Program-made: the position numbers and the translations under genes
NCBI GenBank assembly: GCA_965116905.1
Contig: OZ220732.1
Coordinates: 2,720,001 to 2,784,000 of the forward strand
Reading direction: 5' to 3'
Source: Longimicrobiales bacterium
GTDB lineage: Bacteria; Gemmatimonadota; Gemmatimonadetes; Longimicrobiales; Gaopeijiaceae
Length of the DNA: 64,000 bases
Notes under the pieces: model-generated
What the model saw: the letters and a program-made list of their open reading frames with translations, nothing else
Told to the model about the DNA's origin: nothing
The model's database searches: none
Shown: in pieces, positions 1 through 64,000 of the stretch
Position numbering within the stretch: the stretch's first letter is position 1
Layout: every line of letters starts with the position of its first letter

Positions 1-1
1 A

Positions 2-622
2 GCGGCCAGCGCCCGGGTGCCCGCCTCCTACCCCCGGCTGGACCGGCCCTTGCCCGAGGTCGCGGGGCTGCTGGACCAGCATGGCGATGCGTTCGGCTGG
101 GAGCGCGTCGCCGGCCGGCCCGCGCTCCTCACCTTCGGCTTCGGACACTGCGCGACCGTATGTCCCATGACGGTCATGAACGCGCGGCAGGCCCGGGACC
201 GGTTGCGGGCCGAGGGCCACGAGATGGACCTCGTGGTGATCACGCTGGACCCCTGGCGGGACACCCCTGCGCGGCTTCCCTCGCTGGCGCGGCAATTCCA
301 CCTTGGCGGAGACGGTGCCAGCGCGAACGATGGGGCGAGCGCGAACGATGGGGCGAGCGCGAACGATGGGGCGAGCGCGGGCCCCGCGGCGGGAGGTGGG
401 CGCGCGGCAGAAGGTGGCCCCGGCCGATCATACCTGCTGTCCGGCCCGGTCGAGGCGGTCAACGCCGCGCTCGATGCCCTCCAGGTGGCGCGGGAGCGGG
501 TCGTGGACACGGGCGACATCGTCCACCCCGCGCTGGTCTACCTGCTAGGCGCGGACGGGACGATCGTCTACGCTGCGAGCGGGCACGCCGACCTCATTGA
601 GGAACTGGCGCGGCGGATGTGA
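2..622 (+). CDS. SCO/SenC family copper chaperone (5' end probably outside the window)
   Basis: FGFGHCATVCP (CxxxC), ITLDPWRDTP and distal IVHPALVYL His; the frame is open to the window edge. Confidence 0.85.
   Translation, partial: AASARVPASYPRLDRPLPEVAGLLDQHGDAFGWERVAGRPALLTFGFGHCATVCPMTVMNARQARDRLRAEGHEMDLVVITLDPWRDTPARLPSLARQFHLGGDGASANDGASANDGASANDGASAGPAAGGGRAAEGGPGRSYLLSGPVEAVNAALDALQVARERVVDTGDIVHPALVYLLGADGTIVYAASGHADLIEELARRM
320..379 (+). repeat. In-frame 18-bp tandem repeat AGCGCGAACGATGGGGCG x3.3 (SANDGA)
   Basis: Read directly from the sequence. Confidence 0.95.
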
Positions 623-623
623 G

Positions 624-1340
624 CTACGGCGCCAGACTGATCCCGAACACCAGAAACGCGCGGTCCTGGTCGGGATTGAAGATGTACGAGACGTTCATCG
701 GAAGCGCGAACGAATCGGTGATCTGCAAGTCCTTGCCGGCCGTGATTCCAAGGTTCACGATGGCAGCCCCTTCGGTCCCGTAGAAGCCGCTCTCGGCGGT
801 GACCATGCCCGCGTGCAGGCCGAGTTCCACGCCTTCGCCCGCCGGCAGCGGCAGGCCCGCCTCCACGTACATGGGCTTGTCGTCGTCGTTGATGAGGCCG
901 GCAAAGAGCGACAGCGGGAACGACTCGGGTCCTGCGAAGGCCAGGGAGAACTCCCATGTGTGGGCGCTCTCGTAGCTGAACCCGTCGGCCCCCGGGCCGG
1001 GGAAGTAGTAGTCGGTGGCGCCGATCGCGAAGGAAGCTCCCGAGGAGGTCGTGACCGTGTACGTGAACCAGAGGTCGTTCTCGTTTGCGGACGCGCCGTC
1101 GGCGGAGATCGAGTAGGAGCCCCAGGCCCCGAATTCGAGGCCGCCGGCACCAATGGTCAGCGCGGGCTGCACCGACATCGACTCCCCGAAATCGAGTCCA
1201 CGCCAGACGTAGCGGCTGACGACGTCGGCGCCGATGGAGACGGATTGTGCGGCGGCGGGAGAAGGAACGGGCGCGAGGGCGGCAAGCGTGCCCAGTGCGG
1301 CGACGATGAGAACGCGACGGCGGTTGGTTGGCCAATGCAT
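624..1340 (-). CDS. TorF-like putative outer-membrane beta-barrel protein
   Basis: Signal peptide, then GADVVSRYVWRG, QPAL, GAWGS and alternating beta-strand pattern; RBS GGAAAGGAAG before ATG 1340. Confidence 0.7.
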   Translation of the reverse strand: MHWPTNRRRVLIVAALGTLAALAPVPSPAAAQSVSIGADVVSRYVWRGLDFGESMSVQPALTIGAGGLEFGAWGSYSISADGASANENDLWFTYTVTTSSGASFAIGATDYYFPGPGADGFSYESAHTWEFSLAFAGPESFPLSLFAGLINDDDKPMYVEAGLPLPAGEGVELGLHAGMVTAESGFYGTEGAAIVNLGITAGKDLQITDSFALPMNVSYIFNPDQDRAFLVFGISLAP

Positions 1341-1383
1341 GTGACAGCTTCCTTTCCAGTATGGAGCAAAATCCCCTTGCACT

Positions 1384-2253
1384 TCAGGCGGTCCCGGCGG
1401 CTTCCCGGTGGCGGGTCACCATGACCTGTGTTGTCAGCTTCGAGTCGGCCGCACCCCTGTAGACTCCGCGGGTCGGGGGTACATCCGCATAGTCTCTTCC
1501 GACCGCCACGCGCACGTGTCGGTGGTCGCTCCGGCTGTCGTTGGCCGGATCCAGTCCGATCCATCCCACTCCGGGGTACCAGCACTCCACCCAGGCGTGG
1601 CTCTCGCCGGGAGTCGCGAAGTCGTCGTCGGGACCGAGGTAGCCGGACACGTAACGGCAGGGCACCCCCCACCCCCGGAGTATGGACGCCATGACGTGCG
1701 CGTAGTCCTGACACACGCCGCGTCCGGTCTCCAGTATCCGGTCGATGGGCGAGTCCACCGCGGTACTCCCGGGCGCGTACTCGAAAATGTCGTGGAGTCT
1801 CGTGCCGAGGTCGACCGCGCTGCGCAGCGGATCGTCACCCGGCTTGATCCCGTGCTTGTCGAGGAACCGATCCAGGGCCTCGGAGGGGCCCACGTAGTGA
1901 CTCGGCTGCAGCATCAGCCACAGCTCCGGGCTTCGGATCGCCCCGCCGAGCTCCTGCCACGCATCGGGCCCCAGACGCGTCGGAAGTTGTGACATGGGAC
2001 CCACTTCGACGGTCGAACGGCTCCGTATCGCAAGCCGCTCGTGTGCGCCGGGGCGATCGAGGAAGTGCCCGAGGTTTCCGAACGGACCGACGAAATCGAA
2101 CAGCGTACCCGGCGGATCGGTCCGGATGCCGAAGTCCAGCACCACCTGGCACCGGTCCTGGATGGGCCGCAGGTACAGCGTCATGACCGAGGAGTGCACG
2201 GGAGCATCGTAGGCGAAGTCGACCGAGTGCTCTATGGTGTACCTGGCAATCAC
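1384..2253 (-). CDS. Transglutaminase family protein (Bact_transglu_N + core)
   Basis: YTIEHSVDFAY N-terminus; catalytic triad GVCQDYAH / SHAWVE / LDPAN; GTG start overlaps upstream TGA. Confidence 0.9.
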   Translation of the reverse strand: MIARYTIEHSVDFAYDAPVHSSVMTLYLRPIQDRCQVVLDFGIRTDPPGTLFDFVGPFGNLGHFLDRPGAHERLAIRSRSTVEVGPMSQLPTRLGPDAWQELGGAIRSPELWLMLQPSHYVGPSEALDRFLDKHGIKPGDDPLRSAVDLGTRLHDIFEYAPGSTAVDSPIDRILETGRGVCQDYAHVMASILRGWGVPCRYVSGYLGPDDDFATPGESHAWVECWYPGVGWIGLDPANDSRSDHRHVRVAVGRDYADVPPTRGVYRGAADSKLTTQVMVTRHREAAGTA

Positions 2254-3248
2254 GACGGCAGCCCTTCCGAGACGGGGTAGTCGACGTACTCGGTGATCAG
2301 CAGATCGTGGAGCCTCCTGCCATCGCCGGCGAGGTGCTCGAAGAGCCGGTCGGTGATACCGCTGCCGTCCGCCGCCCGCTCTTCGTCGGTCACGGTTCCG
2401 GTCGCGGCCTCGACCGTGGCCGCCAGCCTCAGCGCGACCCTCCTCGGTGGAATGAGGGGGTGACGGCTCCCGAGCGGGTCGATGCCGACGAGCATCTGCT
2501 CGATCCGCTGCAGGGCAAAACAGAGGGAACGTGGCACCTCCGGGTCGCGGATCAGGAATTCGAGTACGGCGTCGCGTTCGGCCGCCATGCCGTGCCGGCG
2601 GCAGTAGAGCTCGAACGCCACGCACACGCGGAGGAGGTCGCTCCACGAAAGGGAAGGGTCCGCCCCCGCCGGCGCACCGAGCTGGTCCCACGTGCACAGC
2701 AGGTTCGTCTGGTGCTGGAAACGCTCGACGAATCGGCCCAGCTGCAGAAAACGCCACACGTCGTCCCTCGACATCGTCGCTTCCACTACCCCGGCAAGCA
2801 GCCGAAGCCGGTCGATTCCCTCGGAAACGAGGGTGGCCGGGCGTTTCTTCCAGGCGGCCGGAAAGTCGCAATCCCGGATCCAGAGGAACCCGCGGTTGAG
2901 CGTGGTCCAGACCTCGAGCGGAAGTTGCGGGCGCAGCTGCGTGGCGTTCTCGCGCGCCATGCCCCAGCACGTGACCATGGAGTCGGGGTTGGTGTGATCT
3001 TCGACCAGACTGCCGGCCAGCGTGTAGGCGTCGGCCATCATGAACGCCTCGGCCTCGTCGACATCGGCCGGCGCGATCGGAGGCGACTGTCCCAGCGCGC
3101 GATAGATCACCTGCCAACCCAGCGCCAGTTCGTCGGCGGGGGAATCGACCAGGCCGGTCAGCTGGTACTTCAGAAGACGTGCGGTGTGCTCGGTGCGTTC
3201 GATGTACCGTCCCATCCAGTACAAATCCGCCGCTACCCGCGCCAGCAT
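2250..3248 (-). CDS. Alpha-E domain protein (DUF403)
   Basis: MLARVAADLYWMGRYIERTE, ARENA, FLQLGRFVER and PRSL motifs. Confidence 0.92.
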   Translation of the reverse strand: MLARVAADLYWMGRYIERTEHTARLLKYQLTGLVDSPADELALGWQVIYRALGQSPPIAPADVDEAEAFMMADAYTLAGSLVEDHTNPDSMVTCWGMARENATQLRPQLPLEVWTTLNRGFLWIRDCDFPAAWKKRPATLVSEGIDRLRLLAGVVEATMSRDDVWRFLQLGRFVERFQHQTNLLCTWDQLGAPAGADPSLSWSDLLRVCVAFELYCRRHGMAAERDAVLEFLIRDPEVPRSLCFALQRIEQMLVGIDPLGSRHPLIPPRRVALRLAATVEAATGTVTDEERAADGSGITDRLFEHLAGDGRRLHDLLITEYVDYPVSEGLPS

Positions 3249-3276
3249 CAGCCGACCGTCGCCTCTCGCATCGTCG

Positions 3277-4779
3277 TCAGGACCGCAACACCCAGAGGTC
3301 CTTGCAGCCGCCGCCCTGGCTCGAGTTCACCACAAGGCTGCCCTCGCGCAACGCCACACGGCACAGGCCGCCGGGGACCACGTTCTGACCATCCGCACCA
3401 TGCAACGTGAACGGCCTCAGGTCCACATGGCGAGGCTGCAGCGCGCCGTCGACGAAGCAGCCCGCCCTCGAGAGCGGGAGGACCGGCTGCGATATGTAGT
3501 TCGTGGGGTTCTCCCGGAGCCTGGCCGCAAACGCCTCGCGCTCGCGGCTGCTGGCGTGGGGTCCGACCAGCATGCCATAGCCCCCGGAACCGCCGACCTC
3601 CTTGACGACGAGGTCCCGGAGGTTGTCCAGCGTGAATTCAAGGCCCTCGGGTTCGCGGCACAGGTGCGTGTCCACGTTCGCCAGAATGGGCTCCTCGCCC
3701 AGGAAATAGCGGATGATCTGCGGCAGGAAGGCATACACGGCCTTGTCGTCCGCGACCCCCGTACCGGGGGCGTTCGCCAGCACCACATTCCCTGCGCGGT
3801 ATGCGTGAAACAGCCCGGGTGCGCCGAGCACCGAGTCCCTTCGGAAGGTGACGGGATCGACGAAATCGTCGTCGATGCGCCGATACAGAACGTCGATCCG
3901 GCGCAACCCCGAGGCCATCCGCGCGTACAAGGTGGCGTTGTGGACGACGAGGTCGCGTCCTTCTACCAGGTCGATGCCCATTTCGCCCGCGAGGAAAGCG
4001 TGCTCATAGTACGCCGAGTTGTATCGGCCGGGCGTGAGAATGGCCACGCGCGGCCGGGTGGTCGACGAACTCAGCGAGGCGAGCGCCGAATACAGTCGCT
4101 GCGGATATCCGGCCACCTCGCGAACCCCGTGTTCCCGATACAGGCCGGGTACCGAACGCTTGGTGGCCGCGCGACAAGCGAGCATGTAGGAGACGCCCGA
4201 GGGCACGCGTACGTTGTCCTCCAACACCGCGAATCCGGTGTCGGTGCGCACGATGTCCGTGCCGCCGACCGCGACGTAGACATCGTGGGGGACTTCCACG
4301 CCCCGCATCTCGACGCGGTACTGGGGGCACCCCAACACCAGGTCGGGCGGAACCACGCCGTCACGGAGCGACCGGCCCTCGTGGTAGATGTCCCGGAGGA
4401 AGAGGTTGATGGCGGTCAGGCGCTGCTTCAGCCCGGATTCGATGTGGTCCCACTCCGCGGCGGTGATGACGCGCGGTACGCAATCGATCGGGATGATGTG
4501 CTCCGAGACCTCGTCCGCCCCCAGCACGGTGAACGTGATCCCCTCGTGGAGGAAACGGCGGTAGACGCCTTCCTGCAGCTTGACCAGCTCTTCCGCGGGG
4601 AATCGGCCCAGGGCTTCGCTCAGCCGTCGGCAGGCGTCGCGGGGCCTGCCGTCGCCGCCGAACATCTCATCGTGGAAGCGGGGGTCGAGCGCGTATTCGG
4701 CAAACGCGCCCGACCCGGCGACGACCGTGCCGCTACTGCCTGCACCGCCGTCGCCGGACCGGGATCGCGGATCTCCCAT
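3277..4779 (-). CDS. Circularly permuted type 2 ATP-grasp protein (DUF404/407)
   Basis: GITFTV, VLEDNVRVPSGVSY, YRRIDDDF, NAPGTGVADDK, RHVDLRPF, VVNSSQGGGCKD; start could be 4818. Confidence 0.93.
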   Translation of the reverse strand: MGDPRSRSGDGGAGSSGTVVAGSGAFAEYALDPRFHDEMFGGDGRPRDACRRLSEALGRFPAEELVKLQEGVYRRFLHEGITFTVLGADEVSEHIIPIDCVPRVITAAEWDHIESGLKQRLTAINLFLRDIYHEGRSLRDGVVPPDLVLGCPQYRVEMRGVEVPHDVYVAVGGTDIVRTDTGFAVLEDNVRVPSGVSYMLACRAATKRSVPGLYREHGVREVAGYPQRLYSALASLSSSTTRPRVAILTPGRYNSAYYEHAFLAGEMGIDLVEGRDLVVHNATLYARMASGLRRIDVLYRRIDDDFVDPVTFRRDSVLGAPGLFHAYRAGNVVLANAPGTGVADDKAVYAFLPQIIRYFLGEEPILANVDTHLCREPEGLEFTLDNLRDLVVKEVGGSGGYGMLVGPHASSREREAFAARLRENPTNYISQPVLPLSRAGCFVDGALQPRHVDLRPFTLHGADGQNVVPGGLCRVALREGSLVVNSSQGGGCKDLWVLRS

Positions 4780-4786
4780 TGTCGTA

Positions 4787-6205
4787 TCAGTCGGGGTCCC
4801 TGTAGTCGCCGCCGTCATCGGGATCCGTCATCAGCACGAACTCGGGGTACGCATCGATCCCGAGCTCGGCAGCATCCTGTCCGATCTCCTCGACGCTGCG
4901 GGAGACCCGGACGCCGATCGTCTTATCGAGGACCGTCCACAACACGTACGAAACCGTGAAGACGAAAGCTCCGACCGCGACGATGCCGGTGAGCTGAACC
5001 ACGATGTCGCCGCCTGCGGCGATGGCGGTGGCCAGTGTTCCCCAGATGCCCGCGAACAGGTGAGCCGGCACCGCGCCGACCACGTCGTCGATTCTCCGCT
5101 GTTCCAGCAGCTTCAGGCCGGCGGTGCACACCAGGGCACCGATCGCCCCGATGAAGATGGCCCAGCGAGCGTCCACGAGATTGGGTCCGGCCGTGATCGC
5201 CACGAGTCCGGCGATCGCCCCATTGAGCCCGGCGAACAGATCCAGGCGTCCCAGGATCGGTTTCGACACGATGATTGCGGTCACCACGCCCGCGGCTGCC
5301 GCGAGGTTGGTGTTGACGAGCACATTGCTCATGGCAACCGCGTCGGCGGCGCTTCCGAGCGCCAGCTGGGAGCCGCCGTTGAACCCGAACCATCCCAGCC
5401 ACAGGATGAAGACGCCGAGTGTGACCGCGGGGATGTTCGATGGAGCGGTGATCTTGACCGACCCGTCCTTGCGGAACTTGCCCCAGCGCGGACCGACGAC
5501 GATGGCGCCGGCCAGAGCGGCCCAGCCTCCCGTGGAGTGCACGATGGTCGACCCGGCGAAGTCCGTGAAGCCAGCCGCATAGAGCCAGCCGCCGCCCCAG
5601 GTCCAGGCCCCGATGACCGGGTAGATGAAGGCGGTGAGCACCGCGGTGAACGCGAAGAACGCCCACAGGTTGACCCGCTCGGCCAGGGCTCCCGAGACAA
5701 TCGACGCGGTGGTCGCCACGAAGACCATCTGGAAGAACCAGTCCGACGTCACGGCATAGCCGTTCTCGATCACCGCGGCTGCGACGCTCTCGTCGCCACC
5801 CAGCAAGGCGATTTCATCGGCGGAAGGCCCGTAGAACCAGTCCAGCGAACCGACGAATCTGCCCACGTCGGTATACATCAGGCCGTAGCCGATGATGTAG
5901 TACGCGAGCCCGGCGATCGCGTAGAGCCCGATGTTCTTCAGGCAGATCACGGAGGCGTTCTTCGACCGAACCGAGCCGGACTCCAGCATGGTGAAGCCCG
6001 CGCACATCCACATCACCAGCGCACCCCAGACGAGGAACGAGAAGGTGTTGAGGACGAAGGCCGTATCCTGGCCCGCCGCTTCCTGGGCCGAGGCGACGGC
6101 GGGCCCCAACAGCTCGGCGAGAAGGAGGATTCCAAACGTCACGGCGATTCCGGGGACTCTGGAGGAGCAGCCGAGCATGCTCGGCGCGAACGTACGGAGG
6201 GTCAT
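4787..6205 (-). CDS. amt: Ammonium transporter (Amt family)
   Basis: GFTMLESG, FFQMVF, SGALAER, DFAGSTIVH, WFGFNGGS, IDDVVGAVPAH; both pore His present; start approximate. Confidence 0.95.
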   Translation of the reverse strand: MTLRTFAPSMLGCSSRVPGIAVTFGILLLAELLGPAVASAQEAAGQDTAFVLNTFSFLVWGALVMWMCAGFTMLESGSVRSKNASVICLKNIGLYAIAGLAYYIIGYGLMYTDVGRFVGSLDWFYGPSADEIALLGGDESVAAAVIENGYAVTSDWFFQMVFVATTASIVSGALAERVNLWAFFAFTAVLTAFIYPVIGAWTWGGGWLYAAGFTDFAGSTIVHSTGGWAALAGAIVVGPRWGKFRKDGSVKITAPSNIPAVTLGVFILWLGWFGFNGGSQLALGSAADAVAMSNVLVNTNLAAAAGVVTAIIVSKPILGRLDLFAGLNGAIAGLVAITAGPNLVDARWAIFIGAIGALVCTAGLKLLEQRRIDDVVGAVPAHLFAGIWGTLATAIAAGGDIVVQLTGIVAVGAFVFTVSYVLWTVLDKTIGVRVSRSVEEIGQDAAELGIDAYPEFVLMTDPDDGGDYRDPD

Positions 6206-6256
6206 GGTCTGTCCATTCGTCGGGAGGGAGCGGTGGGTCCTCGAAAGCACGGATCG

Positions 6257-6318
6257 ATCATGGGAGTGACTCAATCATGGGAGTGCGGTCAAGGTATCGC
6301 CGGAAAACCGTCGCGCAA
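6257..6318 (-). promoter_or_regulatory. Putative sigma70-type amt promoter (TTGCGC-N16-TACCTT) followed by a 12-bp direct repeat
   Basis: -35 at 6318-6313, -10 at 6296-6291; ATCATGGGAGTG (plus-strand reading) at 6257-6268 and 6274-6285. Confidence 0.35.
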
Positions 6319-6517
6319 GGGGTTGAAACGAGGCCTGAGCGCAGGGTACGCTGTCCTTTTCTGACGTACCTGCGTTCCGGTTCTGTCCTGGGGTGTGCGG
6401 GTACACGGACAGAAATGAGGGCCACCGGGATCGAGGCTCGCGGATGGCCCTCGATCAACTCCCCACAACCGCGGATCCATGGGGATGCGTGTGGCCTCCG
6501 AATGTCGGGTAGAATCG

Positions 6518-6856
6518 CTACCCGGAGAAGCTCGCGCGCGCCTCGTCGGCCGTAGCGAAGACCTTGGTGAGCCGCACGAAGCCGCTGACCTCCAGTACCT
6601 CGCGGATGTGGTCCGGCACGGCGCATAGCGCCAGGCCGCCGCCGGCTTCGTTGGTCTTCCTGATCGCGATCAGCAAGACGCGCAGCCCGGCACTGCTGAT
6701 GTAGTTGAGCCCGCCGCAATCGACCACCAGGCTGCTCACCCCGCGGTCGATAATCGCGCTCAACTCCTCGTCGAAGTCCTTGGCATTCGCGGAATCGACT
6801 CGTCCGTCCACCACGGCGACGGCGGTGCTTCCGGAATAGCTGGTCTCCACATTCAT
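6518..6856 (-). CDS. STAS-domain anti-sigma factor antagonist (RsbV/SpoIIAA-like)
   Basis: GRVDSANA, LNYISSAGLRVLL with phosphoacceptor Ser, 112 aa. Confidence 0.92.
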   Translation of the reverse strand: MNVETSYSGSTAVAVVDGRVDSANAKDFDEELSAIIDRGVSSLVVDCGGLNYISSAGLRVLLIAIRKTNEAGGGLALCAVPDHIREVLEVSGFVRLTKVFATADEARASFSG

Positions 6857-6875
6857 GTTTGGTTCCTCCCGGCGC

Positions 6876-7295
6876 CTACAGTGGCTGCACGAGGTTCAGG
6901 CGATTCCATCCGTCCACACGCTCGTAGCGGAGTCCATGGACGAACGCCTTGGTGAGGTGGATGCCGAGGCCGCCCACGCGGCGATCTTCGGCGGAAAGTC
7001 CCAGATCGGGCTCCGGTGCGTCAAGCAACGGGTTGAAGGGCCGTCCGTTGTCCTGAAGTACTGCTTCCAGCTGCGCGTCCGTAAGGCGCAGCCCCACGGT
7101 GATGATGGGATTGGACTCATCTTCGTCGAACGCATACGAAACCACATTGGTCAGAAGCTCGTCAAGGGCCAGCTGAAACTTGAATACCAGCCCCATCGGC
7201 AGTTCGTGGGCATTGGCGAAGCGCTCGAAACGCTCCACGGCACGCCGCGGCTCATCCTGGCCGAGCCCCACTTCCATCTCGAGCTTGACGTCCAC
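6876..7295 (-). CDS. RsbW/SpoIIAB-like anti-sigma factor Ser/Thr kinase (HATPase_c_2)
   Basis: LALDELLTNVVSYA, DNGRPFNP, GGLGIHL. Confidence 0.9.
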   Translation of the reverse strand: MDVKLEMEVGLGQDEPRRAVERFERFANAHELPMGLVFKFQLALDELLTNVVSYAFDEDESNPIITVGLRLTDAQLEAVLQDNGRPFNPLLDAPEPDLGLSAEDRRVGGLGIHLTKAFVHGLRYERVDGWNRLNLVQPL

Positions 7296-7321
7296 TTAGC
7301 GGTCCCCTCGCGAGAGATGCT

Positions 7322-10225
7322 TCATCCGGACTTCAATTCAACACGATCCTGAAAGATACCGAAAACCCGCTCGCGCGCACTACCATACCCCTCTTCGAGG
7401 GTCTCGGGGCTGTCGTACTGGAGTGCGACCGCCAGTTTTTCGCGTAGCACGCCCGGTGCTTCATGAATCGTGATGCCTCCTTCGGAAGCCAGTCTCAACA
7501 TGTCTCCGATGGCGCGCTGCATGCGCGTGGCGTCGGCCAGTACCCGCGCCTCTTCGGTGCTGATCGCGTCGGCGGCAGCCAGGGTTTCGAAACAGTCGAG
7601 GGTCTCTCCAGAGGTGGTTCGGGGAATCTCGTGAGCATACCGCACGACAAGATACTGGGCAAGCAACCGCAGGTCCAGCAATCCCCCCGGCCCGTGAAGG
7701 AGGCCGAACGGATCGCGCTGAGGATCCGCCGAGCGGCGCTCGCGCATCTCGGCGACGTCTTCGGCGAGCTGTCCGGGATCGACCGGGCGGGAGAAGGCTT
7801 CACGAATACTCCGTTCGATGGCCTGCCGGAGCGGTTCGTCTCCACAGATCACCCGTGACCTGACGAGCGCCATCAGGTCGCGCCCCATCCGCGTCCTCCC
7901 GGTGCCGGAGAGCCGCGTCCGGAGCTCGGCGAGCGTGATCATCCGGGACGGACCGACGACGCTCCGGCGGCTCCGCTCCCGGATACGGTACAGCGAGCCA
8001 TGCTCGGCGTGGCGTTCCAGGGTGGAGAAGAGGCGGCCGGCGATTCTGTCGTAGTAGCGCGCGCCGTCCACATGATCGCGGGTGTCCGCGGAATCTCCGG
8101 CGGACGGAAAGTCCACGACCAGGACGAGATCGAGTGCCGAATCCCGTGTGAGTTCCCGGGCGCCCAGGTCACCCAGGGCCAGGACCGCGCAACGTCCTCC
8201 GGCGACCGTGCCGAGGCGTTGTCCGGTCTCCGCAATCGCCATCTGCAGGACCGTACTCGCGGCGATGTCCGCCAGATCGGAGCGGCACCTCAGGGCGTCC
8301 TCCGCGGTGACCAGATTCTGGAGCGTCTGAACGCCTGCCTGGAACCGGTGTTCACGCGTCCACGTCTCCAATACGCCCACGCGCTCGCGAAAGTCGTCCA
8401 AGCCATCCAGCCTCTCGGCAAGTGCCCTGTCCAGCGCCTCCCTGCCGGGCAGCGGGAGAAAGAAGGCGGGATCCAGAACGGCTTCAAGGATGCGAGGGTT
8501 GCGGCGCAGCGAATCCGCCAGCCGCGGTGCGCTTCCCATGACCACGGCGACCAGATTGAGCAGCCACGTGTTCGCCCTGACCATTGCGAAAAACGACATG
8601 TCGGCGGGCAGGGCGTGAAAGAACCGGTCGATCCGCGCCAGCGTGCGGTCGGGTTCGGGAGTGCGTCCCAGGGCGGCAATCAGCTCCGGAAGGACCGCTC
8701 GAACCGTGGCGCGCGCGCGGGTCGACGAGGTGGATGCGTGCCCTCCCTCGGCCCAGCTTCTGAAGATTTCCACGGCTTCCTGCGGCTTCCGGAATCCCTC
8801 TTCCCTCAACACAGGCTCCGGGCCGGAATCTCCGGCGGCCCCGTCGAGGACGAGTTCCGCGAGGCCTCGCTTCTTTTCGGGTGCCGTGAAGCGGGTTCGG
8901 AACAGCTGATGGACGCGCTCCATCGCTCGCTCGGCAATGACGGTCAGTTCGTCCGCCGATTCGATTCCGGCCAGGCAGGCCACGTTTTCGAGACCGCTTC
9001 TGGACGCGGGCAGCGCGCGGGTTGGCTGGTCGTTCACCATCTGAACGCGGTGCTCGAGGCGCCGCAGCGTCAGGTACGCGTCGCGCAGGTCGGCCGCTTC
9101 GCGGGGGAGGACGAGGTGCTCCCGTTCGATCGTGTCGAGCATGGACAGCACACCGGACCCCCTGAGGTGGCTGCTCCTCCCGCCGTAGGCCAACTGGTGC
9201 ATCAGGACGAAGAACTCGATCTCGCGGATGCCCCCGGGGCTAAGCGCCAGATCGAGTCCGCTGGCCCGGGGCGGACCGCGGCGCCGGAACCGGTGAATCT
9301 GCCGGCTTATCGAGTGAATGTCCTCGACGGAGTCGAAATCGAGTCCCTGTTCCCAGATGAAAGGACGGAGTTCACCCAGGAAACCGCTTCCCGCGGTGAC
9401 GTCGCCGGCCACCGGGCGCGCGTTGATCAGCGTCCCGCGCTCCCAAGTGCGCCCGGACCGCTGATAGTACTCGAGGGCGAATCGCCGACTGACCGCGAGC
9501 GGCGACGCCGGGGCGTCCGGCCGCAGGCGAAGGTCGGTCCTGAAGACGTATCCGTCCCGGGTCCGGGCCTGGAGGATGCGCGCCATGTCGCGGGTGACGC
9601 GGGCGAAGCAGTCCTCGGGAGACTTCGTTCCCGTGTATTCCACGACGTCCGGGTCGTACAGGGCGATCAGGGCAAGGTCCGGCGTGTAGCCCAGCTCCCT
9701 GGCACCGTGGCGGCCGGCCGCCAGCAGGAAGTATCCCCATCGGAATCTGCCCGGGGCTCCGTCCGGTTGTGCGAGTTCCCCACGCCGGACGCGATCGAGA
9801 AGCAGATGCTCCGTGGCGAGGTGCACGGCCCGGTCGGCCGTCTCGGACAGCGTCGCGGCGCACTGCGTGACGTCCCAGATCCCGTAGCAGTCACAGGCGG
9901 CGACGAGGGTCGCGATGCGGCTTCTCTGTCGCCTCAGCAGCCGCATCAACCGGTCGCGATTCATCGTCGGGTCGGCGGCGGCGAGCTCGCCCAGGACTTC
10001 GGCCGCGAGCGCCTGGGCGCCCTGCTCGGTGAGTGACTCGGCGAACTCCGTGTCCCGGTGCAACACGCGCGTCAGGTAGGGACTGTTGCCGAAGAGCAGG
10101 GAAAAGAAGGACCGGCCTGTTTCCTCTTCAAGGACCTCCAGCAATCGGTTCCGGTTGTCCCGGATGGCCAGGTCCCGCAATGCGGCGAGGCCGGAGGCGG
10201 CGGCTTTCGGCCGGTACTCCCGCAT
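7322..10225 (-). CDS. glnE: GlnE-like glutamine synthetase adenylyltransferase homologue with degenerate active sites
   Basis: GYVFRTDLRLRPD, GRTWER, GGIREIEFF, LRRLEHRVQM and two-NTase architecture; both DxD motifs altered. Confidence 0.85.
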   Translation of the reverse strand: MREYRPKAAASGLAALRDLAIRDNRNRLLEVLEEETGRSFFSLLFGNSPYLTRVLHRDTEFAESLTEQGAQALAAEVLGELAAADPTMNRDRLMRLLRRQRSRIATLVAACDCYGIWDVTQCAATLSETADRAVHLATEHLLLDRVRRGELAQPDGAPGRFRWGYFLLAAGRHGARELGYTPDLALIALYDPDVVEYTGTKSPEDCFARVTRDMARILQARTRDGYVFRTDLRLRPDAPASPLAVSRRFALEYYQRSGRTWERGTLINARPVAGDVTAGSGFLGELRPFIWEQGLDFDSVEDIHSISRQIHRFRRRGPPRASGLDLALSPGGIREIEFFVLMHQLAYGGRSSHLRGSGVLSMLDTIEREHLVLPREAADLRDAYLTLRRLEHRVQMVNDQPTRALPASRSGLENVACLAGIESADELTVIAERAMERVHQLFRTRFTAPEKKRGLAELVLDGAAGDSGPEPVLREEGFRKPQEAVEIFRSWAEGGHASTSSTRARATVRAVLPELIAALGRTPEPDRTLARIDRFFHALPADMSFFAMVRANTWLLNLVAVVMGSAPRLADSLRRNPRILEAVLDPAFFLPLPGREALDRALAERLDGLDDFRERVGVLETWTREHRFQAGVQTLQNLVTAEDALRCRSDLADIAASTVLQMAIAETGQRLGTVAGGRCAVLALGDLGARELTRDSALDLVLVVDFPSAGDSADTRDHVDGARYYDRIAGRLFSTLERHAEHGSLYRIRERSRRSVVGPSRMITLAELRTRLSGTGRTRMGRDLMALVRSRVICGDEPLRQAIERSIREAFSRPVDPGQLAEDVAEMRERRSADPQRDPFGLLHGPGGLLDLRLLAQYLVVRYAHEIPRTTSGETLDCFETLAAADAISTEEARVLADATRMQRAIGDMLRLASEGGITIHEAPGVLREKLAVALQYDSPETLEEGYGSARERVFGIFQDRVELKSG

Positions 10226-10553
10226 CGCCGCGAACTCGGCGGTTCGGGCTGCTTCGGCAACGATGGTGACGTCTTGCGGGTCCAGGATGGCCCTCCGAGC
10301 GTGTCGAGCGTGTGCGGAAAGCTTGACGGGGCGTGATGGGCCGGGAACAATACTGCCCTGCGGAAAACCCCCGGCCGAAACGTTCAGCCCAATCTACCTG
10401 CCCTGCCGTATGGGGTCCATCCGCACGGCGGACGCGGTAGGCAGACCGGTTCGCAGGGGTTAGACTATCGGAAAGGTTATTGCGACCGTGCGGGACGGCT
10501 CGCGCATACACTATGGACCGGCTGCTCCCGCCAGCCCACCCGGACCCGAGCCG

Positions 10554-11711
10554 ATGGCAAAGATCCTGGTCGTTGATGACGAGCCCGATCTGGAATTGCT
10601 GCTCCGTCAGAAATTTCGCCGCAAGGTGCGCAGCGGTGAGCTGACTCTGGTATTCGCCCAGAACGGCGTCGAAGCGCTCGAAAAGCTGGAGGCCCACCGG
10701 GATGTCGACATGGTCCTGTCCGACATCAACATGCCCCAGATGGACGGGCTCACGCTCCTGCATCAACTCAACCAGTTGAACTACGACCTCCGGGCGGTCA
10801 TCGTAACCGCTTACGGAGACATGAAGAACATCCGGACCGCGATGAACCGCGGGGCGTTCGACTTCGTCACGAAGCCCCTCGATTTCAAGGATCTGGAGAC
10901 GACGATCTCCAAGACGCTCGCGCACCTCGAGGTCATGCGGGACGCGTTGCGGTCCAGGGACGAACTGGTCGCTCTGCGGCAGGAACTGGGTGTGGCGGCC
11001 CGGATGCAGGAGTCGATTCTGCCGACCCGATTCCCCGAAGACCCCCGCTACGAGATCCATGCCTGGATGACGCCGGCCAAGGAGGTCGGGGGAGATTTCT
11101 ACGACTTCTTCAAGCTGGAGGACGGGCGCATCGGGATGGTCATGGCCGACGTATCGGGCAAGGGAGTGCCCGCAGCCCTTTTCATGATGGTTAGCCGCAC
11201 CCTGATGAAGGGGACGGCCATCGGCGAGAATGATCCGGCCAAGTGCCTTGCCGAAGTGAACCAGCTATTGGTGGAGTCGAACGAAGAGTCCATGTTCGTC
11301 ACCGTCTTCTACGCCAGCTTCGATCCCGTGACGGGCCGTCTCGACTTTGCCAACGCGGGCCACAATCTTCCGTACATCATGAAGGCCGGCGGGGAAGTCC
11401 AGCCGATCGACTGTGATTCGGGGCTGGTGCTTGCCGTGATGCCCGGCTTCGAGTTTCCCGGCGGATCCGTTCAGCTGGAGCCGGGTGATGCGGTCTTCTT
11501 CTACACGGACGGAATCACCGAGGCGATGGACAAGGACGGTGTGGAGTTCGGTGACGACGAACTCGCCAGGGTGCTGCACACGGTCACGGGACGGGACGCG
11601 GTGACGATCAATCGGGAGACCGTTCAAGCGGTTCAGGAACATGCGGGAGGCGCCGCCCAATCCGATGACATCACATGCCTGACTCTCCGTTACCTGAAGG
11701 ATCCGCAATAG
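10554..11711 (+). CDS. Response-regulator receiver + PP2C/SpoIIE phosphatase (RsbU-like)
   Basis: KILVVDDE, SDINMP, TAYG, KP; VGGDFYD, ADVSGKG, YTDGITEA, SDDIT. Confidence 0.93.
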   Translation: MAKILVVDDEPDLELLLRQKFRRKVRSGELTLVFAQNGVEALEKLEAHRDVDMVLSDINMPQMDGLTLLHQLNQLNYDLRAVIVTAYGDMKNIRTAMNRGAFDFVTKPLDFKDLETTISKTLAHLEVMRDALRSRDELVALRQELGVAARMQESILPTRFPEDPRYEIHAWMTPAKEVGGDFYDFFKLEDGRIGMVMADVSGKGVPAALFMMVSRTLMKGTAIGENDPAKCLAEVNQLLVESNEESMFVTVFYASFDPVTGRLDFANAGHNLPYIMKAGGEVQPIDCDSGLVLAVMPGFEFPGGSVQLEPGDAVFFYTDGITEAMDKDGVEFGDDELARVLHTVTGRDAVTINRETVQAVQEHAGGAAQSDDITCLTLRYLKDPQ

Positions 11712-12931
11712 CCCCCAGGGGCGGTCCACCGGCCCCGGCCCCGGTCCCACCCCCGGTCCGGGCACTGGCGCGGGCGTGCGCACTGTTGCTGTGCGTGGTG
11801 GCGGGGGCTTCCGCGCAGCAGCCCGGCACCGGTGGCGACGGAGTCTTCGCCGATTCGATCGTGTTCGGCCAATCCGCTGCGCTGCGGGGTCCCGCGGGAG
11901 AACTCGGCAGGAACATGAATCTGGGGGTTCGTGTCGCGTTCGAGGAGGCGAATCGCGAGGGCGGCGTGCACGGGCGGTTGCTGAAGCTCATGCTCCGGGA
12001 CGACCGCTATGAGCCCGAGGCGGCCATCGCGAACACCAGGGAGCTCATCGCTCACGGGGTCTTCGCGCTGATCGGCGCGGTGGGCACGCCGACGTCCAGC
12101 CGGGCCGCGCCCATCGCCGAAGAGGCCAGGGTGCCGTATATCGGCGCCTTTACGGGTGCGGAACTGCTCAGGGGTGCGGACCAGCGCTACGTGGTCAACG
12201 TGCGCGCGTCGTACTACCAGGAAACGGATCAGATGGTCGAGCGTCTCACCCGGGACCTCGGATTCGAGCGGATTGCCATTCTCTACCAGGACGACAGCTA
12301 CGGCCTGGCCGGCTACACCGGTGTCCGCCAGGCCCTGAACAAGCGTCAGATGGCCCTCGTGGGTGAGGGCACCTACGTCCGCAACACGATGGCGGTCAAG
12401 CGCGCGCTCCTGGACATCCGCGAGGACAACCCGCAGGCCGTCATCATCATCGGAGCCTACCGCCCGGCGGCGCAGTTCATCATGTGGGCCCGCAAGATCG
12501 GGATGCGCGCCGTCTTCGTGAACATCTCGTTTGTTGGCAGCAACGCGCTCCTCAACGAACTCGGGCGGTCCGGAGACGGCGTGGTGGTGACCCAGGTGGT
12601 CCCCTTCCCGCGCGACACGTCGATTCCGGTCGTGGCGCAGTATCAGGCCGCCCTCCGCGAACTCGATCCGTCGGCCGAACCGGGGTTCGTGTCACTCGAG
12701 GGCTACCTGGCAGGACGGCTCGTGGTGCAGGTCCTGCGCGAAATCGGCGAGTCCGGCGAGGGTCCTCCGACCCGCGAGGACTTTCTGAGACGGCTCGAAG
12801 AGGCCGGCGCGATCGATCTGGGCGGCTTCACCGTTCAATACGCTCCGGGAGACAATCAGGGGTCCGACGCGGTCTTCCTGACGGTGATCCGGGAGGGCAG
12901 GTTCGTCTCCGTGAACCGACTGGCGCGATGA
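11675..12931 (+). CDS. Periplasmic binding protein, LIV/ANF-receptor (type 1) family
   Basis: Signal peptide, FGQSAALRGP, DDRYEP, GAVGTPT, NVRASY, YQDDSYG, SLEGY; start uncertain. Confidence 0.88.
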   Translation: MPDSPLPEGSAIAPRGGPPAPAPVPPPVRALARACALLLCVVAGASAQQPGTGGDGVFADSIVFGQSAALRGPAGELGRNMNLGVRVAFEEANREGGVHGRLLKLMLRDDRYEPEAAIANTRELIAHGVFALIGAVGTPTSSRAAPIAEEARVPYIGAFTGAELLRGADQRYVVNVRASYYQETDQMVERLTRDLGFERIAILYQDDSYGLAGYTGVRQALNKRQMALVGEGTYVRNTMAVKRALLDIREDNPQAVIIIGAYRPAAQFIMWARKIGMRAVFVNISFVGSNALLNELGRSGDGVVVTQVVPFPRDTSIPVVAQYQAALRELDPSAEPGFVSLEGYLAGRLVVQVLREIGESGEGPPTREDFLRRLEEAGAIDLGGFTVQYAPGDNQGSDAVFLTVIREGRFVSVNRLAR

Positions 12932-15159
12932 GTTCCTCCGGGATGAAGACGCTCGACCATCGAGTGCATTCGGCATTCGAGTGGATTCTGGAGCGATTGC
13001 CCAGCCGCCTCGGCGACCGGGTTCGCGAGGCGAGCGGGGGCCGCTTCGGCATCGGCAGCCAGGTGGTTGTGGGGCTGGGAGGCGGGGTTGTGATGACCAT
13101 CGGCGCCATCGTGCTCGCGCTGATCCTGATGAGCGTCGTGAATTCCCAGCAGAGCCAGGTGACGCAGGCGCACATGCCCGCGCTCGTGGCGGCATTCGAG
13201 GTGGCGCAGCAGAGCACCGAGCTGGTGCGGGCGTCCCCCCGTCTTCTCGCGGCCACGAGTCCTGAAGTCCTCGACGATGTGATGGTCGAAGTTCGCCGGC
13301 AGGAGGATCAGATGCTCAGCCGGGTCACACAGATCGCCGCGGCTGAGGGGGGAGAGGGGAATCAGGGGGAGATGGAGGGCATGGTCGTGCCCGTCGTCGA
13401 CAGCCTCGTGGAGAGCATCAACCAGATCCACACGTCGGTGCTTCGCCGGTTGACGGCGCGTGAGCGGCTGGAGGAGCTCGAAACCCAGTTGGCCGACGCG
13501 GGGCAGGCGCTGCAACTCCTGCTCGAGGAGGAGATCGACGACCAGGAGTTCTTCATGTACACCGGTCTGCGAGAGCTCAACGAGACGCCGGCTCCGGTGG
13601 CGCGGCGCAGGACGGAGGCGGAACTGGACCACTACCGTGGCCTTCTGAACTTCAAGGCGTACCAGAACGAGGCCGGCGCGCTGATCGCCCAGGCCATGAC
13701 CGAGGACGATCCGGAGGTGCTGCTGGCAAACCGCGAAAGGGTCGAGACCGCGATCGGGGACGTCGAAGGCGCGCTCCCCAGAATCAGGCCCGGTGTGCGC
13801 GCCGAGTTGCAGGAACAGGTGGACGAGTTGAAGGACCTCTACCAGTCCTCCGACGGCGTCTTCGAGACTCGCGGCCTCGAGCTCGCGGAAGATGCGCGGG
13901 CGGCCCAGCTGGTAACGCGCAACCAGCAGACCACCGCCGAGCTCGTCAACCGAGTTCAGAATCTCGTGGGCGACGCCGAATCCTCGGCACGGGACGCTGC
14001 GAACCGGTCGGGCACGCTGGTTCAGCTGGGTGTCTGGTTCCTGCTGATCGTCACCTTCCTCACGATTGCCGCGGCGTTCGTCGCATGGAAATTCTTCGGC
14101 GAGCGGCTGCTCGTGCGCATGGGCGCGCTGTCGAGCGCCACCCGCCGGATGTCCAAGGGCGACCTGGAGGTGCAGGTGGAGATCGAGGGCAACGACGAAC
14201 TCACGGACATGGCGGGCGCCCTGGAGGTGTTCCGGCAGCACGCGGTCGAGGTGCAACGGCTCAACCTGGTCGAAAAGCTGGCCGACGAGGTTCAGGCCAA
14301 GAACGCGGAGCTTGAGGATACGCTCGCCAACCTGCGGCGCACCCAGCAGCAGGTGGTCAAGCAGGAAAAGCTCGCTTCGCTGGGGGCATTGACCGCGGGC
14401 ATCGCCCACGAGATCCGAAACCCGTTGAACTTCGTGAACAACTTCGCGGCGCTGTCCTCAGAACTCATCGAGGAGTTGCGGGAGGAGTTGAAGGTGGAAG
14501 ACAACGGGGGCGGGGAGCTGGACCGCGAGTTCATCTCCGAGATTCTCGACGACCTGGATACCAACGTCGTCAAGGTGAACGAACACGGCACCCGTGCCAA
14601 CAGGATCGTCGAGGGGATGCTGGCCCATTCCAGGGACGAGGCGGGTGAGCTGGAATCGGTCGAGATCAACGTCCTGGTTCAGGAGTACGCGAAGCTGGCG
14701 TACCACGGCATTCGCGGGACCGACTCCTCCTTCAATGTGGACATGGTGTACGAGTTCGATGCCAATGCGGGTGAGGTGGAGGCGATCGCCCGCGACCTCA
14801 GCCGGGTGTTCCTCAACATCGTCACGAACGCCTGCCACGCGACGCACGCGCGCAGGACCGGGGACGAAGAGGAGGACTACCACCCCGTCGTCACGGTCAG
14901 GACGGAGGGGCGGAAGAACGACGTATGCATCACGGTGCACGACAACGGCACCGGCATTCCGCAGCATGTGCTCGACAGGATCTTCGACCCGTTCTTCACG
15001 ACGAAGTCCGGGACCCAGGGCACCGGCCTGGGACTCTCGATATCCCATGAAATCGTCCAGGAGCACGGCGGCAAGATCGAGGTGGATACCGTGCCCGGGG
15101 ACTTCACGGAGTTCAGGATAACGCTGCCGCGGAGCTACGCTTCCGTGACTGCTTCCTGA
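12928..15159 (+). CDS. Sensor histidine kinase with TorS-like helical periplasmic domain, HAMP, HisKA and HATPase
   Basis: Two TM segments, HAMP (GDL..DELTDMAGAL), AGIAHEIRNPLN, NIVTNA, DNGTGI, FFTTK, GTGLGL; ATGA overlap with upstream gene. Confidence 0.9.
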   Translation: MSSSGMKTLDHRVHSAFEWILERLPSRLGDRVREASGGRFGIGSQVVVGLGGGVVMTIGAIVLALILMSVVNSQQSQVTQAHMPALVAAFEVAQQSTELVRASPRLLAATSPEVLDDVMVEVRRQEDQMLSRVTQIAAAEGGEGNQGEMEGMVVPVVDSLVESINQIHTSVLRRLTARERLEELETQLADAGQALQLLLEEEIDDQEFFMYTGLRELNETPAPVARRRTEAELDHYRGLLNFKAYQNEAGALIAQAMTEDDPEVLLANRERVETAIGDVEGALPRIRPGVRAELQEQVDELKDLYQSSDGVFETRGLELAEDARAAQLVTRNQQTTAELVNRVQNLVGDAESSARDAANRSGTLVQLGVWFLLIVTFLTIAAAFVAWKFFGERLLVRMGALSSATRRMSKGDLEVQVEIEGNDELTDMAGALEVFRQHAVEVQRLNLVEKLADEVQAKNAELEDTLANLRRTQQQVVKQEKLASLGALTAGIAHEIRNPLNFVNNFAALSSELIEELREELKVEDNGGGELDREFISEILDDLDTNVVKVNEHGTRANRIVEGMLAHSRDEAGELESVEINVLVQEYAKLAYHGIRGTDSSFNVDMVYEFDANAGEVEAIARDLSRVFLNIVTNACHATHARRTGDEEEDYHPVVTVRTEGRKNDVCITVHDNGTGIPQHVLDRIFDPFFTTKSGTQGTGLGLSISHEIVQEHGGKIEVDTVPGDFTEFRITLPRSYASVTAS

Positions 15160-15169
15160 CGGTCCGCAT

Positions 15170-16576
15170 TTGACCGCCGCCGCGCGGGCCAGTCTGTCCG
15201 CCTTTCGTCCCGGGAGGGGGGAGTTTCGCGATCTCGTCATGCTCGCGACGCCCGTTGCGGTCGTTCAGATGGGCCTTCTGTCCCAGGGGTTGGTGGACAC
15301 CGCGATGGTCGGCAGGGTAACGGCAGTCGAACTGGGCGCCGTGACCCTTGGCAACGTCTATTTCTTTACCGTGGCGGTGTTCGGCATGGGGCTTCTCTTC
15401 GCGCTGGATCCCCTCGTCGCACAGGCATTCGGGGCGGAGGACCACGACGAGATATCGGCATCCATACAGCGAGGACTCCTCCTGAGCGTCGGGCTCGCCG
15501 CGGTGACCTCGGCCATGCTCGCTCTCGCGGAACCGGTCTTCGTGCTTCTCAGGCAGCCGCCGGAGGTGATTCCCGTGGCGGCCGGGTACACGCATGCTCT
15601 GATTCCCGGCATGCTGCCCTTCTACGGGTTCATCGTCTTTCGCCAGACGCTGCAGGCGGTGGGCCGGGTGGCGCCGGTCGTCTGGACGATCGTCCTGGCG
15701 AATCTGCTCAACGCGGGCGCCAACTGGGTTCTGATCTACGGCAACCTCGGGGCGCCTGCCATGGGTGCGGTGGGCTCGGGGTGGGCCACCGCCATTTCGA
15801 GGTGGTTCATGTGGCTGTGCGCGCTCTGCCTCGGGTGGCGCCTGCTGGTGCCGTACTTGCGGCATGTGCGGCGCGACGTGTTTCAGTTGGGGCCGCTACG
15901 GCGGATCCTGCGGCTCGGTTCGCCCATCGGGCTCCAGCTGTTCATGGAGTTCGGCGCCTTCGGGGCGATTGGCATCGCCATGGGCTGGCTGGGGACGCAC
16001 GCGATCGCGGGCCACCAGATTGCGCTCAACCTCGCGGCCTTCGCGTTCATGATTCCCCTGGGGATATCCCAGGCCGCGGCCGTGCTCGTCGGCAGGGCGG
16101 TGGGCAACGAGAGGCCGGACAGGGCGCGGCGATCCGCTGGCGGTGCGGTCCTGCTGTGCTGCCTGGCCATGTCGGTGACCGCCGCGGTTTTCCTTGCCAT
16201 CCCGGGTTTTCTGGCCGAACAGTTCACCACGGATGCGACCGTGGCCGCCGTGGCCGCGGCTCTCATACCCGTCGCGGGCATGTTCCAGCTGTTTGACGGC
16301 CTGCAGGTCGTGTGTACCGGCGCCCTCCGTGGAGTCGCCGATACGCTGCGCCCGATGGTCTACAACGTGCTGGGGTTCTGGCTCTTCGGCATTCCGTTGA
16401 GCCTGTGGCTCGGGTTCGGACGCGACCAGGGGCCGGTGGGCCTGTGGTGGGGTCTTGCCGCCGGTCTCGGGGCGGTGGCCGTCCTGCTCCTATGGCGGCT
16501 GTGGATCCGGTTCCACGGACCGCTCGTCCGCTTCCGCGTTGCCCACGGGGCGTCTTCCCCGTCCGATCCAATCTAG
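15170..16576 (+). CDS. MATE family efflux transporter
   Basis: LVDTAMVGR, GNLGAPAMG, AGHQIA, FQLFDGLQ, GALRG; about 12 TM segments. Confidence 0.92.
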   Translation: MTAAARASLSAFRPGRGEFRDLVMLATPVAVVQMGLLSQGLVDTAMVGRVTAVELGAVTLGNVYFFTVAVFGMGLLFALDPLVAQAFGAEDHDEISASIQRGLLLSVGLAAVTSAMLALAEPVFVLLRQPPEVIPVAAGYTHALIPGMLPFYGFIVFRQTLQAVGRVAPVVWTIVLANLLNAGANWVLIYGNLGAPAMGAVGSGWATAISRWFMWLCALCLGWRLLVPYLRHVRRDVFQLGPLRRILRLGSPIGLQLFMEFGAFGAIGIAMGWLGTHAIAGHQIALNLAAFAFMIPLGISQAAAVLVGRAVGNERPDRARRSAGGAVLLCCLAMSVTAAVFLAIPGFLAEQFTTDATVAAVAAALIPVAGMFQLFDGLQVVCTGALRGVADTLRPMVYNVLGFWLFGIPLSLWLGFGRDQGPVGLWWGLAAGLGAVAVLLLWRLWIRFHGPLVRFRVAHGASSPSDPI

Positions 16577-17526
16577 AATTCGCCCACGAATCCGATCTCC
16601 GTTTCGAGTTCGTAGCCGGTCTCGCGGAGGACTGTCGAGCGGGCAAGTTCAATCAGGGTCAACACCTCGGTCGCTTTGGCGCCCCCGAGATTCACGATGA
16701 TGTTTGCGTGCTTGTGGAAGATCTCGGCCGCCCCGTGAACGTGGCCCTTGAGCCCGCACTCGTCGATAAGGCGGCCCGCTCCGATCCCGTCGATCTTCTT
16801 GAAAATGGATCCCACGCAGGGATACAGCCACAGGTCCGGGTGCCGCTCGTCCCGCCACGCGAGGTTCTCCCGCATCACGCGCCGCAGTTCGCTGGCGGGA
16901 GTCGGCTCAAGCTTGAGCGATACGTCAAGCACGAGGTCCCCGGTGTCGTGGATGATGCTGTAGTCGTATCCGAACCGGAAATACTCGGTTCCCACGGTGC
17001 GTATCTCGTTCCGGGGCGTGAAAATGGTCGCGCCCTCCATGACCTCGTCCCAGAAGACCGTGCGCTCGCGCTCCGGGGCGGGCGAGAGGAAATGCAGGTT
17101 CTGCCATACCGCGCCCCCGACCGTGCTGGGAATGCCCACGAAATGGTGTATCCCGCCCAGCCCCCTCGCGACGGTCGCGTTGATCAGGTCGGGGAAGGTA
17201 TCGAGCCCGGCGCCGGCGGTGACCCTGCCATCGGTGTCGAACTCCACGGTCGAGATGTCGCACCTGACGACCAGCCCGCGAAATCCGTGGTCACCCACCA
17301 GGATGTTTGCGCCACGCCCCAGAACGAAACATGGGACCCCCATTTCGCGCGCCGTTGAAACCGCGAGGCACAGTTCGTCGGCCGAACGGGCCCGGTAGAA
17401 GAGGTCCGCGGGGCCCCCGATTCCGAACGTGGTGAGGGGCCCCAGGGGCACGTTGCGTCGAACCCGATCGGGGTCGACAGCGAGCCTGAGCCGGTCGAGA
17501 GTCGGCGAATCCGTGAGCAGTGCCAA
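16573..17526 (-). CDS. murB: UDP-N-acetylmuramate dehydrogenase
   Basis: TTFGIGGPAD, LGRGANIL, GIPSTVGGA, GSIFKK, KHANII, LETEI. Confidence 0.92.
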   Translation of the reverse strand: MALLTDSPTLDRLRLAVDPDRVRRNVPLGPLTTFGIGGPADLFYRARSADELCLAVSTAREMGVPCFVLGRGANILVGDHGFRGLVVRCDISTVEFDTDGRVTAGAGLDTFPDLINATVARGLGGIHHFVGIPSTVGGAVWQNLHFLSPAPERERTVFWDEVMEGATIFTPRNEIRTVGTEYFRFGYDYSIIHDTGDLVLDVSLKLEPTPASELRRVMRENLAWRDERHPDLWLYPCVGSIFKKIDGIGAGRLIDECGLKGHVHGAAEIFHKHANIIVNLGGAKATEVLTLIELARSTVLRETGYELETEIGFVGEF

Positions 17527-17987
17527 GTCAATGGCCCGGTTGCGAAGTGATCACTGGGCGACGAATAAGTCTCGCGTCCACGCGCCCGGGGGGCAACGTC
17601 GGCTGCGTGTTCGATTCCGCACACCATCGTCCCGTTTCCGATCGCCCGCGAAACGAGTCCCGGAGGACCTATGGGCACTCTAAGCGATTTTTTGACAAAT
17701 ACATACGGAATCAGCCCGATGACTGGCACGCTTCTTCCAGTAAGGAGGCTCGGATCGGTGGTGTGGCTCCGGCCGGGCTTTCCGGGTGGTGAGGCGGTGT
17801 GGTAGGGTGAAGGCATCCGGTCGGAGCCCGACCCGCCCGGGCGATGCCGGGAACAGGGCCGGCGAAAGAAACCGTGCACCGGCCCACAGCGTATGATGTT
17901 GCAGACAGGGAATGCTACAGACAGGGAGCCTGCCGTCGTTTTCTGCATGGCAGACCGGTTCGGGGAAACCGACTTCATTCGATACAC

Positions 17988-18743
17988 ATGATCCACGAGC
18001 GTCGCGAAGGAAAGTCGCCGACGACGCCCCTGATAAGCCTGGCGTCGCTCAGCAAGGTCTTCCACACGGATGAGGTCGAGACCCACGCACTCTCCAACGT
18101 CACCCTGGGTATCGAACGCGCCGAGTTCGTATCGATCGCCGGGCCTTCCGGTTGCGGCAAGACCACGCTCCTGTCGATCCTCGGCCTGCTCGACTCTCCC
18201 ACCGGGGGCACCTACCTGCTTGACGGCAAACCGGTGGAGCGACTGTCGGCCGCGCAGAGGGCGAGAATCCGCAACCAGTCCATCGGCTTCATCTTCCAGG
18301 CGTTCAACCTGATCGGCGACCTCACCGTTTTCGAGAACGTCGAACTTCCCCTGAGCTATCGGGGAATGCCGGGTCCGGAACGGAGGCACAGGATTCGGAG
18401 GTCCCTGGAGCGAGTGGGCATGGCGCACAGAATCAACCACTACCCCTCACAGCTCTCGGGCGGTCAGCAACAGCGGGTCGCGGTTGCCCGTGCCATTGTG
18501 GGCAAGCCCCTGATCCTGCTTGCCGATGAGCCCACCGGCAACCTGGACTCCAGGAACGGACACGCGGTCATGGCCCTCCTTCATGAACTTCACAACGAAG
18601 GAGCGACGATCTGCATGGTCACGCATGATCCGCGCTATGCCCACTCGGCCGACCGGACGATCCATCTGTTCGACGGTCAGGTCGTGGACGAAGGGGACAG
18701 CCGGAGCGCCCATCAGCTGGAGCAAAGCGGCTTCGACATCTGA
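17988..18743 (+). CDS. ABC transporter ATP-binding protein (LolD/MacB-type), no adjacent permease
   Basis: GPSGCGKT, LSGGQQQR, LLADEPTGNLD, VTHD. Confidence 0.93.
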   Translation: MIHERREGKSPTTPLISLASLSKVFHTDEVETHALSNVTLGIERAEFVSIAGPSGCGKTTLLSILGLLDSPTGGTYLLDGKPVERLSAAQRARIRNQSIGFIFQAFNLIGDLTVFENVELPLSYRGMPGPERRHRIRRSLERVGMAHRINHYPSQLSGGQQQRVAVARAIVGKPLILLADEPTGNLDSRNGHAVMALLHELHNEGATICMVTHDPRYAHSADRTIHLFDGQVVDEGDSRSAHQLEQSGFDI

Positions 18744-18883
18744 ACGGGAAGGGTGGCCGCCCGACAGGCTCGCAACTGCTCCGCTCCCACCCCGTCGGTG
18801 CAAACAGGGGACACTCCGGCTTAACTTGTTACGGCAGCCGATTCCCGGCTGCATTGCCGACCGCCCAGAGAATTGTGTAGCGA

Positions 18884-19303
18884 ATGCCTGTTGCAGAGAG
18901 GAAGATCCGGGTGCTGGTAGCAAAACCCGGCCTGGATGGACACGACCGCGGGGCGAAGGTCATCGCCGCCGCATTCCGCGATGCGGGCTTCGAGGTCATC
19001 TACACGGGATTGCATCAGACGCCCGAGATGGTCGTTGCGGCCGCGGTCCAGGAAGACGTGGACGTAGTGGCGATGTCGGTGCTCTCGGGGGCGCATATGA
19101 CGCTCTTCCCCAGGGTTCGTGAGCTGCTCGACCGAGAGGGACTGCAGCGTGTCCTTCTGACGGGTGGTGGTATCATCTCGCGCGAAGACGCGGTCTCACT
19201 CGGAGAAAAGGGCGTGGGGCGCGTATTCGGGCCCGGGACGGCCACCGTCGAGGCGATCGACTATATCCGTCAGTGGTTCGCCGAAAATGTGGATCCCTAT
19301 TAG
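18884..19303 (+). CDS. Stand-alone cobalamin-binding domain (acyl-CoA mutase small subunit type)
   Basis: [14 protein letters not shown] (DxHxxG), SVLSGAH, GGII. Confidence 0.92.
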
Positions 19304-19347
19304 TGTCGTGCACCGGGACCCGATGCTAGCCTGCCGGGGTTGAATCC

Positions 19348-20973
19348 GTGGACACGGGCCGCCTTGCACGCCTGGGCGCGGAGCTCGAGGAACTCCGGCG
19401 CCATCTGCGGCTCGGAGGCGGCACCGACAAGATCCGCCGGCAACGCGAGAAGGGGAAGCTGACGGCGAGGGATCGACTGCATCTCCTGCTGGACCCCGAC
19501 ACGACGTGGTTCGAGGTGGGACTGCTTGTCGCGCACGACCGTTACGACGGCAACGCGCCCGGCGCCGGGGTGGTCACGGGGGTAGGTGTGGTGGAGGGCA
19601 GAGAGGTGGTGGTGGTCGCCAACGACGCAACGGTGAAGGCGGGCTCGTGGTGGCCGGAGACCATCCGGAAGATGCTGCGGGCGCAGGAAATCGCCATGCG
19701 CTGCCGCATCCCCATCATCTACCTGGTCGATTCCGCCGGCGTCAATCTGCCGTACCAGGGAGGGGTGTTTCCCGGGCAATACGGAGCGGCGAGGATCTTC
19801 TACTACAACTCGATCATGCGCCGGTACCTGAAGATCCCGCAGTTCGCGGCGGTGATGGGCCCCTGCATTGCGGGGGGTGCGTATCTGCCGGCCCTGTCCG
19901 ATGTCATGCTGATGGTCGAAGGTACCAGCTTCATGGGGCTCGGGGGACCGAACCTGGTCATGGGAGCGACCGGTCAGTCCGTCGGCAGGGAGGAGCTGGG
20001 TGGCGCATCCGTCCATACCGGTGTCAGCGGCGTGGCGCATTATCGCGTGGAAGATGACGAAGCGTGCATCGCGCGGCTCAGGGAACTCGTGGCGGAACTG
20101 CCGGACGGCGACACGCACCGGCGTGCCGCGGCAACCTTGCCGGCCCCGGTTCGTCCGGCCAACGACCTCTACCAGCTGCTGCCCGACGACCACCGGCAAC
20201 CCTATGACATGGGCGCCTTCCTGGAGGTGTTGCTCGACGAGGGGGGACTGTCGGAATTCCAGCCCGAACACGCGGCCGAACTGATCTGTGGCACGGGTTC
20301 CGTGTCGGGGTGCCGGGTCGGCGTCATCGCCAATCGCCGCGGCATGATCCGGGACGGCCGCAAAGGACCGGCGCGTTTCGGCGGGATCGTCTATTCCGAG
20401 TCGGCAGAGAAGGCCGCCTACTTCATCGACACGATGAGCCGCCACGGCACGCCCATCATCTTTGTCCAGGATGTTTCCGGGTTCATGGTGGGCGTCGACG
20501 CCGAGCACAGCGGGATCATCCGGGCCGGCGCCCGCTTCGTGGAGGCCATGGCTACCGCGTTGGTGCCCAAGATCGTGCTGACACTCAATCACGCCTCGGG
20601 TGCCGGCTACTACGCGATGGCGGGGCAGGGGTTCGACCCCGACTTCATCCTCACGCTCCCGACCGGACGCATGGGGGTCATGGAGGGAGAGAGCGCGGTC
20701 GTCGCGCTCTTCGGGGCGGAGCTGGAGCGCCTCAGGGCAGAGGGGAAGACGCCCGACGAGGACCTGACCGGGCGCATGGACGCCGTGCGGGCCGAGTACG
20801 ACCGTCAGCTGGACGCGACGTACGCAGCCGCGAGGGGCTTTGTGGACGCGGTCGTGCTCCCCGAGGAGATCCGGGAGGTCGTTGCACTGCTGTTGCGGGC
20901 GGCGCGCGGCAACCCGGGACCGCACCTCGGGCCGTTCGTGCTGCCGCCGGGACTGGACGGCAGATACCCGTGA
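19348..20973 (+). CDS. Acyl-CoA carboxylase carboxyltransferase subunit (MccB/AtuC-like)
   Basis: GKLTARDR, VANDATVKAG, LVDSAG, CIAGGAY, QDVSGFMVG, GAGYYAM. Confidence 0.9.
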   Translation: MDTGRLARLGAELEELRRHLRLGGGTDKIRRQREKGKLTARDRLHLLLDPDTTWFEVGLLVAHDRYDGNAPGAGVVTGVGVVEGREVVVVANDATVKAGSWWPETIRKMLRAQEIAMRCRIPIIYLVDSAGVNLPYQGGVFPGQYGAARIFYYNSIMRRYLKIPQFAAVMGPCIAGGAYLPALSDVMLMVEGTSFMGLGGPNLVMGATGQSVGREELGGASVHTGVSGVAHYRVEDDEACIARLRELVAELPDGDTHRRAAATLPAPVRPANDLYQLLPDDHRQPYDMGAFLEVLLDEGGLSEFQPEHAAELICGTGSVSGCRVGVIANRRGMIRDGRKGPARFGGIVYSESAEKAAYFIDTMSRHGTPIIFVQDVSGFMVGVDAEHSGIIRAGARFVEAMATALVPKIVLTLNHASGAGYYAMAGQGFDPDFILTLPTGRMGVMEGESAVVALFGAELERLRAEGKTPDEDLTGRMDAVRAEYDRQLDATYAAARGFVDAVVLPEEIREVVALLLRAARGNPGPHLGPFVLPPGLDGRYP

Positions 20974-22376
20974 GCACTGCGCGTGGCGGGCGACCGGCCT
21001 CATCCCCCCGGACCGTGCGGATCGCCAGCGGTCAGGGCTTCTGGGGAGACGACCTGGAGGCGCCGGTCCGTCAGGTCCAGGGTGGCCGGATCGACTACCT
21101 GATGCTGGACTACCTTGCCGAAGTGACGATGTCGATCATGCGGAGGCAGCAGTTGCGCGATCCTGCCGCGGGGTACGCCCGCGACTTCGTACCCCTGATG
21201 GAGAGGATCTTCAACGACTGCGTGGAACGCGACATCCGGGTCGTGACCAACGCCGGCGGCGTCAACCCGGCCGAATGCGCGAGGGCGGTGGCGGAGGCGG
21301 GGCGCCGGGCAGGTGTCGAGGGGCGGGCCCGCATCGGCGTCGTGACCGGTGACGACCTCATGGACCGGCTCGACGACCTCATCGCGGCCGGGCACCCCCT
21401 GGCGCACATGGAGAACGGGGAGCCGCTGGAGTCGGTCCGCCACCGGGTCCGCAGCGCAAACGTCTATCTGGGCGCGCGGCCGATCGTGGAGGCGTTGGGG
21501 CGGGGAGCCCTCATCGTCGTCACCGGCCGGTCGACCGACACGGCACTCACCTACGCCCCCATGGCCTGGGAGTTCGGCTGGCCCTGGGACGCGTACGACC
21601 TTCTCGCCAGCGGCGTTGTGGCGGGACACATCAACGAATGCGGGGCCCAGGCCAGCGGCGGCAATTGCTCGGCCGAGTGGTGGACAATCCCGGATCTCGC
21701 CCGCGTCGGCTTCCCGATCATCGAGGCGGGTGCCGACGGCGGCTTCGTGGTCACCAGGCACCCCGAATCGGGGGGTGTCGTGAGCCTGCGCACCGTCAAG
21801 GAGCAGCTTCTCTACGAAATGGGTGACCCCGCGAGCTACATTACCCCTGACGTCATTGCGGATTTTACCACAATACGCCTCGCGCCTGCAGGTGCCGACC
21901 GCGTCCGCGTGGACGGGGTTCGCGGCGGACCGCCCACCCCGTCTCTCAAGGTGTCGGTCGCCTACTCCGCGGGGTACAAGGCGGTCGGAACCCTGGTCTA
22001 CGCGTGGCCCGACGCAGCCGCCAAGGCAAGGGCCGCGGCCCGGATCCTGCGGGAGCGCCTGGACCGGCTGGGTCTCGTTTTCGCTAGAGTATTGGTAGAA
22101 CTTGTCGGCTGGGATGCCACCCACGGACACCTGGCGGGGGAACCACCGCCGGATCTGCCCGAGGTCCAGCTGCGTGTCGGCGTCAGAGGCCGGGACCGCA
22201 GTGCGGTCGAGCGCTTCAGCCGCGAGATCGCCCCGCTGGTCCTGACGGGACCTCCTTCGGTTACGGGCTTCGCGGGCGGGAGGCCCAGGGTTCAGGAGAT
22301 CGTCGCCTTTTGGCCCGCGCTCATTGAGCGGACCGCTGTGGAGCCGCATCTCGCCGTGGACGTCGTCGAGGTATGA
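20970..22376 (+). CDS. AtuA family (DUF1446) protein
   Basis: RIASGQGFWGD, DYLAEVT, NAGGVNP, GHINECGAQ, EQLLYE, YITPDV; GTGA overlap. Confidence 0.9.
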   Translation: MSTARGGRPASSPRTVRIASGQGFWGDDLEAPVRQVQGGRIDYLMLDYLAEVTMSIMRRQQLRDPAAGYARDFVPLMERIFNDCVERDIRVVTNAGGVNPAECARAVAEAGRRAGVEGRARIGVVTGDDLMDRLDDLIAAGHPLAHMENGEPLESVRHRVRSANVYLGARPIVEALGRGALIVVTGRSTDTALTYAPMAWEFGWPWDAYDLLASGVVAGHINECGAQASGGNCSAEWWTIPDLARVGFPIIEAGADGGFVVTRHPESGGVVSLRTVKEQLLYEMGDPASYITPDVIADFTTIRLAPAGADRVRVDGVRGGPPTPSLKVSVAYSAGYKAVGTLVYAWPDAAAKARAAARILRERLDRLGLVFARVLVELVGWDATHGHLAGEPPPDLPEVQLRVGVRGRDRSAVERFSREIAPLVLTGPPSVTGFAGGRPRVQEIVAFWPALIERTAVEPHLAVDVVEV

Positions 22377-22441
22377 AGGGGAGCATGACGTGACCGCTGG
22401 CGGAAGAGCATTCGGGATCGACTTCCAGAGGAGTGCGGGCC

Positions 22442-22825
22442 TTGCCTAGGATACCGTTACTGGAGCTGGCCCACGCCCGGTCTGGAGACAAGGGCGATAC
22501 GGCCAATATCGGACTGATCGCATACGATCAGATAGACTATCCACTTATTTTGAAACAAGTTACGGCAGAACGTGTAAAGCAGCACTTCGGGTCTCTGGTG
22601 CGTGGGCCGGTGGAGCGTTTCGAGCTCGCCAATCTCTGCGCGGTGAACTTCCTCCTCCATGGCGCCCTGGACGGGGGCGGCACCGTCTCCCTGATGACCG
22701 ACGCGCAGGGAAAGGTGTTCAGCACGGCCCTGCTTCGCATGGAGATCGAGGTCCCCGAAGAGGTGGCGATCCGCGTGAGCGGCCGTGGCCGCCATCCGGT
22801 ACGGGGAAAGGCGGACGCGCCGTGA
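22442..22825 (+). CDS. AtuA-related small protein
   Basis: AHARSGDKGDTANIG, ALDGGG...DAQGK; GAGGAG before TTG. Confidence 0.85.
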   Translation: MPRIPLLELAHARSGDKGDTANIGLIAYDQIDYPLILKQVTAERVKQHFGSLVRGPVERFELANLCAVNFLLHGALDGGGTVSLMTDAQGKVFSTALLRMEIEVPEEVAIRVSGRGRHPVRGKADAP

Positions 22826-23604
22826 GCCGGGCCATGGATGTCCCGTCGGTGTCGCGGCAATTCGCCGCGGGCGTAGCCATATTGACGCTACAACGTGAGC
22901 ACAAGAGGAACGCCCTGAACGCGGCGCTGGTCGGTGAGCTCCGCGAGGCGCTCGCGGCGGCCGACGGAGACGAGTCGGTCCGCGTGATCGCGATCCGGGG
23001 TGCCGGGAGGGACTTCTGCGCCGGTGCCGACCTCGAGGAGATCGCCGCGTCACAGGCAGGGGGACTCGAGGCGGCGCGGACCGATGCCCAGCACCTCGGA
23101 GCGCTGTTCCGGGAGATGCGGCAGGCCTCCAGGCCGGTGGTTGCGGTCGTGCGGGGGCGGGCGCTGGGCGGCGGATGCGGCCTGGCGACGGCCTGCGATC
23201 TGGTCCTGGCAAGCGAGACGGCGGCGTTCGGGTATCCAGAGGTGCATCTTGGTTTCGTGCCGGCGCTCGTGATGGCCATGCTGAGAAGGAAGGTCGGGGA
23301 ATCGGCTGCGTTCGAGCTGGCCGTGCGGGGCCACCGGATCGATGCGGCGGAGGCGGCGTCCATCGGCCTGGTCACCCGCGTGTTCCCCGAGGCGGGATTT
23401 CAGACAGCGGTGGACGACTACTTGCGTGATCTCGCGAGCCGCCCCCCCGGAGCGGTTTCTCTGACCAAGCGTCTCTTCTACGGCATCGAGGGCGCCGGCT
23501 TCGGCGACGCCATCGCACGGGGAGCCGAGGTGAATGCCGCCGCTCGGTTGACCGACGAGTGCCGCGAAGGCGTCCGCCGTTTCCTGCGAAAGAAGGGCGG
23601 CTGA
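22822..23604 (+). CDS. Enoyl-CoA hydratase/isomerase (methylglutaconyl-CoA hydratase-like)
   Basis: KRNALN, FCAGADL, ALGGGCGL, FGYPEV. Confidence 0.88.
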   Translation: MSRAMDVPSVSRQFAAGVAILTLQREHKRNALNAALVGELREALAAADGDESVRVIAIRGAGRDFCAGADLEEIAASQAGGLEAARTDAQHLGALFREMRQASRPVVAVVRGRALGGGCGLATACDLVLASETAAFGYPEVHLGFVPALVMAMLRRKVGESAAFELAVRGHRIDAAEAASIGLVTRVFPEAGFQTAVDDYLRDLASRPPGAVSLTKRLFYGIEGAGFGDAIARGAEVNAAARLTDECREGVRRFLRKKGG

Positions 23605-23615
23605 GGGCTCACAAG

Positions 23616-23810
23616 ATGTTTCGTCCGTCCAGCTACAAGTCCGGGGAGCCGGACCGATTCCTGACGTGGAAAGTCCGCGCGTTCGTGATCGGGGCCGCGC
23701 TGGCCCTTGCGGGGATGGCGTTCGCGGTCGACTGGCTCGTGTGGTCCGGGATCGGGGTTCTGGCCCTTGGGCTGTTGCTTCGCTTCCTGCCCGCACGAGA
23801 CGACTCCTGA
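23616..23810 (+). CDS. Small two-TM membrane protein
   Basis: 64 aa with two hydrophobic helices and GC-rich third positions; fills the operon gap. Confidence 0.65.
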   Translation: MFRPSSYKSGEPDRFLTWKVRAFVIGAALALAGMAFAVDWLVWSGIGVLALGLLLRFLPARDDS

Positions 23811-23879
23811 CCCGGGCCACCTGGACGCCGTCCCACCAGACCATTCCCGTGTCCCGTGATTCTCGCTTCGTTGCCGGGC

Positions 23880-25400
23880 ATGGCAACGAGGGACGACCGC
23901 TCTCTGGCGCGTGACGCCCGCGCAATCCTGAGGGCGAAATTCGGATTCGACGGTTTCAGGCCGGGGCAGGAACGCCTGATCGTCAGCGTTCTGTCGGGCA
24001 GGGACACGCTGGGCGTACTCCCGACGGGCGGAGGCAAGACCCTGTGCTACCAGCTTCCCGCGTTCATGTTGACGGGCGTCGTGCTGGTGGTCAGCCCGCT
24101 CATTTCGCTGATGAAGGATCAGGTCGACCGCGCGCGCCGCATCGGGCTGCGGGCGGCCTCGCTCACGTCCCAGGATCCGCGCGACGCGCAACTGCGGTAC
24201 GAACGCCTGCTCCGACAGGGGCAGCTCGATCTCCTCTTCTGCTCGCCGGAGCGCCTGGAAGCGCCGCGGCTCCGGGATATCCTGCGCCGCACGGGGGTCT
24301 CGCTGATCACCGTCGACGAAGCCCACTGCATTTCTGAATGGGGTCACGAGTTTCGCCCGGCGTTCCGCCGCATGCTGCCGCTCCGCGAGATCGTCGCCGC
24401 ACCGGTGCTGGCTGTGACCGCCACCGCCACGCCGGCGGTCCGGGACGACATCGTACGGGTGCTGGGAATGAACGACCCGGCGAGGGTCGTCACCTCCTTC
24501 GACCGCCCCAACATCCGCTGGATGGTGGCGAGGCGGAGATCCGGTCCCGAGCGCATCCGCGCCATGGTCCGCCTGGTCCGGCGAGCCCCTCCGGAGTGTG
24601 CCGCGCGGGCGCTGATCGTCTATGCACCTACGCGGCGCCTCGTCGTGAGCGTGCGCAGGGCTCTGGCCAGCCGGGGCGTGGTTGGCGACGCCTATCACGC
24701 GGCTCTCCCCGGCGAGGAACGTCAGGCGGTCCAGGAGCGTTTCATGTCGGGAGCCTCGAACGTGGTTGTGGCGACGTGCGCTTTCGGCATGGGGATCGAC
24801 CGCGGCGACGTATGGGCCGTCTTCCACTACGCCTTCCCCGGTTCGCTGGAGAGCTATTACCAGGAGGCCGGGCGAGCCGGACGCGACGGTACCGACTCAC
24901 TGGCGCTGGGCTTCGTGCACCGGGACGACTGGCGTGTTCCGGAGGGTTTTCTGGCGCGCGCCTACCCCAGGCCACGAGACGTGCTGGCCCTGCTGCGGAA
25001 ACTCCGGGCATCCGGGCGGGCGTGGCCGGGCGCCTCGGGGCGACGGGCCCCGGTCCCGGACGACGGCAACGCGCCTCATTTCAAGTGGCTCATGCGCTCC
25101 GGTGCCCTTCGGCTCGATCCGGCGCTGGCCGAGTGGGTGGCCAACTGGCCCGATGGTGAGTCGGAGGGCCCGCCCCGCGTCGGGGGACGCGCCATCGTCG
25201 TCACGGGTGAGGCCCCCGATCTCGGTCCGCTCGTGGCCGCGCGCGGCCAGGCCGTGGACCGTTTGAAGGCCATGAGACACTACTGCGGCCGCCGGGGATG
25301 CCGGAGATTGGCGCTTTTGCGTTACCTTGGAGAAGTGCCCGGCTGGCGGTCATGCGGCTCGTGCGACAGGTGCGAGCGTCGCTGGGGCTTCAGGCGCTGA
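23880..25400 (+). CDS. recQ: RecQ-family ATP-dependent DNA helicase (no HRDC evident)
   Basis: PTGGGKT, VDEAHCISEWGHEFRP, QEAGRAGRDG, C-terminal CRR...CGSCDRC Zn site. Confidence 0.88.
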   Translation: MATRDDRSLARDARAILRAKFGFDGFRPGQERLIVSVLSGRDTLGVLPTGGGKTLCYQLPAFMLTGVVLVVSPLISLMKDQVDRARRIGLRAASLTSQDPRDAQLRYERLLRQGQLDLLFCSPERLEAPRLRDILRRTGVSLITVDEAHCISEWGHEFRPAFRRMLPLREIVAAPVLAVTATATPAVRDDIVRVLGMNDPARVVTSFDRPNIRWMVARRRSGPERIRAMVRLVRRAPPECAARALIVYAPTRRLVVSVRRALASRGVVGDAYHAALPGEERQAVQERFMSGASNVVVATCAFGMGIDRGDVWAVFHYAFPGSLESYYQEAGRAGRDGTDSLALGFVHRDDWRVPEGFLARAYPRPRDVLALLRKLRASGRAWPGASGRRAPVPDDGNAPHFKWLMRSGALRLDPALAEWVANWPDGESEGPPRVGGRAIVVTGEAPDLGPLVAARGQAVDRLKAMRHYCGRRGCRRLALLRYLGEVPGWRSCGSCDRCERRWGFRR

Positions 25401-25439
25401 ACACCGGCCGGCCGAGAATCATCCCTTTTTCGCTGCTCG

Positions 25440-26651
25440 ATGTTCCCATACCTGGACCGCGGTCACATAGATCTCCAGGCCGATGTGCGCCGTTTTGCGC
25501 TCGAGGCCGTCGCTCCCGTGGCGCGGGAGCTCGACGAGACCGGCCGTTTTCCGTGGGACAATGTCAAGGCAATGGCCGAACGCGGCTGGCTCGGCGTCCC
25601 CGTGCCCTGCGAGCTGTCCGGAATGGGACTCGACTATCTCAGCTACGTCCTTGTCGTCGAGGAGCTTGCCCGACACGACGCCAGTCACGCGATCACGGTC
25701 TCCGCGCACACGACCCTGGGCACGGCGCCCATTCTCGCATTCGGATCGGATGCCCAGAAGGAGCGGTTCATACCGCTGCTGGCCTCCGGACAGGTGCTGG
25801 GCGGATTCGGGCTGACCGAACCCGGTGCCGGCTCGGACGCTTCCGGCACGCGCACGAGAGCCGTGGCCGCGGACGGTGGCTACAGCATCACCGGCAGCAA
25901 GATCTTCATCACGCACTCGGGCGTGGGCGAGATCTTCGTGGTCACCGCCGTGACGACACCGGATCGGGGCCATCGCGGGATCACCAGCTTCATCGTGTGC
26001 AAGCCGACGTGCGACCTGGAAGAGTCGGCGCGAGTCGGCGTGGGGCACCGTCCCGAGCTTCCGTATTCGGCCGGTGTCACTCCGGGAGCCCGCGAAGACA
26101 AGCTCGGCTGGCGGGCTTCGGACACCCGCGAACTCCACCTGCAGGACGCCTGGGTCTGCCAGGACCAGCGGCTGGGGCCCGAGGGCGAAGGGTTCACGAA
26201 CTTCATGCGTACGCTCGATGCCGGCCGTATCGGCATTGCAGCGCTCTCGCTCGGAATCGCACAGGGGGCTCTGGACGAGGCGGTCCGATACACAGGTCGG
26301 AGGCGCCAGTTCAAGCGACCCGTCTGGGATTTCCAGGACATCCGGTTTTCGCTGGCCGAAGTTGCCGCGGCGATCCAGGGCGCTCGGCATCTGACCTATC
26401 ACGCGGCCTGGCTCAAGGACAGGGACCTCCCCTTCGCGAAGGAAGCGGCCATGGCGAAACTCACCGCGTCGGAGCTGGCGGCAAGGTCGGCTCGCGTGGC
26501 GGTGCAGGCGCTTGGCGGCGCGGGCTACACCACCGATCACCCCGTCGAGCGGATGATGCGGGACGCGAAGGCCTGCGAGATCGGAGAGGGCACCAGCGAA
26601 ATCCAGAAAACCGTAATTGCCCGGCACCTTGCACGGGAATACGCCTCATGA
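25440..26651 (+). CDS. Acyl-CoA dehydrogenase
   Basis: GLTEPGAGSD, GSKIFIT, KLGWRAS, GRIGIAA, IGEGTSEIQ. Confidence 0.93.
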   Translation: MFPYLDRGHIDLQADVRRFALEAVAPVARELDETGRFPWDNVKAMAERGWLGVPVPCELSGMGLDYLSYVLVVEELARHDASHAITVSAHTTLGTAPILAFGSDAQKERFIPLLASGQVLGGFGLTEPGAGSDASGTRTRAVAADGGYSITGSKIFITHSGVGEIFVVTAVTTPDRGHRGITSFIVCKPTCDLEESARVGVGHRPELPYSAGVTPGAREDKLGWRASDTRELHLQDAWVCQDQRLGPEGEGFTNFMRTLDAGRIGIAALSLGIAQGALDEAVRYTGRRRQFKRPVWDFQDIRFSLAEVAAAIQGARHLTYHAAWLKDRDLPFAKEAAMAKLTASELAARSARVAVQALGGAGYTTDHPVERMMRDAKACEIGEGTSEIQKTVIARHLAREYAS

Positions 26652-26840
26652 TTCGTCCAGTCGGTTCGGGTCATGCGGCGCTCTCCGAGGTGCCGAGACG
26701 AATTCATGATCCAAGGTTCGGAGGCGTTGTCGCCGAGCCCGGTCGCCGGCTTGCGTACCACGCCCGACTGTGGCGGTTGCGTGGCCGGGGCGGGCGGCAC
26801 AGGCGCCGACCGATCACGGATCCACAGTGGGAGAGACGAA

Positions 26841-28376
26841 TTGAAGAGAGAAATCCTGATCAGCACCTCGGACGAAGAGTCCTGGGTGGCGATCACAGAA
26901 GACGGCACACTTGCCGAACTCATGTTCGACCGGCCGGATCAGGGCCGGCTTGTCGGTGACATATTCCTCGGCCGTGTCGAGTCGGTACTGCCCGGCATTC
27001 AGGCCGCGTTTGTAGACATCGGCGAAGGAAAGGCGGGGTTTCTGCACGCGGCAGACCTCGCAAGACGCTCCGAAAACGGCGAATCCGATGACGGAGGGGG
27101 GCGCCGGCCACGCGGGCGCGACCGCAGTGCACCTCCGATCCAGGAGGTCCTGAAGAGGGGCCAGAAGATCCTGGTGAAGGTGACCAAGGAGGCGATCTCG
27201 ACGAAGGGGCCAAGGGTCACGACCGAGATATCGCTCCCCGGCCGTTTCCTTGTATACATGCCCGATACCGACCATGTGGGAGTGAGCCGGAAGATCGGAC
27301 ACCGACGTGAACGCGCCCGACTGCGCAGCATGGCCAAGGCGGTTGTGGAGGACGGTTCCGGCGGCGTGATCGTGCGTACCGCGGGCGAAGAACTGACGCC
27401 CGGGCGCCTGGAGAGCGAGTATCGCCATCTGCGCAAGCAGTGGCGCTCGATCCGCAAGAAGGCGGACAGGTCCGAGGCCCCCGCGCTGGTCCACGCCGAG
27501 GCGAAGCTGATCTCCGGAGTGATCCGGGACCTCTTCACCAACCGCTTCGACGGCGTCACGGTCGATGACCGGGACGTCCACCGGCAGATCGTCCAATACG
27601 TCCGGACCTTCGATCCCGATCTGCTCGATCGGGTCCACTACTATGCCGAGGAAGAGCCCCTGTTCGATCACGCCGGGATAGAGACGGACATTCAACGAGC
27701 CTTCGAGAGCAAGGTCGATCTCCCGTCCGGCGGGCACGTGATCATCGAACAGACCGAAGCGCTGGTGTCCGTGGACGTCAATACCGGGCGTTTCACCGGC
27801 AAGAAGAAGGACCCCGAGCAGACGATTCTGAAGACCAACCTGGACGCCGCCCGCGAGATCGCGGCGCAGCTCCGGCTGCGCGACATCGGCGGCATCATCG
27901 TCATCGACTTCATCGACATGGAGTCGCAGGAGAACCGGGACAGAGTCCTGCACGAACTGCGAACCTGTCTGGGCCGGGATCGGGCGCGCACGCGCACATG
28001 GGAGGTATCGGACCTCGGGTTGATCGAGATGACCCGGCAGCGCGTCCGTCCTTCGCTGCTGCAGTCGCTCACCGAACCCTGCGCCGCGTGCGACGGTAGC
28101 GGGCACGTGTGGACACCCACAACGATCGTCAGGGAGATCGAGCGCTGCGTGAGAAGGGCCGCTGCGGCCGGGGAGACGCAGGACATCCTGGTGCGGGTCC
28201 ATCCGGAGGTCGCGCTGCAGGTCATGGAATCCGAACCGCAGTTCCTGCGCAAGCTCAAGCGTCGGACCCGGCTGCGCCTGGATCTGCGGGACGATCCGCT
28301 CATGCGCCATGACGAGTTCCGGCTTCTGGCGGGGCGTGCCCGATCGGATGTGACGGCCAAGTACCGGGCGGCCTAG
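26841..28376 (+). CDS. rng: Rne/Rng family ribonuclease (RNase G-like)
   Basis: S1 domain (PGIQAAFVDIG), DVNTG, LRLRDIGGIIVIDFIDM, C-x-x-C Zn link; TTG start inferred. Confidence 0.92.
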   Translation: MKREILISTSDEESWVAITEDGTLAELMFDRPDQGRLVGDIFLGRVESVLPGIQAAFVDIGEGKAGFLHAADLARRSENGESDDGGGRRPRGRDRSAPPIQEVLKRGQKILVKVTKEAISTKGPRVTTEISLPGRFLVYMPDTDHVGVSRKIGHRRERARLRSMAKAVVEDGSGGVIVRTAGEELTPGRLESEYRHLRKQWRSIRKKADRSEAPALVHAEAKLISGVIRDLFTNRFDGVTVDDRDVHRQIVQYVRTFDPDLLDRVHYYAEEEPLFDHAGIETDIQRAFESKVDLPSGGHVIIEQTEALVSVDVNTGRFTGKKKDPEQTILKTNLDAAREIAAQLRLRDIGGIIVIDFIDMESQENRDRVLHELRTCLGRDRARTRTWEVSDLGLIEMTRQRVRPSLLQSLTEPCAACDGSGHVWTPTTIVREIERCVRRAAAAGETQDILVRVHPEVALQVMESEPQFLRKLKRRTRLRLDLRDDPLMRHDEFRLLAGRARSDVTAKYRAA

Positions 28377-28426
28377 GCCGGTTTCCCGGAGGTTGACCTT
28401 GGGCTCCGTGTAGATGACCTTTACAG

Positions 28427-28450
28427 GCTGCCCAGCGTCTGCCGGGCAGC
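28427..28450 (+). promoter_or_regulatory. Hairpin in the rplU leader (GCTGCCC...GGGCAGC), downstream of a TTGACC -35-like box
   Basis: 7-bp inverted repeat; TTGACC at 28393-28398. Confidence 0.3.
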
Positions 28451-28484
28451 GACTCGTCAGTAGACACCAACGATGGACGCGCAA

Positions 28485-28805
28485 ATGTTCGCTGTATTCA
28501 GGACGGGCGGGAAGCAGTTTCGTGCCGAGCCGGGTGCGACCCTGCTGATCCCCACGCTGGACGCGGAGCCGGGGACCACCGTCACCTTCGAGGAGGTGCT
28601 GTTGGCGTCCGAGGGGGGCGAGGGCGGAGAGGTCTCGGTGGGGGCGCCCGTGCTGGAAGGCGCCAAGGTAACGGCAGAGGTGGTGGCGCACGACCGGACG
28701 AAGAAGATCACGGTGTTCAAGCGCAAGCGGCGCAAGGGCTACCGGCGCAAGCAGGGACACCGGCAGGGCTTCACCGTGGTACGCGTCGCCGATATCGCCG
28801 TCTAG
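28485..28805 (+). CDS. rplU: 50S ribosomal protein L21
   Basis: [28 protein letters not shown]. Confidence 0.97.
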
Positions 28806-28816
28806 GAGGGATCCAA

Positions 28817-29074
28817 ATGGCTCATAAGAAAGGTGTCGGGTCGTCCCGGAACGGACGCGACAGCAACCCAAAACGTTTGGGCGTAAAGCGTTATGCAGGT
28901 GAGCGCGTGTTGGCCGGCAACATCCTGGTTCGCCAGCGCGGGACGCGTTTCCACCCGGGCAACAACGTGGGGAGAGGTCGGGACGATACCCTGTTCGCCA
29001 AGGCCGACGGTGTCGTGAAGTTCGAGAATCTCCGTCGGCGCCGGGTCGTTTCGGTCTACGACCAGGCCGGCTAG
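28817..29074 (+). CDS. rpmA: 50S ribosomal protein L27
   Basis: [29 protein letters not shown]. Confidence 0.98.
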
Positions 29075-29150
29075 GGGGCGATCGGCGGGCCCGTTTCGGG
29101 CTGTCGCGCGCAGGAGTATTCCGCTCGCGGAAGTGCCGATTCTCCACCCC

Positions 29151-29192
29151 GAAAAGAAAAAGCTTGCGCTTTTCCAATTCATGTATTAAAGT
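29151..29192 (+). promoter_or_regulatory. Sigma70-like promoter TTGCGC-N17-TAAAGT with upstream A-tract (UP-element-like)
   Basis: GAAAAGAAAAA at 29151-29161, -35 at 29164-29169, -10 at 29187-29192; AT-rich patch in GC-rich DNA. Confidence 0.55.
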
Positions 29193-29196
29193 GGTT

Positions 29197-29566
29197 TCCC
29201 CGAGGCGGAAGAGACGGACCGCAAGGAACGGAGCTGAAGCACCGGGGAGGGCCTCGAAAAGGCCGTCGCAGGGGGGAAACCCCCGGCAGATGGAACCGGG
29301 CGAGGTCCTAGGCGCCGAGAACGCCGGTGACGGGGTTCGAGGCGAGCGCGGTCTCTGGTTCGGCGGAGATTGCGACGGCTGCAGGGTCGCTGGAAGCAGC
29401 CGAAGTCCCTGGGAACGGGGGACGGCCTGGACGGCGGGAACGCCGGAAGGGTGAAGAGACGGAGAACCGGCCGTCGCACATGACGGCGCCGGAACGGAAC
29501 TCTCTGGACTCGCCAGCGAACGAAGCCCCCGAGCGGGTAGTGTGCTGCCCGCCGGGGGCTTCCTTT
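29197..29566 (+). ncRNA. Putative ~370-nt structured non-coding RNA of unrecognised class
   Basis: Bounded by a promoter and a terminator; many hairpins, four with GNRA loops on the + strand; no credible ORF. Confidence 0.55.
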
Positions 29567-29569
29567 ATT
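29522..29569 (+). terminator. Intrinsic terminator
   Basis: GAAGCCCCCG-A-GCGGGTAG-tgtg-CTGCCCGC-CGGGGGCTTC followed by CTTTATT. Confidence 0.75.
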
Positions 29570-29586
29570 CGGCTGGGTCGTCCCGT

Positions 29587-29976
29587 TTATTCGCCAGGGT
29601 CGTCCGAAGCAGGGTCGTCCGAAGCAGGGTCGTCCAGGGCAGCGTCCTCCGAGGTGAACTGCCGGGTTCGCGCCGATGCGATGACCTTCCAGATCAGATC
29701 GCGCACCAGTTCCTCGTCCAGGCCCGAGTCACGCGCCAGAACGGCGGCCCTCCTCACCACCGCCGCCTCTCGTTGCGGATCGGTGACGGGTAGCCCCAGG
29801 CGCTTCTTGAACTCTCCGATCCGGATCACGAGATCACGGCGCCGGGCCAGGATCTCGACCAGCCGTTGATCACATTCGAGTACGGCATCGCGCAACCGCG
29901 CCATGTCGTCGCTCCAGGCCCGGGCACGCTCACCGCGGGCAGCGCCCTGCTCCGAACGGGCGTCTTCGCTAGGCAT
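29587..29976 (-). CDS. Chorismate mutase type II (AroQ-like)
   Basis: RLRDAVLECDQRLVEILARR...IGEFKK...VTDPQRE; start could be at the later MARLR. Confidence 0.85.
   Translation of the reverse strand: MPSEDARSEQGAARGERARAWSDDMARLRDAVLECDQRLVEILARRRDLVIRIGEFKKRLGLPVTDPQREAAVVRRAAVLARDSGLDEELVRDLIWKVIASARTRQFTSEDAALDDPASDDPASDDPGE
29595..29635 (+). repeat. 15-bp tandem repeat CAGGGTCGTCCGAAG x2.7 (DDPAS tail of chorismate mutase)
   Basis: Read directly from the sequence. Confidence 0.9.
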
Positions 29977-31432
29977 TCACATACCGATCGACGTGATCCG
30001 CGTCCTGTGCCTTGCCGAGCAAACTCACGACCAGGAGGACGGGTACGTGGACCACCAGCCCCAGGATGCCCTCGTGCATCCCGAACGGCTTGAGTTCCGG
30101 GAACCGGAAGAAGAACACCGAAACGGCCGAGCCGGCCACCAGCCCCCATACGACACCGGCGGTGGTGGCTCTTCTCCAATACATCGCTGACAGCAGCGCG
30201 GGCATGAACTGCCCGATGATCCCGTAGGAAGCGAGCAGGAGGTCCACGAGCGAGAACCTCTCCACCAGCGCGAAGAGGTAGGCCAGGGCTCCGACCGCCA
30301 CGACCAGCACTCGCATCAGCAGTCGCTGCGCCCGATCCGTGAGCCGTGTGAAGGGCTGTACGCCGTCCTGGACGGCGACCGACGCGGCGCCGTGAAGCAG
30401 GGCGTCGCCGGTGGACATGGAGGCGGACAGCGCCCCCGCGCAGAACAGGCCGACCACCAATGCCGGCAGATCGGAGCGCAGGATCAGGAAGGGCAGGATG
30501 AAGTCGGACTGCTCGGGAGACTCCGGGAACATCACGCCGGCGAACCCGATCAGGAAGACGGGAATGAGGAACAGCTGAAACGTGGGAAACAGGATCACGG
30601 TGCGCCGAATCGTCGCATCGCTCCGGGCCGTGAAGGCCTTCATGAACAGGTGCGGCCACATGGTCAGCCCGATCGCGCTCGCGAGGATCGCGGTGGAGTA
30701 CGCTCCCCAGCTCCATGGCTCGCCGCTGCCGTCCAACCCGGGCAGGGACAGCAGCTCCGGGCGGTTGGCGAGGATCTGTTCGAACATCGGACCCACGCCG
30801 CCGTAGAGCCGGTTCGGGAGATAGATGCCGAGTGCCCAGGCGATGCCAACCATGAAGACGCCCTGGAAGGTGTTCGTCCACCCGACCGCGGACACGCCGC
30901 TGGTCAGCACGTAGAGGAGGACGATTCCGTAGGCTACGGCGGCGCCCGCCGCGAGAGGCACCCTGCCGTCGGTCACCGCCTCGATCACAATTCCGGCGCC
31001 GCGCATCTGGATGGTGACGTACGGAATGAACGCCGCCAGGGTGAGGAGCGCCATGACCGCCGACAGGGCGCGCGACGGAAAGCGGCCCACGAGCAGCTGC
31101 GCCTGGGTGACGAATCCGAAGCGCCGTCCCAGCGCGGCGGCCTTGGGGCCCATCGCGTACCAGGGGGCCATGCCCAGCACGCCGTAGGTCAGGATGTAGA
31201 ACGCGGCCGCGCCACGAGAGTAGGCCCACCCCGGGCCTCCCAGAAAGGCGAAGGCGGAGAAGACGGTGGCGCCCGTGATGAAGTACATGACGAGGAGGCC
31301 GAAGTCCCGGTCGCCGGCGACAAAGCCCTGGACGCTCCGGGACGCCCGCCTGCCCGCGACGACCCCCACACCAAGCGTCACCGCCAGGTACGCAAAGATG
31401 ATGAAGGTGATGATGCTCGACTTGTCCATCAC
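29969..31432 (-). CDS. Sodium:solute symporter family transporter
   Basis: ATVFSAFAFLGGPG, GVSAVGWTNTFQG, AGALSASMST; about 13 TM segments. Confidence 0.92.
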   Translation of the reverse strand: MMDKSSIITFIIFAYLAVTLGVGVVAGRRASRSVQGFVAGDRDFGLLVMYFITGATVFSAFAFLGGPGWAYSRGAAAFYILTYGVLGMAPWYAMGPKAAALGRRFGFVTQAQLLVGRFPSRALSAVMALLTLAAFIPYVTIQMRGAGIVIEAVTDGRVPLAAGAAVAYGIVLLYVLTSGVSAVGWTNTFQGVFMVGIAWALGIYLPNRLYGGVGPMFEQILANRPELLSLPGLDGSGEPWSWGAYSTAILASAIGLTMWPHLFMKAFTARSDATIRRTVILFPTFQLFLIPVFLIGFAGVMFPESPEQSDFILPFLILRSDLPALVVGLFCAGALSASMSTGDALLHGAASVAVQDGVQPFTRLTDRAQRLLMRVLVVAVGALAYLFALVERFSLVDLLLASYGIIGQFMPALLSAMYWRRATTAGVVWGLVAGSAVSVFFFRFPELKPFGMHEGILGLVVHVPVLLVVSLLGKAQDADHVDRYVNA

Positions 31433-31641
31433 GCGTCATCCGTCCGCGCTCGCGCCGCGTCGAGCCGCCAGAGCACGAAGAGGCTTCCGAGCACCCACAA
31501 TGCGGCCCAGGCCATCTGGCGCGGCAGGCCCAGCACGAACGGATCGGGAGTGTTGACGAGTGCCTGCACCGGCCAGGTGACGGCGCCAGCGAAGGCGATG
31601 TGGTAGATCCAGACGATGCGTTGCCAGTGGCGCAGGGTCAT
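31429..31641 (-). CDS. Small membrane partner of SSS transporter (DUF3311/DUF485-like)
   Basis: 70 aa, two TM segments, P-F-V-L-G-L-P motif; stop overlaps the SSS start. Confidence 0.7.
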   Translation of the reverse strand: MTLRHWQRIVWIYHIAFAGAVTWPVQALVNTPDPFVLGLPRQMAWAALWVLGSLFVLWRLDAARARTDDA

Positions 31642-31661
31642 TTGAGGAAGCGTCTCCGGCT

Positions 31662-31765
31662 GATGCGGTCGTGCTCGCAAAGCGATGCGATCGGGCTCGC
31701 GAAGCGATGCGGTCGGGCTCGCGAGCTGATGTGGTCGGGCTCGAGCCGGTGCGGTCGGGCTCGCG
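31662..31765 (+). repeat. Imperfect ~22-bp tandem repeat x5 (consensus GATGCGGTCGGGCTCGCGAAGC), intergenic
   Basis: Five adjacent degenerate copies with no spacers. Confidence 0.85.
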
Positions 31766-31820
31766 TGCCCAGCCACCGATTCTATCGCGGCGGTGACGCC
31801 GGGGCGAGGGGCCACGCGGT

Positions 31821-32597
31821 CTATCCGGAGAATCTGGCCCGGCGCTTTTCCACGAAGGCCTTGACTCCCTCGCGTCCGTCCGCCGACCCGAAAGCCTCGA
31901 GGAACAGCTCCTTCTCGGCCGCGAGGCCATCCGACAGGTGACGCTCACCGGCTTCGCGCACCGCCTTCTTGACCAGCTGGAGCGTTACCGGGCTCCAGCG
32001 GGCCATCCGGGCGGCGATACGGCGGGCTTCGGCAAGGTGCTGCCCTTCGGCAACGAGAAACTCCACCAGCCCGATCCGGTGGGCCTCCTCTGCGTCCACA
32101 AAGTCGCCGCACAGGCCAATCCTCATGGCCTGTCCGGGCCCCACCAGCCGCGCCAGCCTCTGGGTGCCGCCCGCGCCGGGGATCAGCCCGAGGCGAACCT
32201 CGAACTGCCCGAAGCGGGCCGTCGTGTCGGCGACCCTCAGGTCGCATGCCAGGGCGAGTTCGTTGCCGCCCCCCAGGCAGAAGCCGTGGACGGCGCAGAT
32301 CACCGGTTTCGGGAACTCGGCGAGTGCGTCGTAGACCCGCCGCTTCCCGTAGACCTCACGCTGCTCGTCCGGCGTGCGGGCGGCGAACTCGCTCACGTCC
32401 GCGCCGGCGACGAACGCCTTGTCCCCGGCTCCGCTCAGAATCGCGACCTTGGCGTCGTCGCGGTCGGCGATGGCATCGAACACTTCGGTCAGCTCCCGCC
32501 GGACGGCTTCGTTCAGCGCATTCAGCTTCCGGGGCCGGTTGATCGTGACCTCGGCGATCCCACCGTCGACGGAGAGCACGACGTGTGCGTGGTTCAT
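31821..32597 (-). CDS. Enoyl-CoA hydratase (PaaF/crotonase-like)
   Basis: INRPRKLNAL, AFVAGADV, LGGGNEL, GLIPGAGGTQRL. Confidence 0.9.
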   Translation of the reverse strand: MNHAHVVLSVDGGIAEVTINRPRKLNALNEAVRRELTEVFDAIADRDDAKVAILSGAGDKAFVAGADVSEFAARTPDEQREVYGKRRVYDALAEFPKPVICAVHGFCLGGGNELALACDLRVADTTARFGQFEVRLGLIPGAGGTQRLARLVGPGQAMRIGLCGDFVDAEEAHRIGLVEFLVAEGQHLAEARRIAARMARWSPVTLQLVKKAVREAGERHLSDGLAAEKELFLEAFGSADGREGVKAFVEKRRARFSG

Positions 32598-32613
32598 GCG
32601 GCGCTCCGGTCCC

Positions 32614-33486
32614 TCATCGTTCGGTGTCCCAGTCGTAGAATCCCTTTCCCGTCTTCCTTCCCAGCCTGCCCTCGGCCACCATCCGCTCGAGCAGGGCGGG
32701 CGGCCGGAACGCCTCGGAGCGCAGGGTCTCATGGAGGTAGCGGGCGATCCCGAGTCGCACGTCCAGTCCCACGAGGTCGGTCAGCCGCAGCGGACCCATC
32801 GGATGGCGGTAGCCGAGGACCATCGCCTTGTCGATGTCGGCCGGGGACGCGACTCCGGCTTCGACCATGCGCATGGCCTCGAGTCCCAGGACCACGCCCA
32901 GCCGCGACGATGCGAACCCCGGCGAATCTGCCACGACAATCGGCTCCTTCCCCAGTCCGTTCGCGAACGCAACACAGCGATCCACGACGGCGGCCTCGGT
33001 GTCGTCGCCCCGCACCACTTCGACGAGCGCCATGATGTGCACCGGGTTGAAGAAATGGAGCCCGAGGAAGCGCCCCGGGGAAGGCAGCCCGGCACCGATC
33101 CCGGTCACCGACAGGGAGGAGGTGTTGCTGGCCAGGATCACCTCGCCGGACACGGCCTCGGCCACCTCGCGGAATATCGTCCGCTTCAGCTCGATCACCT
33201 CCGGCACGGCTTCGATCACCAGGTCGGCGCCCTCGACCGCCTCGCCCAGCTCCACGGCTCCGGACAGGCGCTTCCAGGCTGCGTCGCGGCTGGCCCCCGC
33301 CACCTTGCCCAGGCGCACGCCCTTGTCCAGGGTTTTCGCGATCCGGGCCAGGGCGCGCTCGAGCTGCCCGGGGTCGACATCCTGGAGCACGGTCTCGTGG
33401 CCCGCCAGCGCGCAGACCTGTGCGATGCCGTGCCCCATGGCGCCGGCCCCGATGACCGCCACCCTCCCGATCCCGTGATCGGACAT
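32614..33486 (-). CDS. 3-hydroxyacyl-CoA dehydrogenase (PaaH-like)
   Basis: GAGAMGHGIA, EAVPE, SNTSSL, GLHFFNP, HPMGP. Confidence 0.92.
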   Translation of the reverse strand: MSDHGIGRVAVIGAGAMGHGIAQVCALAGHETVLQDVDPGQLERALARIAKTLDKGVRLGKVAGASRDAAWKRLSGAVELGEAVEGADLVIEAVPEVIELKRTIFREVAEAVSGEVILASNTSSLSVTGIGAGLPSPGRFLGLHFFNPVHIMALVEVVRGDDTEAAVVDRCVAFANGLGKEPIVVADSPGFASSRLGVVLGLEAMRMVEAGVASPADIDKAMVLGYRHPMGPLRLTDLVGLDVRLGIARYLHETLRSEAFRPPALLERMVAEGRLGRKTGKGFYDWDTER

Positions 33487-34682
33487 CAGTTCCGTTCCAC
33501 CACGGCCGCGATCCCCTGGCCGACGCCGATGCACATCGTGGCCAGCCCCAACTGCGCGTCGCGGCGGACCATCTCGTGAACCAGCGTGGTCAGGATGCGG
33601 GCTCCCGAGCACCCGACCGGGTGGCCCAGGGCGATGGCCCCGCCGTTCACGTTGACCATGCCGGGGTCGAGGTCGAGCTCCCGCATGCACGGGATCGCCT
33701 GGGCCGCAAACGCCTCGTTCAGCTCCGCGAGGTCGAGGTCCCGCGCCGAGGCACCCACCCTCTCGAGGCACCGGCGCGTCGCGGGGACCGGGCCGATGCC
33801 CATCCTGTGAGGTGCGACGCCCGCCACGGCGGCCCCGCGCACGACCGCCATGGGCCGCAGCCCCCGAGCGCGCGCGGCCTCGCCCTCGACGACCAGCATC
33901 GCGGCCGCCCCGTCGTTGATCCCGGACGAGTTCCCCGCGGTGACGGTGCCGTCCCGCTCGAATACGGGACGCAGCCGCGACAGGGCCTCGGCGGTGGTCC
34001 CCGGCCGGGGGTGCTCGTCGCGGTCCAGGACGATGGGGTCTCCCCTCCGCCGTGGCACCGTGACCGGCACGATCTCGGGCTCGAGGCGGCCTGCCTCGAT
34101 CGCGGCCGCAGCACTGGCTTGGCTGTTCGCGGCGAACGCGTCCTGCTCCGCGCGGCTCACGCCGAACTCGCGCGCGACCACCTCTGCCGTCCGTCCGAGT
34201 CCGATCGTCCATTCGTCGGGCAGGCGGGGGTTGGCGAAGCGCCACCCCAGCACCGTATCGGCCACCTCCGGCACGCCTCGGGTGTAGCCGCGCTCCGGCT
34301 TCAGCATCACAAAGGGGGCCCGGCTCATGGACTCGACGCCGCCGGCGATGAACGCGTCACCTTCGCCCGCCCGAATCGCGTGGAAGGCGCTGACCACCGC
34401 CTGCAGTCCCGACCCGCAGAGGCGATTCACCGTCTGGCCCGGGACCTCGACGGGCAGGCCGGCGCGCAGGAGGGCCATGCGGGCGACGTTGCGGTTGTCT
34501 TCGCCGGCCTGGTTGGTGCATCCGAAGACCACGTCGGCGAGCTCCGAGGCAGGGAAGCCCGTGCGGTCGAGCAGGGCCTGGATGGTCGTCGCGGCCAGGT
34601 CGTCGGGACGGACGGGCGCGAGCGTGCCCCCGTGCCGGCCGATCGGCGTGCGAACCGCGTCGATGATCCATGCCTCGCGCAT
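33486..34682 (-). CDS. Thiolase (3-oxoadipyl-CoA thiolase PcaF/PaaJ-like)
   Basis: RPDDLAA, NQAGEDNRNVAR, NRLCGSG, NEAFAAQ, GHPVG, MCIGVGQG. Confidence 0.92.
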   Translation of the reverse strand: MREAWIIDAVRTPIGRHGGTLAPVRPDDLAATTIQALLDRTGFPASELADVVFGCTNQAGEDNRNVARMALLRAGLPVEVPGQTVNRLCGSGLQAVVSAFHAIRAGEGDAFIAGGVESMSRAPFVMLKPERGYTRGVPEVADTVLGWRFANPRLPDEWTIGLGRTAEVVAREFGVSRAEQDAFAANSQASAAAAIEAGRLEPEIVPVTVPRRRGDPIVLDRDEHPRPGTTAEALSRLRPVFERDGTVTAGNSSGINDGAAAMLVVEGEAARARGLRPMAVVRGAAVAGVAPHRMGIGPVPATRRCLERVGASARDLDLAELNEAFAAQAIPCMRELDLDPGMVNVNGGAIALGHPVGCSGARILTTLVHEMVRRDAQLGLATMCIGVGQGIAAVVERN

Positions 34683-34691
34683 GCCGGTCGA

Positions 34692-36164
34692 CTATCCGTC
34701 CAGCGCCACCCAGACGCTCTTGAGGTGGGTGTACTTCTCGAGTGCGGAATGGAAGCCGAGGTCGCGCCCGAAGCCGCTCTGCTTGTATCCCCCGAACGGC
34801 GACGCGGGCGAGTACTGGTTGTACGTGTTGACCCAGACCGTGCCGGCATCGATGGCTCCGGCAAGCCGATGGGCCTTGCCGATGTCACGGGTCCACACCC
34901 CCGCCGCGAGCCCGTACAGCGAGTCGTTGGCCTTCCGGACGGCGTCGTCGACGTCGTCGAAGGGGATGACCGCGGCCACCGGGCCGAAGATCTCCTCGCG
35001 CGCGATCGACATCTCGGGGTCCACGTCGCGGAACACGGTGGCGTTCACGAAGTGGCCGCGGCCGTTGACCGTTGCCCGCTCACCCCCCGCGACCAGGCAG
35101 GCGCCGTCCCGCTTGCCCGCCTCGATGTACCCCATGACACGGTCCAGCTGCGCCTCGCTCACAATGGCCCCGAGGCGCGTTGACGAGTCCATCGGGTCGC
35201 CCACGGTGGCCCGCGCGGCGCCCGCCTGAAGCCCGGCCACGAATTCGTCGTGGATCCGCGACTCGACGAGGATGCGGCTGCCCGCGGCGCAAACCTCGCC
35301 CTTGCCGTAGAAGATCCCTGACGAAGCGCCCTTGAGCGCGCCGCGGAGGTCGGCGTCCGCGAAGACGATGTTGGGAGACTTCCCGCCCAGCTCGAGCGAG
35401 ACCTTCTTCAGCGTGTCCGCGGCCTCGCGCATGATGATCTTGCCGACCTCGGTCGATCCGGTGAACGAAATCGCGTCCACGCCCGGGTGCCGCACGAGGG
35501 CCGCGCCCGCGGTCTCTCCGAACCCTGGCACGACGTTGAGCACGCCCGCGGGCAACCCGGCTTCGGCCGCCAGCTCCCCGAGACGCAACGCGGTCAGCGG
35601 GGTCTCCTCGGCGGGTTTCAGAACCACGGTGTTTCCGCACGCCAGCGCCGGAGCGACCTTCCAGGCCGCCATCGACAGGGGGAAGTTCCACGGGATGATC
35701 GCCCCCACCACGCCGATGGGTTCCCGCAGCGTGTAGTTGAGGAACGGTCCCGGCACAGGCACGGTGTCCCCCTGCACCTTGTCGGCGAGGCCCGCGTAGT
35801 AGCGCAGGGTCTGGGCGACGCTCGGGATATCGATCCGGCGAGCCTCGAAGTAGGGCTTGCCGTTGTCCCGCGTTTCCAGCAACCCGAGTTCGTCCGCGTT
35901 CGCGTCCACGAGATCGGCGAGCTTCCACAGCAGCCGTGAGCGCTTGTGCGGGTTCATGCGGCGCCACCTGCCGTCCGCGAATGCCGCGCGGGCCGCCTGG
36001 ACGGCACGATCGATGTCTTCCGCACGGGCTTCCGCCACGTCCGCGATGACCCGCTCGGTGGCCGGGTTGATCGTGGCGAATGTGCCGCCCCCCTGCGCGT
36101 CGACCCACTCGTTGCCGATCCAGAGCCGTGTGCGGATCCCCTCTGCCGTGTGCGTTGCGGACAC
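34692..36164 (-). CDS. Aldehyde dehydrogenase
   Basis: IIPWNFP, KPAE, FTGSTEVG, LELGGKSP, GEVCAAG, EEIFGPV. Confidence 0.94.
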   Translation of the reverse strand: MSATHTAEGIRTRLWIGNEWVDAQGGGTFATINPATERVIADVAEARAEDIDRAVQAARAAFADGRWRRMNPHKRSRLLWKLADLVDANADELGLLETRDNGKPYFEARRIDIPSVAQTLRYYAGLADKVQGDTVPVPGPFLNYTLREPIGVVGAIIPWNFPLSMAAWKVAPALACGNTVVLKPAEETPLTALRLGELAAEAGLPAGVLNVVPGFGETAGAALVRHPGVDAISFTGSTEVGKIIMREAADTLKKVSLELGGKSPNIVFADADLRGALKGASSGIFYGKGEVCAAGSRILVESRIHDEFVAGLQAGAARATVGDPMDSSTRLGAIVSEAQLDRVMGYIEAGKRDGACLVAGGERATVNGRGHFVNATVFRDVDPEMSIAREEIFGPVAAVIPFDDVDDAVRKANDSLYGLAAGVWTRDIGKAHRLAGAIDAGTVWVNTYNQYSPASPFGGYKQSGFGRDLGFHSALEKYTHLKSVWVALDG

Positions 36165-36170
36165 CGGACG

Positions 36171-36974
36171 TCAGCTGCCGGAGAAGTCGGGCTTCCGCTT
36201 CTCGACGTACGCGTTCAGTCCCTCGGTGGCGTCGTCGCTGGCGAACAGCTGTTGCTGCAGCTCGCGCTCGAGCGCCAGCGCGGTCTCGAAGGGGATCTCG
36301 GCTCCGGTCTGTACCGACCGCTTGATCAGCCCGACCGCCTTGGAGGCGCGGTTCGGGGGACAGAAGGTGCGTGCGTAGTCGACCACCTTCGCCATGAAGT
36401 CGTCCAGCGTTTCCGTTTCCCACACCTGGTTGACGATGCCCAGCTCCAGGGCGCGGTCGAAGCCGAACGTGCTGCCGGTCGTCATCAGTTCGATCGCGGC
36501 GGCCTTGCCGACGAGCCGCGTGAGCCGCTGGGTGCCGCCAGTGCCGGGAAGAACGCCGAGATTGACCTCGGGCAGTCCGCACATGCTGCGGCCGGCGCGC
36601 GCGATCCGCATGTCGGCGGCCATCGCGATTTCGAGCCCGCCGCCTACTGTGTGGCCGTTCAGCGCGGCGATCGTCAGCTTCGGGGTGTGCTCGAGGCGGT
36701 TGAGCGTCTCGTTGGCGTGGAGGCAGAAGCAGTACTTGAAGCCCGTGGTCACGGTCGAGAGCATGCCGATATTGGCACCCGCCGAGAAGAACTTCTCGCC
36801 TTTGCCGGTCAGGACGATCACGTGGACATCGTCGTCGAAGCGCGCACGCAGAATCGCATCGTCGAGCTGGCGCATCATCTCGTGGGTATACGTGTTGGCG
36901 GGGGGGTCGTCCAGGGTGATCAGGGCGACGCCGTCCCCGGCGGCAGCGTAGCGAACAAGGGTCTTTTCGGACAT
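36171..36974 (-). CDS. Enoyl-CoA hydratase/isomerase
   Basis: FFSAGANI, VGGGLEIA, GLPEVNLGVLPGTGGTQRL. Confidence 0.9.
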   Translation of the reverse strand: MSEKTLVRYAAAGDGVALITLDDPPANTYTHEMMRQLDDAILRARFDDDVHVIVLTGKGEKFFSAGANIGMLSTVTTGFKYCFCLHANETLNRLEHTPKLTIAALNGHTVGGGLEIAMAADMRIARAGRSMCGLPEVNLGVLPGTGGTQRLTRLVGKAAAIELMTTGSTFGFDRALELGIVNQVWETETLDDFMAKVVDYARTFCPPNRASKAVGLIKRSVQTGAEIPFETALALERELQQQLFASDDATEGLNAYVEKRKPDFSGS

Positions 36975-37062
36975 CGGAAATCGATCCTTTGGAGGGTGTG
37001 GAGAGTGGAGCAAAGATAACACGGGGCTCAAGGAATTCCCGCGTGGCCGTTAGATTAGGCCC

Positions 37063-37851
37063 ATGCATGAAACCGACCTTCTCGTACGCGCCGGACGTGA
37101 CGCCGGGCCGCCCTGGGGGCGGGGCGTCCGCCGGGGCCCGGGCATTGCGCTGCTCGGTGTCGGGACCGCGATGCTCGCGGGGCTGTCGAGCGCGTGCCAC
37201 GAGACCCTGACCCAGGTCGATTCGCGGGTGGTGGCGCCGGCCACGCGGCCCGCGCTCGATATCGCGGCCAGCCTGCCGCGTCTTGCCGACCTGGTGACGG
37301 AGCAGGAGGGGGGCGCCGCCGAGACGACCCTCGGCCGATGGGAGGACTCCTGGAGCATGGCGATGGCCCCGGGCGGCCGCGTGCGCGCGGATATCTATCG
37401 TGCGGCCGGGGAACGGGGCCTGGCGTTCGATACGGCCGCGGCCCGCACCGCGCTCGAGGCACTACACGCGACGCTCGCCGAAATCGAGGGCGTTGCGCAT
37501 CCTCTGCCGCCGCACATCTCCCTGCGGCTCACGGAGGCGCAGCGTCTCCTTCGCGCTGCCGAAGCCGCGCATGAGGAGGGGGATGTGACCGAATCCGTGC
37601 TGGCGACGCTGCGATCCGCGGACGCGCTCCGCGGGACGACGCCGGCCGTGGTCGCGCTTGATCTTGTGGAGACGGCGGAGCGCGCGCTTGAGACCGCGCG
37701 TGACGAAGTGGAAGAGTCGGCACCCGCCGATCACGCGCGGGCACGCCGGCTCACGGAATGGGCGCGATCCGCAGTGGATATGGAGGACTACGAGAAAGCC
37801 ATTCAGCGCGCCTACTATGCTTGCAGGCTGCTTGGCCTCGACCTCCGGTGA
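37063..37851 (+). CDS. Hypothetical helical lipoprotein
   Basis: Hydrophobic stretch ending in LSSAC lipobox; Ala/Glu-rich helices; start uncertain. Confidence 0.6.
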   Translation: MHETDLLVRAGRDAGPPWGRGVRRGPGIALLGVGTAMLAGLSSACHETLTQVDSRVVAPATRPALDIAASLPRLADLVTEQEGGAAETTLGRWEDSWSMAMAPGGRVRADIYRAAGERGLAFDTAAARTALEALHATLAEIEGVAHPLPPHISLRLTEAQRLLRAAEAAHEEGDVTESVLATLRSADALRGTTPAVVALDLVETAERALETARDEVEESAPADHARARRLTEWARSAVDMEDYEKAIQRAYYACRLLGLDLR

Positions 37852-38016
37852 TGGCATGGGGAGCGCATGCAGAGCCCGGCACGTAGATTGTTCCGTGTGT
37901 GTCGAACGTAGCCCGTTAGTGAGAGCAGGGGCGCCGCGACCTCCGGGCCGGGAGTGCCGGGAGCCGGGGCGCGCCCGGATCCGACCCCGATGGAGGGTCA
38001 CACCGACCGCTATGGA

Positions 38017-39378
38017 ATGAGTGCCATGGACAGATCCTGTACGGAGAGATCGGGACGCGCCGGCGTGTCCGCCTTCGTCCTGCTTTGGCTTTCCGCCTTT
38101 TCCACGGCCGCCGCCGGCCAGGAGCACGTGGTCCGGGTGCCGGTGTCGGGCACCGTCGAGATGGGACTTGCCCCGTTCATCGAGCGCACGATCGAAGAGG
38201 CCGAGGCGGACGGGGCGGCCGCGGTCGTCCTTGAAATCGAGACCCCCGGCGGCCGCGTGGACGCGGCGGAACGGATCACCAGCGCCATCAGCCGCGCGGA
38301 ATTGCCGGTCTACGCCTACGTGAACCTGCACGCATACTCGGCGGGGGCGATGATCGCCCTGGCGACCGAGCGGGTGTTCATGAGGGAAGGGTCCGTCATG
38401 GGCGCGGCGACGCCCGTCGACGGGAGCGGCACGAAGGGTTCGGAGAAGATCGTGTCGGCGATGCGGGCCCGGATGCGCGCGCTTGCGGAGGCGCGTGATC
38501 TCGACCCCGCGGTGGCCGAGGCCATGGTGGACGAGGAGATCGCGATCGCGGGGGTGGTCGAAGAGGGGAAGCTGCTCACGCTGACGACCGCCGAAGCGGT
38601 CGGGCTCGGCTATGCGACCGCGGTGGACGATTGGGCCGATCTGATCGCGGTGCTCGAGCTGGAGCAGGCTCCGGTGAACGAGGCCACCGTCAACTGGGCC
38701 GAGCGCCTTGTCCGGTTTCTGACCAACCCGGTGATCGCCCCCTTCCTTCTTTCGCTGGGCTTTCTGGGCCTGATCGTCGAAGTCAAGACCGCGGGGTTCG
38801 GTCTGGCCGGGATCGCGGGACTCCTGTCCCTGGCGATGTTCTTCGGCGCCCACCTGTTGCTGGGGCTGGCCGGCGCGGAGGACCTCATCCTCGTGATGGC
38901 GGGCATCGTGCTCATCCTTGTCGAGATCTTCGTCATCCCCGGTTTCGGGATCTTCGGGATTCTCGGGGGATTGGCGCTCGTTGGAGGACTTGTCCTCGCC
39001 CAGGTGGGCGCCTACCCGACCGGGGCGGACTTCGCCCAGGCGGGTACCGTCATCACCGTGTCGACCATCCTGGTCGGGGTCGCCGCCTGGCTCATCCTGC
39101 GCTCGATCCCGGGCAGCTGGCGGTTGAAGCGCAGCGGGGTCCTGCTCCCCGAATCCACGGACCGCGACGAGGGCTACACGTCCGCGGACGTGCGCCTGGA
39201 TCTGGAGGGCGCCGTGGGCGTGGCGATCACGGACCTCCGGCCCGCCGGCGTGGGGCTCTTCACGGACGAGCGCATGGATGTCGTCTCGGAGAGCGAGTGG
39301 ATCGAGGAGGGCACGAAGATCCGGATCATCAGCGCAGAGGGATACCGGCACATCGTACGTGCCGTCAAATCAACATAA
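38017..39378 (+). CDS. nfeD: NfeD (long form) membrane-bound serine protease
   Basis: ETPGGRVD, AYSAGA, MGAATP, SEK, IPGFG TM block, TDLRPAG C-terminal OB domain; start approximate. Confidence 0.88.
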   Translation: MSAMDRSCTERSGRAGVSAFVLLWLSAFSTAAAGQEHVVRVPVSGTVEMGLAPFIERTIEEAEADGAAAVVLEIETPGGRVDAAERITSAISRAELPVYAYVNLHAYSAGAMIALATERVFMREGSVMGAATPVDGSGTKGSEKIVSAMRARMRALAEARDLDPAVAEAMVDEEIAIAGVVEEGKLLTLTTAEAVGLGYATAVDDWADLIAVLELEQAPVNEATVNWAERLVRFLTNPVIAPFLLSLGFLGLIVEVKTAGFGLAGIAGLLSLAMFFGAHLLLGLAGAEDLILVMAGIVLILVEIFVIPGFGIFGILGGLALVGGLVLAQVGAYPTGADFAQAGTVITVSTILVGVAAWLILRSIPGSWRLKRSGVLLPESTDRDEGYTSADVRLDLEGAVGVAITDLRPAGVGLFTDERMDVVSESEWIEEGTKIRIISAEGYRHIVRAVKST

Positions 39379-39393
39379 GGAACGGAACAGCAA

Positions 39394-40380
39394 ATGAACC
39401 CATTGATCATGCCCGCACTCATTGTCTTCCTGGTCTTCATCGGGATTCTCGTGCTAACCTGGGCGGTACCGGTCCGCCTGTGGATCGAGGCGATATTCTC
39501 CGGTGTGAGGCTCGGGCTCGGCAGTCTGGTCGGCATGCGCCTGCGCAAGGTCAGCCCGCCGGCGGTGGTGAGGCCGCTCATCGCGTCGACGAAGGCTGGC
39601 CTTCCGCTCGACGTTTCCCATCTCGAGGCCCACTACCTGGCCGGCGGCAGCGTGGACCGCGTGGTGCGGGCGCTGATCAGCGCCGACAAGGCCACGATCG
39701 ACCTGCCGTTCCAGCAGGCGGCGGCGATCGATCTGGCGGGTCGTGACGTCTTCGAGGCGGTCCAGGTTTCGGTCAACCCGAAGGTGGTGCAGACGCCCCG
39801 CGTGGCCGCGATGGCCAAGGACGGGATCCAGCTCATCGCCGTGGCCCGCGTGACCGTGCGCGCGAACATCAACCGCCTGGTCGGCGGTGCGGGGGAGGAG
39901 ACGATCCTGGCACGGGTCGGCGAGGGGATCGTGTCGACGATCGGGTCCGCGGACACGCACAAGAGCGTGCTCGAGAACCCCGACCTGATCTCCAAGAGCG
40001 TTCTGCAGAAGGGACTGGACTCGGGCACCGCGTTCGAAATCCTGTCCATCGACATCGCGGATGTGGACGTCGGCAAGAACATCGGGGCCGAGTTGCAGAC
40101 GGATCAGGCCGAGGCCGACAAGCGCGTCGCCCAGGCACGCGCCGAGGAGCGCCGGGCAATGGCCATGGCCCAGGAGCAGGAGATGAAGGCCCGCGTGGAG
40201 GAGATGCGGGCGGAGGTCATCGCGGCCGAGGCGCAGGTCCCGCTGGCGATGGCCGATGCGTTCCGCTCCGGGAACATGGGGATCATGGACTACGCGAGGT
40301 ACCGCAACATCGAGTCGGACACGCACATGAGACGCGCCATCTCCGAGGGCGAGCCCGACCAGCAGGCACCACCGAGCTGA
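39394..40380 (+). CDS. floA: Flotillin-like protein FloA (YqfA family)
   Basis: [45 protein letters not shown]. Confidence 0.93.
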
Positions 40381-40390
40381 GGACCCTGGC

Positions 40391-41092
40391 GTGGACATCA
40401 GATTCCTCCTGATCCTCGCGGTCGTGGCCGCGATCATGGAAATCCTGGGCAGGTTGGCGCGCAGGGGCGCCGGCACGGAGGCGCCCCGCGTGCCGGGAGC
40501 GGATACGGCCGATCCGTCGATGCCGCGGTTGGAGGATCTGGATTGGTTGCCCGGTGTTCACGAGGAGGAAGACGGGCAGCGGACAGGCCGGGACCCCGTG
40601 GTGCCGGAGAAGCCCGTGCCGGCGCCCGAGCCAACGCGGCCGCCGGTGCCTACGCGCGTGCCCGAGCCTACGCGCGTGCCCGAGCCGGTGCGAGTGCGGG
40701 AGCCGGCTCCGCAACCACGCTCCGCGCCACCGCGGCCAACGCCTCCCGCGGTGCCGCCGGACGGCTACCGGGACCGGGCTCCGCGGCCCGTCGTGGTCCG
40801 CTCGCGCGAGGCCCGTCCGATCGAGTCGCGGCGCCGGGAGCGAAGGCCGTCGGCAGCGGAAACGCGCGTCGCCGAGCGTGCGGCGGCGGGTACGGAGCAG
40901 TTGCTCAGGCGCCGGCGGGAACCTGAATCGGAGCGCGCGCCATCGGCCGAACGCGCGGGAGCGGCGGCGACCGGGGCCGGGCCCGGCGACCGGCTGGGCC
41001 TTGGATCGCGGAGAGGGTTGCGCAGGCTCGTCGTGGCCCGGGAGGTGCTGGGCCCGCCGCTCGCGTTGCGGGACAGCGAACGGCGGACGTAG
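40391..41092 (+). CDS. Membrane-anchored Pro/Arg-rich protein (YqfB-like position)
   Basis: N-terminal TM, C-terminal LRRLVVAREVLGPPLAL; third gene of the nfeD-floA operon. Confidence 0.65.
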   Translation: MDIRFLLILAVVAAIMEILGRLARRGAGTEAPRVPGADTADPSMPRLEDLDWLPGVHEEEDGQRTGRDPVVPEKPVPAPEPTRPPVPTRVPEPTRVPEPVRVREPAPQPRSAPPRPTPPAVPPDGYRDRAPRPVVVRSREARPIESRRRERRPSAAETRVAERAAAGTEQLLRRRREPESERAPSAERAGAAATGAGPGDRLGLGSRRGLRRLVVAREVLGPPLALRDSERRT

Positions 41093-41178
41093 GCGCCCTT
41101 CGGCCGGTTGACCTGTGGCCGGCCCGCGAACCGCGAACGGGCTAGCGAACCGGGGCCAGGCTGGCGAACCGGGGCCGG

Positions 41179-43980
41179 CTACATGGCTCCCGTGGCCAGC
41201 TTCCGGAGCACGGTGTGGAGGATGCCGCCGTTGCGGTAGTACTCCAGCTCGACGTCCGAGTCGAGGCGTACGACGGCCCGGAAGTCGGCGGCAACGCCGT
41301 CTTCCCTCGTCACGCGCACCCGAACCGTCCCGCCCGGCGTCAGGCCCTCGGCGATCCCGGTCAGGTCGTACTCTTCAAACCCCGTCAACCCCAGACGCTC
41401 GGCACCGTCCCCATCTGCGAACTGGAGCGGCAGCACGCCCATCCCCACCAGGTTCGAGCGGTGAATGCGTTCGTAGCTCTCGGCGATCACGGCCCTTACG
41501 CCGAGCAGCTGCGTGCCCTTCGCGGCCCAGTCGCGCGAGCTGCCGGTCCCGTATTCGCGGCCGGCGATCACGATCAGGGGGGTGCCGGCATCCCGGTAGC
41601 GCTCGGACGCGTCGAAAATCGTGGTCATTTCGCCGGTCGGCACGTGCACGGTGTAGCCGCCCTCCTTGTCGTCGAGCATGAGGTTCCGGAGGCGGACGTT
41701 GCCGAAGGTCCCGCGCATCATGACCTCGTGGTTGCCGCGGCGGGAGCCGAAGGTGTTGAAGCGGATCGGGTCGACGCCGTGATCCTGCAGGTAGCGGCCG
41801 GCGGGTTCGTTGCGCGGAATCGCTCCGGCGGGAGAGATGTGGTCCGTGGTGACGGTCTGTCCGAGGAGGGCGAGGACGCGCGCGCCGCGGACGTCCTGGA
41901 GCGGCGGCGGTTCGTCGCTCATGCCCTGAAAGAAGGGCGGGTTGCGGATATAGGTGGACTCCGGATCCCAGGCGTAGAGGTCCCCCTCCTCGGGCAGGGG
42001 AAGTGCCCGCCAATGCTCGTCGCCGTCGAAGACCCTGGCGTAGCGCTCGCGGTACATCTCGGGTCTGAGAGAAGTGGCGATGGTGTCGCGCACTTCCTCC
42101 GGGGTGGGCCAGATATCCGCCAGGAACACGGGACGGCCGTCGCGCCCCCGGCCCAGCGGCTCGTTGTACAGGTCGATGTCGATCCGTCCGGCCAGCGCGA
42201 AGGCGACCACCAGCATCGGCGAGGCGAGGTAGTTGGCACGGACCAGCGTGTGGATGCGGGCCTCGTAATTCCGGTTGCCCGAAAGGATCGACGCGACCAC
42301 GAGTCCGTGTTCGGAGACGGCTTCGGCGACGGCCTCGGGAAGGGGGCCGCTGTTGCCGATGCACGTCGTGCAGCCGTATCCCACGAGGTTGAAGCGCAGC
42401 TCTTCCAGGTATTCCATGAGCCCCGCGGCCTCCAGGTAGTCGGTGACGACCTGGGATCCGGGCGCCATGCTCGTCTTGACCCACGGTTGCACCTGCAGCC
42501 CCAGGGCGCGCGCCTTCCTGGCCATGAGTCCCGCGCCCACCATCACCGACGGGTTGGAGGTATTGGTGCAGCTGGTAATCGCGGCCACCACGATCGTGCC
42601 GTCGCCGATCTCGACGGTGCGGCCGTCGAGCTCGATGTCGACCGTTCTGCGCGTACTCGCGGCCACGGCCGTCCCGCCGCCCGCTCCACCGGCTCCGCCC
42701 GCGTTGCCACCCGCCGTGAACCCGCTGGGCACGAGGCCGGGGAGGTCTCGCGCGAAAGCCCGGCGGACATCGGTCAGGTCGATCCGGTCCTGCGGCCGCT
42801 TCGGCCCGGCCACGCTGGGCTCGATCGAGGACAGGTCCAGTTCCAGTGTGGACGTGTACTCCGGATCGGGAGTGTCGTCGGTGCGGAAAAGCCCCTGTTC
42901 GCGGGCGATCCGGTCGACGCGCTCCACCAGTTCCGGGCTTCTGCCGGTGCCGCGGAGGTACCGCAGCGTCTCTTCGTCGACGGGGAAGAAGCCGACCGTC
43001 GCGCCGTACTCCGGCGACATGTTGGCGAGCGTCGCCTTGTCGGGAAGGCTCAGGCCGGACAGGCCGGCGCCGTAGTACTCCACGAATCTGCCCACGACCC
43101 CGTGCGCGCGCAGGAGTTCGGTCACGCGCAGCACGAGGTCGGTCGCCGTGGCCCCTTCGGGGAGCGTCCCCGTGAGCTTCACGCCGACCACCTCGGGCAG
43201 CAGCATGTAGTACGGTTGCCCCAGCAGCACCGCCTCGGCCTCGATCCCTCCGACCCCCCAGCCGACGACGCCCAGCCCGTTGATCATCGTGGTGTGCGAA
43301 TCGGTCCCCACCACGGTGTCGGGATAGGCCAGATGGGTCCCGGCGTGTTCGCGCCGATGAATCACGGACGCCAGGTATTCCAGGTTGACCTGGTGCACGA
43401 TGCCCGTTCCGGGCGGCACGACGCTGTAGTTTTCGAAGGCCTCCTGGGCCCACCGGAGCAGGGCGTAGCGCTCCCGGTTCCGTTCGTATTCGCGGGCCAC
43501 GTTCTTTTCGAAGGCGTACCCGGTGCCGAAGAAGTCGACCTGTACGGAGTGGTCGATGACGAGGTCGGCGGGAACGAGCGGGTTGATCCGCGCGGGGTCG
43601 CCCCCCATCTCGCGGATCCCGTCGCGCATGGACGCAAGGTCGACGATCGCGGGAACGCCGGTGAAGTCCTGCAGGACCACCCGGGTGGGCATGAAGGGGA
43701 AGTCCGTGCCCGCGTTGCTCGGACTCCACGCCGCAACGGCCTCGACATGATCCGTGGACACGTAGCCGTCGCCGGCGTTGCGCAGCACGTTTTCGAGGAG
43801 CACGCGGATGGAGAAGGGAAGGCGGTCGAGCCGGACGAGGCCCTCTTCCTCCAGCCGCGCGAGGCGGTAGAAGGAAGTGGCGCCTTCGCTCAGGTCGACC
43901 GTGGCGAGAGCGCCGAGGGGATCGGTGGGGCGGGGCATTCGAATTCGCGTCCTCTTGACGGGTTGATCGGGGGTGTACAC
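41179..43980 (-). CDS. acnA: Aconitate hydratase A
   Basis: LQDFTGVP, DHSVQVD, GTDSHT, AITSCTNTSNP, YGCTTCIGNSG, GSSRDWAAKG; start may be 43938. Confidence 0.96.
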   Translation of the reverse strand: MYTPDQPVKRTRIRMPRPTDPLGALATVDLSEGATSFYRLARLEEEGLVRLDRLPFSIRVLLENVLRNAGDGYVSTDHVEAVAAWSPSNAGTDFPFMPTRVVLQDFTGVPAIVDLASMRDGIREMGGDPARINPLVPADLVIDHSVQVDFFGTGYAFEKNVAREYERNRERYALLRWAQEAFENYSVVPPGTGIVHQVNLEYLASVIHRREHAGTHLAYPDTVVGTDSHTTMINGLGVVGWGVGGIEAEAVLLGQPYYMLLPEVVGVKLTGTLPEGATATDLVLRVTELLRAHGVVGRFVEYYGAGLSGLSLPDKATLANMSPEYGATVGFFPVDEETLRYLRGTGRSPELVERVDRIAREQGLFRTDDTPDPEYTSTLELDLSSIEPSVAGPKRPQDRIDLTDVRRAFARDLPGLVPSGFTAGGNAGGAGGAGGGTAVAASTRRTVDIELDGRTVEIGDGTIVVAAITSCTNTSNPSVMVGAGLMARKARALGLQVQPWVKTSMAPGSQVVTDYLEAAGLMEYLEELRFNLVGYGCTTCIGNSGPLPEAVAEAVSEHGLVVASILSGNRNYEARIHTLVRANYLASPMLVVAFALAGRIDIDLYNEPLGRGRDGRPVFLADIWPTPEEVRDTIATSLRPEMYRERYARVFDGDEHWRALPLPEEGDLYAWDPESTYIRNPPFFQGMSDEPPPLQDVRGARVLALLGQTVTTDHISPAGAIPRNEPAGRYLQDHGVDPIRFNTFGSRRGNHEVMMRGTFGNVRLRNLMLDDKEGGYTVHVPTGEMTTIFDASERYRDAGTPLIVIAGREYGTGSSRDWAAKGTQLLGVRAVIAESYERIHRSNLVGMGVLPLQFADGDGAERLGLTGFEEYDLTGIAEGLTPGGTVRVRVTREDGVAADFRAVVRLDSDVELEYYRNGGILHTVLRKLATGAM

Positions 43981-44078
43981 GAAGCATGGCGACTCCCGGA
44001 GGGTTCAACAACGGGAGACGCTGGACTAACATAGTTCCGGTGCGGTCTCGCCTGCGGGGTTGGCGGGGTCGCACCCGG

Positions 44079-44162
44079 GCCGAGGTGGCGGAACCGGTAG
44101 ACGCGAAGGTCTCAAAAACCTTTGCCCTTGCGGGCGTGAGGGTTCGAGTCCCTCCCTCGGCA
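44079..44162 (+). tRNA. tRNA-Leu (CAA), no encoded CCA
   Basis: Acceptor GCCGAGG/CCTCGGC, anticodon arm AAGGT-CT-CAA-AA-ACCTT, long variable arm, T-loop TTCGAGT. Confidence 0.95.
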
Positions 44163-44346
44163 CTCATGGGCGGCGGCGGGGGTGGTCGGTTGCCGGGATC
44201 GTCCGGTGTTCGGGGGCAGGTTGCCTGGCGGCGGGCCGCGCCCATGCGCGTATGGGACAAAAGCCGAGGTCGGCGGCCGCCGCGCTTTCTGCGCATGCCG
44301 GCTGCGGGCTATCTTTGAGTGGAAGCGAAAAACCCGGGGGGGCGGT

Positions 44347-44382
44347 GCCGTAGCCCTGTCAATGGCCGCAGCCCTGTCAATG
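44347..44382 (+). repeat. 18-bp direct repeat GCCGYAGCCCTGTCAATG x2 just upstream of the DUF411 RBS
   Basis: Read directly from the sequence. Confidence 0.85.
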
Positions 44383-44399
44383 GCAAGGAAGGGAAGCGC

Positions 44400-44861
44400 A
44401 TGAACATCAAGAAACTGGCGGCCGGGGTCCTGCTCCTCGGCGGCGCGCTGCTGGTCGCGTCATTCCGGCCGGCGGGGCCGGACACGGACGCCGATATGCA
44501 CGTGTACAAGACCGCCACGTGTGGATGCTGCGCCAAGTGGGTGGATCACATGAGGGCCGCGGGCTTTACGGTGAGCGTCGAGAATGTGATGGACATCAAC
44601 GCCGTGAAGCGCCGGACCGGCGTGCCGCTGGATCTGGGGTCGTGCCATACCGCCGTGGTGGGAGACTACGTGATCGAGGGGCACGTTCCGGCCCGCGTCG
44701 TACGGGCGTTTCTCGATGAGGCTCCGGAGGTTCTGGGGATCGCCGTGCCGGGAATGCCCATCGGATCGCCGGGCATGGAAGGGCCGAATCCGCGCCCGTA
44801 CGATGTGCTCGCGTTCGACCGGGCCGGCAATCGGGGGGTGTTCGAGCGGGTCGAGCCGTAG
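44400..44861 (+). CDS. DUF411 (CopG-type) periplasmic metal-binding protein
   Basis: YKTATCGCCAKWVDHM, SCHTA, EGHVP, PGMPIGSPGME. Confidence 0.9.
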   Translation: MNIKKLAAGVLLLGGALLVASFRPAGPDTDADMHVYKTATCGCCAKWVDHMRAAGFTVSVENVMDINAVKRRTGVPLDLGSCHTAVVGDYVIEGHVPARVVRAFLDEAPEVLGIAVPGMPIGSPGMEGPNPRPYDVLAFDRAGNRGVFERVEP

Positions 44862-44887
44862 GTGTCCGTGGTAGCATTCACAACGAT

Positions 44888-44915
44888 TTCGCAGATTTGC
44901 GTTCCGTGGTAGAAT
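44888..44915 (+). promoter_or_regulatory. Extended -10 promoter for gltA (TGG-TAGAAT)
   Basis: TGn at 44907, TAGAAT at 44910-44915, weak TTCGCA -35. Confidence 0.45.
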
Positions 44916-44973
44916 AAGGGTCGCACACACGACCCCATCCCCCTACCCGGCACCGGCCCGGCCCGGAGACCCG

Positions 44974-46275
44974 ATGTCTCAGCACAACGCGAAGAACACC
45001 CTTTCCATTACCGACAACCGCACCGGACGACAGTACGAGGTGGAGGTCCGCGACGGCGACGTGATCCGCGCGATGGACCTGCGCCAGATCAAGGTCAACG
45101 AAGGCGACTTCGGGATGATGGCCTACGATCCCGGCTTCACCAACACGGCCTTCACCACCAGCCGCATCACCGAGGTCAAGGGGGGAAAGGGTATCCTGGA
45201 GTACCGGGGGTACCCGATCGAGCAGCTTGCCGAGCAGTCCAGTTTCCTGGAGGTCGCGTACCTGATTCTGAACGGGGAGCTCCCCGACAGGCGTGAACTC
45301 GACGATTTCGTGCACGACGTGACCTATCACACGTACGTGCACGAGAACGTGCTCACGATCCTCCAGGGCTTCCGGTACGATGCCCACGCCATGGGGATGA
45401 TGATCTCCACCGTGGCCGCGCTGTCGACCTTCTACCCCGAGGCCAAGAACATCGAGGATCCGGCCAATCGCAGGAGCCAGATCATCCGGCTCCTCGCCAA
45501 GATGCCGACCCTGGCGGCGTTCGCCTACCGGCATCACAAGGGCCTGCCATACGTCTATCCCGAGAACGGACTCTCGTATACGGCCAATTTCCTGAACATG
45601 CTCTTCCGGATCGGCGGGCGGGAGTATCAGCCGCACCCCGCGCTGGTGCGCGCGCTGGACATTCTCTTCATCCTGCACGCGGACCATGAACAGAACTGTT
45701 CGACGACCGCCATGCGGGTGATCGGAAGCTCACGGGGCGACCCCTACTGCGCCATGTCCGGAGCGATGGCGGCTCTGTACGGACCGCTGCACGGCGGGGC
45801 GAACGAGGCGGTGCTGCGGATGCTCACCGAGATCGGCACCACCGACAACATCCCCGCCTTCATGGACAGCGTGCGCAGGGGAGAGCGGCGCCTGATGGGG
45901 TTCGGGCACCGCGTCTACAAGGCGTATGACCCGCGCGCGACGATCATCAAGCGCGCCGCCGACGAGGTCTTCGAGGTGACCGGGCGCAACCCGCTGCTGG
46001 ATATCGCCCTGGAGCTGGAGAGGATCGCGCTGCAGGAGGAGTACTTCGTCAAGCGCAACCTCTATCCGAACGTGGACTTCTATTCGGGCCTGATCTACCA
46101 GGCCATGGGCTTCCCGGTCGAGCTGTTCCCGGTGCTCTTCGCGATACCGCGCACCGTTGGCTGGCTCGCGCAATGGGAGGAGATGGTCGTGGACCGCGAG
46201 CAGCGGATCGCACGGCCGCGCCAGGTGTTCCGGGGGCATGCCCGCCGCGACTACGTACCGATGGAGTCGCGCTGA
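44974..46275 (+). CDS. gltA: Citrate synthase
   Basis: YDPGF, LHADHEQNCST, GPLHGGANE, GFGHRVYK, YPNVDFYSG. Confidence 0.97.
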   Translation: MSQHNAKNTLSITDNRTGRQYEVEVRDGDVIRAMDLRQIKVNEGDFGMMAYDPGFTNTAFTTSRITEVKGGKGILEYRGYPIEQLAEQSSFLEVAYLILNGELPDRRELDDFVHDVTYHTYVHENVLTILQGFRYDAHAMGMMISTVAALSTFYPEAKNIEDPANRRSQIIRLLAKMPTLAAFAYRHHKGLPYVYPENGLSYTANFLNMLFRIGGREYQPHPALVRALDILFILHADHEQNCSTTAMRVIGSSRGDPYCAMSGAMAALYGPLHGGANEAVLRMLTEIGTTDNIPAFMDSVRRGERRLMGFGHRVYKAYDPRATIIKRAADEVFEVTGRNPLLDIALELERIALQEEYFVKRNLYPNVDFYSGLIYQAMGFPVELFPVLFAIPRTVGWLAQWEEMVVDREQRIARPRQVFRGHARRDYVPMESR

Positions 46276-46284
46276 GCGGGACGG

Positions 46285-48348
46285 CTACGATACCGGTCTG
46301 CGTTCCGTAGCGTACTTGTCGAACCATCCCTTCACGGTCGTGATCTTCGACATTCCGTGGGAAGGCCGTCCCCAGATGCCGTGGGCCTCGCCCGGCACCC
46401 GGACGAGGACCGCGTCGACCCCCAGCAGCTTGAGCGCCTTGTAGTACTGTTCCGATTCCGACATCGGCGTGCGCCAGTCTTCCTCGCCCGTCATGATCAG
46501 CGTGGGGGTCTTCACGTTCTCCACCACCGAGAGCAGCGACCGGCTCTCGTAATGCTCGACGTTGTCCCAGGGCAGGCCCGGGAACCAGTGGCTGACGGCC
46601 ATCGGCGCCATGTCGGCGGTCAGTGCGAAGCTGTACCAGTTGATCACGGGGTAGAAGGATACGGCGGCCTTGAACCGGTCCGAGTTGCCGATCATCCAGG
46701 CGGTCAGCACGCCGCCGCCGCTGCCTCCGGTGACGAACAGGTTGTCCTCGTCGATGTAGCCCTGCGCGATGACCGCGTCGACGCCGGAATCGAGGTCGTA
46801 GAAGTCGTCGCCGGGATACGCGTGGTGGATGAGGTTGCCGAATTCCTCGCCGTAGCTGGTGCTGCCCCGGGGGTTGGCGTAGAAGACCACGAATCCGTGC
46901 GAGGCCATCAGCTGCTTCTCGACGTCGAAGCGGTCGCCGTAGTTGGCGAACGGCCCCCCGTGTATCTCGAGGATGAGGGGGTACTTGTTGTTCGGATCGA
47001 AATCCGGGGGCTTCATGATCCAGCCCTGGACCGGTCGGCCGTCGCGCGAGGACTCCCACCAGATCTCCTCGACGGCGCCCAGCGTCTTCGCCGCAAAGAG
47101 ATCGGCGTTGACGGCGGTGATGACCCTGCCGGGGCCGTCGCCGCCCACCATCACGTCGCCGGGCCGGTCCGGGCGGCTGGTAGTGAAGGCGAAGGTGCCG
47201 TCCTGGGCCACCGTGTACGACACGCCGAAGCCGCCGTACGCCATGAACCCGCTGCCGCCGTCCTCGGCGAGGACCTCGTGGGTTCCATCGAGCTGGAAGA
47301 GCGCGAGCCTGGTGTTCCCCTCGTCGTCGTAGAGCCCGTAGATGCCCTCGCCCTCGGGCGCCCAGCGGACCTGGTAGACGGAGCGGTCCAGCTCGCCGCT
47401 CACGACCCGCGAGTTCGAGCCGTCCCGGTCCATGACATGGAGCCGCGTGACCTGGTACCCCTGGTATCGGTCGTCGTAGCCGAGGTAGGCCACCTGCCGG
47501 CCGTCCGGCGATACCGTTGGCGATGAGTCGGGACCCCGCCGATCGGTCAGGGCCTGGACGCTGGCGTCCGCGACCGAGACCTCGTAGACCTCGGAGTCCC
47601 CCCACTCGATCTCCCAGTCCTCGCGGAGGTTGGCTGCGAGGACAATGGCGTCGGATGTCGGGGCCCACTCGGGCGCGCCGCCCTGGGCACCGAAGAAACC
47701 ACTGTTGTAATGCCGGTCGCCCGAGGTCAGCTGTCTCGGCGTGCCGCCTTCCGCCGGAACCACGAACAGGTGCCAGTAGCCGGATGGCAGGTCACCCAGC
47801 CCGTCAAAGCGGAAGACCAGCTTGTCCGTGTACTTCGCCGGCTCGGCCCACTGCGCGCCAGCAGGCGCGGCGGGCAGCTGTCCGATGACCAGCGGCGCCT
47901 CGGGCACCAGCTTGTGGAACGCCAGAAGCGATCCGTCCGGAGACCAGGAGAGGCCGGTCGCGGGATCCGTGAGGTTGGTGATGGCGGCCGTCTGTCCGGA
48001 CTCCACCCAATGCATGTAGATCTGCGGCATGCCGTCCCGGTTGGACATGTACGCGATTCGCGACCCGTCCGGGGACCAGCGGGGGCTGTGGTCGATGAAC
48101 TTGCCGGTCGTCAGGGGACGGTGATCGCTGCCATCCGCCGAGATCAGCCACAGGTTCGAGTAGTTCATGTCCGTCATGACGTCGGCGAACTGACGCACAT
48201 AGACGACCTGGTCCCCATCCGGCGAGATCCTGGGATCGCTGGCGTATTCGAGGTCGAAGACGTCGATTTCGGTCAGGCGGGCGGTCTGGCCCGCGAGCGG
48301 AGATGCAACCAACAGGGCGACAGCGGGGTATACGAAGGAGAGCCGCAC
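46285..48348 (-). CDS. S9 family peptidase with beta-propeller (PD40) repeats
   Basis: Signal peptide, WSPDG repeats, IHGGP, GGSGGG nucleophile, EDWR, EAHG. Confidence 0.92.
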   Translation of the reverse strand: MRLSFVYPAVALLVASPLAGQTARLTEIDVFDLEYASDPRISPDGDQVVYVRQFADVMTDMNYSNLWLISADGSDHRPLTTGKFIDHSPRWSPDGSRIAYMSNRDGMPQIYMHWVESGQTAAITNLTDPATGLSWSPDGSLLAFHKLVPEAPLVIGQLPAAPAGAQWAEPAKYTDKLVFRFDGLGDLPSGYWHLFVVPAEGGTPRQLTSGDRHYNSGFFGAQGGAPEWAPTSDAIVLAANLREDWEIEWGDSEVYEVSVADASVQALTDRRGPDSSPTVSPDGRQVAYLGYDDRYQGYQVTRLHVMDRDGSNSRVVSGELDRSVYQVRWAPEGEGIYGLYDDEGNTRLALFQLDGTHEVLAEDGGSGFMAYGGFGVSYTVAQDGTFAFTTSRPDRPGDVMVGGDGPGRVITAVNADLFAAKTLGAVEEIWWESSRDGRPVQGWIMKPPDFDPNNKYPLILEIHGGPFANYGDRFDVEKQLMASHGFVVFYANPRGSTSYGEEFGNLIHHAYPGDDFYDLDSGVDAVIAQGYIDEDNLFVTGGSGGGVLTAWMIGNSDRFKAAVSFYPVINWYSFALTADMAPMAVSHWFPGLPWDNVEHYESRSLLSVVENVKTPTLIMTGEEDWRTPMSESEQYYKALKLLGVDAVLVRVPGEAHGIWGRPSHGMSKITTVKGWFDKYATERRPVS

Positions 48349-48370
48349 GGTTACCTCCTGGAGCTGTGTG

Positions 48371-48404
48371 CGTATGTTGGACGGAGCCGTATGTTGGACG
48401 GAGC
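48371..48404 (+). repeat. 17-bp perfect direct repeat CGTATGTTGGACGGAGC x2 in a divergent promoter region
   Basis: Read directly; TACAAT -10-like box at 48414-48419. Confidence 0.9.
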
Positions 48405-48492
48405 AGGGCAGAGTACAATATCCACGGTTGCCGGCAAAGGCGAGGATTCCCGAGCCCGCCGGTCCCGCGGTTCGCGGACAGAGGAGTCGACA

Positions 48493-48876
48493 ATGTGGAA
48501 CGGGCTTTCAACACGGACGGGACATCGCTTTCATCGTCACGTGCTTGCCGCGATGGCGCTTGCGCTTCTGGGCGCGTGCGCGACCGCGAACGGCGCGAGG
48601 ACGAACCCCTTGGAGGGCGACGGGCGGGATTCGGAGGAAATCGAGATCCTGGTCCGGAACAACCACTTCAGCCAGGCCACCGTGTATACGGCGCGAGGCG
48701 GAGCCTCCATGCGCCTGGGGATCGTGCCGGGGAAGGGCAAGGCGACCTTCCGGACCCGGTGGCCGCTTCCCGACATTCAGCTGCGCGTGAAGTTCCTGGC
48801 GGGCTCCGATTTCCTCACCCAAACGATGCCGGTGGGGCCGGGAGAACTCCTGGAACTGATCATCCAGGCCAGATAG
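48493..48876 (+). CDS. Hypothetical lipoprotein
   Basis: GAGGAG RBS, LLGAC lipobox, small beta-rich domain. Confidence 0.7.
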   Translation: MWNGLSTRTGHRFHRHVLAAMALALLGACATANGARTNPLEGDGRDSEEIEILVRNNHFSQATVYTARGGASMRLGIVPGKGKATFRTRWPLPDIQLRVKFLAGSDFLTQTMPVGPGELLELIIQAR

Positions 48877-48982
48877 CGGTCCCCAACGGCGCGTCGTCCT
48901 GAACGCGCCCGGATGCCCCCGGGGCCCAGCCTGCCTATTATCAGAGGCTGACAGCAGGCACACGCTTTTCGGGAGCATCAAT

Positions 48983-51037
48983 ATGCGCATTCACTCCTGC
49001 AAATGGTCCTTTCTTGCCGTCCTTGGCTGCGTGGTTCCCTCCGCGGTGGCGGGCCAGGCGGCCGATGCAGCGGCCTTCACCGTCGACGACGCCATCGACA
49101 TGGTGCGGGTGTCGGGACCGAAGCTTGCCCCCGACGGCACGCGGATTCTCTTTGTGAAGAACGAACTGGACTGGGACGAGAACAAACGCAAGAGTCGGAT
49201 CTGGGTGGTCGGGGCCGATGGCCAGGGCGCCCGCCCGTTCACGGGTTCCGCCGACGACAGCAACGCTGAATGGTCCCCTGACGGACGCTGGGTCTCGTTC
49301 ACCCGGCCGGTCGGGGACAGCGACAAGGTGCGGCAACTCTTCGTGCTCCCGGTCGACGGGGGCGAGGCCGTCCAGTTGACGCAGCATCCGACCGCCGTGG
49401 GCAGCTACCGCTGGTCCGACGATGGAGCCTCGGTCTTCTTCCTGGCCAACGATTCGCTTCCCGACGATCTGGAGGAAGAACGCAAGAAGGGCGACGACGC
49501 CGTGTTCATCGACGAGGGCCCGAACGGCCAGACGCGGGGCTCGTGGAACGGGGTGTGGCGCGTGACCGTGTCGCTGGCCGACGCTCCTCTGGACGCAACG
49601 CGCGTGACCCCCGAGGTCCGCCGCATCGGGGACTTTGCCCCGTCGCCGGACGGCAACTTCCTCGTGTATGTCTATCGGCAGGAGAACCGCCGCAACGCGG
49701 GCCATCTCACGGAGGTGATGCTGCACACGATCTCCACCGGCGAGGAGGTGCAGATCACCGACAACGACGCACCTGAAGCGCAGTTGGCGTGGTCCCCGGA
49801 TGGTCGCGCGATCACTTTCGGGGCGCCGGATCTGGAGACCTGGGAGCTGGACCAGGGCAATCTCTACCACTACGACATCCCCACCGGCAACGTCCGGCAG
49901 CTCGCGGCGGATACCGATGTCGACATCCGCAGCTATCGCTGGAATCCCGGTGGACGGTCCATCGAGATCGTGGCGCTCGACCGGACCGACGCGAACATCT
50001 TCCGTGTGGACGTACGGTCGGGCGAGGTGGAGCAGGTCACGCACGGGAACGGCATCATATCGGGGGCTTCGTTCGATGCGCTCCACCGCAGGGTGGCGTT
50101 CGTCCACGCAAGTCCTCGCGAACCCGGCGACCTGTGGCTCACAGACCTCTCGGACGATTCCAGGGTACGGCTCACCGAGGCGAACCCGGACCTCGCGGCC
50201 CGGAATCTGGCTGAACCGGAGGTGGTTCGCTGGGAGAGCACCGACGGCCTCGAGATCGAAGGGATTCTCTATCGGCCCGAGGGCAGAACAGCACCCGGCG
50301 CGGCGGTCCTCGAGATCCACGGGGGCCCGGCGGGCGTGTTCACCCGGGGGTTCGACGCCGACGCCCAGATCCTGGTGGCGCAGGGGTACGCGGTGCTGCA
50401 GCCCAACGTTCGCGGCTCGTCCGGCTACGGAGACGATCTCCTGCGCGGCAACATGAACGACATCGGCGGCGGGGACTACCACGACCTCATGACGGGTGTC
50501 GACGCGATCATCGAGCGGGGTGTGGCGCACCCGGACTCCCTGGCGGTCAAGGGTTGGAGCTACGGAGGCATTCTGGGCGGGTGGACCATCACCCGGACGG
50601 AGCGCTTCAAGGCCGCCAGCCTGGGCGCGATGGTGGCGGACTGGCGGAGCGAGTTCGGCGCCGGATTCAACTTCGACGTCGTGCGCTGGTACCTCGGCGG
50701 CGATCCCTGGTCGAACCGCGACTACTGGACCGAGCGCTCGGCCTACAGCCACCTCGACAAGGTGACCACGCCGACCATCCTGTTCCACGGAACCGAGGAC
50801 CGCACCGATACGATGGAGCAATCCATGAACTTCTTCGCTGGGCTTCGCCACCTGGGTGTGGAGGCGCGCTTCATCCTGTTCCCGCGCGAGGGTCACGGAA
50901 TCCGGGAACCGAGGCATCGCCGCACCCTGCTCGTAGAGGAGATGCGGTGGCTGCAGCGGTACGTCCGGGACATGGACTGGGAGCCGCCGGCACGTCCGGA
51001 TGCGGACGCGAAGAAGGAAGTGGCGGCGATCTCCTGA
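48983..51037 (+). CDS. S9 family peptidase with beta-propeller repeats
   Basis: Signal peptide, WSPDG repeats, IHGGP, GWSYGG, EDR, EGHG. Confidence 0.92.
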   Translation: MRIHSCKWSFLAVLGCVVPSAVAGQAADAAAFTVDDAIDMVRVSGPKLAPDGTRILFVKNELDWDENKRKSRIWVVGADGQGARPFTGSADDSNAEWSPDGRWVSFTRPVGDSDKVRQLFVLPVDGGEAVQLTQHPTAVGSYRWSDDGASVFFLANDSLPDDLEEERKKGDDAVFIDEGPNGQTRGSWNGVWRVTVSLADAPLDATRVTPEVRRIGDFAPSPDGNFLVYVYRQENRRNAGHLTEVMLHTISTGEEVQITDNDAPEAQLAWSPDGRAITFGAPDLETWELDQGNLYHYDIPTGNVRQLAADTDVDIRSYRWNPGGRSIEIVALDRTDANIFRVDVRSGEVEQVTHGNGIISGASFDALHRRVAFVHASPREPGDLWLTDLSDDSRVRLTEANPDLAARNLAEPEVVRWESTDGLEIEGILYRPEGRTAPGAAVLEIHGGPAGVFTRGFDADAQILVAQGYAVLQPNVRGSSGYGDDLLRGNMNDIGGGDYHDLMTGVDAIIERGVAHPDSLAVKGWSYGGILGGWTITRTERFKAASLGAMVADWRSEFGAGFNFDVVRWYLGGDPWSNRDYWTERSAYSHLDKVTTPTILFHGTEDRTDTMEQSMNFFAGLRHLGVEARFILFPREGHGIREPRHRRTLLVEEMRWLQRYVRDMDWEPPARPDADAKKEVAAIS

Positions 51038-51045
51038 CCGGCCGG

Positions 51046-52359
<1,314 letters not shown>

Positions 52360-52392
52360 CGGGTGCCGGCGGCACGGAGCCGGATCGGCGGT

Positions 52393-52620
52393 TCAGACCT
52401 GCAGCACCCGATAGAGAATCCGTTCCTCGTCGAGCGCGCTCGTCAGCTCGTCGGCGTGGCGTCCGGGAATGCGCAGGGCGATTCCGCACTTGGCGCCGCC
52501 CTCCGGTGGTGCGGGGACCACGTCCACCGGTATCGCTTGCTCGCGCGCGACGTCTTCGGCCCACATCGCGTGGTGCGTGGTCTCGAAGATGAAGACGTGT
52601 GCGGGGGAATCGTCGGTCAT
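52393..52620 (-). CDS. DUF3343-like small protein
   Basis: FETTHHAMWAE...VPAP...CGIAL pattern, 75 aa. Confidence 0.75.
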   Translation of the reverse strand: MTDDSPAHVFIFETTHHAMWAEDVAREQAIPVDVVPAPPEGGAKCGIALRIPGRHADELTSALDEERILYRVLQV

Positions 52621-52640
52621 GATGCGGATCGTTTGCGGCG

Positions 52641-54845
52641 TCAGGGCTCGCGGCCAGGAATGATGGATTGATCGGGGCGATCGCACGGCTGCACCGGCTC
52701 CGTCCCGGGGAGATACAGCTCGTCGTAGGCGTCGTCCGAGGGACACCACCGGGACGCCAGCAGCCCCGTCCGGCTGTCGACCCTGCGGGTGATCAGCGCT
52801 GTGGGTATGGGCCAGGGCTCGGGAACGGGCAGGAGCGGCACGGCGTCGCCGGCCAGGGCCTGCTCGTCGGCCGCCGGCCCGTCGGCGTAGTACACGCGCC
52901 TCATGAACTCGCCCCAGACGGGAGAGGCGAGCCCGCCGCCGGTGGCACGGGGAACGATCGGGACGGGTTGGTCCATCCCGAACCAGACCGCGGCGGCCAG
53001 TGTCGGGGTGAAGCCCAGGAACCAGACGTTCCTGCCTTCGTTGGTCGTGCCGGTCTTGCCGGCCGCGGGCACGGCCGTCGGCAGTCCCGCCACCTGGCGG
53101 ATCCCGAGGTTCCCGGTTCCCTGCGCCACGACCTCTTCCAGCATGGACACGGCGAGGCGGGCCACCAGCGGATCCAGAACCCGGGTACGTTCGGGCCGGG
53201 GTTCCCATAGCACCTCGCCATCGGCGCTTTCCACCCTCAGGATCGGGAACGCGCGAACCCTCTCCCCCAGCGTCGCGAACGCCGAATAGGCCTCCAGCAT
53301 CTGGATGGGGATCACCTCGGCGGCACCGATCGCACTCGACGGATACCGTTCAACCTCCGTTCGGATCCCCAGGCGGCGGGCCATCTGGCCGACGCTCTCG
53401 AGTCCCACCTGCATGCCGACCTTGATGGCGACCATGTTGATCGACTTGCTCATGGCCTCGCGCATGGTGATCGACCCGAGGAACTCCGGCTCGTAGTTGC
53501 TGGGCGCCCACGTCGTGCCGTCCACCTGGTCAATGATGACCGGGCTGTCGGTGAAGACCTCCGAGGCCGCGATGCCGCTCTCGAGCGCCGCGGTATAGAC
53601 GAACGGCTTGAAAGACGACCCTGCCTGCCGCCTCGCCTGGATCGCCCGGTTGAACTTGGAATGCACGAAGTCCCGCCCACCGATCATCGCTCGGACATGA
53701 CCCGTGGCGGGGTCGGCGGCGATGAACATTCCCTGCACGTAGGGAATCTCGGGGACATCCGCCCCCTCGGTCTGGTCGGCGAATCCCCGATACGTCATGT
53801 GGCGGAACCCCGGCCGCTGCTCGATCCTTTCCCAGCCGTTCTCCATGGCGGCTCGGGCCGCCTCCTGCATTTCCAGATCGAGGGTCGTGTAGATTCTCAG
53901 CCCACCCGTATAGAGTTTGCCTCCGAACCGGTCGGCGAGGATGCCACGGACCCACTCCACGAAGTACGGAGCCTGCACCTGCACGCTGCGGGCCCTCTCG
54001 GTGGGGAGTGGCTCGGCCTTCCAGCGCTCGGTTTCCTCGGCGGTGAGATAGCCCTCGCGCTCCATCAGGTCGAGCACGAGGTTGCGGCGTCGCTGCCCGG
54101 CGTCGGGGTTGTTGAAGGGACTGTAGACCTCCGGCAGATTGGCAATCGCCGCCAGCAGGGCGGCTTCCGCCGGGTTCATGTCGATGGCGTTCTTCCCAAA
54201 GTAGTTTCGCGATGCCGTCTGAAGTCCGTACCAGCCATGAGCATACCCGATTTGGTTCATGTATGCCTCGATGATCTGGTCCTTGGTGTACGCCTCCTCC
54301 AAATCGAGCGCGACCTGCCACTCCTTGAGCTTGCGCAACACCCTCTTTTCGAAGCCGATGCGATCCGTGAACATGTGCCGCGCCAGCTGTTGCGTGATCG
54401 TGCTGCCGCCGGCGCCGGACAGCGACAGGGTCCTTATCGCCTCCAGACCCGCCCGGGCGATCCCCCGCCAGTCCAGTCCGCCGTGCGAGTAGAACCGCCG
54501 ATCCTCGATCGCGATGAACGCCTGGGGCACGTGCGCCGGGAGACTGGCCAGCGCGACGGGAGTGCGCCGCTGCACGCCGATTTCGCTCACCAGCGTGGAA
54601 TCGCGCGCGAAGACCTTGGACGTCTGCTGCGGTTCGTAGGTGTAGATCTGAGCGATCGAGGGACAGTCGGCGCACAGGTTCCGCCAGCTGCCCGCGGCGA
54701 GACCAAGACCACCGGTGCAGAGAAACAGGCCCAGGAACCAAACGATACGAGGTATGCGCCGAATCCTTCGCAAGATTCCCCGAAACACGCTTGCTGCTCC
54801 TCCCGACCATGAGGTCACGCCTCGCCCGCTCCAATTTATCACCAT
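52641..54845 (-). CDS. Class A penicillin-binding protein (PBP1A family)
   Basis: TG motifs EDRRFYSH, GGSTITQQ, RKLKE; TP motifs SSFK, SIN, KTGT; start approximate. Confidence 0.93.
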   Translation of the reverse strand: MVINWSGRGVTSWSGGAASVFRGILRRIRRIPRIVWFLGLFLCTGGLGLAAGSWRNLCADCPSIAQIYTYEPQQTSKVFARDSTLVSEIGVQRRTPVALASLPAHVPQAFIAIEDRRFYSHGGLDWRGIARAGLEAIRTLSLSGAGGSTITQQLARHMFTDRIGFEKRVLRKLKEWQVALDLEEAYTKDQIIEAYMNQIGYAHGWYGLQTASRNYFGKNAIDMNPAEAALLAAIANLPEVYSPFNNPDAGQRRRNLVLDLMEREGYLTAEETERWKAEPLPTERARSVQVQAPYFVEWVRGILADRFGGKLYTGGLRIYTTLDLEMQEAARAAMENGWERIEQRPGFRHMTYRGFADQTEGADVPEIPYVQGMFIAADPATGHVRAMIGGRDFVHSKFNRAIQARRQAGSSFKPFVYTAALESGIAASEVFTDSPVIIDQVDGTTWAPSNYEPEFLGSITMREAMSKSINMVAIKVGMQVGLESVGQMARRLGIRTEVERYPSSAIGAAEVIPIQMLEAYSAFATLGERVRAFPILRVESADGEVLWEPRPERTRVLDPLVARLAVSMLEEVVAQGTGNLGIRQVAGLPTAVPAAGKTGTTNEGRNVWFLGFTPTLAAAVWFGMDQPVPIVPRATGGGLASPVWGEFMRRVYYADGPAADEQALAGDAVPLLPVPEPWPIPTALITRRVDSRTGLLASRWCPSDDAYDELYLPGTEPVQPCDRPDQSIIPGREP

Positions 54846-54963
54846 TTGGATCGTGACGGATCGCCTGGAGTTGCATCGCTGTCCCCTGGCCGTGCAGCGA
54901 TCCGTGAACCGCACGCCGGGCCCGTGGGCGGGTTGACCGGGCGCTGGCCGACGATGATGCTTC

Positions 54964-56109
54964 TTGGTGAAGCCATCCGCGGTGATCAGGCAATTGGAGC
55001 GGTCACTGGTAAAGCACAGCGAAGTGTCCGTTCGTTCCGCATTCGGCGGTTACCGGGTGTGCGTTGGCGACGGAGTGCGCCGGCTCCTCGAAGCGGCGGT
55101 GGCCGACGCGGCCCCATCGGGTCGCTGCGCGCTGATCACCGACGACACCGTCAGGGGGCTTTGGGGCCGGGAGGTGCACGTGCACCTGGCTTCGGCCGGC
55201 ATCGACGTCGTGGAGCTGTCCTTCCCGGCCGGAGAAGCCCACAAGACCCGAGAGACATGGGCGGCGCTCACCGACTCGTTACTCGAGGCTCGCCTGGGGC
55301 GGGACAGCTGTATCGTTTCGCTCGGAGGCGGTGTGGTCGGCGACGTCGCGGGCTTCGTGGCCGCCACGTATCTGCGCGGAGTCCCGTTCATCCAGGTCCC
55401 GACCACGACGCTGGCCATGATCGATGCCTCCGTCGGGGGCAAGACCGGTGTGGACCACCCGCTGGGGAAAAACCTGGTGGGGGCGTTCCACGCGCCCGAG
55501 ACGGTCCTTGCCGATCCCGGATTTCTGAGTACGCTCGGACGTCGTGCGAAGGCGGAGGGGTTTGCGGAGGCCGTCAAGCACGGCGTCATCGTGGACGCCG
55601 GCTACGGACAGTGGCTGGCGAGCCGGGCCGGGCCGCTGCTCGATGGCCAGGGCGAGGACGTGGAGCGCGCGGTGGTCCGCTCGGTGGAGATCAAGGCCGG
55701 GGTTGTGTCGGCCGACGAATTTGAGGCCGGCCGACGCCAGATCCTCAACTTCGGCCATACCGTGGGGCACGCCCTCGAGGCCGAGTCGGGCTATCGGCTG
55801 TCACATGGCGAGGCGGTGGCCGTAGGGATGGTGGTGGAAGCACGCATCGGAGAGGAGTTGACCATCACGGCGGGTGGCACGGCGGAACGGATACGGCATC
55901 TGGTGCGGGCGTTCGGACTGCCCGATACGCACGGGGGCCTCGCGTGGCCACGGAGGCTTGCCGAGCGGATGACGAGGGACAAGAAGACCCGGTCGGGTGT
56001 CGTTCACCTGGTCCGTCTCGAGGAAATCGGCCGGACGGGAGAAGCGGGCGATGTCACCTTCCCGGTCGCGGTTGATGAGCTGGTACGGATCATGGAGCAA
56101 TGGCGATGA
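54964..56109 (+). CDS. aroB: 3-dehydroquinate synthase
   Basis: GGGVVGD, PTTTLAMIDASVGGKTG, KNLVGAF, LNFGHT, HGEAV; start uncertain. Confidence 0.94.
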   Translation: MVKPSAVIRQLERSLVKHSEVSVRSAFGGYRVCVGDGVRRLLEAAVADAAPSGRCALITDDTVRGLWGREVHVHLASAGIDVVELSFPAGEAHKTRETWAALTDSLLEARLGRDSCIVSLGGGVVGDVAGFVAATYLRGVPFIQVPTTTLAMIDASVGGKTGVDHPLGKNLVGAFHAPETVLADPGFLSTLGRRAKAEGFAEAVKHGVIVDAGYGQWLASRAGPLLDGQGEDVERAVVRSVEIKAGVVSADEFEAGRRQILNFGHTVGHALEAESGYRLSHGEAVAVGMVVEARIGEELTITAGGTAERIRHLVRAFGLPDTHGGLAWPRRLAERMTRDKKTRSGVVHLVRLEEIGRTGEAGDVTFPVAVDELVRIMEQWR

Positions 56110-56208
56110 GACACGGATCCGCGCCCGCGCGGGCGCATTTGACCGGGCCGCCGTCTGCGGCGAGCGTTTACGGTCCGCACTGTCGCGGCACTGGCGAGTG
56201 GAGGATCC

Positions 56209-57837
56209 ATGACCCTGCCTGAGGGATCGCCGCACCTCACGGTCTCCTCGGTCCTGTCCCGGCGCGCGGCCGAGGCCCCGGAATCGCCGTTCCTGCATTC
56301 CGGTCAAGCGACGTTGTCGTATCGCGAGGTCGAGGCTCAGGCGCTGTCTCTGGCCGCCTCGTTGAAGAACCTGGGCGTCGGCGGTGGCGACCGCGTGGCG
56401 TTGTTGCTGCCGGCGTGGCCCGAGTTCGCCGTCGCGGTCTTTGCCGCCGCGAAGCTCGGGGCGCGAATCGTCCCGCTGGACCCGAGGCTGAAGCTGCCCG
56501 ACCTCCGGTACATGCTGCGGCATTCCGGCGCGGTGTGTGCGGTTTCGGCCGAGGATGCGTACGGGATCGACTACCTGCAGCTCTTTGAGGACTTGCTGAA
56601 CGATCTGCCGAGGCTCCGCCATCTGGTCACGGTGGGCGAGGAAGATCTGTGGTACGACGACCGGATCTTCCAGTGGGAGGATCTGGTGTCGCCGGGGCGG
56701 GGTCGTGACTTCGAGGATCGGGAAGCCGACCCTGAGGCGCCCTTCGCCATTGTGTACACGTTCGGAACGACGGGCAAGCCGAAGGGTGTCGAGCTGTCGC
56801 ACCAAAACCTGCTCTACGGCGCGGCAGGCACCGCCGCGGCCACCGGGCTGAGTGCCCCTGACGTCGTGGCGGGTGTGAGTGCGCTGCACCATGCCTTCGG
56901 TCTGGGTCCCGGGCTCCTGGGTACCGCCCTCGAGGGAGCCAGCCTCGTGTTGCAGGACAACGCCGATCCGGGCACGACGCTCGCGTTGGCCGAGCGCTAC
57001 CGTGCGACCGTGCTCAGCGGAGTCCCCACGCTCTTCGCCACTGCGCTTCGCGAGACCGGGGACTCCTACCAGCCTCCCGAATCCCTCAGACTTTGCATCG
57101 CCTCGGGCGCGCCCGTGCGTGAACCGCTCGCGCGCCGCGTGGAGGAGTTCTTCGGGGTACCCCTGATCATCGCGTACTCGCTGACCGAAGCGGGGTCCAC
57201 GCTCGCTGTCGGGCGACACCAGGAGGAGGCGGCGAGGCGGTGGTTCACGGTAGGCCGGCCGTTGGAGGGCACGACCGTCCGGGTGACCGAGGACGACGGC
57301 ACCGTGCTTCCCGGCGAGAGCGTCGGGGAGATCCGGGTGAAGGGGCCCGGGGTGATGTGCGGGTACCACCGCCAGCCGCGACAAACGGCGGCGTCGTTCG
57401 ACGGGGAGGGGTTCCTGAAGACGGGTGACCTCGGCATGCTCGACGAGGAAGGGAGCCTGCACCTGATCGGGCGCAGGGAGGACGTGATGATCCGTAGCGG
57501 ATTCAAGGTGTACCCGAAGGAACTTGAAGACCGGTTGATGGCCCATCCCGCCATTGCTGGCGCAGTGGTTGTCGGGGTATCGGACGACATCCTGGGGGAG
57601 GCGATCTGTGCGTGCGTGATCCGCGTCGAGGGCGGTGTGATCTCGGAAAACGAAGTCAGAGAGTGGAGTGCGGCGACGCTCACAGCCTACAAGGTCCCCG
57701 ACTTCGTTAACTTCATGGACGAATTCCCGCGTACCGCTTCCGGCGGCGTATGGCGGCAGGAGTTGACTCGGCGAGTATCCTCCGCACGAACCGGCCGGCC
57801 GGGGGCCAGCGCGAAACCACGCTTGACGACAGAGTGA
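56209..57837 (+). CDS. Class I adenylate-forming (acyl-CoA ligase-like) protein with atypical motifs
   Basis: YTFGTTGKPKG, YSLTE, TGDLG, GRREDVMIRSG, YKVPD; terminal PRTASGGV lacks Lys. Confidence 0.88.
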   Translation: MTLPEGSPHLTVSSVLSRRAAEAPESPFLHSGQATLSYREVEAQALSLAASLKNLGVGGGDRVALLLPAWPEFAVAVFAAAKLGARIVPLDPRLKLPDLRYMLRHSGAVCAVSAEDAYGIDYLQLFEDLLNDLPRLRHLVTVGEEDLWYDDRIFQWEDLVSPGRGRDFEDREADPEAPFAIVYTFGTTGKPKGVELSHQNLLYGAAGTAAATGLSAPDVVAGVSALHHAFGLGPGLLGTALEGASLVLQDNADPGTTLALAERYRATVLSGVPTLFATALRETGDSYQPPESLRLCIASGAPVREPLARRVEEFFGVPLIIAYSLTEAGSTLAVGRHQEEAARRWFTVGRPLEGTTVRVTEDDGTVLPGESVGEIRVKGPGVMCGYHRQPRQTAASFDGEGFLKTGDLGMLDEEGSLHLIGRREDVMIRSGFKVYPKELEDRLMAHPAIAGAVVVGVSDDILGEAICACVIRVEGGVISENEVREWSAATLTAYKVPDFVNFMDEFPRTASGGVWRQELTRRVSSARTGRPGASAKPRLTTE

Positions 57838-57839
57838 GG

Positions 57840-59624
57840 ATGCGAAATCCGTACATGAAGACCCCTCATACCGACCCGGGCCGGCACGTTTCCCGGGAGG
57901 CTCTCAATGCAGCGCTGCTCATCGACTTCGACAACGTCACGATGGGCATGCGCAGCGATCTGGCCAAGGAACTGAAGAACCTCCTCGACTCGGACATCAT
58001 CAAGGGCAAGGTGACGGTGCAGCGGGCCTATGCCGACTGGCGCCGGTATCCGCAGTACATCGTCCCCCTTTCGGAAGCCTCGATCGATCTCATCTTTGCG
58101 CCCGCCTACGGCAGTTCGAAGAAGAACGCGACCGACATCCGGATGGCGATCGACGGCATAGAACTGGTTTTCATCCGGCCCGAGATCGGCACATTCATCC
58201 TCCTCACGGGGGACTCCGACTTCTCCAGCCTCGTCCTGAAGCTGAAGGAGTACGGGAAGTACGTGATCGGGATCGGGATCCAGGAATCGAGCTCCGACAT
58301 CCTCGTCCAGAACTGCGACGAATACTACTCGTACACCGCGCTCACGGGCCTCAGCCGCACATCCGAGCACACCACCGGGGCGCCCGACGCCTGGCAGTGC
58401 GTGGAGGAAGCGGTCGCGCAGATGGTCTCCCGTGGCGACGTGATGCGCTCCGATCGCCTCAAGCAGGTCATCATGGAGATGTCGCCCACATTCGACGAGA
58501 GGAACCTGGGCTTCAAGAAATTCTCCAAGTTCCTCGTCGAAGCGGCGAATCGGGGGTTGCTGAACATCGAGCGGGGAGAAAACGGCCAGTACCACATCGC
58601 GCCCCGCAAAGATGCGCCAGCGTCGAAGGGCGCGGTCGCCCCTTCCAGGGACTCCGCGGGCAACGGCGAGGATCAGCGCAAGCGCACGAGGCGGTCGTCG
58701 CCGGCGCGACGGCCCGCGGGCCGGGGAGCCCGGGGCACGGATTCGCGCGGAGGGAGTCAGGTAGCCCAGGCGGTGCGGGAGCCGGCGGCAAAGCAGCCCG
58801 GCCGCCCCACGTTGGATCCGGCTCCTTCGCTGGACCTGCTCAGGCGGGCCGTGCTGGAGCTCGGCGGCAAGCAGCAGGGGGGCGTGCGCGACTCCGACGT
58901 GAAGCGTCGAATGCTGGCGATCGACAGGAACTTCTCGGAATCGGCGCACGGCTTCGGCAAATTCAGCAAGTTCCTTCGCTACGCCGAGAAGCAGGGTGCC
59001 GTGAGGCTCGACCGGGCCAGGGATGGAAGCTACTCGATCGCGCTGGTGAAGCCTCGGCAGGAGCCGGCCGCCGCCCCGTTCGACCCCAAGGCACTCGGGC
59101 TGCCCGTAACGGAGGGATCCATCAAGAGCTATCTCGCCAACCGGTACAAGGGCGTGGGGGTCAAGACGGCCGAGCGGCTGGTCGAGGCGTTCGGCAGCGA
59201 TGTCTTCACGGTCCTGCACCGTCAGCCGGACCGTGTAAGGAAGACTGTTCGTGCTCGCGCCAACAGCGTCATGGAGGCCTGGGAGGGCGATTACAAACGG
59301 AGAAGCGCCGCTCTGGAGCGGTCGAAGGCCGCCTCGGGATCCGGACGGTCGGCGAGTCAGGCCGGCACCTCGCCCCCCCGGTCGTCGGGGAGCGCGCCGA
59401 AGCGACCGCAGGACAAGCCGTCCGGCGGTGCGGGCCGGGGGAGTTCGACGGCAGATGGCGGGAAGTCTGCCGCTGGTGGCGCGAAGCCTGCCGCTGGTGG
59501 CGCGAAGCCTGCCGCTGAGGGCGGGAAGTCTGCCGCGGGCGACGGGAAACCGGCACGGTCGGGTCTGATGGGACTGTTCCGTCGCGGTCGCCGTCCCCGT
59601 GAAGGTGCCGGCCAGAAGCGCTGA
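57840..59624 (+). CDS. NYN-domain protein with two LOTUS/OST-HTH domains and a RecD2-type HhH domain
   Basis: LIDFDN, KNATDIRMAID, TGDSDF; FDERNLGFKKFSKFL and FSESAHGFGKFSKFL; SYLANRYKGVGVKTAERLVEAFG. Confidence 0.85.
   Translation: MRNPYMKTPHTDPGRHVSREALNAALLIDFDNVTMGMRSDLAKELKNLLDSDIIKGKVTVQRAYADWRRYPQYIVPLSEASIDLIFAPAYGSSKKNATDIRMAIDGIELVFIRPEIGTFILLTGDSDFSSLVLKLKEYGKYVIGIGIQESSSDILVQNCDEYYSYTALTGLSRTSEHTTGAPDAWQCVEEAVAQMVSRGDVMRSDRLKQVIMEMSPTFDERNLGFKKFSKFLVEAANRGLLNIERGENGQYHIAPRKDAPASKGAVAPSRDSAGNGEDQRKRTRRSSPARRPAGRGARGTDSRGGSQVAQAVREPAAKQPGRPTLDPAPSLDLLRRAVLELGGKQQGGVRDSDVKRRMLAIDRNFSESAHGFGKFSKFLRYAEKQGAVRLDRARDGSYSIALVKPRQEPAAAPFDPKALGLPVTEGSIKSYLANRYKGVGVKTAERLVEAFGSDVFTVLHRQPDRVRKTVRARANSVMEAWEGDYKRRSAALERSKAASGSGRSASQAGTSPPRSSGSAPKRPQDKPSGGAGRGSSTADGGKSAAGGAKPAAGGAKPAAEGGKSAAGDGKPARSGLMGLFRRGRRPREGAGQKR
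59457..59540 (+). repeat. In-frame 21-bp tandem repeat x4 (GAKPAAG/GGKSAAG)
   Basis: Read directly from the sequence. Confidence 0.9.
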
Positions 59625-60225
59625 CGCCCGCGCGTCGAGCCACTGTCGGCCGGACTGGGGATACCTGGCCGGCGACACCGTCGCGGCGGCCCGCCGGCTG
59701 CTCGGCTGTACCCTGGTTTCGACCGTGGACGGCCTGGAGGCCAGCGGCCTGATCGTGGAGACCGAGGCCTATCTCGGACTGGATGACCCGGCCTCGCACG
59801 CCCACGCCTCCCGGGGCCGCACGCCGCGAAACGACGCCATGTTCACCGGCCTCGGCACCCTGTACGTGTACATCTCCTACGGGATCCACCACTGCGTGAA
59901 CGTGGTCACCGGAGAGGCGGGCGATCCGGCCGCGGTTCTCGTGCGGGCCCTGGAGCCCGCCAGCGGCCTGGACGCGATGGCCGAACGGCGCGGACGGGCC
60001 GCCGATCTGTGCAATGGACCGGGACGGCTCGCCCAGGCGCTCGGGGTTACGCTGCGGCACAACTACCACGACCTGGCCCGGCCGCCCATCCAGCTCGTGC
60101 GGGGCCCGGCCGTTCCAACCGCCGATGTCGGCAGCTCCGGCCGCATCGGGGTATCCCGGGCCTCCGACTGGCCGCTCAGGTTCTTTGTCCGCGGACACCC
60201 GGCGGTCAAGGCGCCGAGGTGGTAG
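59599..60225 (+). CDS. DNA-3-methyladenine glycosylase (MPG/AAG family)
   Basis: ARRLLG, IVETEAYLG, YVYISYGIH, VLVRALEP, NGPGRL, RIGVS. Confidence 0.92.
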   Translation: MKVPARSADARASSHCRPDWGYLAGDTVAAARRLLGCTLVSTVDGLEASGLIVETEAYLGLDDPASHAHASRGRTPRNDAMFTGLGTLYVYISYGIHHCVNVVTGEAGDPAAVLVRALEPASGLDAMAERRGRAADLCNGPGRLAQALGVTLRHNYHDLARPPIQLVRGPAVPTADVGSSGRIGVSRASDWPLRFFVRGHPAVKAPRW

Positions 60226-60234
60226 TTTAGGGAC

Positions 60235-61653
60235 ATGAGCGAACCAACCTGGATTACCCTGTTGCCGCCCCTCCTTGCGATCGGCCTGGCGATCGGTACC
60301 CGCCAGGTCTACCTGTCGCTCGCGGGAGGGCTGTGGCTGGCCTGGTCGATCCTCGCCGGCTGGGACTTCGGCACGGGACTGATGGACGCGGTGGCGTCCA
60401 CCGTCGGCGTGTTGGGAGATCCCGGCAACGCGCAGGTGATCATGTTCACGCTCGTGATGGGCGCCCTCATCGCCACGGTGGGATCGTCGGGCGGCGTCGC
60501 CGGGTTCGTGGGCTGGCTCGAACACAAGCGCTGGGTCACCAGCGGCCGCCGGGCGCAACTGCTGGCCTGGGTGATCGGCGTGATCATCTTCATCGAGTCG
60601 AACATTACGGTGCTGGTGGCCGGATCCGTGGCCCGGCCGCTCTTCGACCGCTACCGCAATTCCCGCGAAAAGCTGGCGTACCTGATCGATTCCACCAGCG
60701 CGCCGATCTGCATCCTCATCCCGCTGAACGCGTGGGGGGCGACCAACCTGCGCCTGCTCGCCGAGGCGGGCGTGCCCCAGACCGAGACGCTGTCCGTGTT
60801 CCTGCGGTCGATCCTGTTCAACTTCTACTCGTTCGCCGCCGTGGCCCTCGCGCTGGGGGTGGTGCTCCTCCGGATGGACTGGGGGCCGATGAAGCGGGCG
60901 GAGGCGCGGGCGGCCAAGGGCGAGGTCCTCTGGCCCGGAGCCACCCCGATGATGGATGAGGAGGTGCTCGGGCAGAACGTCGAGCCTCCGATCCGGCCCC
61001 GCGCGCTCAACATGGTGGTACCGATCGTGGTGCTCGTCGCGATGATGCCGGTCGGGCTGTGGATTACCGGCGGCGGGGATCTCGCCGCAGGGAACGGCTC
61101 GACATCGGTGCTGTGGGCCTCGCTGGCCGCGCTGACGGCCGCGTGGATCCTGCTGTTGTTCCAGAAGGCGTATTCGGTCGACGAACTGACGCGCATCGCA
61201 CTGCGCGGAGCCGGCGGCCTGGTGCCGCTCGCGGTGATCCTTCTCCTGGCGCTGGCGCTCGGCAGCGTGACGAGGACGCTGGGCACGGGCGACTACGTTG
61301 CCGCGGTGGTGCAGGGGACCCTGTCGCCCGGCGTCTTCCTCCCGCTGGTCTTCGTGGTCGCGTCCGCGATCGCGTTTTCCATCGGATCGAGCTGGGGAAC
61401 CTTTGCCATCATGATTCCCATCATCGTTCCGGCTGCGGGCGGCCTCGGGCTGGACCTGGCCCCGTTCCTCGCGGCGGCGCTCTCCGGAGGGATCTTCGGC
61501 GATCACTGCTCGCCGATCAGCGACACCACGATCATCTCGTCGATGGCAGCGGCCACGGACCATGTCGACCATGTGCGTACCCAGCTTCCCTATGCGCTCA
61601 CCGGCGGTGCCGTGGCCACGGTGTGCTTTGCGCTCGCGGGGGCGTTTCTGTAG
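60235..61653 (+). CDS. NhaC family Na+/H+ antiporter
   Basis: SREKLAYLIDSTSAP, GSSWGTFAIM, GDHCSPISDTT, HVRTQLPY. Confidence 0.9.
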   Translation: MSEPTWITLLPPLLAIGLAIGTRQVYLSLAGGLWLAWSILAGWDFGTGLMDAVASTVGVLGDPGNAQVIMFTLVMGALIATVGSSGGVAGFVGWLEHKRWVTSGRRAQLLAWVIGVIIFIESNITVLVAGSVARPLFDRYRNSREKLAYLIDSTSAPICILIPLNAWGATNLRLLAEAGVPQTETLSVFLRSILFNFYSFAAVALALGVVLLRMDWGPMKRAEARAAKGEVLWPGATPMMDEEVLGQNVEPPIRPRALNMVVPIVVLVAMMPVGLWITGGGDLAAGNGSTSVLWASLAALTAAWILLLFQKAYSVDELTRIALRGAGGLVPLAVILLLALALGSVTRTLGTGDYVAAVVQGTLSPGVFLPLVFVVASAIAFSIGSSWGTFAIMIPIIVPAAGGLGLDLAPFLAAALSGGIFGDHCSPISDTTIISSMAAATDHVDHVRTQLPYALTGGAVATVCFALAGAFL

Positions 61654-61662
61654 CGAGGCAGC

Positions 61663-62412
61663 GTGAATATCACCGTCTGCGTCAAGCGGGTTCCCGACAC
61701 GGAGACCCGGATCCGGATCACGGACGAAGGGAAGGACATCGCGCGTGACGGCGTGAAGTACGTGCTCAGTCCATACGACGAATTCGCGGTCGAGGCGGCG
61801 CTGCAGCTGGTCGAGCAGGCCGGTGCCGGCGAGGTCACGCTGCTCAGCTACGGCGATGCGGCCACGACCGAGTCGCTCCGGGCGGGCCTCGCGCTGGGTG
61901 CCCACCGTGCGGTGCTGTTGACGGGAGCTCCCTCGATGGACGGGTGGGCGACCGCACGCGTGCTCGCCTCGGAACTGACGGAAGGCGATGCGGCGCTGGT
62001 GCTCTTCGGGATCAAGGCGGTGGACGACGATCAGCAGCAGGTGGGTCCCATGGTGGCGGAGCTGTTGAAGCGGCCTTGCGCGACCTCGGTTGCGGCGATC
62101 GACGTTGCCGACGGAGTGGCGACCTGCCGCCGGGCGGTAGAGGGGGGGCAGGAAGTCGTCGAGATGGACCTCCCCGCCGTGGCCACGATCACCAAGGGCC
62201 GCTACGAGCCGCGGTATGCGTCCCTGCGCGGGATCATGATGGCGAAGCGCAAGCCGCTTACGGAAAAGGCGGCTCCGGCCGTGGAATCGGGACTTTCGGT
62301 CGAGGCGCTGAGCTATCCGCCCCAGAGGCCGGAAGGACGAATCGTGGGTGAGGGCCCCCAGGCCGCCGCCGAGCTGGTGCGGCTCCTGCGGGAGGAGGCC
62401 GGAGTACTCTGA
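61663..62412 (+). CDS. etfB: Electron transfer flavoprotein beta subunit
   Basis: VCVKRVPD, PYDEFAVEAAL, EPRYASLRGIMMAK. Confidence 0.94.
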   Translation: MNITVCVKRVPDTETRIRITDEGKDIARDGVKYVLSPYDEFAVEAALQLVEQAGAGEVTLLSYGDAATTESLRAGLALGAHRAVLLTGAPSMDGWATARVLASELTEGDAALVLFGIKAVDDDQQQVGPMVAELLKRPCATSVAAIDVADGVATCRRAVEGGQEVVEMDLPAVATITKGRYEPRYASLRGIMMAKRKPLTEKAAPAVESGLSVEALSYPPQRPEGRIVGEGPQAAAELVRLLREEAGVL

Positions 62413-63383
62413 TGGCGGACGTGCTTGCGGTAGCCGAGTCGAAGCAGGGAGTGCTTGCGGGGGTTTCGCGGGAAGCGGTCACGGTCGCACGCAGGATTGC
62501 GGACGAACTGGGCTGTGAGGTCGAGGCCGCCGCCACGGGTGCGCCGGCCGACGAGCTCGCGCGCTACGGTGCCGACCGGATCGTGCAACTGGCCGGTGAC
62601 GGTCTTTCGCCCGGCTACGCCGACGCCTGGGCCGCGGCTCTGGCCGGCCGGATCCGCGCGGGAGGCCATGCGGCCGTGGTCATCGCGGCCACGGCGACGG
62701 GCAAGGACCTCGCCCCCCGCGTTGCCGCGAAGCTGGGAACTCCGCTGCTGACGGACGTCACGGATGTCGCGGTGGACGCGGGCGGCGTCGTGGTCACGCG
62801 GCCGGTATTCGCCGGCAAGGCCCTGGCCCGGGTAAGGGCGCTTGAGGCACCCGCACTGATTTCCATCCGGCCCAACGTCTTCTCCGCGGCCGAGTCGCCG
62901 CGCGACGCGAGCCTGGAGACGGTCGTCACGGACATCTCGGATCGGGATTCCGGGTACCGGGTCGTCGGCTTCGAGGCGTCCCAGGGGGCATCCATCGATG
63001 TCAGCGAAGCCACGATCGTCGTGTCGGGCGGGCGCGGTCTCAAGGGTCCGGAGAACTGGCATCTGGTCGAGGACCTCAGGGACGCGCTCGGCGAATCCGC
63101 CGCGCTGGGCGCTTCGCGGGCGGTGGTCGACGCCGGCTGGCGGCCGCACTCCGAACAGGTGGGCCAGACGGGGAAGACCGTGACGCCCAAGCTCTACTTC
63201 GCGGTCGCGATCTCGGGGGCGATTCAGCACCTCGCCGGGATGCGCACCTCGGGCGTGATCGTGGCCGTGAACCGCGACGCCGACGCGCCGATATTCGGCG
63301 TCGCCGACTACGGCATCGTGGGTGACGCCTTCGAAGTCGTTCCGCAGCTGGCCGAAGCAATCCGCGAGCTGCGCGAAAGCTAG
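62412..63383 (+). CDS. etfA: Electron transfer flavoprotein alpha subunit
   Basis: VSGGRG, GASRAVVDAGW, QVGQTGK, ISGAIQHLAGM. Confidence 0.95.
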   Translation: MADVLAVAESKQGVLAGVSREAVTVARRIADELGCEVEAAATGAPADELARYGADRIVQLAGDGLSPGYADAWAAALAGRIRAGGHAAVVIAATATGKDLAPRVAAKLGTPLLTDVTDVAVDAGGVVVTRPVFAGKALARVRALEAPALISIRPNVFSAAESPRDASLETVVTDISDRDSGYRVVGFEASQGASIDVSEATIVVSGGRGLKGPENWHLVEDLRDALGESAALGASRAVVDAGWRPHSEQVGQTGKTVTPKLYFAVAISGAIQHLAGMRTSGVIVAVNRDADAPIFGVADYGIVGDAFEVVPQLAEAIRELRES

Positions 63384-63498
63384 CCGTCCTCGGACGGGAG
63401 CGGGTCCGCGGATCAAGCCACCCGAGCACCGAGAGTGGCGAGGTGTCTGCCGAGGCGAGGCGCCTGCTGCGAGTGAGCCTGCTGCGAGTGCGCCCCCT

Positions 63499-63939
63499 TC
63501 AGCGGCCCGAGGGACGGCCCAGCATCGCGACGGGGTCGACCTCGCGGCCCCACCGCCAGATCTCCAGGTGCAGGTGCGAGCCGCGCGAGTTCCCGGACTG
63601 CCCCGTCAGCCCGATCACCGTGGCCTTGGAGACCTCCTGGCCCACCTCGACGGAGATCTCGGAGAGGTGGGCGTATACCGTGATCACATCATCGGGGTGG
63701 TCGAGCCAGATCACCTGCCCGTAGCCGCTCATCGTGCCCGCAAACCGGACCCTCCCGGACAGGACGGGCCGGACCGGGGTCCCGTGCGCGACCGCGATGT
63801 CCACGCCGCGATGCAGATCCCCGACCACGCCTTCCATCCGCATGCCGTAGGGGGAACTCAGCGGGCCCTCGACCGGCCACTGGGGCGTCTGGCATGAGAT
63901 CAGGACGAGGGCCAGGAGCGCGGGGAGACTGCGTCTCAT
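63499..63939 (-). CDS. M23 family metallopeptidase, probable lipoprotein
   Basis: LISC lipobox, HRGVD, YAHLS, GSHLHLE. Confidence 0.9.
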   Translation of the reverse strand: MRRSLPALLALVLISCQTPQWPVEGPLSSPYGMRMEGVVGDLHRGVDIAVAHGTPVRPVLSGRVRFAGTMSGYGQVIWLDHPDDVITVYAHLSEISVEVGQEVSKATVIGLTGQSGNSRGSHLHLEIWRWGREVDPVAMLGRPSGR

Positions 63940-64000
63940 CGCGGACCGGGCAGCAGCATCACCGACACGGGTTCGTTCCTGCCGATCCGCGCGACGCCCT
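63936..64000 (-). CDS. 3' end of an upstream gene (GVARIGRNEPVSVMLLPGPR*), possibly a MoeA-like C-terminus
   Basis: TGA overlaps the M23 ATG; only about 20 codons are visible. Confidence 0.3.
   Translation of the reverse strand, partial: GVARIGRNEPVSVMLLPGPR

Follow-up and report, generated by a model that had tools for sequence, protein, structure and literature searches.

Large, highly structured RNAs are, to our knowledge, rare in bacteria. Those whose work is understood have central tasks (RNase P, tmRNA and self-splicing introns), and from the orphan RNAs raiA, OLE, ROOL and GOLLD unexpected RNA-only structures have recently emerged. The Gemmatimonadota, the little-studied phylum to which the organism examined here belongs, are abundant in soils, sediments and sponges. 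The raiA RNA is abundant, stand-alone and 200-250 nt long, with two pseudoknots and an unknown biochemistry, according to the accessible portions of PMC12968392 and PMC10861870. In ROOL and GOLLD, kissing loops that covary turned out to join separate molecules (PMC12286853, accessible portion).

The window analysed here is a 64,000-nt stretch of the genome of a Longimicrobiales bacterium. In it, rne, rplU and rpmA (L27, PF01016; 28817-29074, plus strand) lie upstream of a predicted non-coding RNA gene on the same strand (29197-29569, about 373 nt), termed here the triple-pseudoknot RNA. A convergent chorismate mutase gene (PF01817; 29587-29976, minus strand) follows, and both neighbours lie outside the element. 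The gap between the end of the rpmA stop codon (29074) and the start of the chorismate mutase stop codon (29587) was 512 bp, not the 510 bp given in a preliminary description of the window; all motifs quoted in that description, including its inverted repeats, were found in place. The locus is almost certainly a real structured RNA gene, and the family to which it belongs is a conserved, structurally well-supported and apparently undescribed large non-coding RNA. The earlier interpretation was supported, but the three pseudoknots, the layout of a conserved core with a variable 5' part and the phylum-wide, multi-copy spread had been missed.

Gene boundaries and transcription

A 381-nt stretch carrying the RNA folded with a z-score of -6.3, and none of 100 shuffled sequences was equally stable. 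The fold energy was -207 kcal/mol on the plus strand vs -162 kcal/mol on the minus strand. Among 31 aligned copies, conservation set in at the promoter and ended at the T tail. The lengths of these copies left a remainder of 0, 1 and 2 on division by three in 16, 6 and 9 cases, and because of this scatter the overlapping ORFs are not considered to have a conserved reading frame.

The sigma70-type promoter (29151-29192, plus strand) consists of a variable, UP-like A-tract (29151-29163), a -35 box TTGCGC (29164-29169), a 17-nt spacer and a -10 box TAAAGT (29187-29192). All 31 aligned copies had TTGC and TAnnnT unchanged, in contrast to the drifting spacer and upstream DNA. A consensus scan flagged neither a promoter nor a terminator at the locus (0 and 0), and the assignment of both therefore rests on comparison. 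The promoter boxes noted previously were accordingly present and conserved but escaped the scan. The proposed terminator hairpin (29522-29562) with its tail CTTTATT was likewise found, but its loop also pairs with an upstream loop, so it is not just a terminator. Five T in eight positions at the base of this last hairpin were present in only 38 of 67 diverse homologues. From the promoter and the T tail we infer that transcription runs from about 29197 to 29569.

Across the family, a sigma70-like box pair was present upstream of 68 of 116 copies and in 11 of 117 downstream controls. A scan with the sigma54 box consensus gave matches upstream of 5 of 116 copies, all 50-75 nt before the core, and in 1 of 117 downstream controls; the genome background was 0.0015 per scanned window. 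To judge by these boxes, paralogues of the RNA may be under different control. At loci L118, L119, L120, L121 and L129 the sigma54-type box takes the place of the sigma70 boxes, and L129 adjoins a divergent gene for a response-regulator sigma54 activator. Copies with Gemmatimonadaceae titles (L175, L209, L259, L188, L251, L227 and others) share, by eye, a recurring near-palindromic box resembling GGGA(A/T)TTCCC, about 90-105 nt upstream of the core and just 5' of the presumed promoter, which is possibly an operator. In several genus members (L115, L149, L150, L153 and L154), short tandem repeats with a CAACGG(G/A)GGTG core widen the distance between rpmA and the promoter; they are absent from the window.

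Expression was examined in assembled contigs, not raw reads. In run X5, a coral metatranscriptome obtained by RNA-seq, one contig covered 29294-29462. Contigs from runs X2 and X4, which are only guessed to be RNA, covered 29209-29514 and 29269-29511, ending at most 3 nt apart before the terminal hairpin. These contigs, from three runs of three studies, lay wholly within the gene and were 97-98% identical to it. They left rne, rplU, rpmA and the chorismate mutase gene uncovered, and in a 20-kb control region around tmRNA contigs of X2-X5 were absent apart from one 30-nt end; such absence was in neither case counted as evidence. The contig of run X1, a sponge sample labelled as RNA, spanned the whole region (27896-30368) as DNA would, and may be DNA. 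It also carries one extra unit of a 15-bp tandem repeat at 29603-29640 of the window, which encodes a DDPAS-repeat tail on chorismate mutase. The contigs confined to the gene are a weak hint of the discrete transcript that had been suggested; the full-length RNA is a prediction.

Nested stems and long-range pairings

The predicted fold comprises a dozen hairpins tied together by three long-range pairings. The lineage-variable 5' part (29197-29344) would form three long irregular arms (29197-29248, 29249-29308 and 29313-29344), GNRA-capped and interrupted by purine-rich internal loops; by RNAalifold, 11 of its 38 pairs showed a double change among 16 close homologues. Measured as the distance from promoter to core, this part varies by lineage from 60 to 220 nt, being about 140 nt here, about 60-100 nt in distant families and about 220 nt in genus g66. 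The resulting RNAs are about 290-450 nt long. Where four GNRA loops had been counted there are five (GCAA, GAAA, GUGA, GGAA and GGAA), and the GNRA hairpins were kept in 30-31 of 31 genus copies. The hairpin GGCCT-cgaaa-AGGCC, listed earlier, is probably not part of the conserved fold. One of its 5 pairs showed a double change, and 143 of 500 shuffles scored as high; for a competing helix (29249-29256 with 29301-29308) the values were 3 of 10 pairs and 12 of 500 in the 16 close homologues, and RNAalifold picked the latter. The short hairpin is probably an alternative to this longer helix, and the preference indicated by the alignment is modest.

The core begins with a hairpin at 29347-29374, in which 5 of 11 pairs had double changes. 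Within its loop GUUCGG, UUCGG (29359-29363) is the 5' strand of pseudoknot A. The next hairpin (29376-29402) has a near-invariant 13-nt loop and a stem whose pairs were among the top covarying pairs. This loop contains an unpaired GGU (29385-29387) and the 5' strand of pseudoknot B, UCGCUGG (29387-29393), and its positions 29385-29393 were 95-100% conserved. Two further arms (29405-29451), at 29405-29423 and 29426-29451, are both GNRA-capped here. They are followed by a multibranch domain (29456-29511) closed by GAG (29456-29458) and CUC (29509-29511), in which the closing pair 29457-29510 covaried with z 11.8 in an alignment fitted to the model. The domain holds a hairpin (29470-29487) with the kissing loop GCACAU (29476-29481), the segment CCGGA (29489-29493) and two small hairpins. 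In all 67 diverse homologues, the 3' strand of pseudoknot B, CCAGCGA (29513-29519), could form five or more pairs with its partner loop. The RNA ends in a terminal helix of 17 bp (29522-29569, including the tail CTTTATT), with the loop GUGUGC (29540-29545) engaged in pseudoknot C; the helix and its tail are likely also the terminator. The distance from CCAGCG to the terminal loop was 19-24 nt in 71 of 71 sequences.

Comparison bore out the nested fold. In a model-free alignment of 33 sequences, 19 of the 84 proposed pairs had double changes, a number reached by none of 500 shuffles, and 93.9% of cells could pair, against 38-50% in slid controls; the structure tested was itself drawn from these sequences. 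Among 65 diverse matches (mean identity 57%), aligned by fitting to the nested model, the top covarying column pairs were the proposed stems.

Pseudoknot A joins the loop UUCGG (29359-29363) to CCGGA (29489-29493), pseudoknot B joins UCGCUGG to CCAGCGA, and in pseudoknot C the loop GCACAU kisses the loop GUGUGC of the terminal hairpin. None of the three was contained in the covariance model used for alignment. At least five contiguous pairs were present in 64, 67 and 46 of 67 rows for A, B and C, respectively, and in 1 and 0 rows for controls; the shortfall in C is partly due to misalignment. When partners were swapped at random among 45 non-redundant rows below 75% identity, 0, 6 and 0 of 10000 permutations for A, B and C scored as well, in a test that ignores descent. 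In a test on 35 nearest-neighbour pairs, each sequence being used once, the own partner was better/worse than the neighbour's in 16/4, 5/1 and 13/3 cases. After removal of four rows from unpublished genomes (33 pairs) the counts were 15/6, 5/0 and 12/3, and 3/7 and 5/4 for mismatched controls. This last result is modest (p 0.02-0.04), with 6 pairs favouring the swap for pseudoknot A. Compensatory changes were present in A and C (e.g. UUGGA/UCCAA, GAUCAG/CUGAUC; GCAUCU/AGAUGC, GUGUGU/ACACGC), while pseudoknot B and the unpaired GGU before it were 95-100% fixed. The invariance of B is partly a matter of ascertainment, 32 of 71 rows having been found by a pattern demanding it, and it also held in a pattern-free alignment. 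Covariation of this kind is shared by intramolecular and intermolecular pairing and cannot separate the two. A possible fourth pairing, from a 5' arm, was seen by eye in distant copies.

Comparison with described RNAs

In the window, Rfam 15 gave no family at the gathering threshold except tRNA elsewhere, and the best match in the region of the RNA had an E value of 5.3. Twenty distant loci gave no match at E ≤ 1, and 9 more only chance miRNA or hairpin matches. The preliminary description had been unable to assign the RNA to a class, and this held: Rfam matched no family, while homologues were numerous and showed the covariation and compensatory changes expected of a folded RNA. The open literature that was searched, including PMC12990946 (accessible portion), gave no description of it; the supplements of PMC5737381 and PMC11109978 lay outside the search and could bear an unnamed motif. 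In their accessible portions, PMC8632094 does not include Gemmatimonadota among the phyla covered and bioRxiv 10.64898/2026.09.22.753630 does not mention "Gemmat".

The RNA resembles type A RNase P RNA and tmRNA in its size, strong sigma70-type promoter, GNRA loops, long-range pseudoknots and sequence-fixed central helix. It differs from them in lacking the signature boxes (P4), the tRNA-like ends and the tag frame, and in being dispensable. That it has the size of these RNAs and is neither of them, as was first thought, agrees with the presence of both genes elsewhere in the genome: RNase P RNA (RF00010) was found at C1:4009374-4009755 with 255.7 bits and tmRNA at C1:2654724-2655078, and ARAGORN found no tmRNA in the window. 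In RNase P RNA, P4 and the GGU of L15 form an active or binding site. By analogy, the fixed helix B and the unpaired GGU might be the active or binding site of a new ribozyme or of an RNA that binds tRNA ends. Only these elements are fixed in sequence while the other long-range pairs drift, and large ribozymes have a similar size and a similarly GNRA-rich periphery. The genome already has a canonical RNase P, though, and the RNA has no helix closing its 5' and 3' ends, no substrate or tRNA neighbourhood and no Rfam ribozyme match, besides being dispensable in part of the genus. On balance a catalytic or tRNA-gripping role is decidedly unlikely.

The regulatory RNAs 6S and CsrB/RsmZ were compared in the same way. 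A divergent 6S RNA at this locus would be in keeping with the result that RF00013 had no match anywhere in the genome (97% complete, single contig), in which a divergent 6S may have gone unrecognised. However, 6S is a long rod with a central bubble, whereas the fold here is multibranched and pseudoknotted. With CsrB and RsmZ the RNA shares its length, its own promoter and terminator and many GGA triplets, as a protein sponge might. The 18 GGA triplets nevertheless equal the shuffled mean of 16.7 (375 of 1000 shuffles as high) and are not the conserved part, so that GGA is not enriched. Furthermore, none of 20 genus genomes contained csrA, although 14 of them have the RNA, nor did csrA track the RNA in the order (13 of 65 positive vs 17 of 86 negative genomes). 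A divergent 6S or a CsrB-like sponge is thus largely refuted and scarcely credible. A relation to SRP RNA was also rejected: AGCAG near 29395 looked SRP-like but varies and pairs locally. An SRP-like match elsewhere in the genome (C1:2883879) had 35.4 bits, under the cut-off. Retron, DRT and OMEGA guide RNAs and Y RNA go with an adjacent reverse transcriptase, an IscB/TnpB nuclease or Ro60; none of these was found among the 97 nearest neighbour proteins, and the genome itself had no Ro60 (TROVE).

The likeness to raiA (also named ModT) lies in a conserved pseudoknotted core, variable or optional peripheral stems and disparate neighbours, as far as the accessible descriptions go. In raiA, P1 joins the 5' and 3' ends and PK1 and PK2 share one linker, whereas here the 5' end pairs locally, the 3' end is a self-contained, terminator-like hairpin, and the three pairings come from three different loops. 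The raiA RNA is single-copy (PMC10861870, accessible portion), unlike the triple-pseudoknot RNA with 2-4 copies in 27 of 65 genomes; it occurs in Bacillota and Actinomycetota, while the RNA described here was confirmed in Gemmatimonadota. The raiA RNA is also very abundant and part of an RNP from which KhpA/KhpB were pulled down, whereas a KhpA/B-type KH domain (PF13083) had no match over the cut-off in the present genome. A search of this genome with RF03072 gave no match at E ≤ 1, in a comparison in which no control genome passed the cut-off and hence no true positive was available. Searches with RF02032 (GOLLD) and RF03087 (ROOL), also run with no true-positive control, were empty.

GOLLD and ROOL share with this RNA an ornate fold of many stems and covarying kissing loops, and GOLLD also a conserved 3' and a variable 5' part (PMC12286853, accessible portion). 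The resemblance is one of plan and not of homology. GOLLD and ROOL measure about 550-830 nt, against 290-450 nt here, and occur in phages and prophages, often near tRNA genes, whereas this RNA is chromosomal and lies among housekeeping genes. They form protein-free homo-oligomeric cages; the triple-pseudoknot RNA is known here from its sequence. It might nevertheless, like OLE, ROOL and GOLLD, be an RNA-only homo-oligomer, anything from a dimer to a cage, with molecules bridged by the kissing loop of the terminal helix and by the GNRA arms. The GOLLD-like layout, the fixed length of the terminal helix, the retained GNRA hairpins, the self-complementary ACGU in the kissing loop of many distant copies and the intermolecular nature of the covarying kissing loops in ROOL and GOLLD (PMC12286853, accessible portion) agree with this. 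The smaller size speaks against it, as do the absence of any real copy among 100 viral pattern loci and the presence of a tRNA near only 1 of 52 loci. Moreover, the window loops GCACAU and GUGUGC are not palindromic, and all three pairings could be drawn within one molecule. We regard oligomerization as possible, if rather unlikely.

Distribution, genomic context and proposed role

By BLAST, 30 of 36 same-genus genomes had the RNA, with promoter boxes and fold conserved, and all 30 loci tested occupied the same site after rpmA on the same strand. The covariance model R1, built on the 239-nt 3' core, matched 43 of 151 genomes in the family, 65 of 151 in the order and 15 of 151 in the phylum, the present genome included; a broader model (R2) matched 22 of 151 phylum genomes, one of them by a partial 23-bit match. 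The spread was patchy, with 40 of 50 genomes positive in family f3 and 2 of 50 in family f2. Whereas the present genome has one copy, 27 of 65 positive order genomes carried 2-4. The unpublished genomes G056, G296 and G247 enter the genus, order and csrA tallies, four alignment rows, R2 and one RNase H neighbour count, and no claim depends on them alone.

Scanning 25 of the 64 parts of a genome collection with a pattern gave 121 loci, 75 of which were confirmed by R1. Of these, 72 bore Gemmatimonadota titles (Longimicrobiales, Gemmatimonadales, Gemmatimonadaceae and others) and 3 were titled "uncultured bacterium", so that every confirmed record naming a taxon was from the Gemmatimonadota; the best-scoring named records were mostly Longimicrobiales. 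The other 46 loci reached at most 26.5 bits with R2 and were confirmed by neither model. Among them, L297 (26.5 bits, Acidimicrobiales title) was rejected as a member outside the phylum, as it reads as coding DNA and has no terminal helix. In metagenomes (21 of 64 parts scanned) 120 loci were found, and 65 of the first 80, which were scored, were confirmed. The wider-gap version of the pattern caught only 32 of 49 known distant members of the family, so that the lack of confirmed loci outside the phylum does not amount to absence. In two other phyla, with 151 genomes each, no member was found, one 22-25-bit match being devoid of the fixed loop, and viral homologues were rejected, since 0 of 100 pattern loci (63 + 37) were confirmed.

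The genomic context differed between lineages. In the 53 matches outside the closest group, the next gene was convergent in 24, on the same strand in 26 and missing in 3; the same-strand genes belonged to many unrelated families, and none was conserved. The view that the RNA stands alone and is not a cis-acting leader thus holds family-wide. A cis-acting element, whether a 3' extension of the rplU-rpmA operon, an attenuator, a terminator or a riboswitch, would explain why the RNA in the genus always follows rpmA on the same strand. But it has its own conserved promoter, is not beside rpmA outside the genus and precedes a convergent gene here, and five genus members keep rpmA and the chorismate mutase gene without it (four with a short gap, one with other DNA, none with a trace of the RNA). 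A cis role is therefore most improbable. In the same 53 matches, lipB lay upstream in 18, from two families, and RNase H convergently downstream in 17; this position is probably an older site. In genus g66 (L035, L036 and L043) a second conserved intergenic block lies just 3' of the RNA, and at L117 the 3' block leads into a gene with several S1 domains (rpsA-like), of which it may be the leader. A tRNA gene was within 1.5 kb at 1 of 52 loci. Elsewhere in the present genome, outside the window, 17 tRNA genes lie on one strand within about 2 kb (G000:C1:1296478-1298432).

The multiple copies, the tandem and inverted duplicates, the sites that differ by lineage and the clean presence or absence at the rpmA site could also point to an RNA element that is selfish or mobile and is copied by an enzyme whose gene lies elsewhere. 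Against this stand the single copy in the present genome, the site shared by all 30 genus loci tested and the position beside lipB across two families. The duplicates include the promoter, whereas copying through RNA would leave it behind, and no mobility gene adjoins: reverse transcriptases, transposases, HNH/RuvC proteins and guide-RNA nucleases were all missing from the 97 neighbour proteins. Mobility, already weakened by these results, is very unlikely. The duplications of RNA and promoter include tandem copies of 440-620 bp in G010 (L027) and G035 (L049); G035 has a third copy, inverted, at a distance of 15 kb. In G184 (L046), duplications of 0.5-1.3 kb form a patchwork.

The reading we prefer, whose chances we put at about even, is that the RNA may be a stable scaffold acting in trans, which, by analogy with raiA, would bind a partner through its near-invariant loop and helix. 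The transcript would fold into a compact core locked by the three long-range pairings. The stems, pseudoknots A and C and the GNRA arms, whose sequence is free and whose pairing is kept, would be architecture; loop 29383-29395 and 29513-29519, whose sequence is fixed, would be the working surface binding a cellular partner. The neighbours of the RNA are freely exchanged, and it is cleanly absent from some genomes. The role would be accessory and tied to physiology or stress, because the RNA is lost from smaller genomes, occurs in extra copies and has some sigma54-type promoters. Same-genus genomes without it averaged 3.4 Mb (n = 6) vs 4.4 Mb with it (n = 30; p 0.0007), related genomes not being independent. 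The search for a partner covered csrA, Ro60 and KhpA/B, and in the present genome Ro60 (TROVE) was absent, as was any KhpA/B-type KH domain over the cut-off. A bolder reading, which we consider unlikely, is that of an RNA-only machine class confined to the Gemmatimonadota, in which GGU and helix B might catalyse a reaction or grip tRNA 3' ends, kissing loops might build oligomers and paralogues might answer to different sigma factors.

In plan the triple-pseudoknot RNA resembles the ornate orphan RNAs, yet it belongs to none of the raiA, GOLLD and ROOL families; its function we infer. It adds a further family of large RNAs with its own fold, in a phylum that goes unmentioned in the accessible portions of the RNA-discovery papers searched, and its terminator hairpin doubles as a tertiary contact. 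The family offers hundreds of diverse sequences, and its naturally occurring forms range from a minimal one of about 290 nt to an extended one of about 450 nt. Together with the natural presence and absence of the RNA within one genus, this makes both its structure and its function directly testable.
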